A stretch of 64,000 nucleotides of DNA from a virus (lineage: Duplodnaviria; Heunggongvirae; Uroviricota; Caudoviricetes): the IMG/VR virus record IMGVR_UViG_3300008108_000006, one strand, 5' to 3'. Every line of letters starts with the position of its first letter. The stretch's first letter is position 1. Shown here piece by piece: positions 1-64,000 of this stretch. A program made the position numbers and the translations under genes. The notes below the pieces were generated by a model. That model made no database searches and was not told the DNA's origin. It worked only from the letters and a program-made list of their open reading frames with translations.

Positions 1-393
1 CATCGGACGTATTTTATTAAAATGAACATAAAAACTAATAATATAGTTAGGAAAAACATGATCAAGCACAAAAAACTCAAACTCAAATTTTTTATCACCA
101 AAAAGTTTGTTTGCGAGAGAAATTAAGTTTTTTTTTTCTTTGTCATTAATTGACTCTTTTAAGTTATCCTTAGTTTCGCTATTGTTAATTTTTAAATATA
201 AATCAGTTTCAGGAATTAAACTTAATGTACTACCATCATCCCATTTCATATAATAAATTAACTCACCCATAACTTCAGAAATACCGGTTACAACTCCTGT
301 CGTTCCTACAATAACGGGTGAATATGGGTCGTTCATGTTAACTAAACTAACTCTGTCACCTACTTCTAATTTTGGGTTAAATTCTTTTTTCAT
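1..393 (-). CDS. Hypothetical protein, partial. The start codon is at 393 and the 3' end runs off the left edge of the window.
   Basis: Manual reverse-complement translation from ATG at 393..391 (MKKEFNPKLEVGDRVSLVNMNDPYSPVIVGTTGVV...) stays open to position 1. It is absent from the ORF track, apparently because it has no stop within the window. Confidence 0.4.
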   Translation of the reverse strand, partial: MKKEFNPKLEVGDRVSLVNMNDPYSPVIVGTTGVVTGISEVMGELIYYMKWDDGSTLSLIPETDLYLKINNSETKDNLKESINDKEKKNLISLANKLFGDKKFEFEFFVLDHVFPNYIISFYVHFNKIRPM

Positions 394-425
394 GTTTAAT
401 AAATATATTAATGTATTTATATGTT

Positions 426-1040
426 ATGAACATAAATATAACCGAATCAGATATTAAACACGTAATTCTTGAATCTGCTGAAAAGCAAACCGAGAAAACT
501 ATTGAAAATGTAAAAAAATACACAAAAGATCTATATGGAAAAGTTAAAGATCACTTAGGTCTTAATTTGAAATTTTTATTAACTTGGGGTGTGGGTATTG
601 GTGCTTTAATCAGTCCTATTGAAAGTTGGATCAATGAAAATGTTGCAGATATAACACCAATGGAGGTTACACTCATTGCAATATCAGCAGTAATGACGGT
701 TTTCTTTGAAAAGAAAGCCGATATAAAAGTCCTGTTGGATAGAATTAAAGAAAAAGGTTTATCAGATACTTTTTCAACTGTGGTCAAGAAAACAAAAGAA
801 CTAAAAAAATCATTTAAGAAACTTTTAGAATATCTTGGTGTTGGTTTGTCGGGTGTTGCGTCGATGGCAAATTATGCATTTATGTTACCGTTAATTCCAA
901 TTATGAAAGAGGTATTTATCCGTGGTGATTTTGAAGAAGTAGAATTGGATAAGATGGTTACAAGATTGATCGGGATTGGTGTTAGTGCTGCAGTTGCCGA
1001 GGTTATAAAAAAACTTGCATCACGTATTTCCAAATTGTGA
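426..1040 (+). CDS. Hypothetical protein with hydrophobic segments. Its N-terminus MNINITESDIKHVILESAEKQ resembles the shared N-terminal motif family.
   Basis: ORF track 411..1040, with an internal ATG at 426 giving MNINITESD. Confidence 0.45.
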   Translation: MNINITESDIKHVILESAEKQTEKTIENVKKYTKDLYGKVKDHLGLNLKFLLTWGVGIGALISPIESWINENVADITPMEVTLIAISAVMTVFFEKKADIKVLLDRIKEKGLSDTFSTVVKKTKELKKSFKKLLEYLGVGLSGVASMANYAFMLPLIPIMKEVFIRGDFEEVELDKMVTRLIGIGVSAAVAEVIKKLASRISKL

Positions 1041-1062
1041 TTTTAAGTTTATTATTGATCCT

Positions 1063-1485
1063 ATGGATCTCATTTCGACGCACATTATTAAAAAACAAGA
1101 CTTAGGAGTTCACGGAGCATTATTCGGTGGAACATTACTATCAATGATAGATGAAAGTGCTGCCGGTTATGCAATGCAATTGTGTGATACACCAAGATTG
1201 GTAACCGTAAGTATTGATAAATGTTTTTTTGAAAAACCTGCTAAGGAAGGTCAATTATTAAAAATCTATGGATCACCCGTTAGACACGGGAATAGTTCCA
1301 TAACTTTATATTTGGAAGCACGTAATCACAACGTATATACAGGTGAACAAAAAATCATTCTAAAAACAAACATTAAATTCGTTCGTATTGATGAAGAAGG
1401 TAACGCAATTCCATTAGGTGAAAAAGCAAAAAATAGAATAACAAAACTTATCGGTGGTGAAAAAACCGAAGATAAGGAGATTTAA
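1063..1485 (+). CDS. Hotdog-fold acyl-CoA thioesterase-like protein
   Basis: HGALFGGTLLSMIDESAAGYA ... KIYGSPVRHGNSSITLYLEARN is typical of YbgC/FadM/PaaI-type hotdog thioesterases. Start placed at the internal Met (MDLIS) to avoid overlap with the upstream gene. Confidence 0.5.
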   Translation: MDLISTHIIKKQDLGVHGALFGGTLLSMIDESAAGYAMQLCDTPRLVTVSIDKCFFEKPAKEGQLLKIYGSPVRHGNSSITLYLEARNHNVYTGEQKIILKTNIKFVRIDEEGNAIPLGEKAKNRITKLIGGEKTEDKEI

Positions 1486-2171
1486 TTTTTTGTCATACCA
1501 TTAACTGAATTTTGATTTTGACTACCCGCTCTATATGTTTCCAAATCTTTTTCAAATGTTGATAAATTATGTTTTAAGTTTCTATTACCTTTAAAATATT
1601 TTATCAATGGGGGGAGAGTAGCTATAATCAAATACACAATCATACAAATGGCTAACGTTGAGAGACCTACCAACAGGCCAGCACCCGCACCTAAAACAAT
1701 TCCTGATGCGGCACCAATAATAACAGTGAACATCGCGGTTACTTTTGTTGCCCCCCGAATATCATTACTAAGGTTACGTTTGATTTCGCTTTTGGTTGTT
1801 GATAATTTATTTTTTTGAAGTTGTTTAATTTTATTAATTATATTAACCAATTCTTTTTCATAATCATCCACAGTTTGTTCAGATAAATTATATTTATTTT
1901 TAATAAAAACATTATACAAAGCTCTAACTAAATTGATAGCCTGATTAATATTCAAACCATTTAAAAATGACACTAATTCCGGTGTTAATACTTTAGGAAA
2001 CATAGATTTCAAAGAATCAATTGAAAAATTTGATTTAATTAGAGTATCCTGAATACTTTTTATAGTATTATCATCAAAACTTAATAAGTTTTTAATAAAT
2101 TCTTTAACGTTTTGACCTTCAGATAATACCTGAAGTTTTTTATATTGATTTTCTGAGATTATGAGTTTCAT
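1482..2171 (-). CDS. Hypothetical membrane-anchored protein, first of a tandem paralog pair (N-terminus MKLIISENQYKKLQVLSEGQNVKEFIKNLL, C-terminal TM helix)
   Basis: ORF track. About 65% identical to the adjacent 2191..2856 product over the N-terminal 150 aa. Confidence 0.55.
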   Translation of the reverse strand: MKLIISENQYKKLQVLSEGQNVKEFIKNLLSFDDNTIKSIQDTLIKSNFSIDSLKSMFPKVLTPELVSFLNGLNINQAINLVRALYNVFIKNKYNLSEQTVDDYEKELVNIINKIKQLQKNKLSTTKSEIKRNLSNDIRGATKVTAMFTVIIGAASGIVLGAGAGLLVGLSTLAICMIVYLIIATLPPLIKYFKGNRNLKHNLSTFEKDLETYRAGSQNQNSVNGMTKN

Positions 2172-2190
2172 TTATTCGGATAATTTAATT

Positions 2191-2856
2191 TTAATTTTTT
2201 GTTAGAATATCAACTGAGTTTTGATTTTGATTACCTGTTTTATATGTTTCTAAATCTTTTTCCAACGACGCTAAATTATATTTTAAGTCCCTTTTAACTT
2301 TAAAATACCTTATTAATGCTGGAAGATACTTTATAATCAAAGAAACAATAATACAGACACCAAAAGTAGCGAGACCTGTCAATAACACACCGCTACCCAA
2401 ACCCGCGGCTAAACCAAGTGCAATTGAAAGCGCAATACCTAAAGGTAAATCAAACCCAGTAACGTTACGTTTAAATTCATCTTTAGGTAATTTATTTTTT
2501 TGAAGTAGTTTAACTTTGTTAATTGCACTAACCAATTCTTTTTCATAATCGTCCGAAGTTTGTTCAGATAAATTATATTTGTTTTTAATAAAAACATTAT
2601 ACAACGCTCTAACTAAATTGATTGCTTGATTAACATTCAAACTGTCTAATTTTGATACTAATTCCGGTGTTAATACTTTAGGAAACATAGATTTCAAAGA
2701 ATCAATTGAAAAATTCGACTTAACTAAAATATCTTGAATCCTTTTTATAGTATTATCGTCAAAACTTAATAAGTTTTTAATAAATTCTTTAACGTTTTGA
2801 CCTTCAGATAATATCTGAAGTTTTTTATATTGATTTTCTGAGATTACGAATTTCAT
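2191..2856 (-). CDS. Hypothetical membrane-anchored protein, second of the tandem paralog pair
   Basis: ORF track 2191..2868. The internal Met MKFVISENQ at 2856 gives an ATGA overlap with the stop of the upstream gene. Confidence 0.55.
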   Translation of the reverse strand: MKFVISENQYKKLQILSEGQNVKEFIKNLLSFDDNTIKRIQDILVKSNFSIDSLKSMFPKVLTPELVSKLDSLNVNQAINLVRALYNVFIKNKYNLSEQTSDDYEKELVSAINKVKLLQKNKLPKDEFKRNVTGFDLPLGIALSIALGLAAGLGSGVLLTGLATFGVCIIVSLIIKYLPALIRYFKVKRDLKYNLASLEKDLETYKTGNQNQNSVDILTKN

Positions 2857-3980
2857 TTGCTTGGACAAGATAATTTTAGTTTAAACAATGTGTTTTTTAA
2901 TGGTGAATACGCAACTAATCTAACAGTTTTAACACCCGATAAGTTACTAATATTAAAACCAATCTCGTGATCATCAGAAGTGTTATTATCAAACTTAATC
3001 GTTTTGGGGTTTTTAGCGTTAAGAAGGTTTCTTAGACTTCCTTGAAGTTGTTGACCATAGTCTTGGTTTATCCTAATATCTCCAACGTTAACACCATTAA
3101 ACGCGTTTTGATTTTGATATTTTTGAGCAAGATTAACAAATTGTACAAACTCTACCCAATTAGGAGAACCCATATATCCTGTATCCAATAAAACAGTATT
3201 TGACTCGGCATTTGTAATTATAAATCTATCAGGAATTCTTAGTGAATTAAAATATATTTCTAAATTCTTATTATACTCACTAACATCAATTTTACGATCA
3301 AATCCGATAAATGGTGGCTTACCAACCTCAACACCACCACCTGTGACTTCATATGATGAGTTACAATCTAATCGTAATATATCCCCACCAAAATTACTAA
3401 TTTTATTACCTTGCGGTACATAATCAAATCCTCTACCACCCTTATTCGGTAGTGTACGAGTTTTTGTTTGTAATGGTTTTAGTGTATTATCAACACCAAC
3501 TTCCAAATAAACGTATTGGTCTGCCAAATATTTAGGATCCGTTGCCTTATCAACACCCTTCACATATTTTTCTTGTCTTTCTTCAGGTTTTACAATGTAT
3601 TCTTCAATTTGAGAATTTTCTTTCCAATTAGGAATACTTGTATTTAACCAAGTTGTTATAACCGATTTAATGGTTTGTAATCTATTTTTTGATAAATCAC
3701 CGTCTTTCATACCGGGAGGTGGTGTGGAGTTAGATTCACTAGATTCAATATATAATTTAATGTCACCACCATCATTATCCGTATAGAATTTTTTCAGTGG
3801 TTCTAATTTCTTATAAACGTCATTAACATTCAAACTTTTAACATCATATTTACCTTGTTGAAAATCCGCACCGAAATCTATTCTCAATCTACCATCATTT
3901 GATTCTTGTTCAAACAAAAATTTAGAATAAAGACTTTTAATATAATTCTTCTCAGATTCGGTAATAATAAATTTACCCAT
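2853..3980 (-). CDS. Hypothetical protein with the family N-terminus MGKFIITESEKNYIKSLYSKFLFEQ
   Basis: ORF track 2853..4055. ATG at 3980..3978 was checked on the reverse strand. Confidence 0.55.
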   Translation of the reverse strand: MGKFIITESEKNYIKSLYSKFLFEQESNDGRLRIDFGADFQQGKYDVKSLNVNDVYKKLEPLKKFYTDNDGGDIKLYIESSESNSTPPPGMKDGDLSKNRLQTIKSVITTWLNTSIPNWKENSQIEEYIVKPEERQEKYVKGVDKATDPKYLADQYVYLEVGVDNTLKPLQTKTRTLPNKGGRGFDYVPQGNKISNFGGDILRLDCNSSYEVTGGGVEVGKPPFIGFDRKIDVSEYNKNLEIYFNSLRIPDRFIITNAESNTVLLDTGYMGSPNWVEFVQFVNLAQKYQNQNAFNGVNVGDIRINQDYGQQLQGSLRNLLNAKNPKTIKFDNNTSDDHEIGFNISNLSGVKTVRLVAYSPLKNTLFKLKLSCPSK

Positions 3981-4011
3981 AAACATTTTTCTTATAAATA
4001 TATTTACTAAT

Positions 4012-4596
4012 ATGAAATATATATTTTTACTTACATTTTTCTTTATATCCTTCACCGCACCTTATAGAGAAAAAGTAGCATTTGACTACGGAATTTATAA
4101 AGGTGAATATAGTGAAGTGTATGAACAACCTCTTTGGATCCAATATTCGTTGTATAAACCAGTGTCATTGGTATCTCGAGGTCATCTAAATTTTTATAAA
4201 CCAAAAGACATTCATACGTCAGATAATTCTGATTATGCAAATAATGAATATGATAAGGGACATATCGCATCCGCTGAGAGTTTTTCAGATACAAAAGATC
4301 ATATGTATGCCACTTTTTCATATTGTAATTCTGCATTACAAAACTTCTCATTAAATCGTGGGATTTGGAAAGAACTAGAATCTAAGGAAAGAAGTTGGGC
4401 TCAAACCGACTCAATAGTTGTTAAATGTGAATTGATATTTTCAAAATCATCAATTAAATTAAAATCAGGTGCCACTGTCCCTGATTCATTTAGGAAAACA
4501 ATTTATTTTGTTTTTTCAAAAAAACAATACATTTATTATTTTAATAATTCCGCACCCACAAAACCTTTGGAATCCTATTTAATTTCTCAAAAATAA
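4012..4596 (+). CDS. DNA/RNA non-specific endonuclease (NucA/Serratia-nuclease family) with an N-terminal hydrophobic signal-like segment
   Basis: DKGHIASAESF ... NSALQNFSLNRGIWKELE matches the beta-beta-alpha-Me nuclease core (GH ... N ... N.G.W..LE). N-terminus is MKYIFLLTFFFISFTA. Confidence 0.55.
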   Translation: MKYIFLLTFFFISFTAPYREKVAFDYGIYKGEYSEVYEQPLWIQYSLYKPVSLVSRGHLNFYKPKDIHTSDNSDYANNEYDKGHIASAESFSDTKDHMYATFSYCNSALQNFSLNRGIWKELESKERSWAQTDSIVVKCELIFSKSSIKLKSGATVPDSFRKTIYFVFSKKQYIYYFNNSAPTKPLESYLISQK

Positions 4597-4632
4597 TTTG
4601 ACTGTATAATTTCCCTTTTATATGATTGAAAC

Positions 4633-5568
4633 ATGGGAAAGTATAGAACATTATTAGAACAAAAAGATTACCTAAATATGAATATAGGTGATATGATTAG
4701 GTCCGTAGACCTTAGTGGAAAATCAAAATATGTTGAATTATTTACTAAGTTATTAGAAGATAAATTTAACAGAATTGGTGAATCCGCCAATGAATTTATC
4801 AGTGAGTTAGAATTTAGTAGCTGTGTTACCAATTCTGAACTAAGTAAATTGAAAGAAAGTAATAGTTTAGGAGTGTCATTTATACTTCGTTTATTTACTG
4901 ATTTTTATTCTTGGAGAGAATCCAAAGACTTATTTAAGTTTATGAGTTTTGTTGAAAATAACAAAATAAAGGTAGATGTCTCAGAAATTAGACAAATGTC
5001 TGATGTTAGTTTCTATGTCCAACTCGCAGAACTATCTTTAGAGGATAAGGAAATTATGGAATACATAATCAAGGATTATGAAGATGATGAATGGTTAATC
5101 GTTAGACCGTTATCACACCTGGCTTCAAGAAAATATGGTGCTGGATCAAAATGGTGTACCGCAGCGACTAATGACTCACACACCTTTTATGACTATACGT
5201 CATCAGGATGTTTAATTTATATCATTAAGAAAACTGAAAACTTTAAGGTTGCCGCTTATAAACGATTACACGATGGTTTGTCATTTTGGAATCAAATAGA
5301 TAACAGAATTGATTCTATTGAAAGTGGATTACCCTTTGAAATTTTATCTAAAGTAAAAACAATCATAAATAAAGGTGAGTGTAATTATGACCTTTTAAGT
5401 GATAATCAAAAGGATAAAGTGTCTATGAATACGGTTGGTGTTAAATTATATCCGACGGAAGAATTGTCAATAGCACCACCTGAAAACCCTTTATCTGCCT
5501 ATAATGGTGGCGAAATTGCTATCAACTATACTTACGACCAACCTGTCCAAGAACGAGTTACTTGGTAA
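4633..5568 (+). CDS. Hypothetical protein
   Basis: ORF track, 311 aa, no recognisable motifs. Confidence 0.5.
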   Translation: MGKYRTLLEQKDYLNMNIGDMIRSVDLSGKSKYVELFTKLLEDKFNRIGESANEFISELEFSSCVTNSELSKLKESNSLGVSFILRLFTDFYSWRESKDLFKFMSFVENNKIKVDVSEIRQMSDVSFYVQLAELSLEDKEIMEYIIKDYEDDEWLIVRPLSHLASRKYGAGSKWCTAATNDSHTFYDYTSSGCLIYIIKKTENFKVAAYKRLHDGLSFWNQIDNRIDSIESGLPFEILSKVKTIINKGECNYDLLSDNQKDKVSMNTVGVKLYPTEELSIAPPENPLSAYNGGEIAINYTYDQPVQERVTW

Positions 5569-5793
5569 TAATCGGTGATATTCATGATTGGGGATGTTTA
5601 ACACATCCCCTTTTTTTAATAAAACAGGTAAAGAGTTTTCCATCTGAAACTTCCATTCACCCGAAACTTCCAAAATGGTAACTTTTCTGTCACCTTCATC
5701 TCTATGCCATTGATATTCTTCTGAGTTAGAATTAAATAAGAATGTTCTTATTTTTGTGTTCTCATCAACAATCTGATCAACATAGGGTTTCAT
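5491..5793 (-). CDS. Hypothetical protein
   Basis: ORF track 5491..5826, trimmed to the internal Met MKPYVDQ. This start overlaps the stop of the upstream minus-strand gene at 5793. Confidence 0.4.
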   Translation of the reverse strand: MKPYVDQIVDENTKIRTFLFNSNSEEYQWHRDEGDRKVTILEVSGEWKFQMENSLPVLLKKGDVLNIPNHEYHRLLPSNSFLDRLVVSIVDSNFATIIGR

Positions 5794-6410
5794 TACCAAT
5801 AACCCCCATATGTTCGTCCGCCCCATAGGTGAGCATACCTATTGATTCGACATGCCCAGTACCCCGCTTTGGTTTTATCTTTCTTATCTTTACACTTATG
5901 TCTAGCAGCAAAACTTCTTCTTGCTTCAGGATTAGACACCTTTGCGGTTAATCCACCGTGAACATCACCAAAACTAATCTTTTTAACTCTACCCGAGTCA
6001 CCTTTAACATATACTTGGTATTTTTTCTTACCACCCGACGCTCTCATGGGGTAGTTTAATTTTACTTTTTTACCGGCATATTCCGCTTCATTGATTACCT
6101 CATCCTCAACCAAAAAAGGAACGTCCAAGAAAACAACATCACCTTCTTCATTGATCGCGGTTTTTCCGATATCCATAGATACGATCCATTTGTCAAAACC
6201 TTCAAGGAACAATTTACCTTGTTCGTGTAATTCTCTTGCTTCATTGATTAAATTAAAGAATTCATCTGAGTATGGTCTGAAGATTTGATCTTGCAATCTA
6301 ATACCTTCATTTAGGTGATATTTCAAATTTTCCGATATATTAACTTGTTCGGTTAAAACCATCTTTTTTGTTGTTTCTTCTCTCAAAACTTTTTGGATAA
6401 GGTCTTTCAT
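5793..6410 (-). CDS. Hypothetical protein. Its N-terminus MKDLIQKVLREETTKK belongs to the same family as 63220..63591 and 63588..63911.
   Basis: ORF track. Basic Lys-rich C-terminus. Confidence 0.55.
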   Translation of the reverse strand: MKDLIQKVLREETTKKMVLTEQVNISENLKYHLNEGIRLQDQIFRPYSDEFFNLINEARELHEQGKLFLEGFDKWIVSMDIGKTAINEEGDVVFLDVPFLVEDEVINEAEYAGKKVKLNYPMRASGGKKKYQVYVKGDSGRVKKISFGDVHGGLTAKVSNPEARRSFAARHKCKDKKDKTKAGYWACRINRYAHLWGGRTYGGYW

Positions 6411-6476
6411 AAACTTTTTTAGATAAATATACCGGTCACTCTTTGACAGTACAGATTCTTTTCGTATTTTTGTGAC

Positions 6477-6689
6477 ATGAATTCAAAATTTGTAAAAGAT
6501 TACGTTAAAGTAATGAGAACAATTACGTCTGTTGAAACGAAGGAACAGATGAAAATCGCTAGAAAACTTTTTAGTTTGTTGGTTAAGAAATGGGAAAAAC
6601 ATGCTGACATCATAGATAGTTATGATGAGAGTATTGAAAACTTATTTATGTTAGTTAATTCTAAAACAAATTTATTATATACCATATGA
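6477..6689 (+). CDS. Hypothetical protein
   Basis: ORF track, 70 aa. ATGA overlap with the next gene. Confidence 0.45.
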   Translation: MNSKFVKDYVKVMRTITSVETKEQMKIARKLFSLLVKKWEKHADIIDSYDESIENLFMLVNSKTNLLYTI

Positions 6690-7213
6690 GTTCATTTGAT
6701 TACAAGGAAGGAAACGATTTAATTGCGTATTTTATGGGATATACCCACCGGTATATTACCTACGAAGATCTAACTATGATGGGTAACCACCAAAAAACAT
6801 TATGCCACATTTATTCAAAAACTCCTTTGGAAATTGTGGATATGACTTTATATCCGTCACATTGGGAGGTTGATGCTGATAAAATGTTGGTGATCACACC
6901 ATATGAATGTTCAGAGTTTCCGTCTTATTTAGAGTATCACGAAGATTGGAATTATTTAATGGAAGTGATTGAATCAATTGAATCAACACCGATTGGGGGA
7001 GAATTACCTCACGTTAGTGTTACAACTAATATGTGTGAGATCATTACCGTAGATAAAATTTATGGTAGGGTTTATGGACATCCTTATGAGAAATTATTGA
7101 GGACTTGGGAAATGATTATTGAATTTTTGCAAGAAAATGAAGGTTTGGTTTGTTCTGATCTAAATGGTTTGTTTATTGATAGATCAAAAATAAAATTTGA
7201 TAATTTTAACTGA
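6686..7213 (+). CDS. Hypothetical protein
   Basis: ORF track, 175 aa. Confidence 0.5.
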   Translation: MSSFDYKEGNDLIAYFMGYTHRYITYEDLTMMGNHQKTLCHIYSKTPLEIVDMTLYPSHWEVDADKMLVITPYECSEFPSYLEYHEDWNYLMEVIESIESTPIGGELPHVSVTTNMCEIITVDKIYGRVYGHPYEKLLRTWEMIIEFLQENEGLVCSDLNGLFIDRSKIKFDNFN

Positions 7214-7291
7214 TGTTTATTGGAGTTTTTCTTTTTGTTGGGTTTTGTATTTTTTTGAATTTTTTTATTAGGAAAAACAAAAACTATTGAT

Positions 7292-7299
7292 TACCTTTG
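7292..7299 (+). promoter_or_regulatory. Bacteroidetes-type -7 promoter box TAccTTTG (representative of about 11 such boxes 15-40 nt upstream of ATGs)
   Basis: TAnnTTTG is seen at 7292, 10800, 12703, 18277, 28033, 29875, 30339, 32479, 33904 and 36531, each just upstream of a called gene. Confidence 0.5.
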
Positions 7300-7318
7300 T
7301 GTCATTAAATTATAAGAC

Positions 7319-7975
7319 ATGAAAATTGAAGTAGGACACGGGATCAGAAGAAGAGTTTGGTTTACAAGCGATACTCACTACGCTCACTCTAATATTTGTA
7401 GGGCAACCACTCAATGGACCGGTAGTGACAACTTAACTCGAGATTTTAAGTCGTTGGATCATATGAATGATACCTTGGTGAATAACATCAATGAGATCGT
7501 TCATCAGGATGATATTTTAATTCACTTGGGTGATTGGTCCTTCGGTGGGTTTGAGAATATTGAAGAATTCAGAAACCGAATCTTATGTAAAAACATTCAT
7601 TTGGTCTTGGGAAACCACGATCACCATATTAGGAGAGATAAGGGCGGAGTTAAATCATTGTTCTCATCTGTTCAAGATTATTTGATGATTGATCTTCGGG
7701 TTAATAAAACAGGTAAACTTGTTGATAGACACACTTTGATTTGTATGCACTACCCAATCGCATCTTGGGATGGTATGAATAACGGGAATATCCATTTACA
7801 CGGACACGTTCACTTACCTAAACATTTACGAGTTGCTGATGGTAAAGCGATGGATGTCGGTGTTGATGGTAACAATATTGTTCCGATTGAGATTTATGAG
7901 ATTTTGAATATTATGCACAACCAACCAATACGTAAATTAACACTACCGAAGGACCATCACGAAAAAAGATTGTAA
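7319..7975 (+). CDS. Calcineurin-like metallophosphoesterase
   Basis: GDWSFGG and GNHDHH are metallophosphatase motifs II/III. A TAccTTTG -7 box lies at 7292-7299. Confidence 0.65.
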   Translation: MKIEVGHGIRRRVWFTSDTHYAHSNICRATTQWTGSDNLTRDFKSLDHMNDTLVNNINEIVHQDDILIHLGDWSFGGFENIEEFRNRILCKNIHLVLGNHDHHIRRDKGGVKSLFSSVQDYLMIDLRVNKTGKLVDRHTLICMHYPIASWDGMNNGNIHLHGHVHLPKHLRVADGKAMDVGVDGNNIVPIEIYEILNIMHNQPIRKLTLPKDHHEKRL

Positions 7976-7982
7976 AAAAGTT

Positions 7983-8273
7983 TTGAGAATTAAAATTTTG
8001 GTTTTATCTTTACCGATATTAAAAATGAAAGTTATGGAAGGAACAATAAACCTACATGAAGAATGGGGTTGGGGTGTAATGAACCATACTGATGAATCAA
8101 TCCCAGATTGGATACCTTTACACCCTGATGACCTCACCTACTTTGCTGAGATGAAGGAGAGATTTGATAACTTTGAAGCTCGTGTACTATCATCACCTGA
8201 AGTAGAGTTTGAAACTATTATCCATCCTAAATTTACAGGTAGAATCATCTACGCTAAACTAAATACAAAATGA
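7983..8273 (+). CDS. Hypothetical protein
   Basis: ORF track. The start is uncertain. Confidence 0.4.
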   Translation: MRIKILVLSLPILKMKVMEGTINLHEEWGWGVMNHTDESIPDWIPLHPDDLTYFAEMKERFDNFEARVLSSPEVEFETIIHPKFTGRIIYAKLNTK

Positions 8274-8944
8274 AAAACATACACTTAATACCAACAGACA
8301 AACTAAGTAGGTATGTAACTAATTACATGGAACAAAACATGCAATTCCAAAACATCTACATCACATCTGATGAAAAACCTAAATCAGGTGATTGGTCATT
8401 ATATGCAGGATGTAAATTGCATAAATGTATTGAAGATATTATAGGAGACGAATTTAAAAAAATCATCCTAACAACAGACCAAGACTTAATCAATGATGGT
8501 GTACAAAAGATTGATGATGAGTTCTTAGAATGGTTTGTTAAGAATCCAAGTTGTGAGGAAGTTGAGGTTAGTTATGAAGTATTAAAACCTTTTCAAAGCA
8601 ATGATAAAGGGTATATAATACATTTGCCTGACAATGAAGTTTTAGGAGAACCAAAACAAGAAACACTTGAAGGAGCTGATAGTAAATGGTCTTTAGAAGA
8701 GGCTCAAGAATTTGCACTAAGTAAATTTACCAAAGACAGTAACCCCAAAAAAGGTGTGGTTAAATGGGAAGATATTTTAGAAGTTTTAAAAGTAGGAGTA
8801 TTAACAGGACACAAATTTGGTGCTAATTGGCAAGCTGAAAGAATGTATAGTGAGGAGGAAGTTTTACAATTATTATTAAGATTACAACAAACAGAATCTT
8901 ATGATAATTTACATGATTGGTTTGAACAATTTAAAAAGAAATGA
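8270..8944 (+). CDS. Hypothetical protein
   Basis: ORF track, 224 aa. ATGA overlap with the upstream gene. Confidence 0.5.
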   Translation: MKNIHLIPTDKLSRYVTNYMEQNMQFQNIYITSDEKPKSGDWSLYAGCKLHKCIEDIIGDEFKKIILTTDQDLINDGVQKIDDEFLEWFVKNPSCEEVEVSYEVLKPFQSNDKGYIIHLPDNEVLGEPKQETLEGADSKWSLEEAQEFALSKFTKDSNPKKGVVKWEDILEVLKVGVLTGHKFGANWQAERMYSEEEVLQLLLRLQQTESYDNLHDWFEQFKKK

Positions 8945-8945
8945 A

Positions 8946-9200
8946 ATGGAAAGAGGAGAATCAATTTGTACTACAATAAATATTTTAGTAATAGTATCAA
9001 GTTTTTGTATTGGACTAATTGTTGGTGTTTGGATGAACAAACAACCATCTAAACCAACTAAACAATATCCTGTAAGAGTTGTACTGTATGGTGAAGGTAT
9101 TCAATCAACATTTGATTGTGATAGTGCTACCCTTACTCACGCTTGGAAAGATGGTGTTAAGATTGACATACAAAATGTTTTTCAAATTAAATTTAACTAA
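8946..9200 (+). CDS. Small membrane protein (one TM helix)
   Basis: ORF track 8901..9200, trimmed to ATG 8946 (MERGESICTTINILVIVSSFCIGLIVGVW). Confidence 0.45.
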   Translation: MERGESICTTINILVIVSSFCIGLIVGVWMNKQPSKPTKQYPVRVVLYGEGIQSTFDCDSATLTHAWKDGVKIDIQNVFQIKFN

Positions 9201-9440
9201 ATGAATCAAACATTTATATATGTTGCAGTATGGGATGGTATTCCTGTAGTAGCGGCACCTAATAGAGAGTTACTGGAACAAGCCCTCAATGAGTATAACA
9301 ACAATACACCTATCAGATATGAAGCTTACAATCCAAAGTACCCTGATGATTTAGAAGGTTGGTATTATTACAAAGACCCTCAAACAGAAGGTGAAGAGTG
9401 TAGATTTTCTGTTAGGTGTATTGAATTTAAAGGAGAATAA
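9201..9440 (+). CDS. Hypothetical protein
   Basis: ORF track, 79 aa. Confidence 0.45.
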   Translation: MNQTFIYVAVWDGIPVVAAPNRELLEQALNEYNNNTPIRYEAYNPKYPDDLEGWYYYKDPQTEGEECRFSVRCIEFKGE

Positions 9441-9441
9441 A

Positions 9442-9663
9442 ATGAAACTATACACAGAAGAACAAGTAAGAAAATTGCTTAAAAAAGCATTTTGGCAAGA
9501 TTTCTATGAGGGTGATACTGAGGAGAGCCTAATAAGTGAACTAACACCCATAGAACTACCAACGGATGAGGAGATAGAAGAAACATTAGGTGCAGCCGCA
9601 GGTGGATTATTTTGTAAGGGTGCTAAATGGATGAGAGATAAACTACAAGGAGGTAACAAATGA
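9442..9663 (+). CDS. Hypothetical protein
   Basis: ORF track 9391..9663. An internal ATG at 9442 is preceded by an aaggag SD-like element. Confidence 0.45.
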   Translation: MKLYTEEQVRKLLKKAFWQDFYEGDTEESLISELTPIELPTDEEIEETLGAAAGGLFCKGAKWMRDKLQGGNK

Positions 9664-9839
9664 GTAAGACATACGAATTAAAATTTACTATCACAATCAA
9701 AGATGAAATGAATGAAGAGTTCCAAGAACTAAAGAATACTATTTTATCAGGTGAACTACAAAGACAGATGTTTGATAACTCAGATAAAAATAAATTTGGG
9801 ATTACCAAACTAACAGCAACCTTAACTGAAAAGAAATGA
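9660..9839 (+). CDS. Small hypothetical protein (59 aa, below the ORF-track cutoff)
   Basis: ATG 9660 is preceded by aggaggt 8 nt upstream and overlaps the upstream stop in ATGA fashion. Translation: MSKTYELKFTITIKDEMNEEFQELKNTILSGELQRQMFDNSDKNKFGITKLTATLTEKK. Confidence 0.4.
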   Translation: MSKTYELKFTITIKDEMNEEFQELKNTILSGELQRQMFDNSDKNKFGITKLTATLTEKK

Positions 9840-9882
9840 AAGAATTATTTTTATTACGTGGAATATCTATTTTGGGATTTAT

Positions 9883-10770
9883 TTAAGGGTTGTTTAACAT
9901 ATTATGATATCTATCAATAAACTTAATTAAGTTGTTATCCAATAACGTTATAATTTCTTGATTTGATAACCTATCAATATCAATTAACTTATATTTAAGA
10001 CCTCTTAAATTACAAAATTCAATAGCCGCACCCGTTTTTAATTTTATAAGAGGACTATCCCATAACTTCTTAGGTTTAATCTCAACCATATATCTATTAT
10101 TAACGATAAAATCGGCAGTATATGACCTCTCAATTAAATTATAGTCTAAATATCTTATAGTTAAATCTTTTGTTTCGGCACTTTCCCATTCTAAATTATA
10201 TCTTTCTATGACTTTAATCATATAAGTTAACTCTTTTAAACTTCTAAAATACCACCCTTTATACCAACCCGACCATCCATTTCCTGAACCTATTGGTGAT
10301 GGTTTACCAAACATATTATTTTTAGTACCAGAATTATTTATAGATTGAGTTTCTCTGTACTTTTTCATTTTTTCATCAGCGAGTTGTTTCCCATATCGTT
10401 CAACCCATACATCATAAAATGAACGACCAAACATAGGATTATTTTCACCCTTTGTTACCTCACTCATTTTTTTCCTAAACTCATCACTACGATAAACAGA
10501 CATGTCTCTATTTATAACAATTTTAATTTTTGTTTCTTCAGTGTGTTTTTTACCAAAGAACGGATTTAATTCGCCTTTCATACCAAACATAGGATTATTT
10601 CTACCCTCAACTCGATCTCTCATTTTTTCACGTCTTTCATCTGTGATTGATTCTTTTATTCCACAACTTTTACATTTACTTTTCTTTAGTTTCGCTTTTT
10701 GGTAGTTGTATTTGCTAGAATATGTAAGTTCTTTATTACACAATGGACAATTTCTAGTATATTTGCTCAT
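9883..10770 (-). CDS. Homing-endonuclease-like protein: N-terminal Cys-rich zinc finger, three NUMOD3-like repeats, C-terminal PD-(D/E)xK-like module
   Basis: CPLCNK ... CKSCG, then repeated NPMFG(K/M)...HTEETK(IK) units as in GIY-YIG/HNH homing-endonuclease DNA-binding regions. C-terminus: FIVNNRYMVEIKPKK. Confidence 0.5.
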   Translation of the reverse strand: MSKYTRNCPLCNKELTYSSKYNYQKAKLKKSKCKSCGIKESITDERREKMRDRVEGRNNPMFGMKGELNPFFGKKHTEETKIKIVINRDMSVYRSDEFRKKMSEVTKGENNPMFGRSFYDVWVERYGKQLADEKMKKYRETQSINNSGTKNNMFGKPSPIGSGNGWSGWYKGWYFRSLKELTYMIKVIERYNLEWESAETKDLTIRYLDYNLIERSYTADFIVNNRYMVEIKPKKLWDSPLIKLKTGAAIEFCNLRGLKYKLIDIDRLSNQEIITLLDNNLIKFIDRYHNMLNNP

Positions 10771-10843
10771 TAAAGTTTGTTTTTTGTTTTTTATTTAATT
10801 ATCTTTGTAGTCTAAACCAAGTAAACCCCTAACAATAAATAGT

Positions 10844-11278
10844 ATGGATATTAAAAAAAACACGAACCCCCCAGTAAAAGAGTTGATTCTCTTGAGGGGG
10901 GTTCCTTAGCCAGGAAGTGGTAAGTCAACATTAGCAAAAATGTTAGTTGGTGATAAAGATTATTGCCACAAAGAAGCGGATATGTATTTTGTGGATAGTG
11001 ATGGAAATTACAATTTCAAACCAAGTGAAATCAAAAACGCACACAAATGGTGCAAAGAAGAGATTGAGTTCGCAATGAAATACGAACATTCACCTGTTGT
11101 AGTATCAAACACATTTACCCAAGAATGGGAGATGGAAGATTATTACAAATTGGCGGAAACCTACGGATATAGAGTTCATTCGTTAATTGTGGAAAATCGT
11201 CACGGTGGAACAAATACCCACAATGTACCCCAAGATAAGTTAGATATTATGAAAAACAGGTTCGAGGTTAAACTATAA
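10844..11278 (+). CDS. Polynucleotide-kinase-like P-loop kinase (T4 Pnk kinase-domain-like) interrupted by an in-frame TAG at 10907-10909. It is either recoded (a hop) or a pseudogene.
   Basis: From ATG 10844 the frame reads MDIKKNTNPPVKELILLRGVP*PGSGKSTLAKMLVGDKDY. The Walker A GxxxxGKST is restored exactly if the CCU-UAG-CCA stretch is bypassed. The ORF track only calls 10940..11278. A TAtcTTTG box lies at 10800-10807. Confidence 0.45.
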
Positions 11279-11284
11279 ACAATT

Positions 11285-11878
11285 ATGGTAGATAATTTTG
11301 AAAGAATAATTGAGTTGTTGGAATTCCCATCTGAGGATACTTTTTATCACCTCCAAATATTGAAGAGGAAGAAAGAGAATCCTGATGTGGGATCCAACTC
11401 TTATTTGGTTAAAACGTATTACATCAAATCAAAGGAATATTTGGATAAGGTAGGTCCTGAGATTGTTTGTTTATGTGAATTCCATAATGCAAGAGCATAT
11501 ATCAATTTAACACCGAGAAGTTTTGAACAATTGGCGTTCCAACATTTGAAAAAAGTTACAGATCAAATCTTGAATAAGGATTATAAGTCAGCACATACCG
11601 CTTATAATTCAGTTTGTGGTGAATATGGTATTAAACCAAAGAGTTGGATTATTGATATTGACTTACCCGGTGATGAAGGACATAAGTTAGGTGATAAGAT
11701 AATGGATTTTATTGAATCTGAGTGTCAACCCTTCGGTGATACAAAGTATGTTGCGACGATTCCAACAAGAAACGGGTTTCACTTAATCACTCGACCATTT
11801 GATAAATCAAAGTTCAAAATTAAATTTCCTGATATAGATATTCATTGTAATAACCCCACAGTGTTATTTTCGCCATGA
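11285..11878 (+). CDS. Hypothetical protein
   Basis: ORF track, 197 aa. Confidence 0.5.
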   Translation: MVDNFERIIELLEFPSEDTFYHLQILKRKKENPDVGSNSYLVKTYYIKSKEYLDKVGPEIVCLCEFHNARAYINLTPRSFEQLAFQHLKKVTDQILNKDYKSAHTAYNSVCGEYGIKPKSWIIDIDLPGDEGHKLGDKIMDFIESECQPFGDTKYVATIPTRNGFHLITRPFDKSKFKIKFPDIDIHCNNPTVLFSP

Positions 11879-11894
11879 CCGTATATTTATTGGT

Positions 11895-12662
11895 ATGGAA
11901 TACAATGAATTTACCGAAGCGTCAGGAGATTTAGGTGGTAGAAGATTTAAGAAAGATACAACCAAAAGAACTCTTAATACTGCCATTTTTAATGGTGCTT
12001 ATTTAACAGATAGAATAAATAAATTATTCAGCAGTAGTGAAATTTCTGATGAAAAATCAAGAATCGCGAAAACTTACGAATTATATAAAGATAAAGGTTG
12101 GATTGGTTTAAATATTGGTAATCTCAAACAGAGAGATAAGATAATGAAAACACCATTACCTGATATCATCTCTAAATCATATAACATCTTACACGATCCT
12201 CGCGGTAATGGTAATAACTTAGAGTTTGAATACAACATCAGAAGTAAAGTTTTTGGTTTTTCCATTCGTGTTTTAATTGATATGGAAGCGAAACGATTCT
12301 TAATTGATGATGGTGAATTTTATTCTGAGTGTTTTCCAACACCATTAGATGAAGAAGGTGAGGTTATGGACGATCGTAACTCAATGTTTGAGGAAGGTGG
12401 GAAATCAACCGTTTCTTTTTCACCTGAACTATTAAATCTGATTGCTGCTTCATCAGGTGGTGGTAGAGTTAGTTCATTTATGAACGAACAAATCCACTAT
12501 GATGTTAGTGAATTGGTTATGAAATATTTGGTAAGAATGTTTGCAAAACAAATTGTAAAATGTGATGAGATCCAATCAAAATTCTCAAGAAAGAAAAACC
12601 CTTACAGTAAGTTAGATGAGGGTGTTTCCCGAATGTTACATTTAATTAAATTATTTGGTTAA
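11895..12662 (+). CDS. Hypothetical protein
   Basis: ORF track, 255 aa. Followed by a terminator at 12676-12703. Confidence 0.5.
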   Translation: MEYNEFTEASGDLGGRRFKKDTTKRTLNTAIFNGAYLTDRINKLFSSSEISDEKSRIAKTYELYKDKGWIGLNIGNLKQRDKIMKTPLPDIISKSYNILHDPRGNGNNLEFEYNIRSKVFGFSIRVLIDMEAKRFLIDDGEFYSECFPTPLDEEGEVMDDRNSMFEEGGKSTVSFSPELLNLIAASSGGGRVSSFMNEQIHYDVSELVMKYLVRMFAKQIVKCDEIQSKFSRKKNPYSKLDEGVSRMLHLIKLFG

Positions 12663-12730
12663 AAATTTTTAGAGAAGGTTTGGTTATTCCAAACCTTTTT
12701 TTTATCTTTGTGGAATATTAAACCAAAGAT

Positions 12731-13465
12731 ATGTTCAAGTTTTATGAGGTAGGCGGAAAAGTCAGAGATGAGATCTTGGAGATTGAGTCCAAAGACGTTG
12801 ATTATGTTGCGGTACCCGGTGAGGATTTATTGAAAGATGTGAATTCGGCACATTCTATGTTTAACATTCTTGAGGGGTACCTCAAAGAAGAGGGGTTTGA
12901 AATCTTCTTGGTGACATCGGATTGTTTCACAATTAGAGCGAAGTTTCCTCAAGGACACAAATATTCGGGTGTTGCAGATTTTGTTATGGCAAGAAAGGAA
13001 ATCGGATATATTCCCGGAACAAGGACACCACTTGTGGTTCCTGGAACATTATACGATGATTTGGAAAGACGGGATTTTACCTTAAATGCTCTAGCCAAAG
13101 ATGGTGATGGTAATATCATTGATTACTTCGGAGGTTTGGAACATTTAAGAAAAGGTTATCTTAAAACACCAATAGATTGCAAGATCACATTTGATGATGA
13201 TCCGTTGAGAATTTTAAGAGCGATCAGGTTTTGTATTACAAAAGGGTTTTTCATTTCACCTTATATGGATGGTGTTATGCAAGATTATGATTATGAAACC
13301 AAAATGCCCGTGGTGTCTGTTGAGAGAATCCGTGAGGAGTTGTATAAGTGTTTCAAACACGACACGATTAAGACACTCAAAACCTTACACGAGTTTCCTG
13401 CTCTTAGGAATTATATCTTCAAAGAGAACATTCTTTGGTTAAAACCAACATTAGAAACAAAATAA
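12731..13465 (+). CDS. tRNA nucleotidyltransferase (CCA-adding enzyme) / poly(A) polymerase head-domain protein
   Basis: VGGKVRDEILEIESKDVDYV is the GGxVRD head motif. RRDFTLNALA matches the RRDFTINA motif. A TAtcTTTG box lies at 12703-12710. Confidence 0.6.
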   Translation: MFKFYEVGGKVRDEILEIESKDVDYVAVPGEDLLKDVNSAHSMFNILEGYLKEEGFEIFLVTSDCFTIRAKFPQGHKYSGVADFVMARKEIGYIPGTRTPLVVPGTLYDDLERRDFTLNALAKDGDGNIIDYFGGLEHLRKGYLKTPIDCKITFDDDPLRILRAIRFCITKGFFISPYMDGVMQDYDYETKMPVVSVERIREELYKCFKHDTIKTLKTLHEFPALRNYIFKENILWLKPTLETK

Positions 13466-13476
13466 ATTATTTTTTT

Positions 13477-13869
13477 ATGACACTTTTGGAACAAATTCAA
13501 AAAACCACTCAATCTTGGATGGTGGAAAAAAATCCAAGAACGAACTTCTTAAAAACCGTTATCGGTGAGTTACAACGATTACCATCCAAAAATCCAACGG
13601 ATGCTGAGGTAATCTCTGTATTGACCAAAATGATTAATGGTGTTAAGGAATACCCTACAGAAACTTCTCAAATGGAATTGGAAGTTTATGAAATGTTCGT
13701 TCCTAAATCATTAACCGAATCTGAGTTAAATAAAATCTTGGTGGAAATGGTTTCAAAATATCCTAACAAATCGGATATGAAAACCATTATGGGTGAGATG
13801 AAATCAAACTATGCCGGACAATACGACGGTAAAGAGGTATCAATGTTTCTTCAACAAAACTTAAAATAA
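13477..13869 (+). CDS. GatB/YqeY-domain protein
   Basis: MTLLEQIQKTTQSWMVEKNPRTNFLKTVIGELQRL resembles YqeY-family N-termini. ORF track 13435..13869, trimmed to ATG 13477. Confidence 0.45.
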   Translation: MTLLEQIQKTTQSWMVEKNPRTNFLKTVIGELQRLPSKNPTDAEVISVLTKMINGVKEYPTETSQMELEVYEMFVPKSLTESELNKILVEMVSKYPNKSDMKTIMGEMKSNYAGQYDGKEVSMFLQQNLK

Positions 13870-13875
13870 AGAATT

Positions 13876-14325
13876 ATGAACAAAGAATCTATTTACAACC
13901 AACCTGTAAAAAATAAAGGACCTTTCAAATATTATGAGGATAAGGAAGGCGTATTCTTTTTTATCGCACTTTTTACACTCGGTATAGGGTTTTTATTTTT
14001 TTACTCTATGTTCGTAGAGAGGACATATTATAAAAATAGGATAACTCTTTTGAAGATTTTGAAAACAAAATCATACGACTCTCTTTCTTATGTTGAGACC
14101 CACGAATCACCTTCTTTTGGTAATATCTCATGTTTCAAGTTGGTTATTGATGGTATAACGTATGAAATTAGTCTGTGGCATAAAAACAATGAATTCACAT
14201 TATCAGGTAATGGTCATTCCGATTATATTGGTTTGTTTAATGGTGATTTAATCAACAAATCATTGGTTAAAGACATCAATAGATATCTTTATGAGTTTTT
14301 ACCAGAAGAACCAAAATTTCGTTAA
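13876..14325 (+). CDS. Membrane protein (one TM helix)
   Basis: ORF track. The segment FFFIALFTLGIGFLFFYSMFV is hydrophobic. Confidence 0.45.
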   Translation: MNKESIYNQPVKNKGPFKYYEDKEGVFFFIALFTLGIGFLFFYSMFVERTYYKNRITLLKILKTKSYDSLSYVETHESPSFGNISCFKLVIDGITYEISLWHKNNEFTLSGNGHSDYIGLFNGDLINKSLVKDINRYLYEFLPEEPKFR

Positions 14326-14352
14326 TTAAGTATTTACTTTTCAAAAAAGGAT

Positions 14353-17300
14353 TTGATTATGTCAAATCCTTTTTTTATTATTGATAGTATGGAAAAACTT
14401 GATTTAAAAAATCTACCCTTAACCGATGGTAAGTTTATTTATCTAGCATCGGTGGATAGTGAGGCACAAAAAGGTTATTACAAAATTGGTTTAACTAAAA
14501 ACATGCACAGTAGAAGTAAAACATCAAAAAGTGCATTCTCAATTGATGATCCTTATTTTATTGACTCCATTGACATTTCAAAATTAACAGACAAACCTCT
14601 TCATGTTGTGGAGGGGGAAGTTCATGATATTCTAACAAAGTTAGGTTACCTCGTAAAAAACGGAAAGGAGTGGTTTATGTTAGTTGGTGATCCTATTAAG
14701 ATCTTCAGAAACGTTCTAAGTATAGTATTAAACAATACGGATTCCTTTAAGAAAATATTATCGTTATTACCCCATCAAAAAGAAGCGTCAAAATTTATCA
14801 ATGAAAGATTCGATTCCGATGATAAGAAATGTTTGATATTCCACAAATGTAGAAGTGGGAAAACATTCATAACAGGAAAACACATCCAAGAAAACAGATA
14901 CGATAATGTATTGTTTGTAACCAATCAACCAACGGTTAATTACCAATGGATTGGATTCTTTGATACTCATCAAGGATTCATGGATTATAGTATTATAGAT
15001 AAAGAAAATATTTCTGAAGTGGATTTTGAATTAAATGAAAAGAGAATTATTTTCTTATCATTACAGGATATTAAAGGTGGGGATGAAGTTTTTGGTAAAG
15101 ATAAATTCAAGAATCTTATACATACTAAAATCGATCTACTTATCATCGATGAGTGTCATCACGGTGTTGAAACGGAAAAAACCACCGAGTTTTTGACAAA
15201 AGTTAATTATGAGAGATTATTAGGTCTATCCGCAACACCGAGTAAGAACCTTTTAGTTGGGAGATTCGCTAAGGAACATACTCATATTTACGGATTGTCA
15301 GATGAAAAGAAGATGAAATTACAATTTCCCGATCAATACCCTTATGCCGATATAAACTTCTTATTGTGGAATCTTTCTAAAAATGAGAAATCTAACTTAA
15401 AGTATTTTTCAGATGAGGAACAATTCAAATTTGATAAGTTTTTCCGAATTGAGAATGGTAATTTTTATTATCAATCGGATATTGAATTTCTGTTCAAAAG
15501 ATTAATTGGTGACCGTTCGGTTTGTGGTCGTGATAAGTTGGGTACAAAATACCCATTAAAAAATCAAGGAGATTTCTCTGATGTTAGATCGGTTCTTTTA
15601 TTTGTCCCTAATATTTCAGTACAAGAAAAATTAAAAGAACTTTTACTGAACAATGAATATTATAAAGATTTTGATATCCACATAACAAATAGTGAGATTA
15701 ACTCTTCAAAAATGTTAATCAATAAAGTTAGAGGAGAATTCACTTCAAAAAGTAAGAGAAGTTTAATCATTGCCGTTGACCAATTAACGATGGGTATCAC
15801 ATTGGAAGATTGTGATATGGTGATGATGATGAATGATTGGTTGTCAATGGACAAATACATTCAAGCATCATTCAGATGTCAATCACCTAGAGAAGGTAAA
15901 GAAAAATGTTGGGTTGTTGATTTTAATGCTGCAAGATCGTTTGAAATGATGGGTGAATATCAAACCATTATTTCAAAATATACCGGCAACGAATTAAAAG
16001 ATCAAATTAAAGAGTGGGTGGAATGTGTTAATATCTATAACCGAATTGATGGTGAGTTCATACCTGTCGATGTTAATACGTTCTTTACCGAATACCTAAA
16101 TACCATAAGCAAACGAATAAGGTTTGATTATCAAAATACGATTAATTTTGATAAATTAACTGATGATGATATTTCTAAATCCTTGTTAAGTTTCGGTTTA
16201 AAAGATGGAACATCATCTTCTGAAACAAAACTTAATGATGATGGGATCGATAAGGGTAAGAGTAAGATCACTAAAAACCTATCACCATCAAATAAAGATA
16301 AACCTTCCGAGATTGATATTAATAAACTTATTGAGATTGCAAAAGCATTGTTGGATAAGACGATGCTTCTGACAATATTCAATAGATTTGAGCATGACGA
16401 TATTGATAAAAATTTTGAAGTTATTTCTAACCATCCTGAACAAAAACAAGCGTATTTAGACACATTATTATTGGGTATTAATGATGCGGAAAATGTTGAT
16501 TTAGACACTATTAAGTATATTTATGATAACGTTTTTGATAAGGATAACATCAATAAAAAACTATTCGAGTTCAATAGAAAAGTGATATTTATATTTGATA
16601 ATATGAGGAAAAATCCTAATATTATAAATATGATGTTACCCGAAGTATTAAAATTGATTGATAGTTATTTAAAACCTTCTAATACCGAGAAAAGGTTGTT
16701 AGGTGAGGTGTTCACACCATTATACGGAAAGCCAGGTTGTGTGGAAGACCAATTAAATTTGATGGAGGATTCTTTTTGGAAAAGAAAAGATGTTAAGGTT
16801 TTAGACCCATGTGCGGGAATTGGAAATTACTCTGTTGTTTTAATTGATAAATTCATGAATGGATTATCTGACGAAATACCGGACTCAGAGGAACGATTAA
16901 AATGGATATTAGAAGAAATCATATGTGTTAATGAATATCAAAGTAAAAACCTATTCATATATCTACAATTATTCGATCCTGAAAACAAATACAAAATGAA
17001 CTTCTACAGGGGTGATTATTTGACATTAAATATTAAAGAAACCTTTGGGGTTGAGAAATTTGATTTGATTTGTATGAATAGTCCTTATCAGGAAGAATTA
17101 AAAACTAAACGAGGCTCGGCTAAACCTCTTTATAATCTTTTCATTGAAAAGGCTATAAAGGATTCTAAAAGGGTTATCTCAATTAACCCAAGTAGATGGT
17201 TTGCTGGTGGTAAAGGATTGGATAATTTTAGAAACATGATGCTTTCAAATAAAAACTTAAAAGAAATCTGTCATATAGAAGACCCAACTTTGGTTTTTGG

Positions 17301-18024
17301 TAATGGTGTTGAAATAAAGGGTGGTATTTCATATTCTTTAATTGATGAAGAATATAATGGAAATTGTGTGTTCAATGGTAATTTAGTTGATTTATCTAAA
17401 TTTGATATAATTGTGAATCCAAAATACTATTCAATATTGAGTAAATTATCAGGAAGAGTTGGATTAGATACAATTTGTAAAGGACAATCATATTCTGGGA
17501 TAAAAACAAACGATAATAGATTATCAAAAGTTAAAGTTGATGATTCTTATATCAAATGTTATGTTAGTCAAGTAAATGGATTAGAAAAATGGATTAAAAG
17601 AACTGATGTTAAAAAATCCGTTGATTTAAGTAAATGGAAAGTAGTAACTGCAGAAGCATCCGGTTCCAATAAAATGTTGGGTAAATTTGGTAATTCATTT
17701 ATAGGATATCCAAATGAAGTTTGTAATCAGAGTTATGATGTTTTTGAAGTTAATAATGAAACAGAAGCTAAATCTTTACTTTCTTATATTTCCACAAAAT
17801 TTGCTAATTGTTTATTATCATTAAGGAAAATATCACAACATATTAAACCAGACACTTGTAAGTGGATCCCAATGGTTCCCTTTGATAGAGAATGGACTGA
17901 TGAACAACTGTTCGATTATTTTAATTTAACTGATGAGGAACGAAACCTTGTCATGACATATGACAAAAAGGATAAACCTAAGTTAAATGTCGAGGTGGTA
18001 AATGAACTTACAACAGTATTATGA
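14353..18024 (+). CDS. Large fusion protein: N-terminal T5orf172/GIY-YIG-like domain, SF2 (Res/DEAD-like) helicase, C-terminal gamma-class N6-adenine DNA methyltransferase
   Basis: KFIYLASVDSEAQKGYYKIGLTKN...R...EGEVHDIL...GKEWF is GIY-YIG/T5orf172-like. CRSGKTF is helicase motif I. LLIIDECHHG is motif II (DExH). VLDPCAGIGNY is MTase motif I. DLICMNSPYQ is motif IV (an NPPY variant). Confidence 0.6.
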   Translation: MIMSNPFFIIDSMEKLDLKNLPLTDGKFIYLASVDSEAQKGYYKIGLTKNMHSRSKTSKSAFSIDDPYFIDSIDISKLTDKPLHVVEGEVHDILTKLGYLVKNGKEWFMLVGDPIKIFRNVLSIVLNNTDSFKKILSLLPHQKEASKFINERFDSDDKKCLIFHKCRSGKTFITGKHIQENRYDNVLFVTNQPTVNYQWIGFFDTHQGFMDYSIIDKENISEVDFELNEKRIIFLSLQDIKGGDEVFGKDKFKNLIHTKIDLLIIDECHHGVETEKTTEFLTKVNYERLLGLSATPSKNLLVGRFAKEHTHIYGLSDEKKMKLQFPDQYPYADINFLLWNLSKNEKSNLKYFSDEEQFKFDKFFRIENGNFYYQSDIEFLFKRLIGDRSVCGRDKLGTKYPLKNQGDFSDVRSVLLFVPNISVQEKLKELLLNNEYYKDFDIHITNSEINSSKMLINKVRGEFTSKSKRSLIIAVDQLTMGITLEDCDMVMMMNDWLSMDKYIQASFRCQSPREGKEKCWVVDFNAARSFEMMGEYQTIISKYTGNELKDQIKEWVECVNIYNRIDGEFIPVDVNTFFTEYLNTISKRIRFDYQNTINFDKLTDDDISKSLLSFGLKDGTSSSETKLNDDGIDKGKSKITKNLSPSNKDKPSEIDINKLIEIAKALLDKTMLLTIFNRFEHDDIDKNFEVISNHPEQKQAYLDTLLLGINDAENVDLDTIKYIYDNVFDKDNINKKLFEFNRKVIFIFDNMRKNPNIINMMLPEVLKLIDSYLKPSNTEKRLLGEVFTPLYGKPGCVEDQLNLMEDSFWKRKDVKVLDPCAGIGNYSVVLIDKFMNGLSDEIPDSEERLKWILEEIICVNEYQSKNLFIYLQLFDPENKYKMNFYRGDYLTLNIKETFGVEKFDLICMNSPYQEELKTKRGSAKPLYNLFIEKAIKDSKRVISINPSRWFAGGKGLDNFRNMMLSNKNLKEICHIEDPTLVFGNGVEIKGGISYSLIDEEYNGNCVFNGNLVDLSKFDIIVNPKYYSILSKLSGRVGLDTICKGQSYSGIKTNDNRLSKVKVDDSYIKCYVSQVNGLEKWIKRTDVKKSVDLSKWKVVTAEASGSNKMLGKFGNSFIGYPNEVCNQSYDVFEVNNETEAKSLLSYISTKFANCLLSLRKISQHIKPDTCKWIPMVPFDREWTDEQLFDYFNLTDEERNLVMTYDKKDKPKLNVEVVNELTTVL

Positions 18025-18271
18025 AATAATTAAAAAAAAAATAGAAAATAACGACTATACCATAACCAATCCAAGAGAAATAAATTCCCATATTGATTCT
18101 ATCATTTACATCATGTGGGAATTTATGTTGGATAGGAATGATGAAAGAATTGTTGAGGTTTTTGAGAATATCTGTATTCCTACTGGTGTGAATACCGGTG
18201 ATGTGAATATTGACTTCAAAAAATACTCTGTGGAACAATTTTTAGAAGAAGTGATGAAACTTAAAGATTAA
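18002..18271 (+). CDS. Hypothetical protein
   Basis: ORF track, 89 aa. Overlaps the end of the large fusion gene. Confidence 0.4.
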   Translation: MNLQQYYEIIKKKIENNDYTITNPREINSHIDSIIYIMWEFMLDRNDERIVEVFENICIPTGVNTGDVNIDFKKYSVEQFLEEVMKLKD

Positions 18272-18289
18272 TTTATTACCTTTGTCCTC

Positions 18290-19342
18290 ATGAACACAAC
18301 TCTACAATCTTATTTGGACAATGGGTTACTTTATAATCAAGTACATCCAACTTTAGACCTTACCATATGGAATTATACCGAGAAGGTGCAGTATGACGGA
18401 CTTTTTGATGACGTAACTCTACAAACTCGAGGTTTGGTTACCAACTCTAATGGTGATGTGGTTGCGAGACCATTCCGTAAGTTCTTCAACATTGAGGAAG
18501 GAAGACATACCGCAACCCCTGACTTTGAAGTTTATGAAAAAATGGATGGTAGTTTAATCATCGCATTCATTTATCAAAGTGAGTGGGTGTTATGTACTCG
18601 TGGTTCATTCACCTCTGATCAAGCAATTGCTGCAACCAAATACTTCTTTGAAAATAATTTGGATAAGGTATTTGAGGGTGGAAGAAACACTTACTTGTTT
18701 GAATATATCGCACCTTGGAACAGGATCGTTGTTGATTACGGTGAAGAACGTTTGGTTTTACTTGGAATTGTTGATACCGAAACCGGTGATGAGTTTTCTT
18801 TGGATACCTTACGTTCCGATGAATTCCAAGAATATGTTGGTCCGTTGGATGTTGTTAAGAAGTATGATGGTATCACCGATTATTCTTTATTGAAGGGAAT
18901 GGTTAAGGATGATGCTGAGGGTTTTGTGGTTAAGTTCTCCAATGGTGACCGAATGAAGGTTAAAGGTGTTGAGTATATCAGGTTACATAAGGTTATGACC
19001 GGATTATCCACCACTTCAGTATGGGAATGTTTATCCAAAGGTGATGACATAATGACCATCCTTAAAGATGTTCCTGATGAGTTCTACAAGAAAGTTGACG
19101 TATATGTAAATCAATTAAAGAATGATTATAATGACATTTATGATACTTGTTTAAGTCATTACGTTACTTTCAGATATGGTAAAAATGGTGAAAAAACATC
19201 CGAACCCACAAGAAGGGAATATGTTGATTATGTGTTGCAAAGACCAAGACCACTTCAAGGGGTTCTATTCAATATGTGGGATGGAAAAGCCTATGACCAT
19301 ATCATATGGAAGATGATCAAACCAACTTTTATGAAATTATGA
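18290..19342 (+). CDS. ATP-dependent RNA ligase (T4 Rnl1-like)
   Basis: YEKMDGSLIIAF carries nucleotidyltransferase motif I K-x-D-G-S-L, as in T4 RnlA (KEDGSL). A TAccTTTG box lies at 18277-18284. Confidence 0.55.
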   Translation: MNTTLQSYLDNGLLYNQVHPTLDLTIWNYTEKVQYDGLFDDVTLQTRGLVTNSNGDVVARPFRKFFNIEEGRHTATPDFEVYEKMDGSLIIAFIYQSEWVLCTRGSFTSDQAIAATKYFFENNLDKVFEGGRNTYLFEYIAPWNRIVVDYGEERLVLLGIVDTETGDEFSLDTLRSDEFQEYVGPLDVVKKYDGITDYSLLKGMVKDDAEGFVVKFSNGDRMKVKGVEYIRLHKVMTGLSTTSVWECLSKGDDIMTILKDVPDEFYKKVDVYVNQLKNDYNDIYDTCLSHYVTFRYGKNGEKTSEPTRREYVDYVLQRPRPLQGVLFNMWDGKAYDHIIWKMIKPTFMKL

Positions 19343-19374
19343 TAAACTCCCCATATTTATAAATAAAAGTAAGT

Positions 19375-20442
19375 ATGGGGAAGTTTGTTATATCGGAATC
19401 TGAACGTAGGGAGATTCTTGCATTACATGAGAGTTATAAGAAAAGTTTATTGCAGGAACAAGAGTCGGATATTCCAACATCATTACCTCAAAACGATATT
19501 GAATTAACAAAATTTGCAGAACCTATTAAAGAACAACTTTTGAAAGATGTTCAATCGGATGCGGCAAAAAAGAAAATTATGGGTTATGAGGTTGCAGAAT
19601 ATCCTCGTAAAGTAACACCTGAGAATGATATTAACTTATATAACAAATTTTTGAATGAGATTTTTATTCCGAAACTAAAAACGGTTAAGTTCTTATATTC
19701 GGATAGTTTGGCACCGACAACATCGGGTGAATGGTCAATTAAGGATTTTTCAATATCAATCAATCGTAAATCTATCATCAAATCTGCACTTAAACAAAAC
19801 ATAACACCTGAATCTGAATTGACCAGAGTTATAACACACGAATTAAGGCACTTTTTATACGATACTTTAAGTGAGGTGTATTATATTCCAACCGATTACA
19901 CGAATTTTATGTGGGATATGAATAAACCAAAACCGACAGTTGTTTCAAATAACAAATATTCAGGATTTACACAATACACCGACCCATACACTTATGATAC
20001 TTCCGAGATTTTAGCAAGAATGGCGGAATTTAGAAAGATCTTAGGTATTAAGTCAGACGAAACTTATACTCCTGAACAAATGAAGGGTATTATGATGAAT
20101 AAATTCAAAAACATTTATTCAAAATATCCACAACTAACGCCTGAAGAGTTTAACAAAATCAAAAATTTACCAAAAACTAAAAGACAAAATCCGATCTCAA
20201 AAACAAGTAAAGAATTCGCCATTGAGGACGAAAGGGGTGTAAATATCGGGTTTTGGTATAAGGGTGACTTCAAACAATTTTTAGAGGACTTCAAGGTCTA
20301 TGCAAACGATGTTACTTGGATGATGAACCTTATCACCACATTAAAGTTGGAAGGGTATTTTTACGTGGATTATTCAATCGCGTCTCACGTCCAAGATTAT
20401 TTTGTATCGGTAGAAAAAGGAGATAATAAAAATATTGGTTAA
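19375..20442 (+). CDS. Hypothetical protein with the family N-terminus MGKFVISESERREILALHE and an HExxH motif (VITHELRHFLYD). Possible zinc metallopeptidase-like fold.
   Basis: ORF track plus motif reading. Confidence 0.5.
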   Translation: MGKFVISESERREILALHESYKKSLLQEQESDIPTSLPQNDIELTKFAEPIKEQLLKDVQSDAAKKKIMGYEVAEYPRKVTPENDINLYNKFLNEIFIPKLKTVKFLYSDSLAPTTSGEWSIKDFSISINRKSIIKSALKQNITPESELTRVITHELRHFLYDTLSEVYYIPTDYTNFMWDMNKPKPTVVSNNKYSGFTQYTDPYTYDTSEILARMAEFRKILGIKSDETYTPEQMKGIMMNKFKNIYSKYPQLTPEEFNKIKNLPKTKRQNPISKTSKEFAIEDERGVNIGFWYKGDFKQFLEDFKVYANDVTWMMNLITTLKLEGYFYVDYSIASHVQDYFVSVEKGDNKNIG

Positions 20443-20975
20443 ATAAGACCTTGTTTCATTAACTGACGGATTTGTTCCTGAGTAAATTTAAGAGTTCTTT
20501 CTTTCTTAACCACGGATTCTTTGATCTTTGGTTTCTCAACAACTTTTTCTTCAATCACAGGTTCTTCTTTGGTAACCACAGGTTTTGGGGATTCTTTAAC
20601 CACCTTCTTTTCTTCAGGTTGTTGGAATACTTCAACTCTAACCTTTGGTTTTTCATCCTCTTGTTGTTCTTGAACTACAACTGCAACTTTCTTTTCGGTT
20701 GCAACAACGAAGTCTGATGACCAAGGTTCAAAATAAACATCATCGGCAATGACTTCCAATCTCATGTTACCTACAGTTCCTTCGGGAAGAAAATGTTTAG
20801 TCTTTGGAATATTAACATCACAAACACCCGTTTCATGAATATAACCTGTGAACATATAATTCAATTCATCCGTTTCAAGGATCATTCTTAATTTAGAATT
20901 TGCGAATGAGGTTCCCTCAACTTGTATGTTACAACTAAATTTGTTTGCTTTATCTGAAAATAATTTATAAGCCAT
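20439..20975 (-). CDS. Hypothetical protein with a Lys/Glu/Pro-rich low-complexity C-terminal half
   Basis: ORF track. The tail reads ...EEKKVVKESPKPVVTKEEPVIEEKVVEKPKIKE. Confidence 0.5.
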   Translation of the reverse strand: MAYKLFSDKANKFSCNIQVEGTSFANSKLRMILETDELNYMFTGYIHETGVCDVNIPKTKHFLPEGTVGNMRLEVIADDVYFEPWSSDFVVATEKKVAVVVQEQQEDEKPKVRVEVFQQPEEKKVVKESPKPVVTKEEPVIEEKVVEKPKIKESVVKKERTLKFTQEQIRQLMKQGLI

Positions 20976-20986
20976 GATATCTCTTT

Positions 20987-22255
20987 TTATATAATTATCT
21001 TCACATTTACCTTTTTACTCTCTTTGATTGTAACATCCACATCAGAAATTTTAATTTTTACTTTTGTGTTCTTTTGTTTGTTCTCTCTTTTTTCAAAAGT
21101 AATCTCATCAACTTCCAATCTTGTGAATAATCCAATGATGATTTTTTTCTCTTCTTCGGGTAATTTTCTCAATCTATCTCGGACCATCGCCATTGATCCA
21201 CCACCACTAATCGCAGGGGTAACAATTGGAATGATAATACAAAATTCCGCCCATGTTAATTCACTTGTGTCCCAAATTTGTTCCGCGTTTGCCCAAGTAT
21301 AACAAAATTGTTCACCCGGTGTTCTTGTCGGTGTTGGTGTTGGTGTGGGAGTCGTTACAGGACCACCACTTGATGTTGGTGTAACTGTCGGTGTTGGTGT
21401 TGGAGTTTTAGTAACAGATGATGTCGGTGTGGTTGTATTAGTAGGTGTTTGTGTAACGGTAGGTGTTGGTGTTTCTGTTGGGGTCGGAGTGGGGGTTGGT
21501 GTAACGGCACAGGTATTTATTGCGGTTACCACACCACCACCATCCAAATCATAATAGATATTTGGATCATAACCATCAGTTAAAGTCATTTCACTTGTTA
21601 CATCACAACCATTAAGTTGTGGTACCACCCATAGTGTCGTTCCAACTTGTATTGGGTTGATATCCGGAAAATAATTAACATAATATGTTTGGGATGTGTC
21701 ACAAGGGCTTACCAAACTACCTAATTCAAATAGGTATGGGTCAGTTACAATACACTCACCGTCTTCAGTTATATCAACCACAGAACCACCAACAGTTGTG
21801 ATAGTATAACTTATAGTGAAGGAATAAGAAGGTATCCACACTTTTTGGTCTGTAACATCGGTGGATAGTATTGTTAAACATTTGTCATCATAAATGTTTA
21901 GACCAAGATCAAATATTTGCGAAGCATCATAATAATAAGGACCTTTACCGGTATGACAACAACTATCGCCAGCATATATTATTCCAAAAACAGGAACACC
22001 AAAGTCGGATGGGACACCTAATTGGATTATCTCACCGGTACCATCAGTTTCAAAAACCTTATTAAAATTATAATCGGTTGGTTCTGTAATATAAAACCAA
22101 GTATTTTTGAAAGTATCACTTCCTGTAATATCAGTATAAATAACACTACCTACACTTAATACGTTTGTATTTTGAACGTAAAACGTTATCGGTGGATTAT
22201 TACAAATACCACCAATGGAAGAACCATAATTAGAAGTTACCGGATAAAACGCCAT
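20987..22255 (-). CDS. Putative virion structural or fibre-associated protein with an internal ~60-aa Pro-Thr linker
   Basis: TPTPTPTPTETPTPTVTQTPTNTTTPTSSVTKTPTPTPTVTPT... It is divergent from the long fibre gene. Confidence 0.5.
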   Translation of the reverse strand: MAFYPVTSNYGSSIGGICNNPPITFYVQNTNVLSVGSVIYTDITGSDTFKNTWFYITEPTDYNFNKVFETDGTGEIIQLGVPSDFGVPVFGIIYAGDSCCHTGKGPYYYDASQIFDLGLNIYDDKCLTILSTDVTDQKVWIPSYSFTISYTITTVGGSVVDITEDGECIVTDPYLFELGSLVSPCDTSQTYYVNYFPDINPIQVGTTLWVVPQLNGCDVTSEMTLTDGYDPNIYYDLDGGGVVTAINTCAVTPTPTPTPTETPTPTVTQTPTNTTTPTSSVTKTPTPTPTVTPTSSGGPVTTPTPTPTPTRTPGEQFCYTWANAEQIWDTSELTWAEFCIIIPIVTPAISGGGSMAMVRDRLRKLPEEEKKIIIGLFTRLEVDEITFEKRENKQKNTKVKIKISDVDVTIKESKKVNVKIII

Positions 22256-22335
22256 TTATATTATTTACTATAAATACAATTATAACACAACTTACAAACT
22301 ATTTATAGATTAACACATTTTCTTAATGTTATAAT

Positions 22336-25300
22336 ATGGCAGATATAAAAGACCAATTAGTAAAAAATACATATAATTACGTTCTTCAATCCGATTTATC
22401 AACAGGTTATGTTTATAGAATAGGTGGGGATGTTCCTGTTAATCCAACATTTTCATCAGGATTAACCATTCTTGATAATTTTAAGTATAGTAACGGAACC
22501 GAACAAAATGGATATGTTTTATATTCAGACGGATCAGGAAATGCGTATTGGGGGGCACCACCATCAGGATCGGGAGGTACTGTTTCAGGTGATTATTTAC
22601 CATTGAGTGGTGGAACATTAACGGGAGGGTTAGTTGCTAATAGTGGTGTAACAGCAAATACAATATCACAAACATTATATATTGATTTTAATACAGGATC
22701 AACTAATCCATCATTGATTGGAGGTCGAGTATTTTTTGATAACGATTCTAAGGCACTATCATATTATAATATAATCGGTAGTAATGTCGCAATCGCGATG
22801 GGTCAACAATTATATACGAGAGTATGGAACGCAACGGGAACTCAAATAGATAAAGGTAAAATAATTTCAATCACGGGAACATCAAATGGATTACCAAGTG
22901 CCACACTATCAGTTAATACTCGGGGAATTACATCCGCACGACCTATCGGGTTGGCTGCAGAAAATATACCAAATGGTAGCGAAGGTTTGGTGATAAATAA
23001 TGGTATATTAAGTGGTATTACACTTAACACATTTTCAAACGGTGATGTTCTATATCTTTCAGATACCGTTCCTGGTGATTATGTAAATACAACATCATCA
23101 TTAGCGTTTACCGCGAGAACCAACGAAATAGGATATGTTCTTGAAACAGGTTCAACCACGGGTAAAATTTATGTGAATATAAATAATGAAGATAGTAATC
23201 TTTCATTGACCGATAAAGAAAGAAATATTCTTGAAGGTAATGTTATCTCAACCGGTGTATATGAATATACAGGTATGACACAAGGTACAGGACAAACCAT
23301 AAATGTCTCCTTGGCGAGGGGATGGATTGCTCTTAATACATATACCTTTGCAACATTACCTGAAGTGATAAATGTTATATATTCGGGTGGTACGAACATA
23401 CCTTTAATTTATCTGAATAGTGCGGATTCTACTTTTATCTTACTTAGTTCAGCTTCTACCTTAGTTCAACAAACAACTTTTCCAACACCACAACAAAGAA
23501 GGGAAAACATATTTTTAGGTAAGGTTGTTCATCCAAATAGAACAACAATCACAAGTATTAACCAAACGGTTGATTTTGACGTATCACCTATGTCAGCACT
23601 TCGTGATTTATGGGTTCCTCTAAAATTGATAAATCAAGGTGTGATTATCACATCGAATGGGGCGAATTTAAGTATAAATTCATCATCGGGTGTTCTATGG
23701 GGTAATGGTATTGGATGGGTAACAAATCAATTAAATCCTGATAGTGTTAATATCTCTTCACAATCACCGATTACGTTTCAATATAGAACAAGGAATGGAC
23801 CTATAACAGGTGGTACTGGACCATACACCGGTAACACAACCTTTATTGACCCTAACAACTACGATTTGAATGGTGTTGTAACGGCTGTTGGTGGTGGTTC
23901 AAATTCCGCAACCAATCAAAGAGTATATTTGTTTCCAACAGGTTTGATTAGGATTCAATATGGACAACAAGTTTACGCATCACTCGCCGCGGCGGTCGCT
24001 GCTTCTCAAACAGAACAATTTGTTGAGTATTCTCTCAACTCGGAAAATGGTATTTTAATTGGTATTATATCATTACAAAGAGGTATTACCGTTCTAAATG
24101 ACCCAACCACCGCTAAGTTTAATTCTGTATCAAAGTTCGGTGAAGTATTAGGAGGAACGGGTGGAATATCAACGACAACACTACAACAAGCTTATGATAA
24201 TTCCACAACACCTGAAATAGTTATTAACGCAGCTTTAGACGGATTAACAATAAAAAATGGTACAGGTAATCCTGATAACACAACAAACCTATTAGAAGGG
24301 ATTAACGCATCAGATGTAACCACGTCATTTATTAGAGCAAATGGTGACTTCTCAGGTTCGACATATTATGGTAATGGTAGTGGTTTAACACACGTATTCA
24401 ATCACGTTAGAATTAATAACACACCACAATTTTCAGCAAACACTAACACATTTATTAACTTTAGTGGTGTTAATGTTAATATAGTTTCAGGAACAAACAA
24501 TACCTTAATATTTTCCGCAGGTACGGGAGGTGGTAACCCATCAGGTGTTGATGTGTTTGTTACAGGTGGAACATATAATGGTGGTCAATTATTATTCACA
24601 AATAATACAGGTGGAACATTCACCGTTACTGGTGTAACCGCATCGGGACTATCTGCCAATTATTATGGTTCCTTTTCCGACACAACAAACCAACCTGTAA
24701 GTGGTGCTAACACCGCAACGGTTTGGAGATTAAATACAACCGAACTTTCAAACGGAATTAGTATTAGTGGAGGTTCAAGAATACAAGTGGCGAATAAAGG
24801 AATTTATGAGATTGGATATTCCGCTCAAATTGAGAAAACTCAGGGCACATCAGCGAATGTTACGATATGGGCGAAAGTAAATGGTAATGATGTTGATAGG
24901 AGTTCATCTACATTGGGTTTAGTTTCTAATAGTGTGTATCAATTACCATTCGTTTCATATATTTTAGATTTGAACGCTAATGATTATGTTGAATTTTACT
25001 TCTCTTCGGATAACCAAGATGTTCAATTAACAACACTTTCGGGACTTGTCACACCAACAAGACCTGTATCACCGTCGTTAATAGTTGTAGCCAAACAAGT
25101 TGGTCTATCTGCAGGAAATTCTTTCACAGGTGGGACTGTGACAGGTGCAACTAATTTTACAGGAGGTGTTACAGCTAATACCATCTCAGCAACAACCATC
25201 ACTGCCGATGACACACCTAAAGTCATTTATAGATTACCAAATGCTGTGAATGTTGGAAATACTACGGCAACTACGGTTACTACAATCACAACATTTAATA

Positions 25301-25650
25301 TTACAGGACTTCAGGTTGGTATGACGATTGTTGCCGATGGATTATTTTCATCAACATCAAACGCCAACCAAAAAACATATCAATTATCATTATCAGGTGC
25401 AGCATCAAATCCAACGGTTACAACTACCACAGGAGGACATAGAGCACAATTATTGATGAGGATTCAAGGGTCTAATACCATAAGAATGTCATTAGCCAAT
25501 GCGTTTGGTGCAACAGCTGTCAATCCGGTATTTGTGGATGTGACAGGAAGTGCGGGTGTATTCACGTTTGTTGCAAGATGTACAGTAAATGGAACAGGAG
25601 GTGGTGTTCCTGTAAATACATTAGAAAGTTTAACATTAACAAGATTTTAA
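22336..25650 (+). CDS. Long tail-fibre or tail-spike-like structural protein (1104 aa, Gly/Thr/Ser/Asn-rich)
   Basis: Composition and length. It carries FTGGTVTGATNFTGGVTANTISATTI, a motif also found in the downstream 352-aa protein. Confidence 0.55.
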   Translation: MADIKDQLVKNTYNYVLQSDLSTGYVYRIGGDVPVNPTFSSGLTILDNFKYSNGTEQNGYVLYSDGSGNAYWGAPPSGSGGTVSGDYLPLSGGTLTGGLVANSGVTANTISQTLYIDFNTGSTNPSLIGGRVFFDNDSKALSYYNIIGSNVAIAMGQQLYTRVWNATGTQIDKGKIISITGTSNGLPSATLSVNTRGITSARPIGLAAENIPNGSEGLVINNGILSGITLNTFSNGDVLYLSDTVPGDYVNTTSSLAFTARTNEIGYVLETGSTTGKIYVNINNEDSNLSLTDKERNILEGNVISTGVYEYTGMTQGTGQTINVSLARGWIALNTYTFATLPEVINVIYSGGTNIPLIYLNSADSTFILLSSASTLVQQTTFPTPQQRRENIFLGKVVHPNRTTITSINQTVDFDVSPMSALRDLWVPLKLINQGVIITSNGANLSINSSSGVLWGNGIGWVTNQLNPDSVNISSQSPITFQYRTRNGPITGGTGPYTGNTTFIDPNNYDLNGVVTAVGGGSNSATNQRVYLFPTGLIRIQYGQQVYASLAAAVAASQTEQFVEYSLNSENGILIGIISLQRGITVLNDPTTAKFNSVSKFGEVLGGTGGISTTTLQQAYDNSTTPEIVINAALDGLTIKNGTGNPDNTTNLLEGINASDVTTSFIRANGDFSGSTYYGNGSGLTHVFNHVRINNTPQFSANTNTFINFSGVNVNIVSGTNNTLIFSAGTGGGNPSGVDVFVTGGTYNGGQLLFTNNTGGTFTVTGVTASGLSANYYGSFSDTTNQPVSGANTATVWRLNTTELSNGISISGGSRIQVANKGIYEIGYSAQIEKTQGTSANVTIWAKVNGNDVDRSSSTLGLVSNSVYQLPFVSYILDLNANDYVEFYFSSDNQDVQLTTLSGLVTPTRPVSPSLIVVAKQVGLSAGNSFTGGTVTGATNFTGGVTANTISATTITADDTPKVIYRLPNAVNVGNTTATTVTTITTFNITGLQVGMTIVADGLFSSTSNANQKTYQLSLSGAASNPTVTTTTGGHRAQLLMRIQGSNTIRMSLANAFGATAVNPVFVDVTGSAGVFTFVARCTVNGTGGGVPVNTLESLTLTRF

Positions 25651-25654
25651 TATT

Positions 25655-25795
25655 ATGAAATATTTCGTATTTAATGAATTTGAAAATATCTATACAGATG
25701 ATTTTCAAGAAGCTAAAGATTGGTATAATTCACATATCGGATCCAGAATCTTTGAAAAGGGATTGTATGATAATTATTGGGAGATATTTATTTAA
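25655..25795 (+). CDS. Small protein (46 aa) following the fibre gene. Paralog of 26861..27004 (shared ...NYWEIFI C-terminus). Possible fibre chaperone.
   Basis: Manual translation: MKYFVFNEFENIYTDDFQEAKDWYNSHIGSRIFEKGLYDNYWEIFI. Below the ORF-track length cutoff. Confidence 0.45.
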   Translation: MKYFVFNEFENIYTDDFQEAKDWYNSHIGSRIFEKGLYDNYWEIFI

Positions 25796-25798
25796 ACT

Positions 25799-26857
25799 AT
25801 GTCATTTAACGCACCGTTTCCACCATATCCATCAATTGGAGAATTAGTTACCTATCAAGGTAACTCCTACCGTTGGGATGGTGAGTATTGGTGGCCGTAT
25901 GGGACTTCTTCAGGTTATGTTTTAACGGGGAATAGTTTAGGAAGTGGGATTTCACTTTTCAGAGATGCGACGGGAAACACAATTAACTTCAAATCTTTTA
26001 GTGGTAACGGTATTAATATTACGGACACGGGATCTGTTATTGTTTTTTCCGGAAGTGGAGGGTCCGGACCAGCACCTTCTTCAAGTATATTCATAGAGTT
26101 TATTGGTAATGGGATTAGTATCGATCCTCAAAATAAATTGGATACGTCATTTACGTTTAATTTAGATGTGACCGGTGGAACAATAACAGGATCCACGAAC
26201 TTTACTAACGGATTAACAGCAAATACATTTTCAGCCACAACTTATCGGAATTTACCTGTTAGTGGACTAACTGAAGGTTCTAACATTGGTCTAACAAATA
26301 ATAACGGAAATTACACAATCTCATTTACCGGAACAACAGGATCAAACTTTACGGGTGGAACTGTAACAGGTGCAACCAACTTTACAGGTGGTTTATCTGC
26401 TAATACATTTTCTGCAACAACAATATTTGCCGACAATATTCAAGAAACATTATATAGACTACCATCAAGTGTTGCACTACCTGCTAGTACAACAACTACA
26501 GCAGCAACGATTAGTATCCCAAGAACTACAGTTTTTTCCGCTCAAACCCTTAAGGTTGAAGGAATATTTGTTGGTCAGCAACCAACTGCGGCAAATAAAA
26601 CAATTCAATGTTTTTGGAATAATGGAGCAAACCCTCAAGCTACCACAATTGCCACCACATCTAATACAGGTTCTTTCGGATTTTTGGCGAGAATAACTCA
26701 AGGTGGTGTATTTTTTAGTAGAAACGCTATTTATGCAGCATCAAACCAAGGTAGTAACTCATATTCAGATGTTGGAGGGAATATACTTATAAACGTCGTA
26801 ATAAATCCGAGCACCTCGGCTGCGACCTTAGAACATTTAGTTGTAACACTTTATTAA
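25799..26857 (+). CDS. Second tail-fibre-like protein (352 aa)
   Basis: Contains NFTGGTVTGATNFTGGLSANTFSATTIFADN and TNFTNGLTANTFSATTY repeats homologous to the 1104-aa protein. Confidence 0.55.
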   Translation: MSFNAPFPPYPSIGELVTYQGNSYRWDGEYWWPYGTSSGYVLTGNSLGSGISLFRDATGNTINFKSFSGNGINITDTGSVIVFSGSGGSGPAPSSSIFIEFIGNGISIDPQNKLDTSFTFNLDVTGGTITGSTNFTNGLTANTFSATTYRNLPVSGLTEGSNIGLTNNNGNYTISFTGTTGSNFTGGTVTGATNFTGGLSANTFSATTIFADNIQETLYRLPSSVALPASTTTTAATISIPRTTVFSAQTLKVEGIFVGQQPTAANKTIQCFWNNGANPQATTIATTSNTGSFGFLARITQGGVFFSRNAIYAASNQGSNSYSDVGGNILINVVINPSTSAATLEHLVVTLY

Positions 26858-26860
26858 GAT

Positions 26861-27004
26861 ATGAAATATAGAGTAATGTTTTTTAACGAAGATGGTTCAT
26901 TTTACTTTGTTGAGATGGACACATTAGATGGTATTGATTTATCAGATAAAAGAGTTTTTGAATTAGGACAAGATAATAATTATTGGGAAATATTTATTAC
27001 TTAA
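26861..27004 (+). CDS. Small protein (47 aa). Paralog of 25655..25795.
   Basis: MKYRVMFFNEDGSFYFVEMDTLDGIDLSDKRVFELGQDNNYWEIFIT. It has the same position relative to a fibre gene. Confidence 0.45.
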   Translation: MKYRVMFFNEDGSFYFVEMDTLDGIDLSDKRVFELGQDNNYWEIFIT

Positions 27005-27095
27005 TTTTTTTCTAACTATTGACACTTTTCTTATTTTTTCACATATTTAATAACAATGAGCAAAAATCTACAACATATATAACCTTAATTGGTGG

Positions 27096-27124
27096 TCCTG
27101 ACCAAATGGTCGGGATTTTTTTTG
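27096..27124 (+). terminator. Intrinsic terminator (hairpin tcctgacc/ggtcggga followed by T8)
   Basis: Read directly from the sequence, downstream of the fibre module. Confidence 0.5.
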
Positions 27125-27160
27125 CAAAAAGATTAAATAAAACTTAAATATATTAAAATT

Positions 27161-27994
27161 ATGATGAACACACAAACGTATCACAAACTTGTGAAAAAAA
27201 TGAGACAGTTTTTCTTGGAGAGAAACTATAAAGAGGTACCAACTCAGTCAAGGTTGTCAATTCTTGCTGCGTGTGAAAACCCCCATTCTGTGAAAACATT
27301 TGAATATGGTGGTTTAATTTGGCCGTTACCACAAACAGGTCAAATGTGGTTGGAGTACGAACTTCTTAATAACCCTGAATGGGATGGTGTATTTTGTATC
27401 TCAACTTCTTACAGAGAAGAAAAGAACCCAATTCCTGGTCGTCACGAACTAATCTTCCCGATGTTTGAATTTGAGAGTAAAGGTGATATGACAACATTGA
27501 TCCAATTGGAAAAAGACTTGTTGGAATATTTGGGATTTGATACTCCTGTTGAAAAGAACTATGATGAACTTTGTGAAGAATATGGTGGTGTTGAGATCTT
27601 AGAAAATGAACACGAACAAAGAATGTGGAATGAACTTGGTAGTTCTGTATCATTACAACATTTTCCGTTAAGAACTCATCCGTTTTGGAATATGAAACAC
27701 AATGATATCGGGATCTTTAATAAAGTTGATGTAATCTTATTTGGTCAAGAGACGATCGGATCTGCTGAGAGAAGTTGTGATGTTGAGAAAATGAGAGAAA
27801 TGTTCTATACCATCGAAAATGGTGGTTATGCAAATAAGTTGTTTGAACTTTTTGGACAAGAAAGAGTTGAGAAGGAATTGAATGACTTTTTATCATTTAA
27901 CTTCTTCCCGAGATTTGGTGGGGGAATTGGAATGACAAGATTGGCTCGAGCATATGAGTTGATGTTGGAACAAAAATTCGCTGAATTGTATTAA
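27161..27994 (+). CDS. Class-II aminoacyl-tRNA-synthetase-like catalytic-core protein, most similar in motifs to aspartate-ammonia ligase AsnA
   Basis: Motif-2-like YREEKNPIPGRHELIFPMFEFE and motif-3-like FGGGIGMTRLARAY (compare E. coli AsnA GGGIGQSRL). At 277 aa there is no anticodon-binding domain. Confidence 0.45.
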   Translation: MMNTQTYHKLVKKMRQFFLERNYKEVPTQSRLSILAACENPHSVKTFEYGGLIWPLPQTGQMWLEYELLNNPEWDGVFCISTSYREEKNPIPGRHELIFPMFEFESKGDMTTLIQLEKDLLEYLGFDTPVEKNYDELCEEYGGVEILENEHEQRMWNELGSSVSLQHFPLRTHPFWNMKHNDIGIFNKVDVILFGQETIGSAERSCDVEKMREMFYTIENGGYANKLFELFGQERVEKELNDFLSFNFFPRFGGGIGMTRLARAYELMLEQKFAELY

Positions 27995-28004
27995 TTTTTT
28001 AAGT

Positions 28005-28031
28005 GGGGGTTGTAACCCCCATTTTTATTTT
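28005..28031 (+). terminator. Intrinsic terminator (gggggtt/aaccccc hairpin plus T-tract)
   Basis: Read directly. The ORF-track start at 28003 simply translates this hairpin. Confidence 0.5.
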
Positions 28032-28044
28032 ATATCTTTGTGTT

Positions 28045-28233
28045 ATGAAACCGACTTTAACGGATGTTGATTTTAACGAACTATTGGTGATGAACCGAAT
28101 TGTGACACGGTTGGTGGAACAAGATATGGTTCATTCTAAGGTTAGTAAGTTAGATATCGAGGTTAGGACTAAGTTGGAGTCGGTTTTGTTTTTATTGGAC
28201 GAAGTAAATAATTATTGCAATGACTATGTATAG
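28045..28233 (+). CDS. Hypothetical small protein
   Basis: ATG 28045 is preceded by a TAtcTTTG -7 box at 28033-28040. ORF-track 28003 start is trimmed. Confidence 0.45.
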   Translation: MKPTLTDVDFNELLVMNRIVTRLVEQDMVHSKVSKLDIEVRTKLESVLFLLDEVNNYCNDYV

Positions 28234-28531
28234 ACCATTACCACCAAACGTAACAATTAAGAACTCTAACATTGACGGATTGGGGTTATTTGCCGTGGAA
28301 CCCATAGTTTCGGGAACTGATTTGGGTATGACACATATTTTTGATGACAGAGTTGAGGATGGTTTGATCCGACTACCGATGGGAGGGTTTTTTAACCATT
28401 CTAAGACACCTAATTGTAAGGTGGTAGAGGTTTTATCGCCGATCCATCATTTACGATTGGTGGTAATATCTAACGTCAATACCGGTGAAGAATTAACTGC
28501 TGAATACACAATGTACGATCCAACAAAATGA
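28220..28531 (+). CDS. Minimal SET-domain protein-lysine methyltransferase (vSET-like)
   Basis: GLGLFAVEPIVSGTDLG, FFNHSKTPNC (the NHSxxPN pseudoknot motif) and GEELTAEY (the ELTxxY post-SET motif). Only 103 aa, like chlorovirus vSET. Confidence 0.65.
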   Translation: MTMYRPLPPNVTIKNSNIDGLGLFAVEPIVSGTDLGMTHIFDDRVEDGLIRLPMGGFFNHSKTPNCKVVEVLSPIHHLRLVVISNVNTGEELTAEYTMYDPTK

Positions 28532-28559
28532 TTTTAACGATTATATTAACAATTATTGT

Positions 28560-29075
28560 ATGGGAACTATTAAAGAAACTATTTTGGATATTGGTAAACC
28601 GATCCGCAGACTGATCAACAACATTCGGATGTCTTGGCGATGGGCTAAGTTCGGTTGGAATGATAGGGACTTTGATTATGTATATCTCTACAACGTAATG
28701 AAGTTTAAGATTGACAATATGGAAAAAACATTTGTCAAATATGGGTATCACGATAACAACGATTATGCAACATCAAGAATGAGATTGATATCTAGACTAC
28801 TAGATAAAGTTTCAACTGAGTTCTATGAGATGGAATATTGGGATTACATATATGATGAAAACCATAACAAGATTGATAAGATTGACAATTACCTCGAAGC
28901 AAATAAACACAATTACAGAAGATCGGGAAAACACTTTTCAACAAGAGGTAGGAATATGAAGTCATTCAGTGTTAAGGAGGCTTGTGCTATGGATATTGGA
29001 TATTACAAACATAAGAAAGCAAAACGATTATTATTCCAACTCTTGGAACATCGTATTGATTGGTTTTGGGATTAA
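28560..29075 (+). CDS. Hypothetical protein
   Basis: ORF track, 171 aa. Confidence 0.5.
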   Translation: MGTIKETILDIGKPIRRLINNIRMSWRWAKFGWNDRDFDYVYLYNVMKFKIDNMEKTFVKYGYHDNNDYATSRMRLISRLLDKVSTEFYEMEYWDYIYDENHNKIDKIDNYLEANKHNYRRSGKHFSTRGRNMKSFSVKEACAMDIGYYKHKKAKRLLFQLLEHRIDWFWD

Positions 29076-29085
29076 AAATAAAATT

Positions 29086-29610
29086 ATGAAACGAAGTGAA
29101 ACATTTAATAACCTTTTGGAATCAATAACCCCTGAAATGGAAGAAAATTGGAAACAACAAAGAATTGAAACGAAGAATAATTTAACTTCAGAATACCAAC
29201 TTGGTTATTATGTCGGTGAATATATAGTGAATCGGTATTTACCAACCCTATCAACTGATATGATTCAAAATCGCAGAGTTATTACCGTATCTGAAGAAGA
29301 CACTGAGGAAAACAAGAGACTAGAATCTGAGTGGTTTAACTCTAAACGTCCAAATGAAGAAGGTAGTAAGGATAAATGGGATTTATATCATCAACACAAT
29401 AAGATGTTGGAAAAAAAGTATCTTCCAAACCCTCTTATTTGTCATTTAGGACCTCTTAATATCCTGAATATGGATGAGTTTAAGAAAGGGTTGCGTTATT
29501 CGTTATGGGATTGTGATATTTGTTCATATAATATTGAACCTGAGAATATCAAGATATATGATGATGAGGATGTTAGATTTACCATTGTGGAACTTAAATT
29601 AGGTGAATAA
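29086..29610 (+). CDS. Hypothetical protein
   Basis: ORF track 28969..29610, trimmed to ATG 29086 (MKRSETFNNLLESI). Confidence 0.45.
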   Translation: MKRSETFNNLLESITPEMEENWKQQRIETKNNLTSEYQLGYYVGEYIVNRYLPTLSTDMIQNRRVITVSEEDTEENKRLESEWFNSKRPNEEGSKDKWDLYHQHNKMLEKKYLPNPLICHLGPLNILNMDEFKKGLRYSLWDCDICSYNIEPENIKIYDDEDVRFTIVELKLGE

Positions 29611-29614
29611 AATT

Positions 29615-29863
29615 ATGAAACACGTATCGGCAATTGCCAAAGATGAGAATTGTTTGGAAATCCATTCAGATGATTTTGGGGTGGTAAATGTTAAAGTATT
29701 GGATGATGAACGTAAATTAATGGTCAAAATGGAAAATATTACAATAAAGGAACCATTGACCATTTGTTTATACACCGGAAAACCGATGTTTGTTGAGGTC
29801 CAAGAGGGTAAAGAAATTTTGGTACAATATGTAAAATTTTCTGGAAAAGATTTGTATAATTAA
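29615..29863 (+). CDS. Hypothetical protein
   Basis: The ORF track starts at GTG 29603. ATG 29615 (MKHVSAIAKDEN) is preferred. Confidence 0.45.
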   Translation: MKHVSAIAKDENCLEIHSDDFGVVNVKVLDDERKLMVKMENITIKEPLTICLYTGKPMFVEVQEGKEILVQYVKFSGKDLYN

Positions 29864-29898
29864 AAATTGTCCTTTACCTTTGTTGTCACAAACAATAA

Positions 29899-30309
29899 AT
29901 GTGTATGAAACACAACATAATCAAAACAGAAAACTATCTAGTTGTTGTAGATGATTCAGAGATTAAAGAAGGTGATTATGGATTTATTACTTCTGCAGTA
30001 ATGTCTTATGATGCTATGCTAAAAGAATGGAATCAACCATTAGGTTCAAAAATCATTACTCACCTACCAATAAACGATTCACCTATCCTTCAAGGAGTAC
30101 CACTACTTCCAATATTGGATGAAGGAGTTTTTGTAACACCTACTCACTTTGAGTTTGAGATGGAGAAACAATTTGAATACAGAAAAACAACGAATAATTG
30201 TATAACAGGGTTTACATCACTTCCTTATCCAACAAATGAGGTTAAACCAAGAACAACAACCAACTCACAAGGACAAACACAAGTAGTAGGGAGGTATATT
30301 TTTAATTAA
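29899..30309 (+). CDS. Hypothetical protein
   Basis: ORF track. A TAccTTTG box lies at 29875-29882. Confidence 0.5.
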   Translation: MCMKHNIIKTENYLVVVDDSEIKEGDYGFITSAVMSYDAMLKEWNQPLGSKIITHLPINDSPILQGVPLLPILDEGVFVTPTHFEFEMEKQFEYRKTTNNCITGFTSLPYPTNEVKPRTTTNSQGQTQVVGRYIFN

Positions 30310-30365
30310 AAAAGTTTTGGAAATTAAAAAAATAGTTTTAACTTTGTATCGTTAAACAAAATAAG

Positions 30366-30659
30366 ATGTTCAAATTTTTCACGTCAGGGGTTTTTTGGTG
30401 TTTCATCGTGTTACCCGTCGCATCAGTTTCACTGATAGTTGCTTGTCACGATGAACCTCACAGATATGTGGGAGTTGTAACTTCGGTTAGTAGTTGGAAT
30501 GGTGACGCTACATTAAAAACGAAGACAGAAACCGGAAAAGACACAACACTTAAGGTTGTTGCTAGAAAATATGAACATTTTGTAGAAGGTCAGGTCATCA
30601 CTGTTTGGACTGGTGGTGACCTGTTTGACGGAATCGCATCTACAGAACCACAACATTAA
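30366..30659 (+). CDS. Hypothetical protein with an N-terminal hydrophobic segment
   Basis: ORF track. A TAacTTTG box lies at 30339-30346. Confidence 0.5.
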   Translation: MFKFFTSGVFWCFIVLPVASVSLIVACHDEPHRYVGVVTSVSSWNGDATLKTKTETGKDTTLKVVARKYEHFVEGQVITVWTGGDLFDGIASTEPQH

Positions 30660-30672
30660 AATTATTAAAACA

Positions 30673-31074
30673 ATGTCAAATAAAGTAGTACATTTAGACA
30701 CAACTAAAATCGTTTCTATTCACGAGTATAAAGAAACGGAAGTTAATTATTGGGAATGGAGACCTGAAATTAAGGAACGTTCTTATTTGTTTGGTCTTAT
30801 CCGTTTAGAAGGTAAAAAGGCGGGTTGGGTTGATACTGCCGAACTATGGGACTCTGATGATAGATTAGGTGATGATAAGTTAAAAAAGAAAGGATATAAA
30901 GTTTATCCTTGGAATGAGAGGGTCACTAACCGAGTGGTTAGAATGGCTCACGTTAAAGTGGTGTTTGTTAATGGTTATGAATATAATTGTGACTTTGGAA
31001 CAAATACCGAAATGATTAATTGGATCAGAGACCTAAAAATTAATATAACAAACAAAAAATTTATCTTAGTATAA
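30673..31074 (+). CDS. Hypothetical protein
   Basis: ORF track 30613..31074, trimmed to the internal Met MSNKVVHLD. Confidence 0.45.
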   Translation: MSNKVVHLDTTKIVSIHEYKETEVNYWEWRPEIKERSYLFGLIRLEGKKAGWVDTAELWDSDDRLGDDKLKKKGYKVYPWNERVTNRVVRMAHVKVVFVNGYEYNCDFGTNTEMINWIRDLKINITNKKFILV

Positions 31075-31076
31075 TT

Positions 31077-31307
31077 ATGAAAACGTTTTTTTTATCACTC
31101 GCACTATTCACACTTTTGAGTTGTGAAAAAGTGGCTCAAACATCAATCTCTAATGATGTTAGAAAAAATGAAGAATCAACCAAACTTGAATGCTCAGGTA
31201 GGTATGATATCTCGGCAGGTACACTTTATGTTTACGATTTAGATGGTCACACAATTTACATTGTTGAGGGTACGTCATCCAATTACCCTGTAGGTATCTC
31301 AGAATAA
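31077..31307 (+). CDS. Small lipoprotein
   Basis: MKTFFLSLALFTLLSCEK is a lipobox (LLSC). Confidence 0.5.
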   Translation: MKTFFLSLALFTLLSCEKVAQTSISNDVRKNEESTKLECSGRYDISAGTLYVYDLDGHTIYIVEGTSSNYPVGISE

Positions 31308-31315
31308 CGAAGACT

Positions 31316-31561
31316 ATGAAAGAACGTATTATAAAAATTGGTAGGGTTTTATTGGATATTATCCTATTCGTATCGGCACTCGCCTTTTCATCACAAATTA
31401 TAACTTGGGGAACCAAGTTGATGAACCAATCAAGTAACCTTCTAATGTTTTTAGGTGTGTTGGTTTGTATCGTTGGTGTATTTGGTATTGTATTAACAAT
31501 CAACGAAGGAGTGAAAGAAGTGTTAAAGTTATTCCCAACAAACAAAGAAGAAAACAATTAA
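31316..31561 (+). CDS. Small membrane protein with two TM helices (holin-like topology)
   Basis: LLDIILFVSALAFSS and LMFLGVLVCIVGVFGIVL are hydrophobic helices. Confidence 0.45.
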   Translation: MKERIIKIGRVLLDIILFVSALAFSSQIITWGTKLMNQSSNLLMFLGVLVCIVGVFGIVLTINEGVKEVLKLFPTNKEENN

Positions 31562-31574
31562 ATTTTAATAAACT

Positions 31575-32432
31575 ATGGAAACGATTTCAAAAATCAAAAT
31601 CGCATTAGGTCTGGTGGGTCTATTGCTAGTGTTAATCTTATTCTCAAATTCTTGTGAGAGGATTGACGCAGGTCACGTTGGTGTCAAAGTAAATTTGTAT
31701 GGTGATGGTAAAGGTATTGACGATATTACCGAAGTTACGGGTATCGCATTTTACAATCCATTCAGTCAGAAAATTTATGAATTCCCAACCTTTGTTCAAC
31801 ATAAAGAATATACCAAAACAGATGATCAAGATGAATCATTTGTGGTGAATTCAAAAGATGGATCAGAATTCCACGTAAGTCCAATCATTAACTATTCGGT
31901 AAAACGTGAGAGAGTACCTTATATCTTTGGAAAATATCGTAGAGATTTACCATCAATTGAGGAAGGATTCTTAAAGACTACAGTTTATGATGCGTTTAGA
32001 ATGATTGCTAACTCATATACCGCAGATGAAATGGTATCTCAGAGACAAAATTTTGAAAACAAAGTTCGTCGTCTTTTGGATAGTGTGTTAGTACCTGAAG
32101 GTTTTATCATCGGTCAAATGACATCTAATCTAGGTTATCCAAAACAATTCAAAGACGCAATTATTGCAAAGAATAATGCAATTCAATTAGGTTTAACCGC
32201 AGAAAATAGAGTTAAAACCGCACAAGCCGAGGCGAAAATCAAAGTGGCGACCGCAGAAGGTAATGCACAAGCAATGTTAACCCAAGCAAAGGCAGAGGCA
32301 GAAGCGAATAAGTTAAAACAATCAACCCTTACACCTATGTTGTTACAACAAATGTGGATCACAAAATGGAACGGTACTTTACCTTCCACACAACTCGGTT
32401 CAGGGACCAATATGATGTATAACGTAAAATAA
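31575..32432 (+). CDS. SPFH/band-7 (stomatin/prohibitin/HflC-like) membrane protein
   Basis: N-terminal TM helix. KDAIIAKNNAIQLGLTAENRVKTAQAEAKIKVATAEGNAQAMLTQAKAEAEANK is a typical SPFH C-terminal coiled region. Confidence 0.6.
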   Translation: METISKIKIALGLVGLLLVLILFSNSCERIDAGHVGVKVNLYGDGKGIDDITEVTGIAFYNPFSQKIYEFPTFVQHKEYTKTDDQDESFVVNSKDGSEFHVSPIINYSVKRERVPYIFGKYRRDLPSIEEGFLKTTVYDAFRMIANSYTADEMVSQRQNFENKVRRLLDSVLVPEGFIIGQMTSNLGYPKQFKDAIIAKNNAIQLGLTAENRVKTAQAEAKIKVATAEGNAQAMLTQAKAEAEANKLKQSTLTPMLLQQMWITKWNGTLPSTQLGSGTNMMYNVK

Positions 32433-32452
32433 TTAAAAAAACATTTCAAGGG

Positions 32453-32478
32453 GGGTTGGTAATACCAACCCTTTTTTA
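32453..32478 (+). terminator. Intrinsic terminator (gggttggt/accaaccc hairpin plus T6)
   Basis: Read directly. It is followed by a TAtcTTTG box at 32479-32486 and ATG 32491. Confidence 0.5.
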
Positions 32479-32490
32479 TATCTTTGTGTT

Positions 32491-33465
32491 ATGGCAGAAA
32501 CATTAAACTTAGTAAATCCAAACGACATTTTATCATTCAAATATGAAATCAGTCGTTTTCCCGATGGTCAACAATCTTTAAGATTGGTTGAAGATGGGTA
32601 CAACACTTTTAATTCACTCAAAGAAAACTCACAAGGAATAACAATCAAATCTCGTTTGAATACGTTTCAGGATTTGGAAATTATTATTTGTGCAACACAA
32701 GCACTGAAAGAGGTTGGTGTTAATCGTATTCGTCTTTATATTCCATATTGTATGGGTGCAAGAAGTGACCGTAAGTTTATGGAAGGTGGAATAAATTATG
32801 TTAAGACAGTTATCGCACCTATCATCAACTCACAAGGTTATGAACAAGTAATCATCCTTGATCCGCACTCAGACGTTCTTGAAGCATGTATCAATAATTT
32901 TAAGAAGAAGGATACATCCGATTTACTTGATTTTGCTTTTCGTGATTATTTTATCTCAAAAGGTTTTGAAACTTTCGATGCAAGTAATTTTGATGGGGTT
33001 CGTTTGGTATCACCCGATGCCGGTGCTTTGAAAAAGGTGTTTCACGCAGCAGAACAAATCAAATACAAAAATGAAGTCATCATAGCATCAAAACATCGTA
33101 ATCTTGAAACCGGTAAAATTGATTACACAAATGTACCGATGTCTGTAAATGATGCCGATAAAGATGTCTTTATTCTTGATGACATTTGTGATGGTGGTAG
33201 AACATTCACTGAGATTGCCAAAGCAATTAATGAGGTTAGAAAATTATCAAGTTCGGTTCAACCAGAACAATATGGTAAAAATTATTTGATTGTCACTCAC
33301 GGTATTTTCAGTTCAGGATTTGATTCTCTTTCCCAATACTTTGATGGTATCTATACCACAAACAGTGTTAAGGATATTCAAGATGGTACCATCGTTAATA
33401 CATTCTCAAGACACAAAACCATTGATTCTTTAGTTAAACAACTCAACGTATTTTATTATGGATAA
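32491..33465 (+). CDS. Ribose-phosphate pyrophosphokinase family protein (PRPP synthetase or ADPR-pyrophosphate synthetase Adps of NARP1)
   Basis: Prs-family fold signature ...RLVSPDAGALKKV... and the ribose-5-P loop DDICDGGRT. Genomic pairing with a NAMPT homolog. Confidence 0.55.
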   Translation: MAETLNLVNPNDILSFKYEISRFPDGQQSLRLVEDGYNTFNSLKENSQGITIKSRLNTFQDLEIIICATQALKEVGVNRIRLYIPYCMGARSDRKFMEGGINYVKTVIAPIINSQGYEQVIILDPHSDVLEACINNFKKKDTSDLLDFAFRDYFISKGFETFDASNFDGVRLVSPDAGALKKVFHAAEQIKYKNEVIIASKHRNLETGKIDYTNVPMSVNDADKDVFILDDICDGGRTFTEIAKAINEVRKLSSSVQPEQYGKNYLIVTHGIFSSGFDSLSQYFDGIYTTNSVKDIQDGTIVNTFSRHKTIDSLVKQLNVFYYG

Positions 33466-33892
33466 TTATTTTGAATTAAATCCCGAATCCAAACCATTCT
33501 TGGATAGATTGGTAACTGAATGGGAACAACACGGTAAGATTATTATTGCCTGTGACTATGATGACACTATTAGTCCTTGGAAAATGCACAACAATGACTT
33601 TAATCGTGTTATCCGTGTTTTGAAAGCAGCAAAATTTACGGGAGCATACTTGGTTATCTTCACAGCGTGTGACACCCAAAGATATGATGAGATTAAATCA
33701 TATTGTAAATCAAAAGATTTGGAGATTGATTCCATTAACCAAACACCGATTGACTTACCTTATGGTAAGAATGGTAAGGTATATGCTAACATTTTCATTG
33801 ATGATCGTGCAGGATTGAACGAATCTTTGAATATTTTGGAATCCGCGACATATATTATTCGGGGAAAAAGTCAAAAATATTTTGAATTCTAA
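33458..33892 (+). CDS. Hypothetical protein with weak HAD-like motifs (IIIACDYDDTIS ... IFIDD)
   Basis: ORF track. The motifs are only approximate matches to DxDxT and motif IV. Confidence 0.35.
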   Translation: MDNYFELNPESKPFLDRLVTEWEQHGKIIIACDYDDTISPWKMHNNDFNRVIRVLKAAKFTGAYLVIFTACDTQRYDEIKSYCKSKDLEIDSINQTPIDLPYGKNGKVYANIFIDDRAGLNESLNILESATYIIRGKSQKYFEF

Positions 33893-33929
33893 AAAATAAA
33901 AATTAACTTTGTAACGTTAAAAACAAATT

Positions 33930-35453
33930 ATGATAAATCCATTTTTATTAGCAGATGGGTACAAGGTTGGTCACCACCAACAGTATCCAAAAGGAACAAC
34001 ATTAGTTTATTCCAATTTTACACCAAGAAGTAACAAACACGCACCGAAAGGGTGTAACGAAGTTGTTGTGTTTGGAACACAAATGGTGATGAAACAAATT
34101 CACGAAATGTTTGATTTAGGTTTTTTCAAACGACCAAAATCGGAAGTTTGTGATGAAATCCAACGAGAACTTACGATGTATTTGGGAACAGATTACGACA
34201 CATCACACATCGAAGCATTACACGACTTGGGTTATTTACCAATTCACGTTAAAACCTTAGCCGAAGGAACATTGGCACCGATTAAAGTTCCGGTATTAAC
34301 AATTTACAATACTGTTCCTGAATTTTATTGGATTACAAACTTTTTGGAGACCATTTTATCCAACTTGTTATGGAAACCTATGACCTCGGCAACTATCGCC
34401 AGACAATACCGAAAAGTTTTGAATGGATGGATGGAAAAAACGGATCCATCAAATGCTTGGTTTGTTGATTGGCAAGGGCACGACTTCTCAATGAGGGGGA
34501 TGGATTCTGTAGAAGCGGTTATCGCATCAGGTCTTGGTCACTTAACATCATTTTCAGGTTCAGATTCTCTTCCTACAATTTATGGAGCACGTAAATACTA
34601 CAACGAAACTGATTTTGTTTGTGGTTCTGTTCCCGCAACCGAACACTCGGTAATGTGTGCCGGTGGGAAAGAAGATGAGGTGGATACATTCCGTAGATTA
34701 CTTGAGACATATCCAAAAGGTATTTTATCAGTAGTATCGGACACTTGGGACTTATGGAAAGTCTGTACCGAACACGTGGTAACATTGAAAGAAGAAATCT
34801 TGGCTCGTGATGGTAAGTTGGTTATTCGTCCTGACTCTGGAGATCCTGTTGATATTCTTTGTGGTAAAGGAATTTACCAAGCCGGCGATAGATTATTAAC
34901 TAATGACGAAATTGATGAAGACGTATATGCCCCAGAGTTCAAAGGTGTTATCGAATTACTTTGGGATGTATTTGGTGGCACAATAAATGAGCAAGGTTAT
35001 AAAGTTCTTGACCCCCACATCGGAGCAATTTATGGTGATAGTATTACCATTGAACGTGCTGATGAAATCTGTCGTAGATTAGAATCAAAAGGTTTCGCAT
35101 CAACAAATGTGGTTCTTGGTATTGGTTCATTCACTTACCAATACAATACCCGTGATACATTTGGATTTGCAATGAAGGCAACTTATGTAGAGGTTAATAA
35201 ACCAAAATTCCCTGGTGATTTTAATCCTGAAGGTCGTGAAATCTTCAAGGACCCAATCACAGATGATGGAACCAAGAAATCCGCAACAGGGTTGTTATGT
35301 GTTGAAGAACACGATGGTAAAATTGGTTTATACGACAAGGTATCTTGGGCAACTGAGGCAGACGGACTTTTACTATCAATTTATGTTGATGGTGAGTTTA
35401 TCTATAGAACCACATTAACCGAAGTCAGGAATAAGGTTAAAGAGAGTTTGTGA
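33930..35453 (+). CDS. Nicotinamide phosphoribosyltransferase family protein (NadV/NAMPT or the Namat enzyme of NARP1)
   Basis: N-terminus MINPFLLADGYKVGHHQQYP is the hallmark NAMPT start. Length 507 aa. A TAacTTTG box lies at 33904-33911. Confidence 0.65.
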   Translation: MINPFLLADGYKVGHHQQYPKGTTLVYSNFTPRSNKHAPKGCNEVVVFGTQMVMKQIHEMFDLGFFKRPKSEVCDEIQRELTMYLGTDYDTSHIEALHDLGYLPIHVKTLAEGTLAPIKVPVLTIYNTVPEFYWITNFLETILSNLLWKPMTSATIARQYRKVLNGWMEKTDPSNAWFVDWQGHDFSMRGMDSVEAVIASGLGHLTSFSGSDSLPTIYGARKYYNETDFVCGSVPATEHSVMCAGGKEDEVDTFRRLLETYPKGILSVVSDTWDLWKVCTEHVVTLKEEILARDGKLVIRPDSGDPVDILCGKGIYQAGDRLLTNDEIDEDVYAPEFKGVIELLWDVFGGTINEQGYKVLDPHIGAIYGDSITIERADEICRRLESKGFASTNVVLGIGSFTYQYNTRDTFGFAMKATYVEVNKPKFPGDFNPEGREIFKDPITDDGTKKSATGLLCVEEHDGKIGLYDKVSWATEADGLLLSIYVDGEFIYRTTLTEVRNKVKESL

Positions 35454-35612
35454 TGGAAATAAAAATCATCAAAAGCAAATACGTTAATAAACACAACGAT
35501 GTGTTTTTATTACATATGGGATATAAACACTACGATTTGGGGTTTCAAATCCATTCTTGGGGTCTTAGATTTATGTTTATTTGGTGGCACTTGTGTATTC
35601 GCTTTTAATTAA
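35454..35612 (+). CDS. Possible small ORF (52 aa) overlapping the NAMPT stop. Doubtful.
   Basis: ATG overlaps the TGA of the upstream gene. MEIKIIKSKYVNKHNDVFLLHMGYKHYDLGFQIHSWGLRFMFIWWHLCIRF. Confidence 0.2.
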
Positions 35613-35633
35613 AAATAATTGATTATTTTTTAA

Positions 35634-35661
35634 CCCCGAGATTTAGTTTTCGGGGTTTTTT
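35634..35661 (+). terminator. Intrinsic terminator (ccccga/tcgggg hairpin plus T-tract)
   Basis: Read directly. Confidence 0.5.
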
Positions 35662-35684
35662 ATTACTAAGCTATATTTAATTAT

Positions 35685-36494
35685 ATGAGTAAGATAGTGA
35701 GATTAAAAGAATCTGATGTAGTCAATATAGTTAAAAGGATTTTAACTGAACAACAGGTAACAAAACAACCAATTAAGATAGGTTGTCGTGACTATGACAA
35801 GATAGAAAAATACTGTACTAATATAAAATTTTCAAAATCAGAGGTAGACTCAATAGGTCGGACGAATACGTCACAGGTTAATCAACGTCTATTAGAAAAA
35901 ATTGATAATATGTCAAATAGTATTAAAAAGATAGGGGGTGAAGACAATAAAGCATTTGCTGAAAGATTTTCAAAGTCAATTAATTCAGCAAAAAAGGATA
36001 TTGTTAAAATTTTATCAAAATATTATTACACAGGTCTTTATAGTTTAACAGGTCAGGGTTGGAAAATAAATAAATCCACTCTAACTTTAGAAATTATGAA
36101 CATAATATATTCTCTTTTTTTAAAAGGATGGAATAGTAGTATTGTTGATCGTAATGTTGCAAAATATTATGTAGATGAAAAAAACATCGAAAAAGTTCAA
36201 AAAGTAGGTAAGGATCTTTTAGAAAACCTTCTAATTGAGATAGAAAGTACTGTTGATTTTTATTTTTCAGATTTATCCGCCTTCGTCATTGACAATTATA
36301 CCAGATCAAAATCCACACCAAAATGTACTGACGTAATAATTACCCAAGATAGAGGTTGTAATGATTTACCTGAAGAGAAATGGTATAGCCCAAATAAGAA
36401 ATACATTACTACTTACCAAATATATGGGGATTACAAACCAGCATTTAACACTTACTCACCAATATTGACAAAGTTTTTAAATAGTTTAGTGTAA
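35685..36494 (+). CDS. Hypothetical protein with the family N-terminus MSKIVRLKESDVVNIVKRILTEQ
   Basis: ORF track. Confidence 0.55.
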   Translation: MSKIVRLKESDVVNIVKRILTEQQVTKQPIKIGCRDYDKIEKYCTNIKFSKSEVDSIGRTNTSQVNQRLLEKIDNMSNSIKKIGGEDNKAFAERFSKSINSAKKDIVKILSKYYYTGLYSLTGQGWKINKSTLTLEIMNIIYSLFLKGWNSSIVDRNVAKYYVDEKNIEKVQKVGKDLLENLLIEIESTVDFYFSDLSAFVIDNYTRSKSTPKCTDVIITQDRGCNDLPEEKWYSPNKKYITTYQIYGDYKPAFNTYSPILTKFLNSLV

Positions 36495-36553
36495 AACACT
36501 TAAACAAGTTTAGTTTTCGGGGGTTTTTATTATCTTTGTATCCAAATTAGGTT

Positions 36554-36778
36554 ATGAAAAGGTTATTATTGTTGGTATTTTTATTCACACTCTCTTGTTT
36601 TGATTCCAAAACAGAACAAAAAGATGTGTATTATATCGTTGTTAAATTAAAGGAAACCAAAGAGTTTTCAAAGTATTATTATTCCACGGATCTTGAAAGG
36701 TCCTCGGGTCTTTTATATGAAAGATCATTTATTGATTCTTCAAATAAATATTTTGTCGGAGACACGGTAATCAGGTAA
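36554..36778 (+). CDS. Small lipoprotein
   Basis: MKRLLLLVFLFTLSCFDSK lipobox. A TAtcTTTG box lies at 36531-36538. Confidence 0.5.
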   Translation: MKRLLLLVFLFTLSCFDSKTEQKDVYYIVVKLKETKEFSKYYYSTDLERSSGLLYERSFIDSSNKYFVGDTVIR

Positions 36779-36782
36779 GGAG

Positions 36783-37985
36783 ATGGTATTTATGTTAAAA
36801 GACATCATGAAAAAGTTATTGTTTATCACAATCCTTACATCCATTTTTACATTATCTTGGGGACAGTGTGCGTCTCAATGCCCTATCTTCACACCGGGTA
36901 TGACCATTACACAGGTTAATCCGGGATCACCACCTTTTGGTGAAGATGTGACCAAAGTAATTGATGGAAACAGTAATACCAAATACTTGAACTTTAATAG
37001 AACAAATACGGGTTTTATTGTAAATACCGGAAAGAATACTACCGCTGTTAGGATGGACTTAACCACCGCCAACGATGAACCATCACGAGATCCTATTGAT
37101 TATCAAATACAGGGTAGTAATAATGGGACTTCTTGGACTACTATTGCATCAGGTAACATCTCTTGTAACTCTAATAGATTCCTTACTAGAAGTTTTAACT
37201 TCACAAATAACACATCATATTCTTGGTATAGAATAACATTTACATCAGTCTGTAATCTTAGTTTCGCTAACTCAATGCAAGTCGCCGAGGTGCAACTATA
37301 TTCAAATAGTGTTACACCATCAGTAACAATATCAAGGAGTTCAAATAATGTATGTCAAGGAACTAATATCACATTTACAACAACCCCCACAAATGGTGGT
37401 ACCCCTACATATCAGTGGAGGAGAAATGGGTCTAATGTTGTTGGTGCGACAGGTTCTTCATGGATATCAAACAATATAAACAATAACGATGTAATCACTT
37501 GTGTTATGACATCAAACGCGCCTTGTATCACAACATCCAATGTGACATCTAATTCACTAACAATGGGTGTTACCTCAAAAGTAACACCATCAGTATCTAT
37601 ATTAGGAAATCCATCTGTGGTTAGAAAAAATACGGTTACCTTACAAGCGTTACCGGTGAATGGTGGTGGAGCACCAACATATAAGTGGTATAAAAATAAC
37701 GTATTAAAATCCACATCAAATCCTTGGACTGATAGTGCTAACGTTGCGGGTACTGACACAATTAGAGTGGTTATGAGGACTTCCCAATCTTGTATAACTA
37801 TTGATTCAGCTATTGCGAATTATAATATCACTGTATTATCTTTAACCGATGTTGATGTATTTCAGACTTTAGATAAAATCCATTTTAGTTTTGTAAAAAA
37901 CGCTGATGATGTGGTTTCCATCTATGAGTTTAATGAGAAAACGGGTAAGTCAAGATTGATGACCACAACTACCGACTTAAATTGA
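36783..37985 (+). CDS. Secreted F5/8-type-C (discoidin) domain protein. Its C-terminus is truncated by a 26-bp tandem duplication that frameshifts a probable T9SS-type C-terminal domain.
   Basis: The signal peptide ends in SWGQ. ITQVNPGSPPFGEDVTKVIDGNSNTKYLNF is a discoidin signature. The tandem duplication is at 37955-38008 (see findings). Confidence 0.5.
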   Translation: MVFMLKDIMKKLLFITILTSIFTLSWGQCASQCPIFTPGMTITQVNPGSPPFGEDVTKVIDGNSNTKYLNFNRTNTGFIVNTGKNTTAVRMDLTTANDEPSRDPIDYQIQGSNNGTSWTTIASGNISCNSNRFLTRSFNFTNNTSYSWYRITFTSVCNLSFANSMQVAEVQLYSNSVTPSVTISRSSNNVCQGTNITFTTTPTNGGTPTYQWRRNGSNVVGATGSSWISNNINNNDVITCVMTSNAPCITTSNVTSNSLTMGVTSKVTPSVSILGNPSVVRKNTVTLQALPVNGGGAPTYKWYKNNVLKSTSNPWTDSANVAGTDTIRVVMRTSQSCITIDSAIANYNITVLSLTDVDVFQTLDKIHFSFVKNADDVVSIYEFNEKTGKSRLMTTTTDLN

Positions 37986-38228
37986 TGACCACAACTACCG
38001 ACTTAAATGTGGTGTTAGAACATACGTCCAAATACTATTTAGTAGTTTCAGATGGGTATAGTCGTTATTTTGGACCTTTTTCAATAGTTGCCGAGGAACC
38101 TCGTAGAACATTATCAATCAAACAATTACTCGGACAAGTCGTAGATTAACATAAGTTTAATATAAAGACAATATATAGATAACACCATCTTAATATACCA
38201 TACCTACTTATTAAAAAACAAAAAGCGT

Positions 38229-39737
38229 ATGGTAAAAAATTACTTAATGGTGGTATTATTGTTCTTAACCACAATAACAAAAGGACAATTCTTAGATTCA
38301 ACGAATTATCGTGGTGCGTTCTCACCAAATCAATCTATGTGGACCGATGGTTGGTGTAATTGGTCACCCGAATCAACAACGTATCCAACACCAAACGTTA
38401 CAATTACAGGTAACATTAGTCAGAACACAACTTGGACATCAAATAATACATATCTTCTTTCAGGACTTGTTTATGTTGATTCTGGTGTGATATTAACCAT
38501 TCAACCAGGCACAATCATCAGAGGTAATTCAAGTATCTCAAACTCGTCCTTATTGATTAAAAAAGGTGGTAAGTTAATCGCACAAGGAACATCATCAAAT
38601 CCTATTGTATTCACATCAAATAATAGTGTGGGAAATAGAACCATTGGAGATTGGGGTGGTGTTATCTTATTAGGTAGAGCAACGATGAATCAAGGTGTAG
38701 GTTTTATTGAAGGGTTAGCCGCAATATCAGACCATCAATATGGTGGTTCAGATGATAATGATAACTCAGGTATCTTATCTTATGTTCGTATTGAGTATGG
38801 TGGTTATGTATTCGCACAGAACAAAGAGATCAATGGTTTAACTATGGGTGCGGTAGGTAGAGGAACACAGATTGACCACATTCAATGTTCATATATCAAT
38901 GACGATGCGTTTGAATGGTATGGTGGGTCAGTAAATTGTAAGTATTTGGTTTCATATAGAAACTTGGATGATGATTTTGATACCGATTTTGGTTATCACG
39001 GTTTGGTACAATATGGTTTATCAGTTCGTGATCCACAGATTGCAGATAATTCATATACATTACCATCGGGCGGATCAACTTCAGAAGGTTTTGAATCCGA
39101 CAACGATGCAAATGGTTCAAACTTACAACCATTCACAAATGCAACATTTTCAAACTTCACAATGATTGGTCCATTTAGAGGTAATAATAGTTCATCAGTT
39201 CACCCGGCATTTAGAAGAGGTGCTAGAATTAGAAGAAACTCTCAATTAAAGATTGTTAATTCAATCATCTCGGATTGGGCAACAGGAGTTATGATTGATG
39301 GTGTTGCGTGTGATTCAAACGCAAGAACAGGTTTATTAGTTGTGAATAATAACATCATCACAAACTACAGAACAAGAGTGGGTGAAAGAAGTTCATCAAG
39401 CACATTCAACGTATTAGGATTTTTGGGTGATAATAACGACACAATTCCGGCAAGTTCAATGATGGTTCGTCCATATGATTTTACAAATCCCGATTATAGA
39501 TTAAAATCACTATCAACTGACATTATCACATCACAAATAACATTATATCCAAACCCATCAAATGGTGAGTTCTTTATTCAATCTGAAAACGATAACCTAT
39601 GGATATACAATAACTTGGGTCAAGTTGTTCATCAACAAAAACTAATAAAAGGAACAAATAATATTCAAGTGAATTTACCGACAGGGTGTTATATTCTCAA
39701 AACACAAAATCAAATAATAAAATTAGTAATTAGATAA
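38229..39737 (+). CDS. Secreted protein with a T9SS (Por secretion system) C-terminal sorting domain
   Basis: The signal peptide ends in TKGQ. C-terminus ITLYPNPSNGEFFIQSENDNLWIYNNLGQVVHQQKLIKGTNNIQVNLPTGCYILKTQNQIIKLVIR matches the Por_Secre_tail pattern (YPNP...G.Y......K..K). Confidence 0.6.
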   Translation: MVKNYLMVVLLFLTTITKGQFLDSTNYRGAFSPNQSMWTDGWCNWSPESTTYPTPNVTITGNISQNTTWTSNNTYLLSGLVYVDSGVILTIQPGTIIRGNSSISNSSLLIKKGGKLIAQGTSSNPIVFTSNNSVGNRTIGDWGGVILLGRATMNQGVGFIEGLAAISDHQYGGSDDNDNSGILSYVRIEYGGYVFAQNKEINGLTMGAVGRGTQIDHIQCSYINDDAFEWYGGSVNCKYLVSYRNLDDDFDTDFGYHGLVQYGLSVRDPQIADNSYTLPSGGSTSEGFESDNDANGSNLQPFTNATFSNFTMIGPFRGNNSSSVHPAFRRGARIRRNSQLKIVNSIISDWATGVMIDGVACDSNARTGLLVVNNNIITNYRTRVGERSSSSTFNVLGFLGDNNDTIPASSMMVRPYDFTNPDYRLKSLSTDIITSQITLYPNPSNGEFFIQSENDNLWIYNNLGQVVHQQKLIKGTNNIQVNLPTGCYILKTQNQIIKLVIR

Positions 39738-39742
39738 TAAAA

Positions 39743-39767
39743 GAGGAACTTCGGTTCCTTTTTTTGT
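39743..39767 (+). terminator. Intrinsic terminator (ggaac-UUCG-gttcc plus T7)
   Basis: Read directly. Confidence 0.55.
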
Positions 39768-39789
39768 GATATTTATTAAGAAAACTATT

Positions 39790-40386
39790 ATGGATATTAA
39801 CAAACTTAAAGGACACATACCAGATTCGGTATTGACACAAATCCCGATGGTTGTTCAAAAATTTGGAATGGACACACCATTAGAATTATCACACTTTTTG
39901 GCACAATGTGCTCACGAGAGTGGAAACTTCAAAGCGGTTTCTGAAAACCTAAACTACTCTGCAGATGGATTGAAGAAAATTTTTCCAAAATACTTTGCGG
40001 GAACATTAAACGAACAATATGCTCGTAACCCTGAGAAGATTGCATCAAGAGTATATGGTGGTCGTATGGGTAATGGTGATGAAACAACAAAAGACGGATG
40101 GAAATACAGAGGTCGTGGTTACATCCAATTAACAGGTAAAGCAAACTATCAAGAATTTGATAAGTTTGTTGATGATGATATCACAAACAATCCTGATTTG
40201 GTGGCAACAAAATATCCGTTGTTATCCGCAGCTTGGTTCTTCCACAAAAACAAATTAAATGAGATCTCAGCAAAGGGTGATACCGAAGCAGTTGTAACCT
40301 CAGTAACAAAACGAGTGAATGGCGGTACAATAGGTTTAACCGATAGAATTAAACACTTCAAACACTTTTACGGACTACTTAAGTAA
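39790..40386 (+). CDS. Endolysin, glycoside hydrolase family 19 (chitinase-like lysozyme)
   Basis: FLAQCAHESGNF ... YRGRGYIQLTGKANY are GH19 phage-endolysin motifs. The ORF-track start at 39766 is GTG. ATG 39790 (MDINKL) is preferred. Confidence 0.65.
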   Translation: MDINKLKGHIPDSVLTQIPMVVQKFGMDTPLELSHFLAQCAHESGNFKAVSENLNYSADGLKKIFPKYFAGTLNEQYARNPEKIASRVYGGRMGNGDETTKDGWKYRGRGYIQLTGKANYQEFDKFVDDDITNNPDLVATKYPLLSAAWFFHKNKLNEISAKGDTEAVVTSVTKRVNGGTIGLTDRIKHFKHFYGLLK

Positions 40387-40440
40387 AATTTGACAATCCC
40401 CGATACTACTTCGGGGATTTTTGTTGTATATTTACACTAT

Positions 40441-40899
40441 ATGAGAAAACTATTAACATTTGTACTACTACTAATCGGATTGGTGGGGTACACTCAGACA
40501 AATTCACACCAAAGAATTACCGGACGTATCTACACAAGAGGTCTAAACTTTGTTCCATCCAATAACGACATTCAAATTTTACTTTATGAGGTTGATACTT
40601 TTGGTGTTGCAAGACAGACCATCCTATCTAACTATACGGTTGCACAACAAGGTAATCAGTATGTTATTGACTTTATAAACCCTCCAACACAACAAGTGGT
40701 GGTATATGCCAAACTATTACCTGGAAGTCGTTTATATGGTAAATTTTTAAGCACATTCGGATTATCATCATTGAGTGTGAGACATGCCGTGAAACTTACT
40801 ATTCCTTTTACACCACTTGGAACCACTTGGTTGGGTCAATATGATATTTATATGGTACCTGATGTTACAGTTATAGATAATAGAAGAAGTATTGATTAA
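40441..40899 (+). CDS. Secreted hypothetical protein, first of a paralog pair
   Basis: MRKLLTFVLLLIGLVGYTQT signal peptide. The ORF-track start at 40390 is TTG, and the terminator hairpin at 40396-40424 would sit inside it. Confidence 0.5.
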   Translation: MRKLLTFVLLLIGLVGYTQTNSHQRITGRIYTRGLNFVPSNNDIQILLYEVDTFGVARQTILSNYTVAQQGNQYVIDFINPPTQQVVVYAKLLPGSRLYGKFLSTFGLSSLSVRHAVKLTIPFTPLGTTWLGQYDIYMVPDVTVIDNRRSID

Positions 40900-40954
40900 A
40901 AATTAACATTTCCCCGATACTACTTCGGGGATTTTTGTTATATATTTACACTAT

Positions 40955-41464
40955 ATGAGAAAACTATTAACATTCGTACTTCTGCAGATTGGATTGGTGG
41001 GGTACACTCAGACAAATGGACATCAATATATGAAAGTCACTCTTAGTACAAGTGGCCTAAACATCTTTCCATCATTTCAGGATATTCAAATTGTACTTTA
41101 TGAAGTTGATACATTTGGAGTGGCAACAGTTATCAATCCAAACAATTACACCTTGTCGGTACAAGCAAATCAGTATGTTTTCAATTTTGTATTTAAACAA
41201 TACAAACCGGTTGTTGTATATATAAAAGTTCTACCTAGTGTATTTAAACAATACAAACCGGTTGTTGTATATATAAAAGTTCTACCTAGTGGCCGACTAC
41301 ACAATAAATTTTTAAGCACGTTTGGAACATCATCTGGAAGTATCAATCGAGCAACTAGAGTAAATGTTCCCAACATACTAGGTGGGAACAATACGATAAC
41401 ACACAATGTTTATATGATACCCAAAATCATTAGTTGGGAACCTTACTCCACCTATATTGATTAA
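40955..41464 (+). CDS. Secreted hypothetical protein, second of the paralog pair, with an internal perfect 17-aa (51-bp) tandem duplication
   Basis: The N-terminus is almost identical to that of 40441..40899. VFKQYKPVVVYIKVLPS is present twice in a row. Confidence 0.5.
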   Translation: MRKLLTFVLLQIGLVGYTQTNGHQYMKVTLSTSGLNIFPSFQDIQIVLYEVDTFGVATVINPNNYTLSVQANQYVFNFVFKQYKPVVVYIKVLPSVFKQYKPVVVYIKVLPSGRLHNKFLSTFGTSSGSINRATRVNVPNILGGNNTITHNVYMIPKIISWEPYSTYID

Positions 41465-41518
41465 AATTAACATTTCCCCGATGACTTATTCGGGGATTTT
41501 TTTTATATTTATGGGTAT

Positions 41519-42142
41519 ATGTTAAACTCAAATATTCCATTTTTCAAATGCTTAGTTAAGCAGTCGTATTTTACAAAAGACGAAAAGGATTCCAATATTT
41601 TTCACGATTGTTACGCATTTGCCGTTCAATCCATAACAGGAAAAATATTAACCTTCCATATAATGACCGATTACGGAATGTTAAGATCAAGAGTTCCAAT
41701 CTCTGAGATCTATATGAAAGAACCAAAACAAGATGTTCCATTCCACTTCAAACAACTATGGGATTGTTTTGATAACGATGTTACCGTGATTACTTACGAA
41801 TACCTGAAAGAGAAACGATGTAAAGTTATTATGAAAGACAAAACATTTGCTTGGGCCACCTATATGTTTACCGTTGATTGGCAAAATAACCCATACAGTG
41901 ATGAACCAAGTGATTATAAATGTGGTCACGTATTACAGAGTGACGATGGTTACCTAATGTGTATGCCAAATAATAGAATATTTTGGAAGGATTCAAATTG
42001 GGTTACAAAAGACTTTCCCGTTGAACCAAAAAACATTAAAGTAGATACCGAGCTTTTATCGGTGGAGTCCGTCTCTAATAGATGGATAACCGAAGACACA
42101 AATTCATTCTATTACGATATAGATGAATTAAAGAAAAATTAA
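41519..42142 (+). CDS. Hypothetical protein
   Basis: ORF track, 207 aa. A terminator at 42150-42180 follows. Confidence 0.5.
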   Translation: MLNSNIPFFKCLVKQSYFTKDEKDSNIFHDCYAFAVQSITGKILTFHIMTDYGMLRSRVPISEIYMKEPKQDVPFHFKQLWDCFDNDVTVITYEYLKEKRCKVIMKDKTFAWATYMFTVDWQNNPYSDEPSDYKCGHVLQSDDGYLMCMPNNRIFWKDSNWVTKDFPVEPKNIKVDTELLSVESVSNRWITEDTNSFYYDIDELKKN

Positions 42143-42190
42143 ATCTTAGGGGTGGTTGATAATTTAACCACCCTTTTTTATTATTAAATT

Positions 42191-42352
42191 ATGGGACAGA
42201 TTATAGATGAAAAAATTGTAAAAACCTCTCAAAACGTAGATCCGATCTACGTTGTTGAATTGGTTAAAAATACCCCAAACGATATGGTTTTGGGTAAATT
42301 GATTAGGGAATATGTGTTAAACGCTGAAAACCAAGATATGTATGAAAATTAA
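42191..42352 (+). CDS. Possible small protein (53 aa, below the track cutoff)
   Basis: MGQIIDEKIVKTSQNVDPIYVVELVKNTPNDMVLGKLIREYVLNAENQDMYEN. It competes with track ORF 42342..42533. Confidence 0.3.
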   Translation: MGQIIDEKIVKTSQNVDPIYVVELVKNTPNDMVLGKLIREYVLNAENQDMYEN

Positions 42353-42533
42353 GTTAAAATTTGAGAATATGTGGTTGTGGGACACAACAACAATTCGTTT
42401 GATTCCTGAATTAACATTATCACACCTTTATCAAAGAAATTATTTAACTAAAAAACGTGAAGATATTGAAAATCCTGAATTCCATATTAATTGGTTAGGG
42501 TTTCAATTCGGTATTCAGGTGATCTTAAAATAA

Positions 42534-42926
42534 TTATTCAAAAATTTGGGGATTTTTCTTCCCATACTTTCTCATGATTTCACCTGCGATTGCATTAGCA
42601 TCGTTTTCATGTTTTGATCCTGCAGAACTCTTCCCTTTTTGGTGAAGAGTTTTTTGTTTGTAATGCACTAATTCGTGGGCGATAGTCCTCATAATATCAC
42701 CCTCGTTTCGTTTGTGGGTTGATATCACTATTTGATCATTCTTATCATCAAAATATCCAAAAGATTTATGTTTCTTTGAAAATTCAGAACCTTTCTTAAA
42801 CTCAATATCAGGAACATCTTTAAGTTTCAAAAAATCCTTACAATAATCAATAAAATGGTCAAGATCACTCTTTTTTGATTCAACCATCAACGACTTTATT
42901 CTTGAAATCTCTTCACGTAAATCCAT
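42534..42926 (-). CDS. Hypothetical protein with an HExxH motif (IAHELVHYKQ). Possible small zinc metallopeptidase.
   Basis: ORF track plus motif. Confidence 0.45.
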   Translation of the reverse strand: MDLREEISRIKSLMVESKKSDLDHFIDYCKDFLKLKDVPDIEFKKGSEFSKKHKSFGYFDDKNDQIVISTHKRNEGDIMRTIAHELVHYKQKTLHQKGKSSAGSKHENDANAIAGEIMRKYGKKNPQIFE

Positions 42927-42938
42927 ATATGATAAATA

Positions 42939-43145
42939 TCATAATTTTTTATTCCTTGTTGTTTTTTTCGGAATAAAGTCACTCATCACTCTTTTCTCAA
43001 CGGGATATTTTCCCGGTTTCCATTTAATCTCGGATGATACGGGTCCATTTTTACTTATTTTGGTGTTGTAAGTGAAAGTTTGGATACACTCATCATCCTC
43101 ATAAGTCACTTCAAATTTAGTGTCGTCAATCTTTTTAGTACTCAT
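42939..43145 (-). CDS. Hypothetical small protein
   Basis: ORF track, 68 aa. Confidence 0.4.
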   Translation of the reverse strand: MSTKKIDDTKFEVTYEDDECIQTFTYNTKISKNGPVSSEIKWKPGKYPVEKRVMSDFIPKKTTRNKKL

Positions 43146-43164
43146 AATGCAAATTTAATAAATT

Positions 43165-43449
43165 TTGAGGATATTTACAAATATGAAGGGAAAATTGTGT
43201 TCATCTATTTGTGAAATGTTAAAAAGTAAATATCACAACTTTTTGGAGAATATAAACATATCTCTATCAATAGATGAGAAACGAAAAAAGGTATATTTTG
43301 AACCTACTTTGTATTTATCCGAAGCACCGACCCAACAAGAACTTTCAGAATTAAAAATGGATGTGTATGAGAATGTTATGAAAGAAACAAAATCAACACC
43401 CATAGCAAGAAACGGTTGGAAATTAGAAAATTCTTCTTTACAAAAATAA
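43165..43449 (+). CDS. Hypothetical protein
   Basis: ORF track. The alternative ATG 43183 is equally plausible. Confidence 0.4.
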   Translation: MRIFTNMKGKLCSSICEMLKSKYHNFLENINISLSIDEKRKKVYFEPTLYLSEAPTQQELSELKMDVYENVMKETKSTPIARNGWKLENSSLQK

Positions 43450-43573
43450 AATTATCATCATATTTATTTACAGACCTTGTGGTTTAATATCGTGAGTTAG
43501 AAATAACTTTTGAGTTGACCTGAAAATCAACGAAACGATCTTAAAATAAACACATAAAATAAAATAAGGTAAA

Positions 43574-44338
43574 ATGTATTATCAAACAACAACACACCCT
43601 CATCCCGAGGCGCACATTACCGTAAATAAGAAAAGAATTAGACAATACGGTAAAAATGTCTATATGGACAACAAACAAGAGTTCGAGATCGAACTTTATA
43701 ATCCAACCCAAAATAAAGTATTAGCGGTTATCACCCTGAATGGAACAAAAATGACAGGTGGTGGCGTCGTAATTAAGCCAGGACAGAGAATCTTCTTGGA
43801 ACGATACTTGGATTCAAACAATAAATTTTTATTTGATACCTATGAGGTTGAAAGTACTAACGAGATCTTGGATGCCATATCAAATAATGGTGACATCCAA
43901 ATAAATTTCTACAATGAGGAACAAACACCTCATAAGTTACTAACGTATAATAACAATACTTGGTTAACAACGAACGCAACTCTTACTCTAAATAATCCAG
44001 GAACATTGTCAGAACCTATTATGTATAATACAAATTCAGTAGGTTTCGGTTTAATTAGCGGTTCATTAAACTACTATAACACACCAAGGTCAAGGTCAAA
44101 CAAAACCCTTTCCCTTGAGACGGGTAGAGTAGAAAAAGGTGCTGAAAGTAATCAAACATTTGTATCTTCAAAAGATAGATTTGAATACAATTCATTTTCT
44201 GAATGGACTTGGAAGATCTTACCATCATCGGTTAAACCATACGATTCAAAAGACTTAAAAAAGTTTTGTACTAACTGCGGAAGTAAAATAAAAAAGGATA
44301 GTTATAAATTCTGTCCGAACTGCGGAACAAAAATTTAA
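43574..44338 (+). CDS. Hypothetical protein with a C-terminal double CxxC zinc ribbon (CTNCGSKI...CPNCGTKI)
   Basis: ORF track. A bidirectional terminator at 44362-44390 follows. Confidence 0.5.
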   Translation: MYYQTTTHPHPEAHITVNKKRIRQYGKNVYMDNKQEFEIELYNPTQNKVLAVITLNGTKMTGGGVVIKPGQRIFLERYLDSNNKFLFDTYEVESTNEILDAISNNGDIQINFYNEEQTPHKLLTYNNNTWLTTNATLTLNNPGTLSEPIMYNTNSVGFGLISGSLNYYNTPRSRSNKTLSLETGRVEKGAESNQTFVSSKDRFEYNSFSEWTWKILPSSVKPYDSKDLKKFCTNCGSKIKKDSYKFCPNCGTKI

Positions 44339-44390
44339 TTAAACAACCACAAGGTCAAAAAGAAAACCCACCAATCGGTGGGTTTTTTAT

Positions 44391-44753
44391 TTAGTCACTT
44401 ACTAATACAGACCAAGACAATATCACATCGTCTTCTTTATAATTTGTTCCTGAATATACATATGTTGATCTAACAATATCCAAATATTTTCTAATAAATT
44501 TGATTCTATCAGTTATTCTTTCAAAATTTAAACAATTAACAAATTCTTCAGCAGTTAATATTTCATTATATTCTGGTTTTTCACATTTCCACGTTTTTTC
44601 ATTAAAGAAACCTCGTTTTACTCTAAATCTAACAAATAATGAATTGTCCCTATATTGAGAGAATTTAACATCATCTATTGACCAATTGGTATCAAGATGA
44701 TTAACTAAACGATCGGACATCATTTTAATCATTCTCTTTTGGATAAATTCCAT
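44391..44753 (-). CDS. Hypothetical protein
   Basis: ORF track, 120 aa. Confidence 0.45.
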   Translation of the reverse strand: MEFIQKRMIKMMSDRLVNHLDTNWSIDDVKFSQYRDNSLFVRFRVKRGFFNEKTWKCEKPEYNEILTAEEFVNCLNFERITDRIKFIRKYLDIVRSTYVYSGTNYKEDDVILSWSVLVSD

Positions 44754-44804
44754 ATTAGGTTGTTAGTAATTTAGGTGTAATACACCCTAATAAATATACA
44801 TAAA

Positions 44805-45641
44805 TTATTTAATAATCACATTGGTCATTAAATTATAACCAACAGTATAAGATGCCGACATTAAAAGACTTCTTTTGATGATCTGTGACCAAGAAGTTGT
44901 TTCATAAAGACTTATTGGGAAAGCCAAAGATATTGACGTAATATAACTAGTTTTGGTCATATGCCATAGATCAGACTTAAACCAAAGATTACCAATTCTC
45001 ATTTCACGATCCCAACTACTCGGAAGACCACCCCAACCCATATGATTCCAAAACGCAGGATCCATATTAGGAAAGGTGTTTCTAAATTGTGCCGGATGAT
45101 TGATAATCTCACTATTCATACCATAAGACAACCCAGCCAACATCGCAAACCCACAACCGACAGTAATTCTTGTCTTGGTGTATTGTGAAAAGTTAGTGGC
45201 GAATATCTTAACTCCGTTTTCAGTTTCTTTCATATTCACCTTAAAGTCCTTATCAAATGGTAAGAATTTTGCTTGTTCTTTAATGGTATCGTATGTAACA
45301 TATAAACCTAATTTCGCAGCTTCTTCAACTTTTTGTTTATAAGATAATAATTCTTTTCTCAGAGAATCCGTTATAAATAAAACAGAGTCAGTATAAACAT
45401 ACTTTGTTATCACACTATCTTTATACTTAACTAAAGTATCCGTGACGGTTTTGAAAGAATCTAACGCAATTACTTGGCTTTTGAAGGTACTATCTATTTT
45501 TTTGGATTGATCCAAGGTAATAATAACCACACTATCACCTCGATAATACTTTATCTGAGGATATTTTTGTTTACCCGGACCTTGACCAAATGCCATAATA
45601 GACATCAATGTAAGGAAAATCAATAAATATAACTTTTTCAT
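44805..45641 (-). CDS. Secreted hypothetical protein (signal peptide MKKLYLLIFLTLMSIMAFGQ)
   Basis: ORF track. Confidence 0.5.
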   Translation of the reverse strand: MKKLYLLIFLTLMSIMAFGQGPGKQKYPQIKYYRGDSVVIITLDQSKKIDSTFKSQVIALDSFKTVTDTLVKYKDSVITKYVYTDSVLFITDSLRKELLSYKQKVEEAAKLGLYVTYDTIKEQAKFLPFDKDFKVNMKETENGVKIFATNFSQYTKTRITVGCGFAMLAGLSYGMNSEIINHPAQFRNTFPNMDPAFWNHMGWGGLPSSWDREMRIGNLWFKSDLWHMTKTSYITSISLAFPISLYETTSWSQIIKRSLLMSASYTVGYNLMTNVIIK

Positions 45642-45643
45642 GG

Positions 45644-46036
45644 TTAGTTCTTCAATGGACCCAAAGGAATTTTCTTACCTTCAGTGTCTAATTCTCTCAA
45701 ATCATCTTTTAAGGACTTGATTTCATCCTTTAAATCATCTATTTGAGTTTTATACTTTTTTTCTGTAGTAGTGATTGCCGAGTTAATTGCTGAACTCATA
45801 GCATCTTTTGTACTATCAGATAGTCCTTGTGATAGTGCCGAATTTTCAGTTTTAAGATCAGAATTTTCTTCTTTCAGTTGTTCGTTTTCATTTCTTAAAC
45901 CCGTATTTTCTTTGTAGAGTTCTAAGTTTTCTTTAACTACTGTGACGTGTTTATCACCCGCAAACCCAACTTGGAAAACAACAAATCCTACACTACCAAC
46001 AACGATACTGATGGTAATAATTCCTTTTGTAAACAT
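45644..46036 (-). CDS. N-terminal TM helix plus periplasmic coiled-coil protein (i-spanin-like topology)
   Basis: IITISIVVGSVGFVVFQVGFA, then heptad-rich ENEQLKEENSDLKTENSALSQ ... DDLKDEIKSLKDDLRELD. Confidence 0.4.
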   Translation of the reverse strand: MFTKGIITISIVVGSVGFVVFQVGFAGDKHVTVVKENLELYKENTGLRNENEQLKEENSDLKTENSALSQGLSDSTKDAMSSAINSAITTTEKKYKTQIDDLKDEIKSLKDDLRELDTEGKKIPLGPLKN

Positions 46037-46040
46037 ATTC

Positions 46041-46322
46041 TTATTTCTTTGTGTTTTTAATCACAAGAAGATCCCTCAGTTCCAAATATGACTTTCTGTT
46101 CGTTTCAGCAAGATCTTTTAACTGATTGATATCATCTTCAACATAAGAATTAAGACGATTCTCAAGGTCGTTTAATTTAGTGTTAAGTTTTTCTTCTGTC
46201 TCAAGTTGTCTCTGTAATAACTTCCAACAAACCCAACCCAAACCTAAAGTGGCAATACCGAGAACACCATACTGTATCAGAGAATCAAAGATTCCTGCTG
46301 ACGGTACTGTTTGAAGTATCAT
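46041..46322 (-). CDS. Small single-TM plus charged coiled-coil protein (holin-like or spanin-like)
   Basis: GVLGIATLGLGWVCWKLL, then a charged helix. Confidence 0.4.
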   Translation of the reverse strand: MILQTVPSAGIFDSLIQYGVLGIATLGLGWVCWKLLQRQLETEEKLNTKLNDLENRLNSYVEDDINQLKDLAETNRKSYLELRDLLVIKNTKK

Positions 46323-46325
46323 ATC

Positions 46326-46535
46326 TTATTTCTTTTTATAAAGGTCTTGTTGACATTTATCTAACTTGTCTCTTAAATCGTCAGCTTCTTTGATCTTCTT
46401 GTCTATAAATTTCCAAGCAACAAATCCAAGTGCTAATACGATTAGTCCCAATGCACCATAATCGGTTAACATTGTAAATACACCAAAATCTTGACCTGTT
46501 TTGGTAACTGCTGCGGTTGTGTCTAGTAATACCAT
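46326..46535 (-). CDS. Small single-TM protein with a charged C-terminus (holin-like)
   Basis: YGALGLIVLALGFVAWKFI, then KKIKEADDLRDKLDK. Confidence 0.4.
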   Translation of the reverse strand: MVLLDTTAAVTKTGQDFGVFTMLTDYGALGLIVLALGFVAWKFIDKKIKEADDLRDKLDKCQQDLYKKK

Positions 46536-46670
46536 AATTTATCCTGTTTTACTATAAATATCACGTAAGATTTATTTAGTTCTTTAATTTTTTTAACATT
46601 TTAATCTTTGACAAAATATTTATAATTATTATTATTACAATACGAAAAAATACTTAAACAATTATATTCT

Positions 46671-46853
46671 ATGAAAAATTTAATTTTCTCTTTTGGTCTA
46701 ATCGCCGCTTTATTATCTTGCGGTAGTAAAAACGAACCTGTATCAGGTGATGAAACTATGGTAGATACAACAGTTTGCGATTCAACAATGTGTGATTCTA
46801 TGGCTTGTGATACAATCCCTTGTGATTCCTCAGTTGTTGATACAACAAAATAA
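46671..46853 (+). CDS. Small Cys-rich outer-membrane lipoprotein (o-spanin-like features)
   Basis: MKNLIFSFGLIAALLSCGSKNE lipobox, then repeated CDS motifs. A terminator at 46870-46893 follows. Preferred over the antisense track ORF 46601..46984. Confidence 0.4.
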   Translation: MKNLIFSFGLIAALLSCGSKNEPVSGDETMVDTTVCDSTMCDSMACDTIPCDSSVVDTTK

Positions 46854-46895
46854 AAGACCAAACAAAATTGGGTCACGTAAGTGACCCTTTTTACT

Positions 46896-47171
46896 ATGAA
46901 ACACCAGAAGCTATTAGAAAAATTAATTAATGAACTTTGTAGACCTGATAGAATATTATTATTTGGTGAAAATTCAAAAATCAAATTAACATCTATAACG
47001 TTCTCAACCCAAAAAAAATGTTATATAGTTGATTTAAAACTAACGGTTGACGAACCAGAACTCTGTGAAGAAAGTTACCCCGATGGTTTATACCATCTAG
47101 TTAAAACATCATTCGAATGGATAGGTGAATATGAAAAAGTTATTATTGTAAGTTCATTAGAGGTTATCTAA
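46896..47171 (+). CDS. Hypothetical protein
   Basis: ORF track 46881..47171, trimmed to ATG 46896 because the terminator hairpin occupies 46870-46893. Confidence 0.4.
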   Translation: MKHQKLLEKLINELCRPDRILLFGENSKIKLTSITFSTQKKCYIVDLKLTVDEPELCEESYPDGLYHLVKTSFEWIGEYEKVIIVSSLEVI

Positions 47172-47821
47172 TCATAGAAAAATATCTCTTCTACGATCAT
47201 ATCAGTACTATCTATAACATTCCAAACACCATACAATTCTTTGATTGTACGAACAATATCTCTATCATCATACAATATAGCCTGATTAAAATCCTCTAAA
47301 TCAGGTTCATAATCTCTTCCCCAATCTCCAATTTGAATATTATCTACATCCATTTTAATACCTAATTCAGTGGCATACTCCAAATCTTCAATCGTGAATC
47401 CATTTACTTTTTTAACATCAAAGGATCCCGATGGTGCATACATAGAATTAACGGTAATTTTTTTAATCTTAGTTAATTCCTGGTATAGTTTTTCAGAAAA
47501 TGATTGACTAAATAATGTGTATCCTTCAGACTCTTCATATTCTTCAACTCTTTCATATGTAACATCATTAAATCTTGAAAACAATCTCCAATTATGAACT
47601 CCTAATAATTCACCAAAAATTTTATCAACCTCATGGTATAATTTATAGTTACCACAGGTGTTAACACCCCAAACGTCGGTTTTAGGTACAATATCATAAA
47701 ATATGAGATAATCTGTACCATCAAAATCTAAATTACTATAAACAAAATCAACAGTTTTATATTCCTGTTTTGGTATATAGATTTCTAAAAATTTACTTAA
47801 AATACCAATTTTATTTTTCAT
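47168..47821 (-). CDS. Hypothetical protein
   Basis: ORF track, 217 aa. Part of an operon-like chain of ATGA overlaps. Confidence 0.5.
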   Translation of the reverse strand: MKNKIGILSKFLEIYIPKQEYKTVDFVYSNLDFDGTDYLIFYDIVPKTDVWGVNTCGNYKLYHEVDKIFGELLGVHNWRLFSRFNDVTYERVEEYEESEGYTLFSQSFSEKLYQELTKIKKITVNSMYAPSGSFDVKKVNGFTIEDLEYATELGIKMDVDNIQIGDWGRDYEPDLEDFNQAILYDDRDIVRTIKELYGVWNVIDSTDMIVEEIFFYD

Positions 47822-48465
47822 TCCCTTAGTTTAATATCATCTAAATATATGTAACCCATACCTTTATTTTCTATATATTCGAACACCTCGTGAAAATCAA
47901 TTTTATGTTGGTCGTGCCACGCATAATCAGGTAAGAATTCATCCCAAAAATCAACGTTTTTACCTTTTCTAAAAATACCTCGTATCACATAATAAATATC
48001 ACAATACATCATGCTAATATCCATAGATTCTATTGATACAGTTAATTCCTTATCATTATCTCTCAGAGTATCTACTTTTTGTGCTAATCTATCCACCTTA
48101 TTTCTAAATTCAGGACTTTGATATAACTCACAACAACAGTCACCATTCCAAGGAAATACTAAATCACCATATCTAATTTCAATATCGATCATTCCAAATG
48201 TTTTACCTCGTTCATAAAACATTAAATTATCAAATATACTATTAACATAAAATTCATACTGTTGTTCTATATACTCACCAACGCGATCAACCTTAATTAT
48301 AAAATCATCTACCAACGGTACCGCCTCAAATACTAACCTAATCTCAGGATGTGATCTCCAAGTATCCTTTTCAATAAAATCTTTCAAATAATAATCAACA
48401 TCACCAAATGTGACTTTGTCTATAGTGAGTTGCAATATCTTAAAAATTTTATATGCCGATATCAT
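47818..48465 (-). CDS. Hypothetical protein
   Basis: ORF track, 215 aa. Confidence 0.5.
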   Translation of the reverse strand: MISAYKIFKILQLTIDKVTFGDVDYYLKDFIEKDTWRSHPEIRLVFEAVPLVDDFIIKVDRVGEYIEQQYEFYVNSIFDNLMFYERGKTFGMIDIEIRYGDLVFPWNGDCCCELYQSPEFRNKVDRLAQKVDTLRDNDKELTVSIESMDISMMYCDIYYVIRGIFRKGKNVDFWDEFLPDYAWHDQHKIDFHEVFEYIENKGMGYIYLDDIKLRE

Positions 48466-49106
48466 AATGTTTTAATTATATTATTAATATCTGTAGTAAG
48501 TGATGATTTATCCACTCTTCTTATATAACCCAAATCTGTTCTTAAAATATTAATCCAATTCTTTTTATATTTAACATCCGTCCTATTTGTAGTTCTTTCA
48601 CTCTTATAAAGATCATTCAATTTTTGATATAGTTCTTTGAGTTGCGGTCTATTGAATATTTGTGGATACGTTTTATAAATCCCATCATAAATTGTTTCCA
48701 ATTTGTTGTTCTTAACTCCGTCCGTTATCTTTGTAAATATAGATGACAACATTTGTGAATCTCTAGAACTTAGTTCTGCAACCATTTTCTCTTCGGTTGG
48801 TTTTTCACCTTGCTTATACCCTGTGATATTTGAAACGTCCGTAGTTCCTGAGACTGGTTGTTTATATCCCGAAGTAAGTGATGATATGTCAGTACCTTTT
48901 GTTTTTTGATTATATCCCGAGGTTAAACTCGCAATATCCGTTCCTTTAGTTTTTTGACCATAACCCGAAGTTAATTTTGATATATCGGTACTTCCTTGTG
49001 TAGATTGTGTGTATCCGCTAGTGAATTGAGAAATGTTTGTCTGTTCTATCATATACATTGATAGAATTTGTATTTTTTCACTTTCGGAAATTATAAATTT
49101 GCTCAT
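48462..49106 (-). CDS. Hypothetical protein with the family N-terminus MSKFIISESEKIQILSMYMIEQ and four to five tandem ~15-aa repeats (LTSGY.QKTKGTDI.S)
   Basis: ORF track. The repeats were read in the translation. Confidence 0.5.
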   Translation of the reverse strand: MSKFIISESEKIQILSMYMIEQTNISQFTSGYTQSTQGSTDISKLTSGYGQKTKGTDIASLTSGYNQKTKGTDISSLTSGYKQPVSGTTDVSNITGYKQGEKPTEEKMVAELSSRDSQMLSSIFTKITDGVKNNKLETIYDGIYKTYPQIFNRPQLKELYQKLNDLYKSERTTNRTDVKYKKNWINILRTDLGYIRRVDKSSLTTDINNIIKTL

Positions 49107-49111
49107 TTATT

Positions 49112-50020
49112 TTAATCATCTAAATTGTTGGAAGACGGTGTAGTTCTTTTTGGTGAATTACTTGCCAAATTTTGATTGGTGTTACTTGGTGTGTTTAATG
49201 CCGCAATATCACTAGCACTAGTATTATCATCAGTCATACTTGGATTACTCATTCCAATTTCTTTTTTAAATAACTCACCATATTTGGCACAACTAGTTTT
49301 TCCAAATTTACCACTTACAGGTGTTACACCATTTTTCTTTTGCCAATTCATCAACGCTTGACGAGTTTCGTTACCAAATTTCTTATCGTTTTTAGCACCG
49401 GTTAATCCAATAATTGTTTGAACTTGCCCAACAGACTCACCTTTCATACCGTATTGTATTATTTTAGTACCTTGACACGCCTCTTGGAATGTTGGTGCCT
49501 GTACAAAAGTTGCCGCTTGTTGATTAGTTTTAGGGTTTGTATTCTGTTGGGGTTTCTGTGATCCCAACGTATAATCAATTTTTATTGATCCTGTTTTCAA
49601 ATCTTGATTACCATAAGCATCGGTTTCGACTTGATATGTTAATTTTACACCCGCTTTACCTAAAATCGCGGCATAGTTTTTTACGTCTGCAAGATTGTCT
49701 GATTCCATTTCACCATTTAACATTGTTTGAATGGTTTGTTTTTCAAACTTCACAAAATCAGTATCCAACTCTCTATAATCGTTAGGTGATTTAACTAAGT
49801 TAAATACGGTAGCAATCACTTTCTCATTAGTATCCATTGCTTGAGTTGTCTTTGATGCTAAGAAATATGCGGGATCATTAATACCCGACGCTTTAGCACG
49901 ATCTTTGAGTGATGTTGTTGCTTGTTCATAAAGAACCGACTTAAACTCAGTTTTAACTTCTCTCTCATAAAGAGACAGTATATTATTTTTTTCAGATTCT
50001 GTTAATTTTATTCTACTCAT
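49112..50020 (-). CDS. Hypothetical protein with the family N-terminus MSRIKLTESEKNNILSLYERE and a C-terminal PG_binding_1-like putative peptidoglycan-binding domain
   Basis: GESVGQVQTIIGLTGAKNDKKFGNETRQALMNWQKKNGVTPVSGKFGKTS resembles a peptidoglycan-binding helical domain. Confidence 0.45.
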   Translation of the reverse strand: MSRIKLTESEKNNILSLYEREVKTEFKSVLYEQATTSLKDRAKASGINDPAYFLASKTTQAMDTNEKVIATVFNLVKSPNDYRELDTDFVKFEKQTIQTMLNGEMESDNLADVKNYAAILGKAGVKLTYQVETDAYGNQDLKTGSIKIDYTLGSQKPQQNTNPKTNQQAATFVQAPTFQEACQGTKIIQYGMKGESVGQVQTIIGLTGAKNDKKFGNETRQALMNWQKKNGVTPVSGKFGKTSCAKYGELFKKEIGMSNPSMTDDNTSASDIAALNTPSNTNQNLASNSPKRTTPSSNNLDD

Positions 50021-50046
50021 AACCTTTTATTTATTATAAATATCAT

Positions 50047-50727
50047 TTAATTAAAAAGAGTTAATTCAATATCATCAATTACTGTGAGAGTACCATCTTC
50101 AAGAAAATTCAGTAATTCAGAAAATAATCCTTTCCTATTACTAACACCAAATGAACTACTATTAAACTCTCCAATATATTCCGCCAAATCCCAATCATTA
50201 CTACTTATTTTGGATCTTATTGTTATTCTCAATGTTAATGCGGTATAACGGTTAAATGTTTCTGTGTAATCCACGTTAACAACATTAACTTCAAACGGTA
50301 GAGGTAGGTTTATTGTATCTTGAGCGACCTCTTTCATTTTTTCAAAAATACCATCGGTTGATAATACAGGTAACGACGAATCTGTCAGGTAATAATCATA
50401 GATATATTCTTTATCGTTATATACAACACTAACACTTAACCTATTTGATTCAAGTGCCGCAAATATTTCAATAAAAGATTTAATTTTTGACCATATTTCA
50501 AATGCGATATTCACAGGTGATATAAAATAATCTTTAGGTGTTATTTCCAAATCATAAACCATATGATATCTATCATTCATATTATCAAAATATGAATTTG
50601 AAAATTTGGCGGTAACATATCCAAACAAAGTATCTTCTCTACCTAATTTGAATTGTTCAAATGTTGTTCTACCAATTACATTTAATATACCAATCATTGA
50701 TTTTATTCTAGATTCTAATTCACCCAT
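50047..50727 (-). CDS. Hypothetical protein
   Basis: ORF track, 226 aa. Confidence 0.5.
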   Translation of the reverse strand: MGELESRIKSMIGILNVIGRTTFEQFKLGREDTLFGYVTAKFSNSYFDNMNDRYHMVYDLEITPKDYFISPVNIAFEIWSKIKSFIEIFAALESNRLSVSVVYNDKEYIYDYYLTDSSLPVLSTDGIFEKMKEVAQDTINLPLPFEVNVVNVDYTETFNRYTALTLRITIRSKISSNDWDLAEYIGEFNSSSFGVSNRKGLFSELLNFLEDGTLTVIDDIELTLFN

Positions 50728-50757
50728 AACTAATAAATACTTTTTAATTAACTATTG

Positions 50758-51348
50758 TTAATCAATGGTTGAAAATCTCGGAAGTGGTCTATTTAATAGT
50801 TTTATAATCTTGGTTTTTACTCCACATTGTTTAATACCCTCATTATCTTTTGGTGTGTGAACAAAGTTTGTTAACCCCCAATCATTTTCATATCCTTCTT
50901 CATACCACTTACGTTTGGTTCCTAAGTCTAAGTCATCTACTGCGACCCAATGTGTAACTTGTGGATTTTGTTTTAACCAATATCGTATCTCACAACACCT
51001 TTCATATTCTAACATTTCATTAGGATCTATTTTTGATACATCGGTGGTATCCATATCAGAATTATATCTTTCAGTAACACCTATTGGTTTTTTCTTTATC
51101 TCCCAAAAATCAAACAATTGTCCAAAGTCGTGAATATCCGCCCAGTTCTTCCAATCTGAAGAAATAACAATCTCACAATCTGTTTCATCAATTATTGAAT
51201 TCAAAACCACCAATCCTTTTTTATTAAAATTGTCAAACCTCATATGAACATTTTCATGCTTTGAATGGTGTCCTTTTTTATTATATCTCGATCCCCATTC
51301 TGATGCTAAACAAATTACTCCGTCAAAATCTAAAAAAAGTACTTTCAT
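50758..51348 (-). CDS. HAD-superfamily phosphatase (Pnk 3'-phosphatase-like)
   Basis: VLFLDFDGVI is HAD motif I (DxDGx). A WVAVDDLD motif-IV-like segment follows. Compare the T4 Pnkp phosphatase VIFDVDGTL. Confidence 0.5.
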   Translation of the reverse strand: MKVLFLDFDGVICLASEWGSRYNKKGHHSKHENVHMRFDNFNKKGLVVLNSIIDETDCEIVISSDWKNWADIHDFGQLFDFWEIKKKPIGVTERYNSDMDTTDVSKIDPNEMLEYERCCEIRYWLKQNPQVTHWVAVDDLDLGTKRKWYEEGYENDWGLTNFVHTPKDNEGIKQCGVKTKIIKLLNRPLPRFSTID

Positions 51349-51395
51349 TGTTTTTTTTTCATAAAGATAACCATATTTATTTGAAAATCAAAAAA

Positions 51396-51596
51396 ATGAA
51401 TGAAGTAAAATATGTCCTAAAGGGTGATCGTGGAACCGGTGGTTTAACTGTGTTATGTAAAGAATGTTATAAACCTATTGAATATATTAAAAAGGGTGAA
51501 AAACGAGAACCCAAATCGGCATATTGTGAATTACATATCCCGATGGTGGATAATTTAACTTTGAAGGATTATTCTGAAGATCTTATTTCAATTTGA
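51396..51596 (+). CDS. Small hypothetical protein with a Cys pair (CKECYKP)
   Basis: ORF track 51261..51596, trimmed to ATG 51396 because the 5' part overlaps the HAD gene. Confidence 0.35.
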   Translation: MNEVKYVLKGDRGTGGLTVLCKECYKPIEYIKKGEKREPKSAYCELHIPMVDNLTLKDYSEDLISI

Positions 51597-51610
51597 AAGG
51601 TCTCCCCAAC

Positions 51611-51922
51611 TCAAAAGAACTTTGTCAAACGTGACTGTTGGGTGTTTATACCCTCAATTTGAAAGGTTTCACCAACCCATCTACCCATAAGTGATTCTAA
51701 CATAGATACTTCCATAGGAATGTAGCGAAGAATTTGATCAATAATATCACGATAGATTGATAAATAATTTTCATTTTTCAATCCCAAATGACCATATTCT
51801 TCAGGATCTATAAACCAAATATTACCATTTCTATATTTTCTCCATTCATAATTCTTAAACTGAGTTTCCATAAATTTTTTGAAAACAGGATATAACTTAT
51901 CTTCTGTTACTTTAACTTTCAT
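51611..51922 (-). CDS. Hypothetical protein of the MKVKVTEDKLY... paralog family
   Basis: ORF track. N-terminus similar to those of 56107..57160. Confidence 0.5.
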   Translation of the reverse strand: MKVKVTEDKLYPVFKKFMETQFKNYEWRKYRNGNIWFIDPEEYGHLGLKNENYLSIYRDIIDQILRYIPMEVSMLESLMGRWVGETFQIEGINTQQSRLTKFF

Positions 51923-52398
51923 TGTTCAATTAAATTTACATCAACATACGCCACAGGCCATCCAACCAATCTATTAATGTGATCAGAAAACTCATCACTT
52001 GCGTCATCAGGGTTAAAAACAAAATCTTCAAAACATTCCGTTGTTAATAATTCAAGATCCACAGATGCGGTTAACTCAAATCTACTTTTACTAGATTCTC
52101 GAGGTTCTATTCCAAAATTATTTATCTTAAATCTAATTGAACAATTTGTTTCAATATCTTCATCATAAAATGTTCTTGTTTCCCATTTATTCGCATACTC
52201 AGCATTCAATCCATTAATAAAAACTTGTGGATCACCATCATATTTTGTATCCAAATAATCTAAATACATTTTAAAAGACTCCCACTTATCAAGTCCTAAT
52301 GAATTTCCTAATAAGTCAGGAATAAAGATACCTTTATGTTTATCCAACAACATAAAAGCGATTTGTTTAATCTTATTTTCAGTAATCAATACTTTCAT
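51919..52398 (-). CDS. Hypothetical protein
   Basis: ORF track, 159 aa. Confidence 0.5.
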   Translation of the reverse strand: MKVLITENKIKQIAFMLLDKHKGIFIPDLLGNSLGLDKWESFKMYLDYLDTKYDGDPQVFINGLNAEYANKWETRTFYDEDIETNCSIRFKINNFGIEPRESSKSRFELTASVDLELLTTECFEDFVFNPDDASDEFSDHINRLVGWPVAYVDVNLIEQ

Positions 52399-52618
52399 AC
52401 CATATAAATATGCACAATAAGTCCTTCTAGGAGATATTCAGCAAATAACTTCATTTTCCCAGCATCTCACCCACGAAAAACTTATATATTTACCATTTTT
52501 GAATCTGTCGGGGACAATCTCAGATCTATTTGACCTTACCAACCCAACGTCTGTTCCTCATTTGTTACCGGACTTAAAATATAATCATAGAGGAAGTTCA
52601 AGGACTCAAAAATAAATA

Positions 52619-52840
52619 TTATTGATTTTCAAAAATTGTAAACCGTGTTACTCTTCTATTTTCCCAAGTAACAACATCATACCATATTGAAAACGGTCGG
52701 CAATATATCGTTCCAAACAACAATGATTTATAAACAACCATCGTTTCTTGTGTTTCAGTATGTACTGCCAACGTTATTATCTCATACTCACCACCTTTAT
52801 AGTGGTTCCATTTTTCACTAGGTCTTGGGTAATTTTTCAT
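52619..52840 (-). CDS. Hypothetical small protein
   Basis: ORF track, 73 aa. Confidence 0.45.
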   Translation of the reverse strand: MKNYPRPSEKWNHYKGGEYEIITLAVHTETQETMVVYKSLLFGTIYCRPFSIWYDVVTWENRRVTRFTIFENQ

Positions 52841-53019
52841 AAATTTTTATTTTTAATTAACATAATGATCCAAGCAATAATCATTAAAGGGTAAAACACG
52901 ATCATTGCCAATCTTTCCGGCCAAGTGAACGGGTCTGTTGCCTTATAAATGTCATTCAACCATTCAACAACAAACCCGAACAAAATACCAATAATAAAAT
53001 ATGTCGTAACAGGATTCAT
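52837..53019 (-). CDS. Small membrane protein (two hydrophobic helices)
   Basis: ORF track, 60 aa: YFIIGILFGFVVEW ... IVFYPLMIIAWIIMLI. Confidence 0.4.
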   Translation of the reverse strand: MNPVTTYFIIGILFGFVVEWLNDIYKATDPFTWPERLAMIVFYPLMIIAWIIMLIKNKNL

Positions 53020-53765
53020 CGGTTTAATACCTCTTTTTGGTAATACTCATTAAACCCTTCCAATAAAGAGGTAACGGATTGATTAGTTTCCAATCCAATA
53101 ACCGTATCAATCAAACCAAACTCAACCGCTTCATCAGAATTAAACCATTTATCACGACTTGATACATTCAATACCTCGTCAAAACTCTTTCCTGTGTTTT
53201 GAGATAAGATCTTAAATAAGATGTAATTGTATTTTTCACCTTCCATTTGAGAGATTCGGGTATCTTGGACATTACCCCTCATTCCGTGAGACACTTGGTG
53301 TGTCATTACCTTAGCGTGAATCAATGAATGTCTCTTACCTTTGGTTCCCGATGACAATAGAACCGAACCCATCGAGGCACACATTCCTATATTGACCGTA
53401 GAAACGTCAGATTTGACGTAATTCATTAGATCTACTATTCCGAGACCATCTACCACCGAACCACCCGGAGAATTGATATAAAGGGTTATATCACGTTTTT
53501 CCACGGAATCCAAATAAAGGAGTTGGGCTTGGACAATGTCAGACATATGCTGATCAACAGGACCTGACACCCAAATGATACGATCTCTCATTAAACGAGA
53601 AAATACATCCATCTGTGTGGCTCGCAATTCACGTTCTTCCAAAATGTAAGGGGTTAATCCCGCATTGACATCAATATACTTGTTAATGTCAGTTTTTGAT
53701 AATCCAAAATGTTTTTCCATACGACAAAGGTAAAACATATTTTTGAAAGTTCCAAACCTTAACAA
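53016..53765 (-). CDS. clpP: ClpP-like serine protease (ATP-dependent Clp protease proteolytic subunit family; possible prohead protease)
   Basis: ILEERELRATQMDVFSRLMRDRIIWVSGPVDQ ... LYINSPGGSVVDGLGIVDLM ... GMCASMGSVLLSSG ... MTHQ match the ClpP fold with a Ser-His-Asp context (GGS, M-x-H). The exact start Met is uncertain. Confidence 0.6.
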   Translation of the reverse strand: MLRFGTFKNMFYLCRMEKHFGLSKTDINKYIDVNAGLTPYILEERELRATQMDVFSRLMRDRIIWVSGPVDQHMSDIVQAQLLYLDSVEKRDITLYINSPGGSVVDGLGIVDLMNYVKSDVSTVNIGMCASMGSVLLSSGTKGKRHSLIHAKVMTHQVSHGMRGNVQDTRISQMEGEKYNYILFKILSQNTGKSFDEVLNVSSRDKWFNSDEAVEFGLIDTVIGLETNQSVTSLLEGFNEYYQKEVLNR

Positions 53766-53767
53766 AT

Positions 53768-53798
53768 AAAAAAACCCCGGTAGCGAATCGGGGTTTTA
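53768..53798. terminator. Bidirectional intrinsic terminator (ccccg...cgggg hairpin flanked by an A-run and a T-run)
   Basis: Read directly between convergent genes. Confidence 0.45.
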
Positions 53799-53854
53799 AT
53801 TTGGTCGCAACAGCAACCGGTCCTAAGCCCTCAATGTTTAGAGGGAATATCTTT

Positions 53855-54163
53855 TTAGAATCTTTCCCAATATATCCTGAAATACACCAAATCAATTGGA
53901 CAGGCAAATGAATAGGGATCGAAACCTAAATAAGTTTTTATGCTTTTACGAAATTCTGATTTTACATTAACATCATATTCGTCAGTAAAATATAATTGAA
54001 TTACTTTTTGTTCAACGTTTCCAATACCAGCAACTAACACAAGATTATTTTTAATCTTGATATCATAAATTCTTTTATCATTAGAAAGAAGTTTTACAAC
54101 CAATGTTGATAATTTATCCCCCAATATAGTAAGTTCTTCCGGTGTTTTATCTTCAAAATTCAT
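53855..54163 (-). CDS. Hypothetical protein
   Basis: ORF track, 102 aa. Confidence 0.45.
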   Translation of the reverse strand: MNFEDKTPEELTILGDKLSTLVVKLLSNDKRIYDIKIKNNLVLVAGIGNVEQKVIQLYFTDEYDVNVKSEFRKSIKTYLGFDPYSFACPIDLVYFRIYWERF

Positions 54164-54227
54164 ATTTTAAGTAACATTATTAACATAAATAGTTTGTGAA
54201 ATCAAAATTTCTACTTACCTTAGCAAT

Positions 54228-54716
54228 ATGAACATATTCTTTTTAGACTACGATGTAAAAAAATGTGCTGAAGATCATTGTGATAAGCACGTTGTGAAAA
54301 TGATTTTGGAAACTGCCCAATTATTGTGCGGTGTACATCACGCCACGGAACAGGAAACACCAAATGTCCCATATAAATTATCACACAAAAATCACCCTTG
54401 TGCTATATGGTCTCGTCAATCATTAACTAACTACTTGTATCTATGTGAGTTAGGGTTAGAGTTATGTTATGAATACACCAAAAGATACGGGAAAACTCAC
54501 AAGTCACAACAAGTAATTGAATGGTGTATTGAAAACAAACCTGAGATTGTTGATCTTGGATTTACGGATCCGCCGAAAGCGATGCCTGATGAATATAAGG
54601 TCGATGATGTGGTTCAATCATATCGGAATTATTATATCGGAGATAAATTAAAATTTGCAAAATGGAAAACAGGACATATTCCTTCTTGGATGGAAGATAT
54701 TTATGTATATGTTTAA
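54228..54716 (+). CDS. Hypothetical protein
   Basis: ORF track, 162 aa. Confidence 0.5.
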   Translation: MNIFFLDYDVKKCAEDHCDKHVVKMILETAQLLCGVHHATEQETPNVPYKLSHKNHPCAIWSRQSLTNYLYLCELGLELCYEYTKRYGKTHKSQQVIEWCIENKPEIVDLGFTDPPKAMPDEYKVDDVVQSYRNYYIGDKLKFAKWKTGHIPSWMEDIYVYV

Positions 54717-55227
54717 AGAGTTTGCACAAGTATTATTAAATATCCCGATGAAACAACGATTACTTGGTTTGGTAATTATTGTTCTTGCTTTTGTTGGAAT
54801 GGAACTCGGATTGTCGTTGATTAAAACAAAAAATCCTGAGACCGAAGAAATGAAAAAAACTATCAGTACATTAAGGATTGAATTACAAATCACAAGAGAG
54901 AGTGTTGTGGAGGCTCAAAGCCAACTATCAAAATTAAACACAAGGATTATTGAAAGTGAGATGGGTTGTACGAATAAAATAATGTCAAGAGAACAAGAGA
55001 TTTGGAAAATGATTGACTCTGTTCAGAGAATTATGAAAACTCATAACAACAAACAACTTCAGACAATTGAAAAAGTTACGACATCATATTATGATCCTAA
55101 TGACACAGGAGTTGTTGTTTCAGCGATGGTATTACCACCAAAAACCAAAAAGGTTATTGTAAAGGATAACACTGAAGCGATTGAAGCGATGGATCTAATT
55201 AAGAAAAAGATTAAAAAATCAAAATAA
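54703..55227 (+). CDS. Membrane-anchored coiled-coil protein
   Basis: ORF track 54655..55227, trimmed to MYMFKEF. An LLGLVIIVLAFVGMELGL TM helix is followed by a helical region. Confidence 0.45.
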   Translation: MYMFKEFAQVLLNIPMKQRLLGLVIIVLAFVGMELGLSLIKTKNPETEEMKKTISTLRIELQITRESVVEAQSQLSKLNTRIIESEMGCTNKIMSREQEIWKMIDSVQRIMKTHNNKQLQTIEKVTTSYYDPNDTGVVVSAMVLPPKTKKVIVKDNTEAIEAMDLIKKKIKKSK

Positions 55228-55734
55228 TCCTCTAAATTCTTTTGGTAGATATAGAAAAATCTCATCATTAGTATAGTCCATATCAACTTCACTTTCTTCA
55301 GGAAGTTCGTTAATTAATTTGAACAAAGTTTCGTACAATTCAGAATTAAAAGGAAACTTCACAAGAATACTATCAAAACCACTTGCAGATCCTCTCAAAC
55401 TTTCTTTATCTACTTCACCATCATACATTTTAATTAATGCGGTTACATAGAATCCAAAACTTTCGTTATCAGGACTAACCTCCTGAGTTTTATAACGTTG
55501 ATCGGGATCATAACTAACTTCCTCTTCTTCATCATTATCAATTAATGATGATGGTATATCTGTTTTACCACCTGATATTAGATATAATTGTTCTTCTTCA
55601 GATAATGCGTCAAAACCTTTTTCATTATATAGATCTAATACTTTATTGTAAGCATCCTCATCATATGCTTCGGTTATTACTTTTTTGATCAGACGGACCA
55701 ACTCAGATTCGGTAAGTTTTATAATTTTTTTCAT
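55219..55734 (-). CDS. Hypothetical acidic protein with the family N-terminus MKKIIKLTESELVRLIKKVITEAYDED
   Basis: ORF track. Confidence 0.55.
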   Translation of the reverse strand: MKKIIKLTESELVRLIKKVITEAYDEDAYNKVLDLYNEKGFDALSEEEQLYLISGGKTDIPSSLIDNDEEEEVSYDPDQRYKTQEVSPDNESFGFYVTALIKMYDGEVDKESLRGSASGFDSILVKFPFNSELYETLFKLINELPEESEVDMDYTNDEIFLYLPKEFRGLF

Positions 55735-55768
55735 AACAATAAATATTCTTTGTAATTAAAAAGTTGAA

Positions 55769-56110
55769 TCAATCTTGATTTAGATATGCCGCACTTACAG
55801 AATATATTCCACTGAGGTTAAGCTTCTTAAAAATAACCTTCTTAAGTGCTTGTAAAAGAGTTTTTTCATCAACAGGAAAAAATTCTTCAACAGTTATCAT
55901 AAATTTTTCATCAAAATACATAACATTCGAACGCCAACCGGAGGAATTTAACGAAACATATATCATTTTATAATCATCTGTTTTATTAATAAAAAACATT
56001 ACCTCTCCCTCAACTGGAACCCACTTGTAATTCTTCTCAGGAAAAGTCATATCAAAGAACCTCTCTAACACTACAGACAATTGGTCAATATTAACAACAA
56101 CTTTTTTCAT
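55769..56110 (-). CDS. Hypothetical protein (paralog group of small ~110-130-aa proteins)
   Basis: ORF track. Confidence 0.5.
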   Translation of the reverse strand: MKKVVVNIDQLSVVLERFFDMTFPEKNYKWVPVEGEVMFFINKTDDYKMIYVSLNSSGWRSNVMYFDEKFMITVEEFFPVDEKTLLQALKKVIFKKLNLSGIYSVSAAYLNQD

Positions 56111-63911: not shown

Positions 63912-64000
63912 ATTAAAATAATTTGATTATTATTGAATATCACCGCATCCAATATTTCACCTTGGTGTATGTCAATGACACCATCTTTACCAATATCTAA
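63908..64000 (-). CDS. Hypothetical protein, partial. The C-terminal 30 aa are visible and the 5' end lies beyond the right edge of the window.
   Basis: The reverse strand reads ...LDIGKDGVIDIHQGEILDAVIFNNNQIILI*, with the stop overlapping the next start. Confidence 0.3.
   Translation of the reverse strand, partial: LDIGKDGVIDIHQGEILDAVIFNNNQIILI

Follow-up and report, generated by a model that had tools for sequence, protein, structure and literature searches.

An interrupted kinase gene

The window, a stretch of 64,000 nucleotides from a Caudoviricetes virus (IMG/VR record IMGVR_UViG_3300008108_000006), carries a small kinase gene within an RNA ligase and tRNA nucleotidyltransferase cluster. 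Read from the ATG at 10844, the plus-strand frame translates as MDIKKNTNPPVKELILLRGVP*PGSGKSTLAK..., and the body of the open reading frame closes at the TAA at 11276-11278. The interruption falls inside the ATP-binding loop (Walker A motif) of the kinase, which the window reads as ELILLRGVP-TAG-PGSGKST. Five plus-strand elements can be distinguished: a replacement leader ORF of 21 codons (MDIKKNTNPPVKELILLRGVP; 10844..10906), encoding strand beta-1 and the start of the P-loop; its last codon, CCT (Pro; 10904..10906), the putative take-off site; the in-frame TAG (10907..10909), which constitutes the coding gap; the triplet CCA (10910..10912), the proposed landing site, cognate with the take-off codon in this allele; and the kinase body (GSGKSTLAK...FEVKL, an AAA_33 P-loop kinase), which resumes at the GGA at 10913 and runs through 11278. 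The arrangement at 10904-10912 is thus as originally predicted, with CCT before the stop and CCA after it.

Together, leader and body encode the canonical 132-aa kinase, lengthened at its N-terminus. The leader adds this extension, of about 10 codons, and the 5' arm of an RNA hairpin (described below) sits within it. The distance from the initiating Met to the P-loop Pro is mostly 11-12 codons in canonical genes, versus 20-23 in interrupted family-1 genes. In all listed kinase alleles, leader plus body gives a complete kinase homologue. In a profile search against AAA_33, the product of a hop over the gap scores 49.9 bits, versus 41.2 bits for the product of readthrough.

Alignment with homologous kinases places the interruption in context: the relatives are uninterrupted, and the window ORF is six nucleotides longer than about 100 of them. 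DNA alignment with the closest relatives (L032, L033, and L034) bears out the predicted excess of exactly six nucleotides, and another protein, P0001, is 97% identical to the window kinase and uninterrupted. Standard ORF calling starts the gene at the ATG at 10940, yielding 112 aa with no P-loop, again as foreseen, and the protein collection records the window allele as a P-loop-less fragment.

The description "Pnk-like" holds for the window gene at the level of an AAA_33 P-loop kinase and no further. Its product is the 132-aa AAA_33 domain alone, whereas a T4-type Pnk joins a kinase domain to a C-terminal HAD phosphatase domain; PDB matches are at the P-loop level only; and the match to the PHROG "polynucleotide kinase" is a secondary one. 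The same gap does occur in a true Pnk orthologue elsewhere (L194, compared with 1LTQ).

The original prediction raised the possibility of a sequencing artefact in or beside the G run; such an error, whether of sequencing or of assembly, has a negligible probability. The G6 homopolymer 5 nt upstream of the stop is real (it occupies 10896-10901, rather than 10895-10900 as first placed), but six independent assemblies (JGI, ENA, and NCBI) share the endonuclease gene, leader, TAG, and kinase with 0 differences over 1440 nt (one of the six, L230, was compared over 876 nt, up to its contig end). This identity refutes the artefact reading, as does the recurrence of the arrangement in about 37 distinct, diverged alleles elsewhere. 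Other alleles, one with a frame-shifted gap included, are identical across four samples each, and no SNPs are present within groups among the alleles. It had been proposed that uninterrupted related phages would signify an artefact. Such relatives were found, but because a mobile element is present in some genomes and absent from others, they reflect its distribution and are not evidence of an artefact.

A homing-endonuclease cassette

The six extra nucleotides form the end of something larger. An element of about 1.04 kb (9867-10909) lies inside the kinase ORF, with the TAG at its right-hand end, and contains a homing-endonuclease-like gene on the minus strand (9883..10770) along with the replacement 21-codon leader. 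The 295-aa endonuclease comprises three NUMOD3 motifs (60.7 bits; cut-off 20.4) and a TnsA-like nuclease domain of the restriction-endonuclease fold (Tn7_TnsA-like_N, 24.5 bits, just below the 26.5-bit cut-off). Its PHROG annotation is "endonuclease", and comparison with solved structures returned no homologue. The spacer between this divergent gene and the leader (10771..10843) contains ACAATAAATAGT just 5' of the leader ATG, a sequence conserved in distant cassettes (compare ACAATAAATATT ATG in L025). Presumably, the spacer carries start signals for both the endonuclease and the leader.

To the left of the endonuclease gene lies an orphaned remnant of the original kinase 5' end (9836..9886, plus strand; translation MKELFLLRGISILGFI*). 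It begins MKELFLLRGI, encoded by ATG AAA GAA TTA TTT TTA TTA CGT GGA ATA. Homology to uninterrupted kinases extends as far as 9866, up to the P-loop Pro codon, after which the frame meets a stop. Moreover, window positions 9660-9868 align with L033 positions 8340-8548 at 93.8%, including the first 33 nt of the L033 kinase. By these alignments the left junction of the inserted element is at the remnant, which is probably close to the break site. In the subset of other endonuclease-bearing loci that was checked, no remnant of the old 5' end was present.

The right-hand side is equally sharp. The near-identical L032, which is without the element, matches the window at 99.7% over the blastn segment 10910-12700, and all kinase differences between the two fall within 10871-10936. 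The co-converted tract still covers 10913-10936; beyond it, from 10937 on, the window and the endonuclease-free allele have identical sequence. L025 and L046 likewise lose identity abruptly about 30 nt 3' of the stop.

Distribution of the endonuclease likewise points to mobility. It is absent from the same site in L032 and L033; its homologues (40-56% aa identity) are found, among the loci compared, only within 400 nt of an interrupted P-loop; and in L038 a GIY-YIG endonuclease replaces the usual one. About 15 alleles with no endonuclease detected nearby (a few of which have short upstream flanks) keep the leader ORF, the hairpin, the stop, and an intact body. Homing-endonuclease domains, presence/absence polymorphism, and a sharp co-conversion boundary are the attributes of a free-standing homing-endonuclease cassette. 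On this comparative evidence the TAG is the 3' end of such a cassette, inserted at the P-loop proline codon of the kinase gene. Since the left junction is at that codon and the insertion is in the target, the endonuclease presumably recognizes the conserved P-loop DNA sequence, cutting it in the element-free allele and sparing its own.

Interrupted alleles are carried by many uncultivated phages. The cassette was not found in cultured phages by megablast and blastn of the region or by tblastn of the endonuclease. Kinase homologues in cultured phages share less than 60% identity; the matches listed start at query residue 5-14, as for uninterrupted genes.

A conserved hairpin adjoining the gap

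The leader RNA is predicted to form a hairpin (10864..10904, plus strand) with an outer stem that pairs 10864-10872 (GAACCCCCC) with 10896-10904 (GGGGGGUUC), and an inner stem that pairs 10878-10882 with 10889-10893. The take-off codon shares its first base with the 3' end of the hairpin. The window hairpin has a folding energy of -23.2 kcal/mol (z = -3.6), and none of 200 shuffled sequences is as stable.

Every allele of four of the five families has an 8-10-bp GC-rich hairpin ending at the CCN codon. Energies range from -17 to -25 kcal/mol in family-1/2 alleles, versus -3.3 +/- 2.3 kcal/mol in 117 canonical alleles. Loop lengths differ among alleles, and so the hairpins were aligned with a covariance model. 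The alignment is 95% paired, and compensatory changes occur in 8 of 15 pairs, a result matched by 0 of 500 shuffles; among 79 sources the model matched only interrupted loci. Family 3 alleles show CCT-TAG-CCN, but have no hairpin, no extension, and no endonuclease.

Two other candidate elements were set aside. The G run might have acted like a Shine-Dalgarno (SD) sequence (compare AGGGGG-UAU-CUU-UGA in prfB), but it is the 3' arm of the covarying hairpin; in this phage, the regions ahead of genes are depleted of SD motifs. A small take-off hairpin across the gap (GGUU...AACC) proved inconsistent among alleles by eye.

Natural variation at the stop

The interrupted alleles, about 37 distinct ones in five kinase families, all have one anatomy: a CCN codon; any of the three stops; a YYN triplet; and GGN. 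In the 40 listed allele rows the take-off codon is CCG (23), CCT (15), or CCA (2). The stop directly follows it in every allele, with TAA, TAG, and TGA all found at this position. Stop-to-stop changes are seen among alleles; stop-to-sense changes are not. An unbiased harvest returned 98 canonical genes, one canonical-length variant (L168), and eight interrupted genes, with no instance of a sense-codon insertion or of a sense codon at the stop position.

The landing triplet across kinase alleles is always YYN (CCA, CCT, CTA, CTT, CTG, TTA, or TCA), and directly precedes the resume codon whatever the gap length, with the possible exception of L104, in which it would be ACA. (A narrower "YYA" rule was an artefact of the first search pattern; relaxed scans gave YYN.) The original prediction emphasized matched proline codons on either side of the stop. 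This is true of the window, but a cognate CCN landing triplet is present in only about half of the alleles (17 of about 37), and CTA is the commonest. The non-CCN triplets (CTA, CTT, CTG, TTA, and TCA) pair with anticodon NGG only via G-U pairs. Landing on them would need G-U pairs at codon positions 1 and 2, or else the landing site would have to be set otherwise. The YYN rule could also be explained as C-to-T drift from CCN.

Leader and body share a frame in most alleles. Five alleles, however, have gaps of 2, 4, or 5 nt: TGA G CTA in L059; TAA A TCA in L206; TAA TA CCA/CCT in the L079 group and L221; and TGA CA in L104. Their leaders and bodies are therefore in different frames, and only a hop from CCN to the triplet preceding GGN joins the two, which excludes readthrough for these five. 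The bodies of the frame-shifted alleles are full length. All of the extra indels lie inside the few-nucleotide gap, with none elsewhere in these genes of about 400 nt, and every kinase body is intact unless cut by the end of the locus.

Body dN/dS between interrupted alleles is low (0.05-0.3). This ratio is uninformative because cassettes move between diverged kinases. In every allele pair compared, similarity is higher in the leader than in the kinase body, and the low body dN/dS could therefore predate each insertion.

A probable short hop over the stop

Together, these features are probably best explained by a bypass cassette, in which a programmed translational hop of 5-8 nt would restore GVPGSGKST. 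The cassette would bring the endonuclease gene together with a substitute kinase 5' end (start codon, the extension of about 10 codons, beta-1, and Pro), and also a short coding gap consisting of the stop codon and one triplet. Because the gap breaks the presumed endonuclease target in P-loop DNA, the invaded genome would be spared from cutting; because ribosomes would bypass the gap, the kinase would still be produced.

The proposed sequence of events is as follows. Peptidyl-tRNA-Pro would occupy CCU in the P site, with the stop at 10907-10909 acting as a slow-to-decode A-site codon at which release is slow. The GC-rich hairpin, its 3' arm still within the ribosome, would refold and draw the mRNA forward, and the tRNA would re-pair with CCA, 6 nt further on (in other alleles the distance would be 5-8 nt). 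From GGA, decoding would then continue to give ...LLRGVPGSGKST..., a canonical Walker A motif. We infer the hop and its efficiency, as well as the part of the hairpin in stimulating it through forward mRNA slippage, from the patterns described above. The use of all three stops, the frame-shifted gaps, and the covarying hairpin support the short hop from CCU that was originally envisaged.

The kinase may be dispensable, in which case a selfish element could spread even if the gene were killed. The endonuclease would then home into the P-loops of dispensable kinases and inactivate them; the element itself would profit from leader, hairpin, and stop (through target-site immunity, regulation, or terminating translation); and bodies would be intact because each insertion is recent. 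In favour of this reading, the cassettes clearly move, the insertion in the window is recent, the leader is always the more similar part, alleles identical within each group lend no support to post-insertion selection, and family 3 is without the stimulatory hairpin. A dead kinase is nonetheless unlikely. The cassette is old, as judged from endonucleases only 40-56% identical, yet always supplies an ATG and an open leader of 20-23 codons that keeps the beta-1 strand and R-G-[VL]-P through many synonymous changes. A stop directly after Pro and the pre-GGN register are always kept as well, and killing the gene would require none of these features. The confinement of all five extra indels to the gap, the interchange of stops with one another and never with sense codons, and the fully intact alleles with no detected endonuclease also argue against a dead gene, and the comparative evidence thus favours the hop over the pseudogene considered in the original prediction.

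Three further accounts would likewise yield a product from the interrupted gene, and each is improbable to a different degree. Readthrough by a near-cognate or suppressor tRNA would give GVPXPGSGKST, with a two-residue insertion. The common frame of most alleles suits it, and a Pro codon before the stop and a C after it are poor termination contexts; still, it has little probability, given that all three stops are interchangeable, that five alleles have leader and body in different frames, and that Pro, Leu, or Ser would be inserted into the Walker A loop, with the fall in AAA_33 score noted above. No tRNA gene lies in the window, whose genes normally end in TAA or TGA. Moreover, the hairpin is 5' of the stop, and we know of no readthrough stimulator in that position. 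Excision of the 5-8 nt from the RNA and religation of the ends, for example by phage RNA-repair enzymes, might seem apt for a gene in an RNA ligase and tRNA nucleotidyltransferase cluster whose gap adjoins a strong hairpin. It is nevertheless very improbable: no system that removes a 5-8-nt segment from bacterial mRNA is known to us; the interrupted gene is itself the kinase that such a pathway would need; and the Pro codon, the stop in the leader frame, and the pyrimidine-rich pre-GGN triplet are translational rather than cleavage signals. Recoded phages exist, and TAG is a rare stop here (4 of 93 window ORFs), as would suit a genome-wide reassignment of TAG, or of stops generally, to sense. 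Yet reading TAG as sense adds little ORF length, ORFs are dense under the standard code, the absence of tRNA genes from the window leaves no suppressor tRNA there, and relatives have TAA or TGA at the same position, TAA being the main stop of the genome. Reassignment was accordingly rejected as extremely improbable.

Comparison with known systems

The bypass in phage T4 gene 60 was reportedly described together with a MobA homing-endonuclease cassette by Bonocora and colleagues in 2011. T4 MobA we take to be an HNH-type enzyme; the endonuclease of the kinase cassette differs in combining NUMOD3 motifs with a TnsA-like domain. The T4 mobA/gene 60 unit is a homing-endonuclease cassette in which the bypass insert protects against self-cleavage, and gene 60 has a stop after the take-off codon and a 5' stem-loop (Manning & Atkins 2022, 10.1101/2022.08.31.505936; Wills et al. 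2024, 10.1101/2024.12.09.627546). The kinase locus is similar in many respects. Both systems are single mobile cassettes, in which a free-standing homing endonuclease accompanies non-coding DNA inserted into a conserved gene; the take-off codon is followed by a stop and preceded by a stem-loop; the cassette contributes extra N-terminal coding sequence; and there are cassettes that keep the bypass without the endonuclease, or that exchange the type of endonuclease (GIY-YIG). The insert disrupts the endonuclease target in T4, and would do so in the kinase cassette as well.

The differences are also considerable. The kinase gap is 2-5 nt, versus 50 nt in T4, and so there is no room for a take-off/A-site stem-loop, an internal SD, or a forward barrier. 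The kinase hairpin abuts the take-off codon, rather than lying 9 nt upstream. The take-off tRNA is Pro in the kinases and Gly in T4, and the kinase landing site is often non-cognate. Finally, the target is the P-loop of RNA-repair-type kinases, as opposed to a topoisomerase. Gene, gap length, codons, and endonuclease domains all differ from those of the T4 system, with its 50-nt gap, take-off stem-loop, and GGA codons, and no resemblance in sequence to the gene 60 cassette came to notice in these analyses. By this comparison the kinase cassette is an analogue of T4 gene 60/MobA, and not a member of that system. Three general features of bypassing are nonetheless in place: two ORF segments separated by a non-coding gap; a stop after take-off; and conserved mRNA structure, the putative stimulator (absent in family 3). 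For a matched landing codon the picture is mixed: the window has one (CCT...CCA), as do 17 of about 37 alleles overall, the others having CTA, CTT, CTG, TTA, or TCA, and L104 would land on ACA.

The free-standing endonucleases of the T4 Seg and Mob families home without introns, each gene lying beside its target gene. Presence/absence polymorphism, co-conversion of flanking markers, and a cleavage-resistant target variant are common to these and to the kinase cassette. Resistance there normally arises via silent substitutions, whereas here it would come from an insertion in an invariant motif, needing translational correction.

In mitochondria of the yeast Magnusiomyces capitatus, protein-coding genes contain mobile inserts, the "byp" elements, over which translation passes. 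Take-off and landing codons there are in some cases imperfectly matched; a two-out-of-three pairing has been put forward. Mobility and imperfect landing are thus points of likeness. However, the byp elements are mitochondrial, GC-cluster-like, and 27-55 nt long; they lack an endonuclease, and their A-site codon is an unused sense codon. The kinase system is bacterial/phage, and has a stop codon and a far shorter gap.

An exact geometrical parallel is synthetic. In Escherichia coli, stops flanked by matched codons can be hopped over so that 9 nt are read as one amino acid (Weiss et al. 1987; O'Connor et al. 1989; reviewed in PMC5009743). There, as proposed for CCU-UAG-CCA in the window, peptidyl-tRNA re-pairs 6 nt downstream. 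The synthetic hops are artificial, unstimulated, and described as low-level (PMC5009743), whereas the kinase arrangement is natural and conserved, comes with a dedicated hairpin, and would tolerate displacements of 5-8 nt.

Implications

Programmed translational bypassing is among the rarest of recoding events, securely known only in T4 gene 60 and its homologues and in the mitochondria of one yeast. According to a 2016 review of recoding (PMC5009743), shorter natural counterparts have long been presumed, and no natural in-frame stop-hop was known; our literature search for a P-loop stop or hop in phage kinases found no report. If the present reading is true, the kinase cassette is the first natural stop-hop known, and represents a second independent homing endonuclease travelling with a bypassable insert. 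It would thereby support the idea that bypassing evolves as a cost-avoidance device of selfish DNA.

We lean, with some reserve, toward this wider view: that hairpin-driven refolding promotes a programmed stop-hop of 5-8 nt in which G-U landing is tolerated; that homing endonucleases have thereby invaded the Walker A coding sequence in five or more families of phage RNA-repair-type kinases while sparing the kinases themselves; and that bypassing is a recurrent strategy of mobile elements and not an oddity of T4.

Dozens of natural variants differ in stop codon, gap length, landing triplet, hairpin sequence, and the presence or absence of the hairpin. They make it possible to test what drives take-off, how far the mRNA slides, and how strict landing is. 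Meanwhile, gene callers truncate the interrupted kinases to P-loop-less fragments.

An interrupted kinase gene

On the plus strand, the frame from ATG 10844 translates as MDIKKNTNPPVKELILLRGVP*PGSGKSTLAK..., a kinase of the Pfam family AAA_33 with a stop codon inside its Walker A motif. Four codons matter here: the proposed take-off codon CCT (10904-10906); the stop codon TAG (10907-10909); the proposed landing triplet CCA (10910-10912); and the resume codon GGA (10913). The frame is open from TAG up to the TAA that ends the kinase body (11276-11278). Homologues number in the thousands, and the closest are uninterrupted 132-aa proteins with the amino terminus MKELFLLRGLPGSGKST; one of them, P0001, is 97% identical. 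DNA alignment with these relatives reveals exactly six extra nucleotides, which together with the frame confirms the original prediction of an interrupted P-loop. Also borne out is its remark that a mechanical call would lack the P-loop: that ORF starts at ATG 10940 and encodes 112 aa.

The original prediction further proposed a ribosomal hop from CCU over UAG to CCA, restoring GVPGSGKST. The AAA_33 score is 49.9 bits for the hop product versus 41.2 bits for the readthrough product. Comparative evidence supports the hop, and enlarges the proposal with an endonuclease cassette and an RNA hairpin; the kinase probably is expressed in this way.

A sequencing artefact near a G run had been raised as an alternative. 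The run is present, at 10896-10901 (one base from the predicted 10895-10900). However, the same allele occurs in six independent assemblies (JGI 3300031857 and 3300027816; ENA ERZ27247994 and ERZ27247984; NCBI GCA_031546225.1 and GCA_031546345.1), with no differences over 1440 nt of endonuclease, leader, TAG, and kinase (876 nt for locus L230, where the contig ends). Many contigs have the shortened 112-aa product on record. A recoded genome with TAG as a sense codon was also rejected: little ORF length is gained, the 64-kb window contains no tRNA genes, and ORFs are densely packed in it when the standard code is applied (stops are 63 TAA, 26 TGA, and 4 TAG).

The inserted element

In two contig loci of these closest relatives, L032 and L033, a small upstream gene overlaps the ATG of the uninterrupted kinase. 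The window has, between these genes, a 295-aa endonuclease ORF (9883-10770, minus strand) with three NUMOD3 motifs and a TnsA-like nuclease domain. On the right, window and L032 share 99.7% identity over the blastn segment 10910-12700, and all kinase differences between them lie within 10871-10936. On the left, part of the kinase's original 5' end survives (9836-9866, plus strand, frame to 9886; ATG AAA GAA TTA TTT TTA TTA CGT GGA ATA); this remnant matches L033 identically up to the Pro codon, after which the frame hits a stop. These two boundaries indicate an element of ~1.04 kb (about 9867-10909) that interrupts the kinase ORF precisely at its P-loop proline codon. The element brought a replacement leader (10844-10906, plus strand) that re-encodes strand β-1. 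The element-free L032 allele was sampled in the same ENA series, which suggests that the two alleles coexist.

The right boundary agrees with that between L025 and L046, which are 92-100% identical over endonuclease, leader, and gap, dropping to ~80% beyond a point some 30 nt 3' of the stop. A motif search found no pre-insertion 5' remnant left of the endonuclease among those checked of eight other endonuclease-bearing loci. Only the window lineage, among loci checked, has such a remnant, which suggests a recent event in which this left junction arose at the break itself.

The window endonuclease has homologues (40-56% aa identity) that, among the loci collected, lie only <400 nt from an interrupted P-loop, in either orientation, beside kinase families 1, 2, and 5. 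In L038, a GIY-YIG + NUMOD3 endonuclease (1289-2008) directly upstream of the interrupted kinase replaces the TnsA-like type, paralleling swaps reported for T4 gene 60 cassettes. About 15 alleles, a few of them on loci with short upstream flanks, have no detected endonuclease nearby; they keep leader, hairpin, stop, and intact body.

Recurrence and the upstream hairpin

About 37 distinct alleles with such an interruption, spread over five AAA_33 kinase families, were recovered from IMG/VR contigs by three kinds of search: a protein-guided scan; motif scans; and an unbiased family-1 harvest keyed to the conserved NTFTQEWEM motif. The harvest contained 98 canonical genes, one canonical-length variant (L168, RGVCGAGK), and eight interrupted genes; none had a sense-codon insertion at the gap. 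In the 40 listed rows, the take-off codon is always CCN (CCG 23, CCT 15, CCA 2), followed by TAA, TAG, or TGA. (The pattern scans demanded TAR and so under-counted TGA, present in three of the eight harvested genes.) The landing triplet is YYN (CTA 14, CCA 12, CCT 5, CTT 3, TTA 2, TCA 2, CTG 1); the sole row with a purine there, L199 (GCC), is a chance match to a non-kinase. Decoding would resume at GGN and the remainder of the Walker A motif, and bodies are full length wherever the locus end does not cut them.

In families 1, 2, 4, and 5, the R-G-[V/L] codons form a hairpin with a C-rich segment situated ~30 nt upstream, and its stem reaches to within 0-1 nt of the take-off codon. Its arms are AACCCCCC / GGGGGGTT in the window; AGCCCTCG / CGAGGGCT in L024; GAGCCCCCT / AGGGGGCTC in L079; CACTCCCC / GGGGAGTG in L088; and CCCCTCTCA / TGAGAGGGG in family 2. 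For the family-1 and -2 alleles measured first, the 52 nt before the take-off codon have folding energies of -17 to -25 kcal/mol; those found later give -18 to -30 kcal/mol (over a slightly different stretch). The value is -3.3 +/- 2.3 kcal/mol (minimum -9.7) in 117 canonical alleles. The window hairpin (10864-10904) scores -23.2 kcal/mol (z = -3.6).

Among 13 distinct sense-strand sequences, 95.3% of cells are paired, and compensatory changes occur in 8 of the 15 pairs. Covariation scores 0.34, versus 0.12 +/- 0.02 in shuffles (0 of 500 reach 0.34), and sliding the partners out of register lowers pairing to 44-67%. The covariance-model alignment is itself fitted to the structure, and the independent control is the contrast with canonical alleles. 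The first such model matched interrupted loci only (79 sources).

The hairpin explains two features that at first resembled protein or SD signals. Interrupted genes have 20-23 codons from Met to Pro, versus mostly 11-12 in canonical genes; the ~10-codon amino-terminal extension accommodates the 5' arm. Likewise, the change to GGG as the Gly codon (in canonical genes GGA 72, GGT 34, GGG 8, GGC 6) is part of the 3' arm. Upstream of window genes, SD motifs are rarer than background (2 of 72, versus 7.5%), making an SD-type stimulator unlikely.

One of the five families consists of true T4 Pnk: L194 (around 889) is an orthologue of T4-type polynucleotide kinase/phosphatase; 1LTQ aligns from query residue 12, leaving an 11-residue extension ahead of T4 Pnk residue 1. 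It has the same hairpin and the gap CCT TAA CTT, indicating that the cassette reaches classical Pnk genes. Family 3 (L044 around 3548; L172, L177, L181) carries CCT TAG CCA/CCT at the same P-loop position but lacks a 5' hairpin (folding at -8.4 kcal/mol), an extension (its leader is 12 aa), and a nearby endonuclease; it could be either a less-stimulated hop or a dead gene. By eye, the family 3 kinase has an HD-like carboxyl-terminal motif.

Hop or dead gene?

Five alleles differ in the number of gap nucleotides, placing leader and body in different frames: CCT TGA G CTA GGT (L059); CCA TAA A TCA GGT (L206); CCG TAA TA CCA GGA (the L079 group, identical in four samples); CCG TAA TA CCT GGA (L221, a diverged allele); and CCG TGA CA GGA (L104, around 4685 on the minus strand of the locus, with five extra nucleotides). 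Each has a leader with ATG and hairpin, and an intact body in the frame set by the triplet before GGN. In L104, which also has the endonuclease, this triplet (ACA) overlaps the stop. Readthrough cannot yield kinase from these five, whereas on their sequences a P-site tRNA that leaves CCN and lands on the triplet before GGN (a jump of 5, 7, or 8 nt, not 6) does join the frames.

In the proposed mechanism, peptidyl-tRNA-Pro on CCN with a stop in the A site would be released slowly; a carboxyl-terminal Pro gives poor termination. The apical part of the hairpin would already be outside the ribosome with its GC-rich 3' arm (-9 to -1) still within, so that stem completion would drag the mRNA forward; the 5' and extended stem-loops of gene 60 have been proposed to pull in this way. 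The tRNA would then re-pair with the YYN triplet, cognate in the window and G-U compatible elsewhere (prfB frameshifting, CUU to UUU, is a precedent), and decoding would resume at GGN. In the DNA, the gap and recoded leader would keep the endonuclease from recognizing the conserved P-loop sequence, a logic shown by experiment for MobA and gene 60.

The main rival reading is that a selfish cassette has killed a kinase the phage can do without. In every allele pair compared, similarity is higher in the leader than in the body; hence the low dN/dS of bodies between interrupted alleles is not assignable to the time after insertion, and selection could predate it. Alleles within each group are identical. 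Many landing triplets are non-cognate, and C-to-T drift from CCN could account for the YYN pattern. Family 3 lacks the accessory features, and a hop in L104 would need landing on ACA. Yet a dead gene fits poorly with the long-term preservation of a translatable β-1-encoding leader, stop, and register; with intact bodies; and with the confinement of all extra indels to the few gap nucleotides (none elsewhere in these ~400-nt genes).

Known systems and neighbourhood

The closest known system is T4 mobA/gene 60. The window cassette is a new variant of that kind of system, not a homologue: gene, gap length, codons, and endonuclease all differ. No similar bypassing had been reported in other phages (Manning & Atkins 2022; 10.1101/2022.08.31.505936), and in-frame stop-hops were known from synthetic constructs only, with no known natural case (2016 recoding review; PMC5009743). 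No report of the P-loop arrangement in phage kinases was found in the literature. Cassette and endonuclease are absent from the cultured phages of the GenBank collection, whose kinase homologues are <60% identical; the matches listed start at query residue 5-14, like uninterrupted genes, as judged from these starts and not by inspection of the gap.

The SD depletion, together with A-rich positions -15 to -3 of window gene starts, fits Bacteroidota-type translation initiation and hints at the host. The kinase neighbourhood is of RNA-repair type, with a tRNA nucleotidyltransferase (PF01743), a YqeY-like protein, and a T4 Rnl1-type RNA ligase (PF09511), and further along a nicotinamide phosphoribosyltransferase (12731-13465, 13435-13869, 18290-19342, and 33930-35453). 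Positions 14353-18024 encode a 1223-aa fusion of T5orf172, a ResIII/helicase region, and an Eco57I-like methylase. The syntenic slot of L033 holds a 173-aa ORF and an N6_N4 methyltransferase, which indicates that this segment is a variable island.
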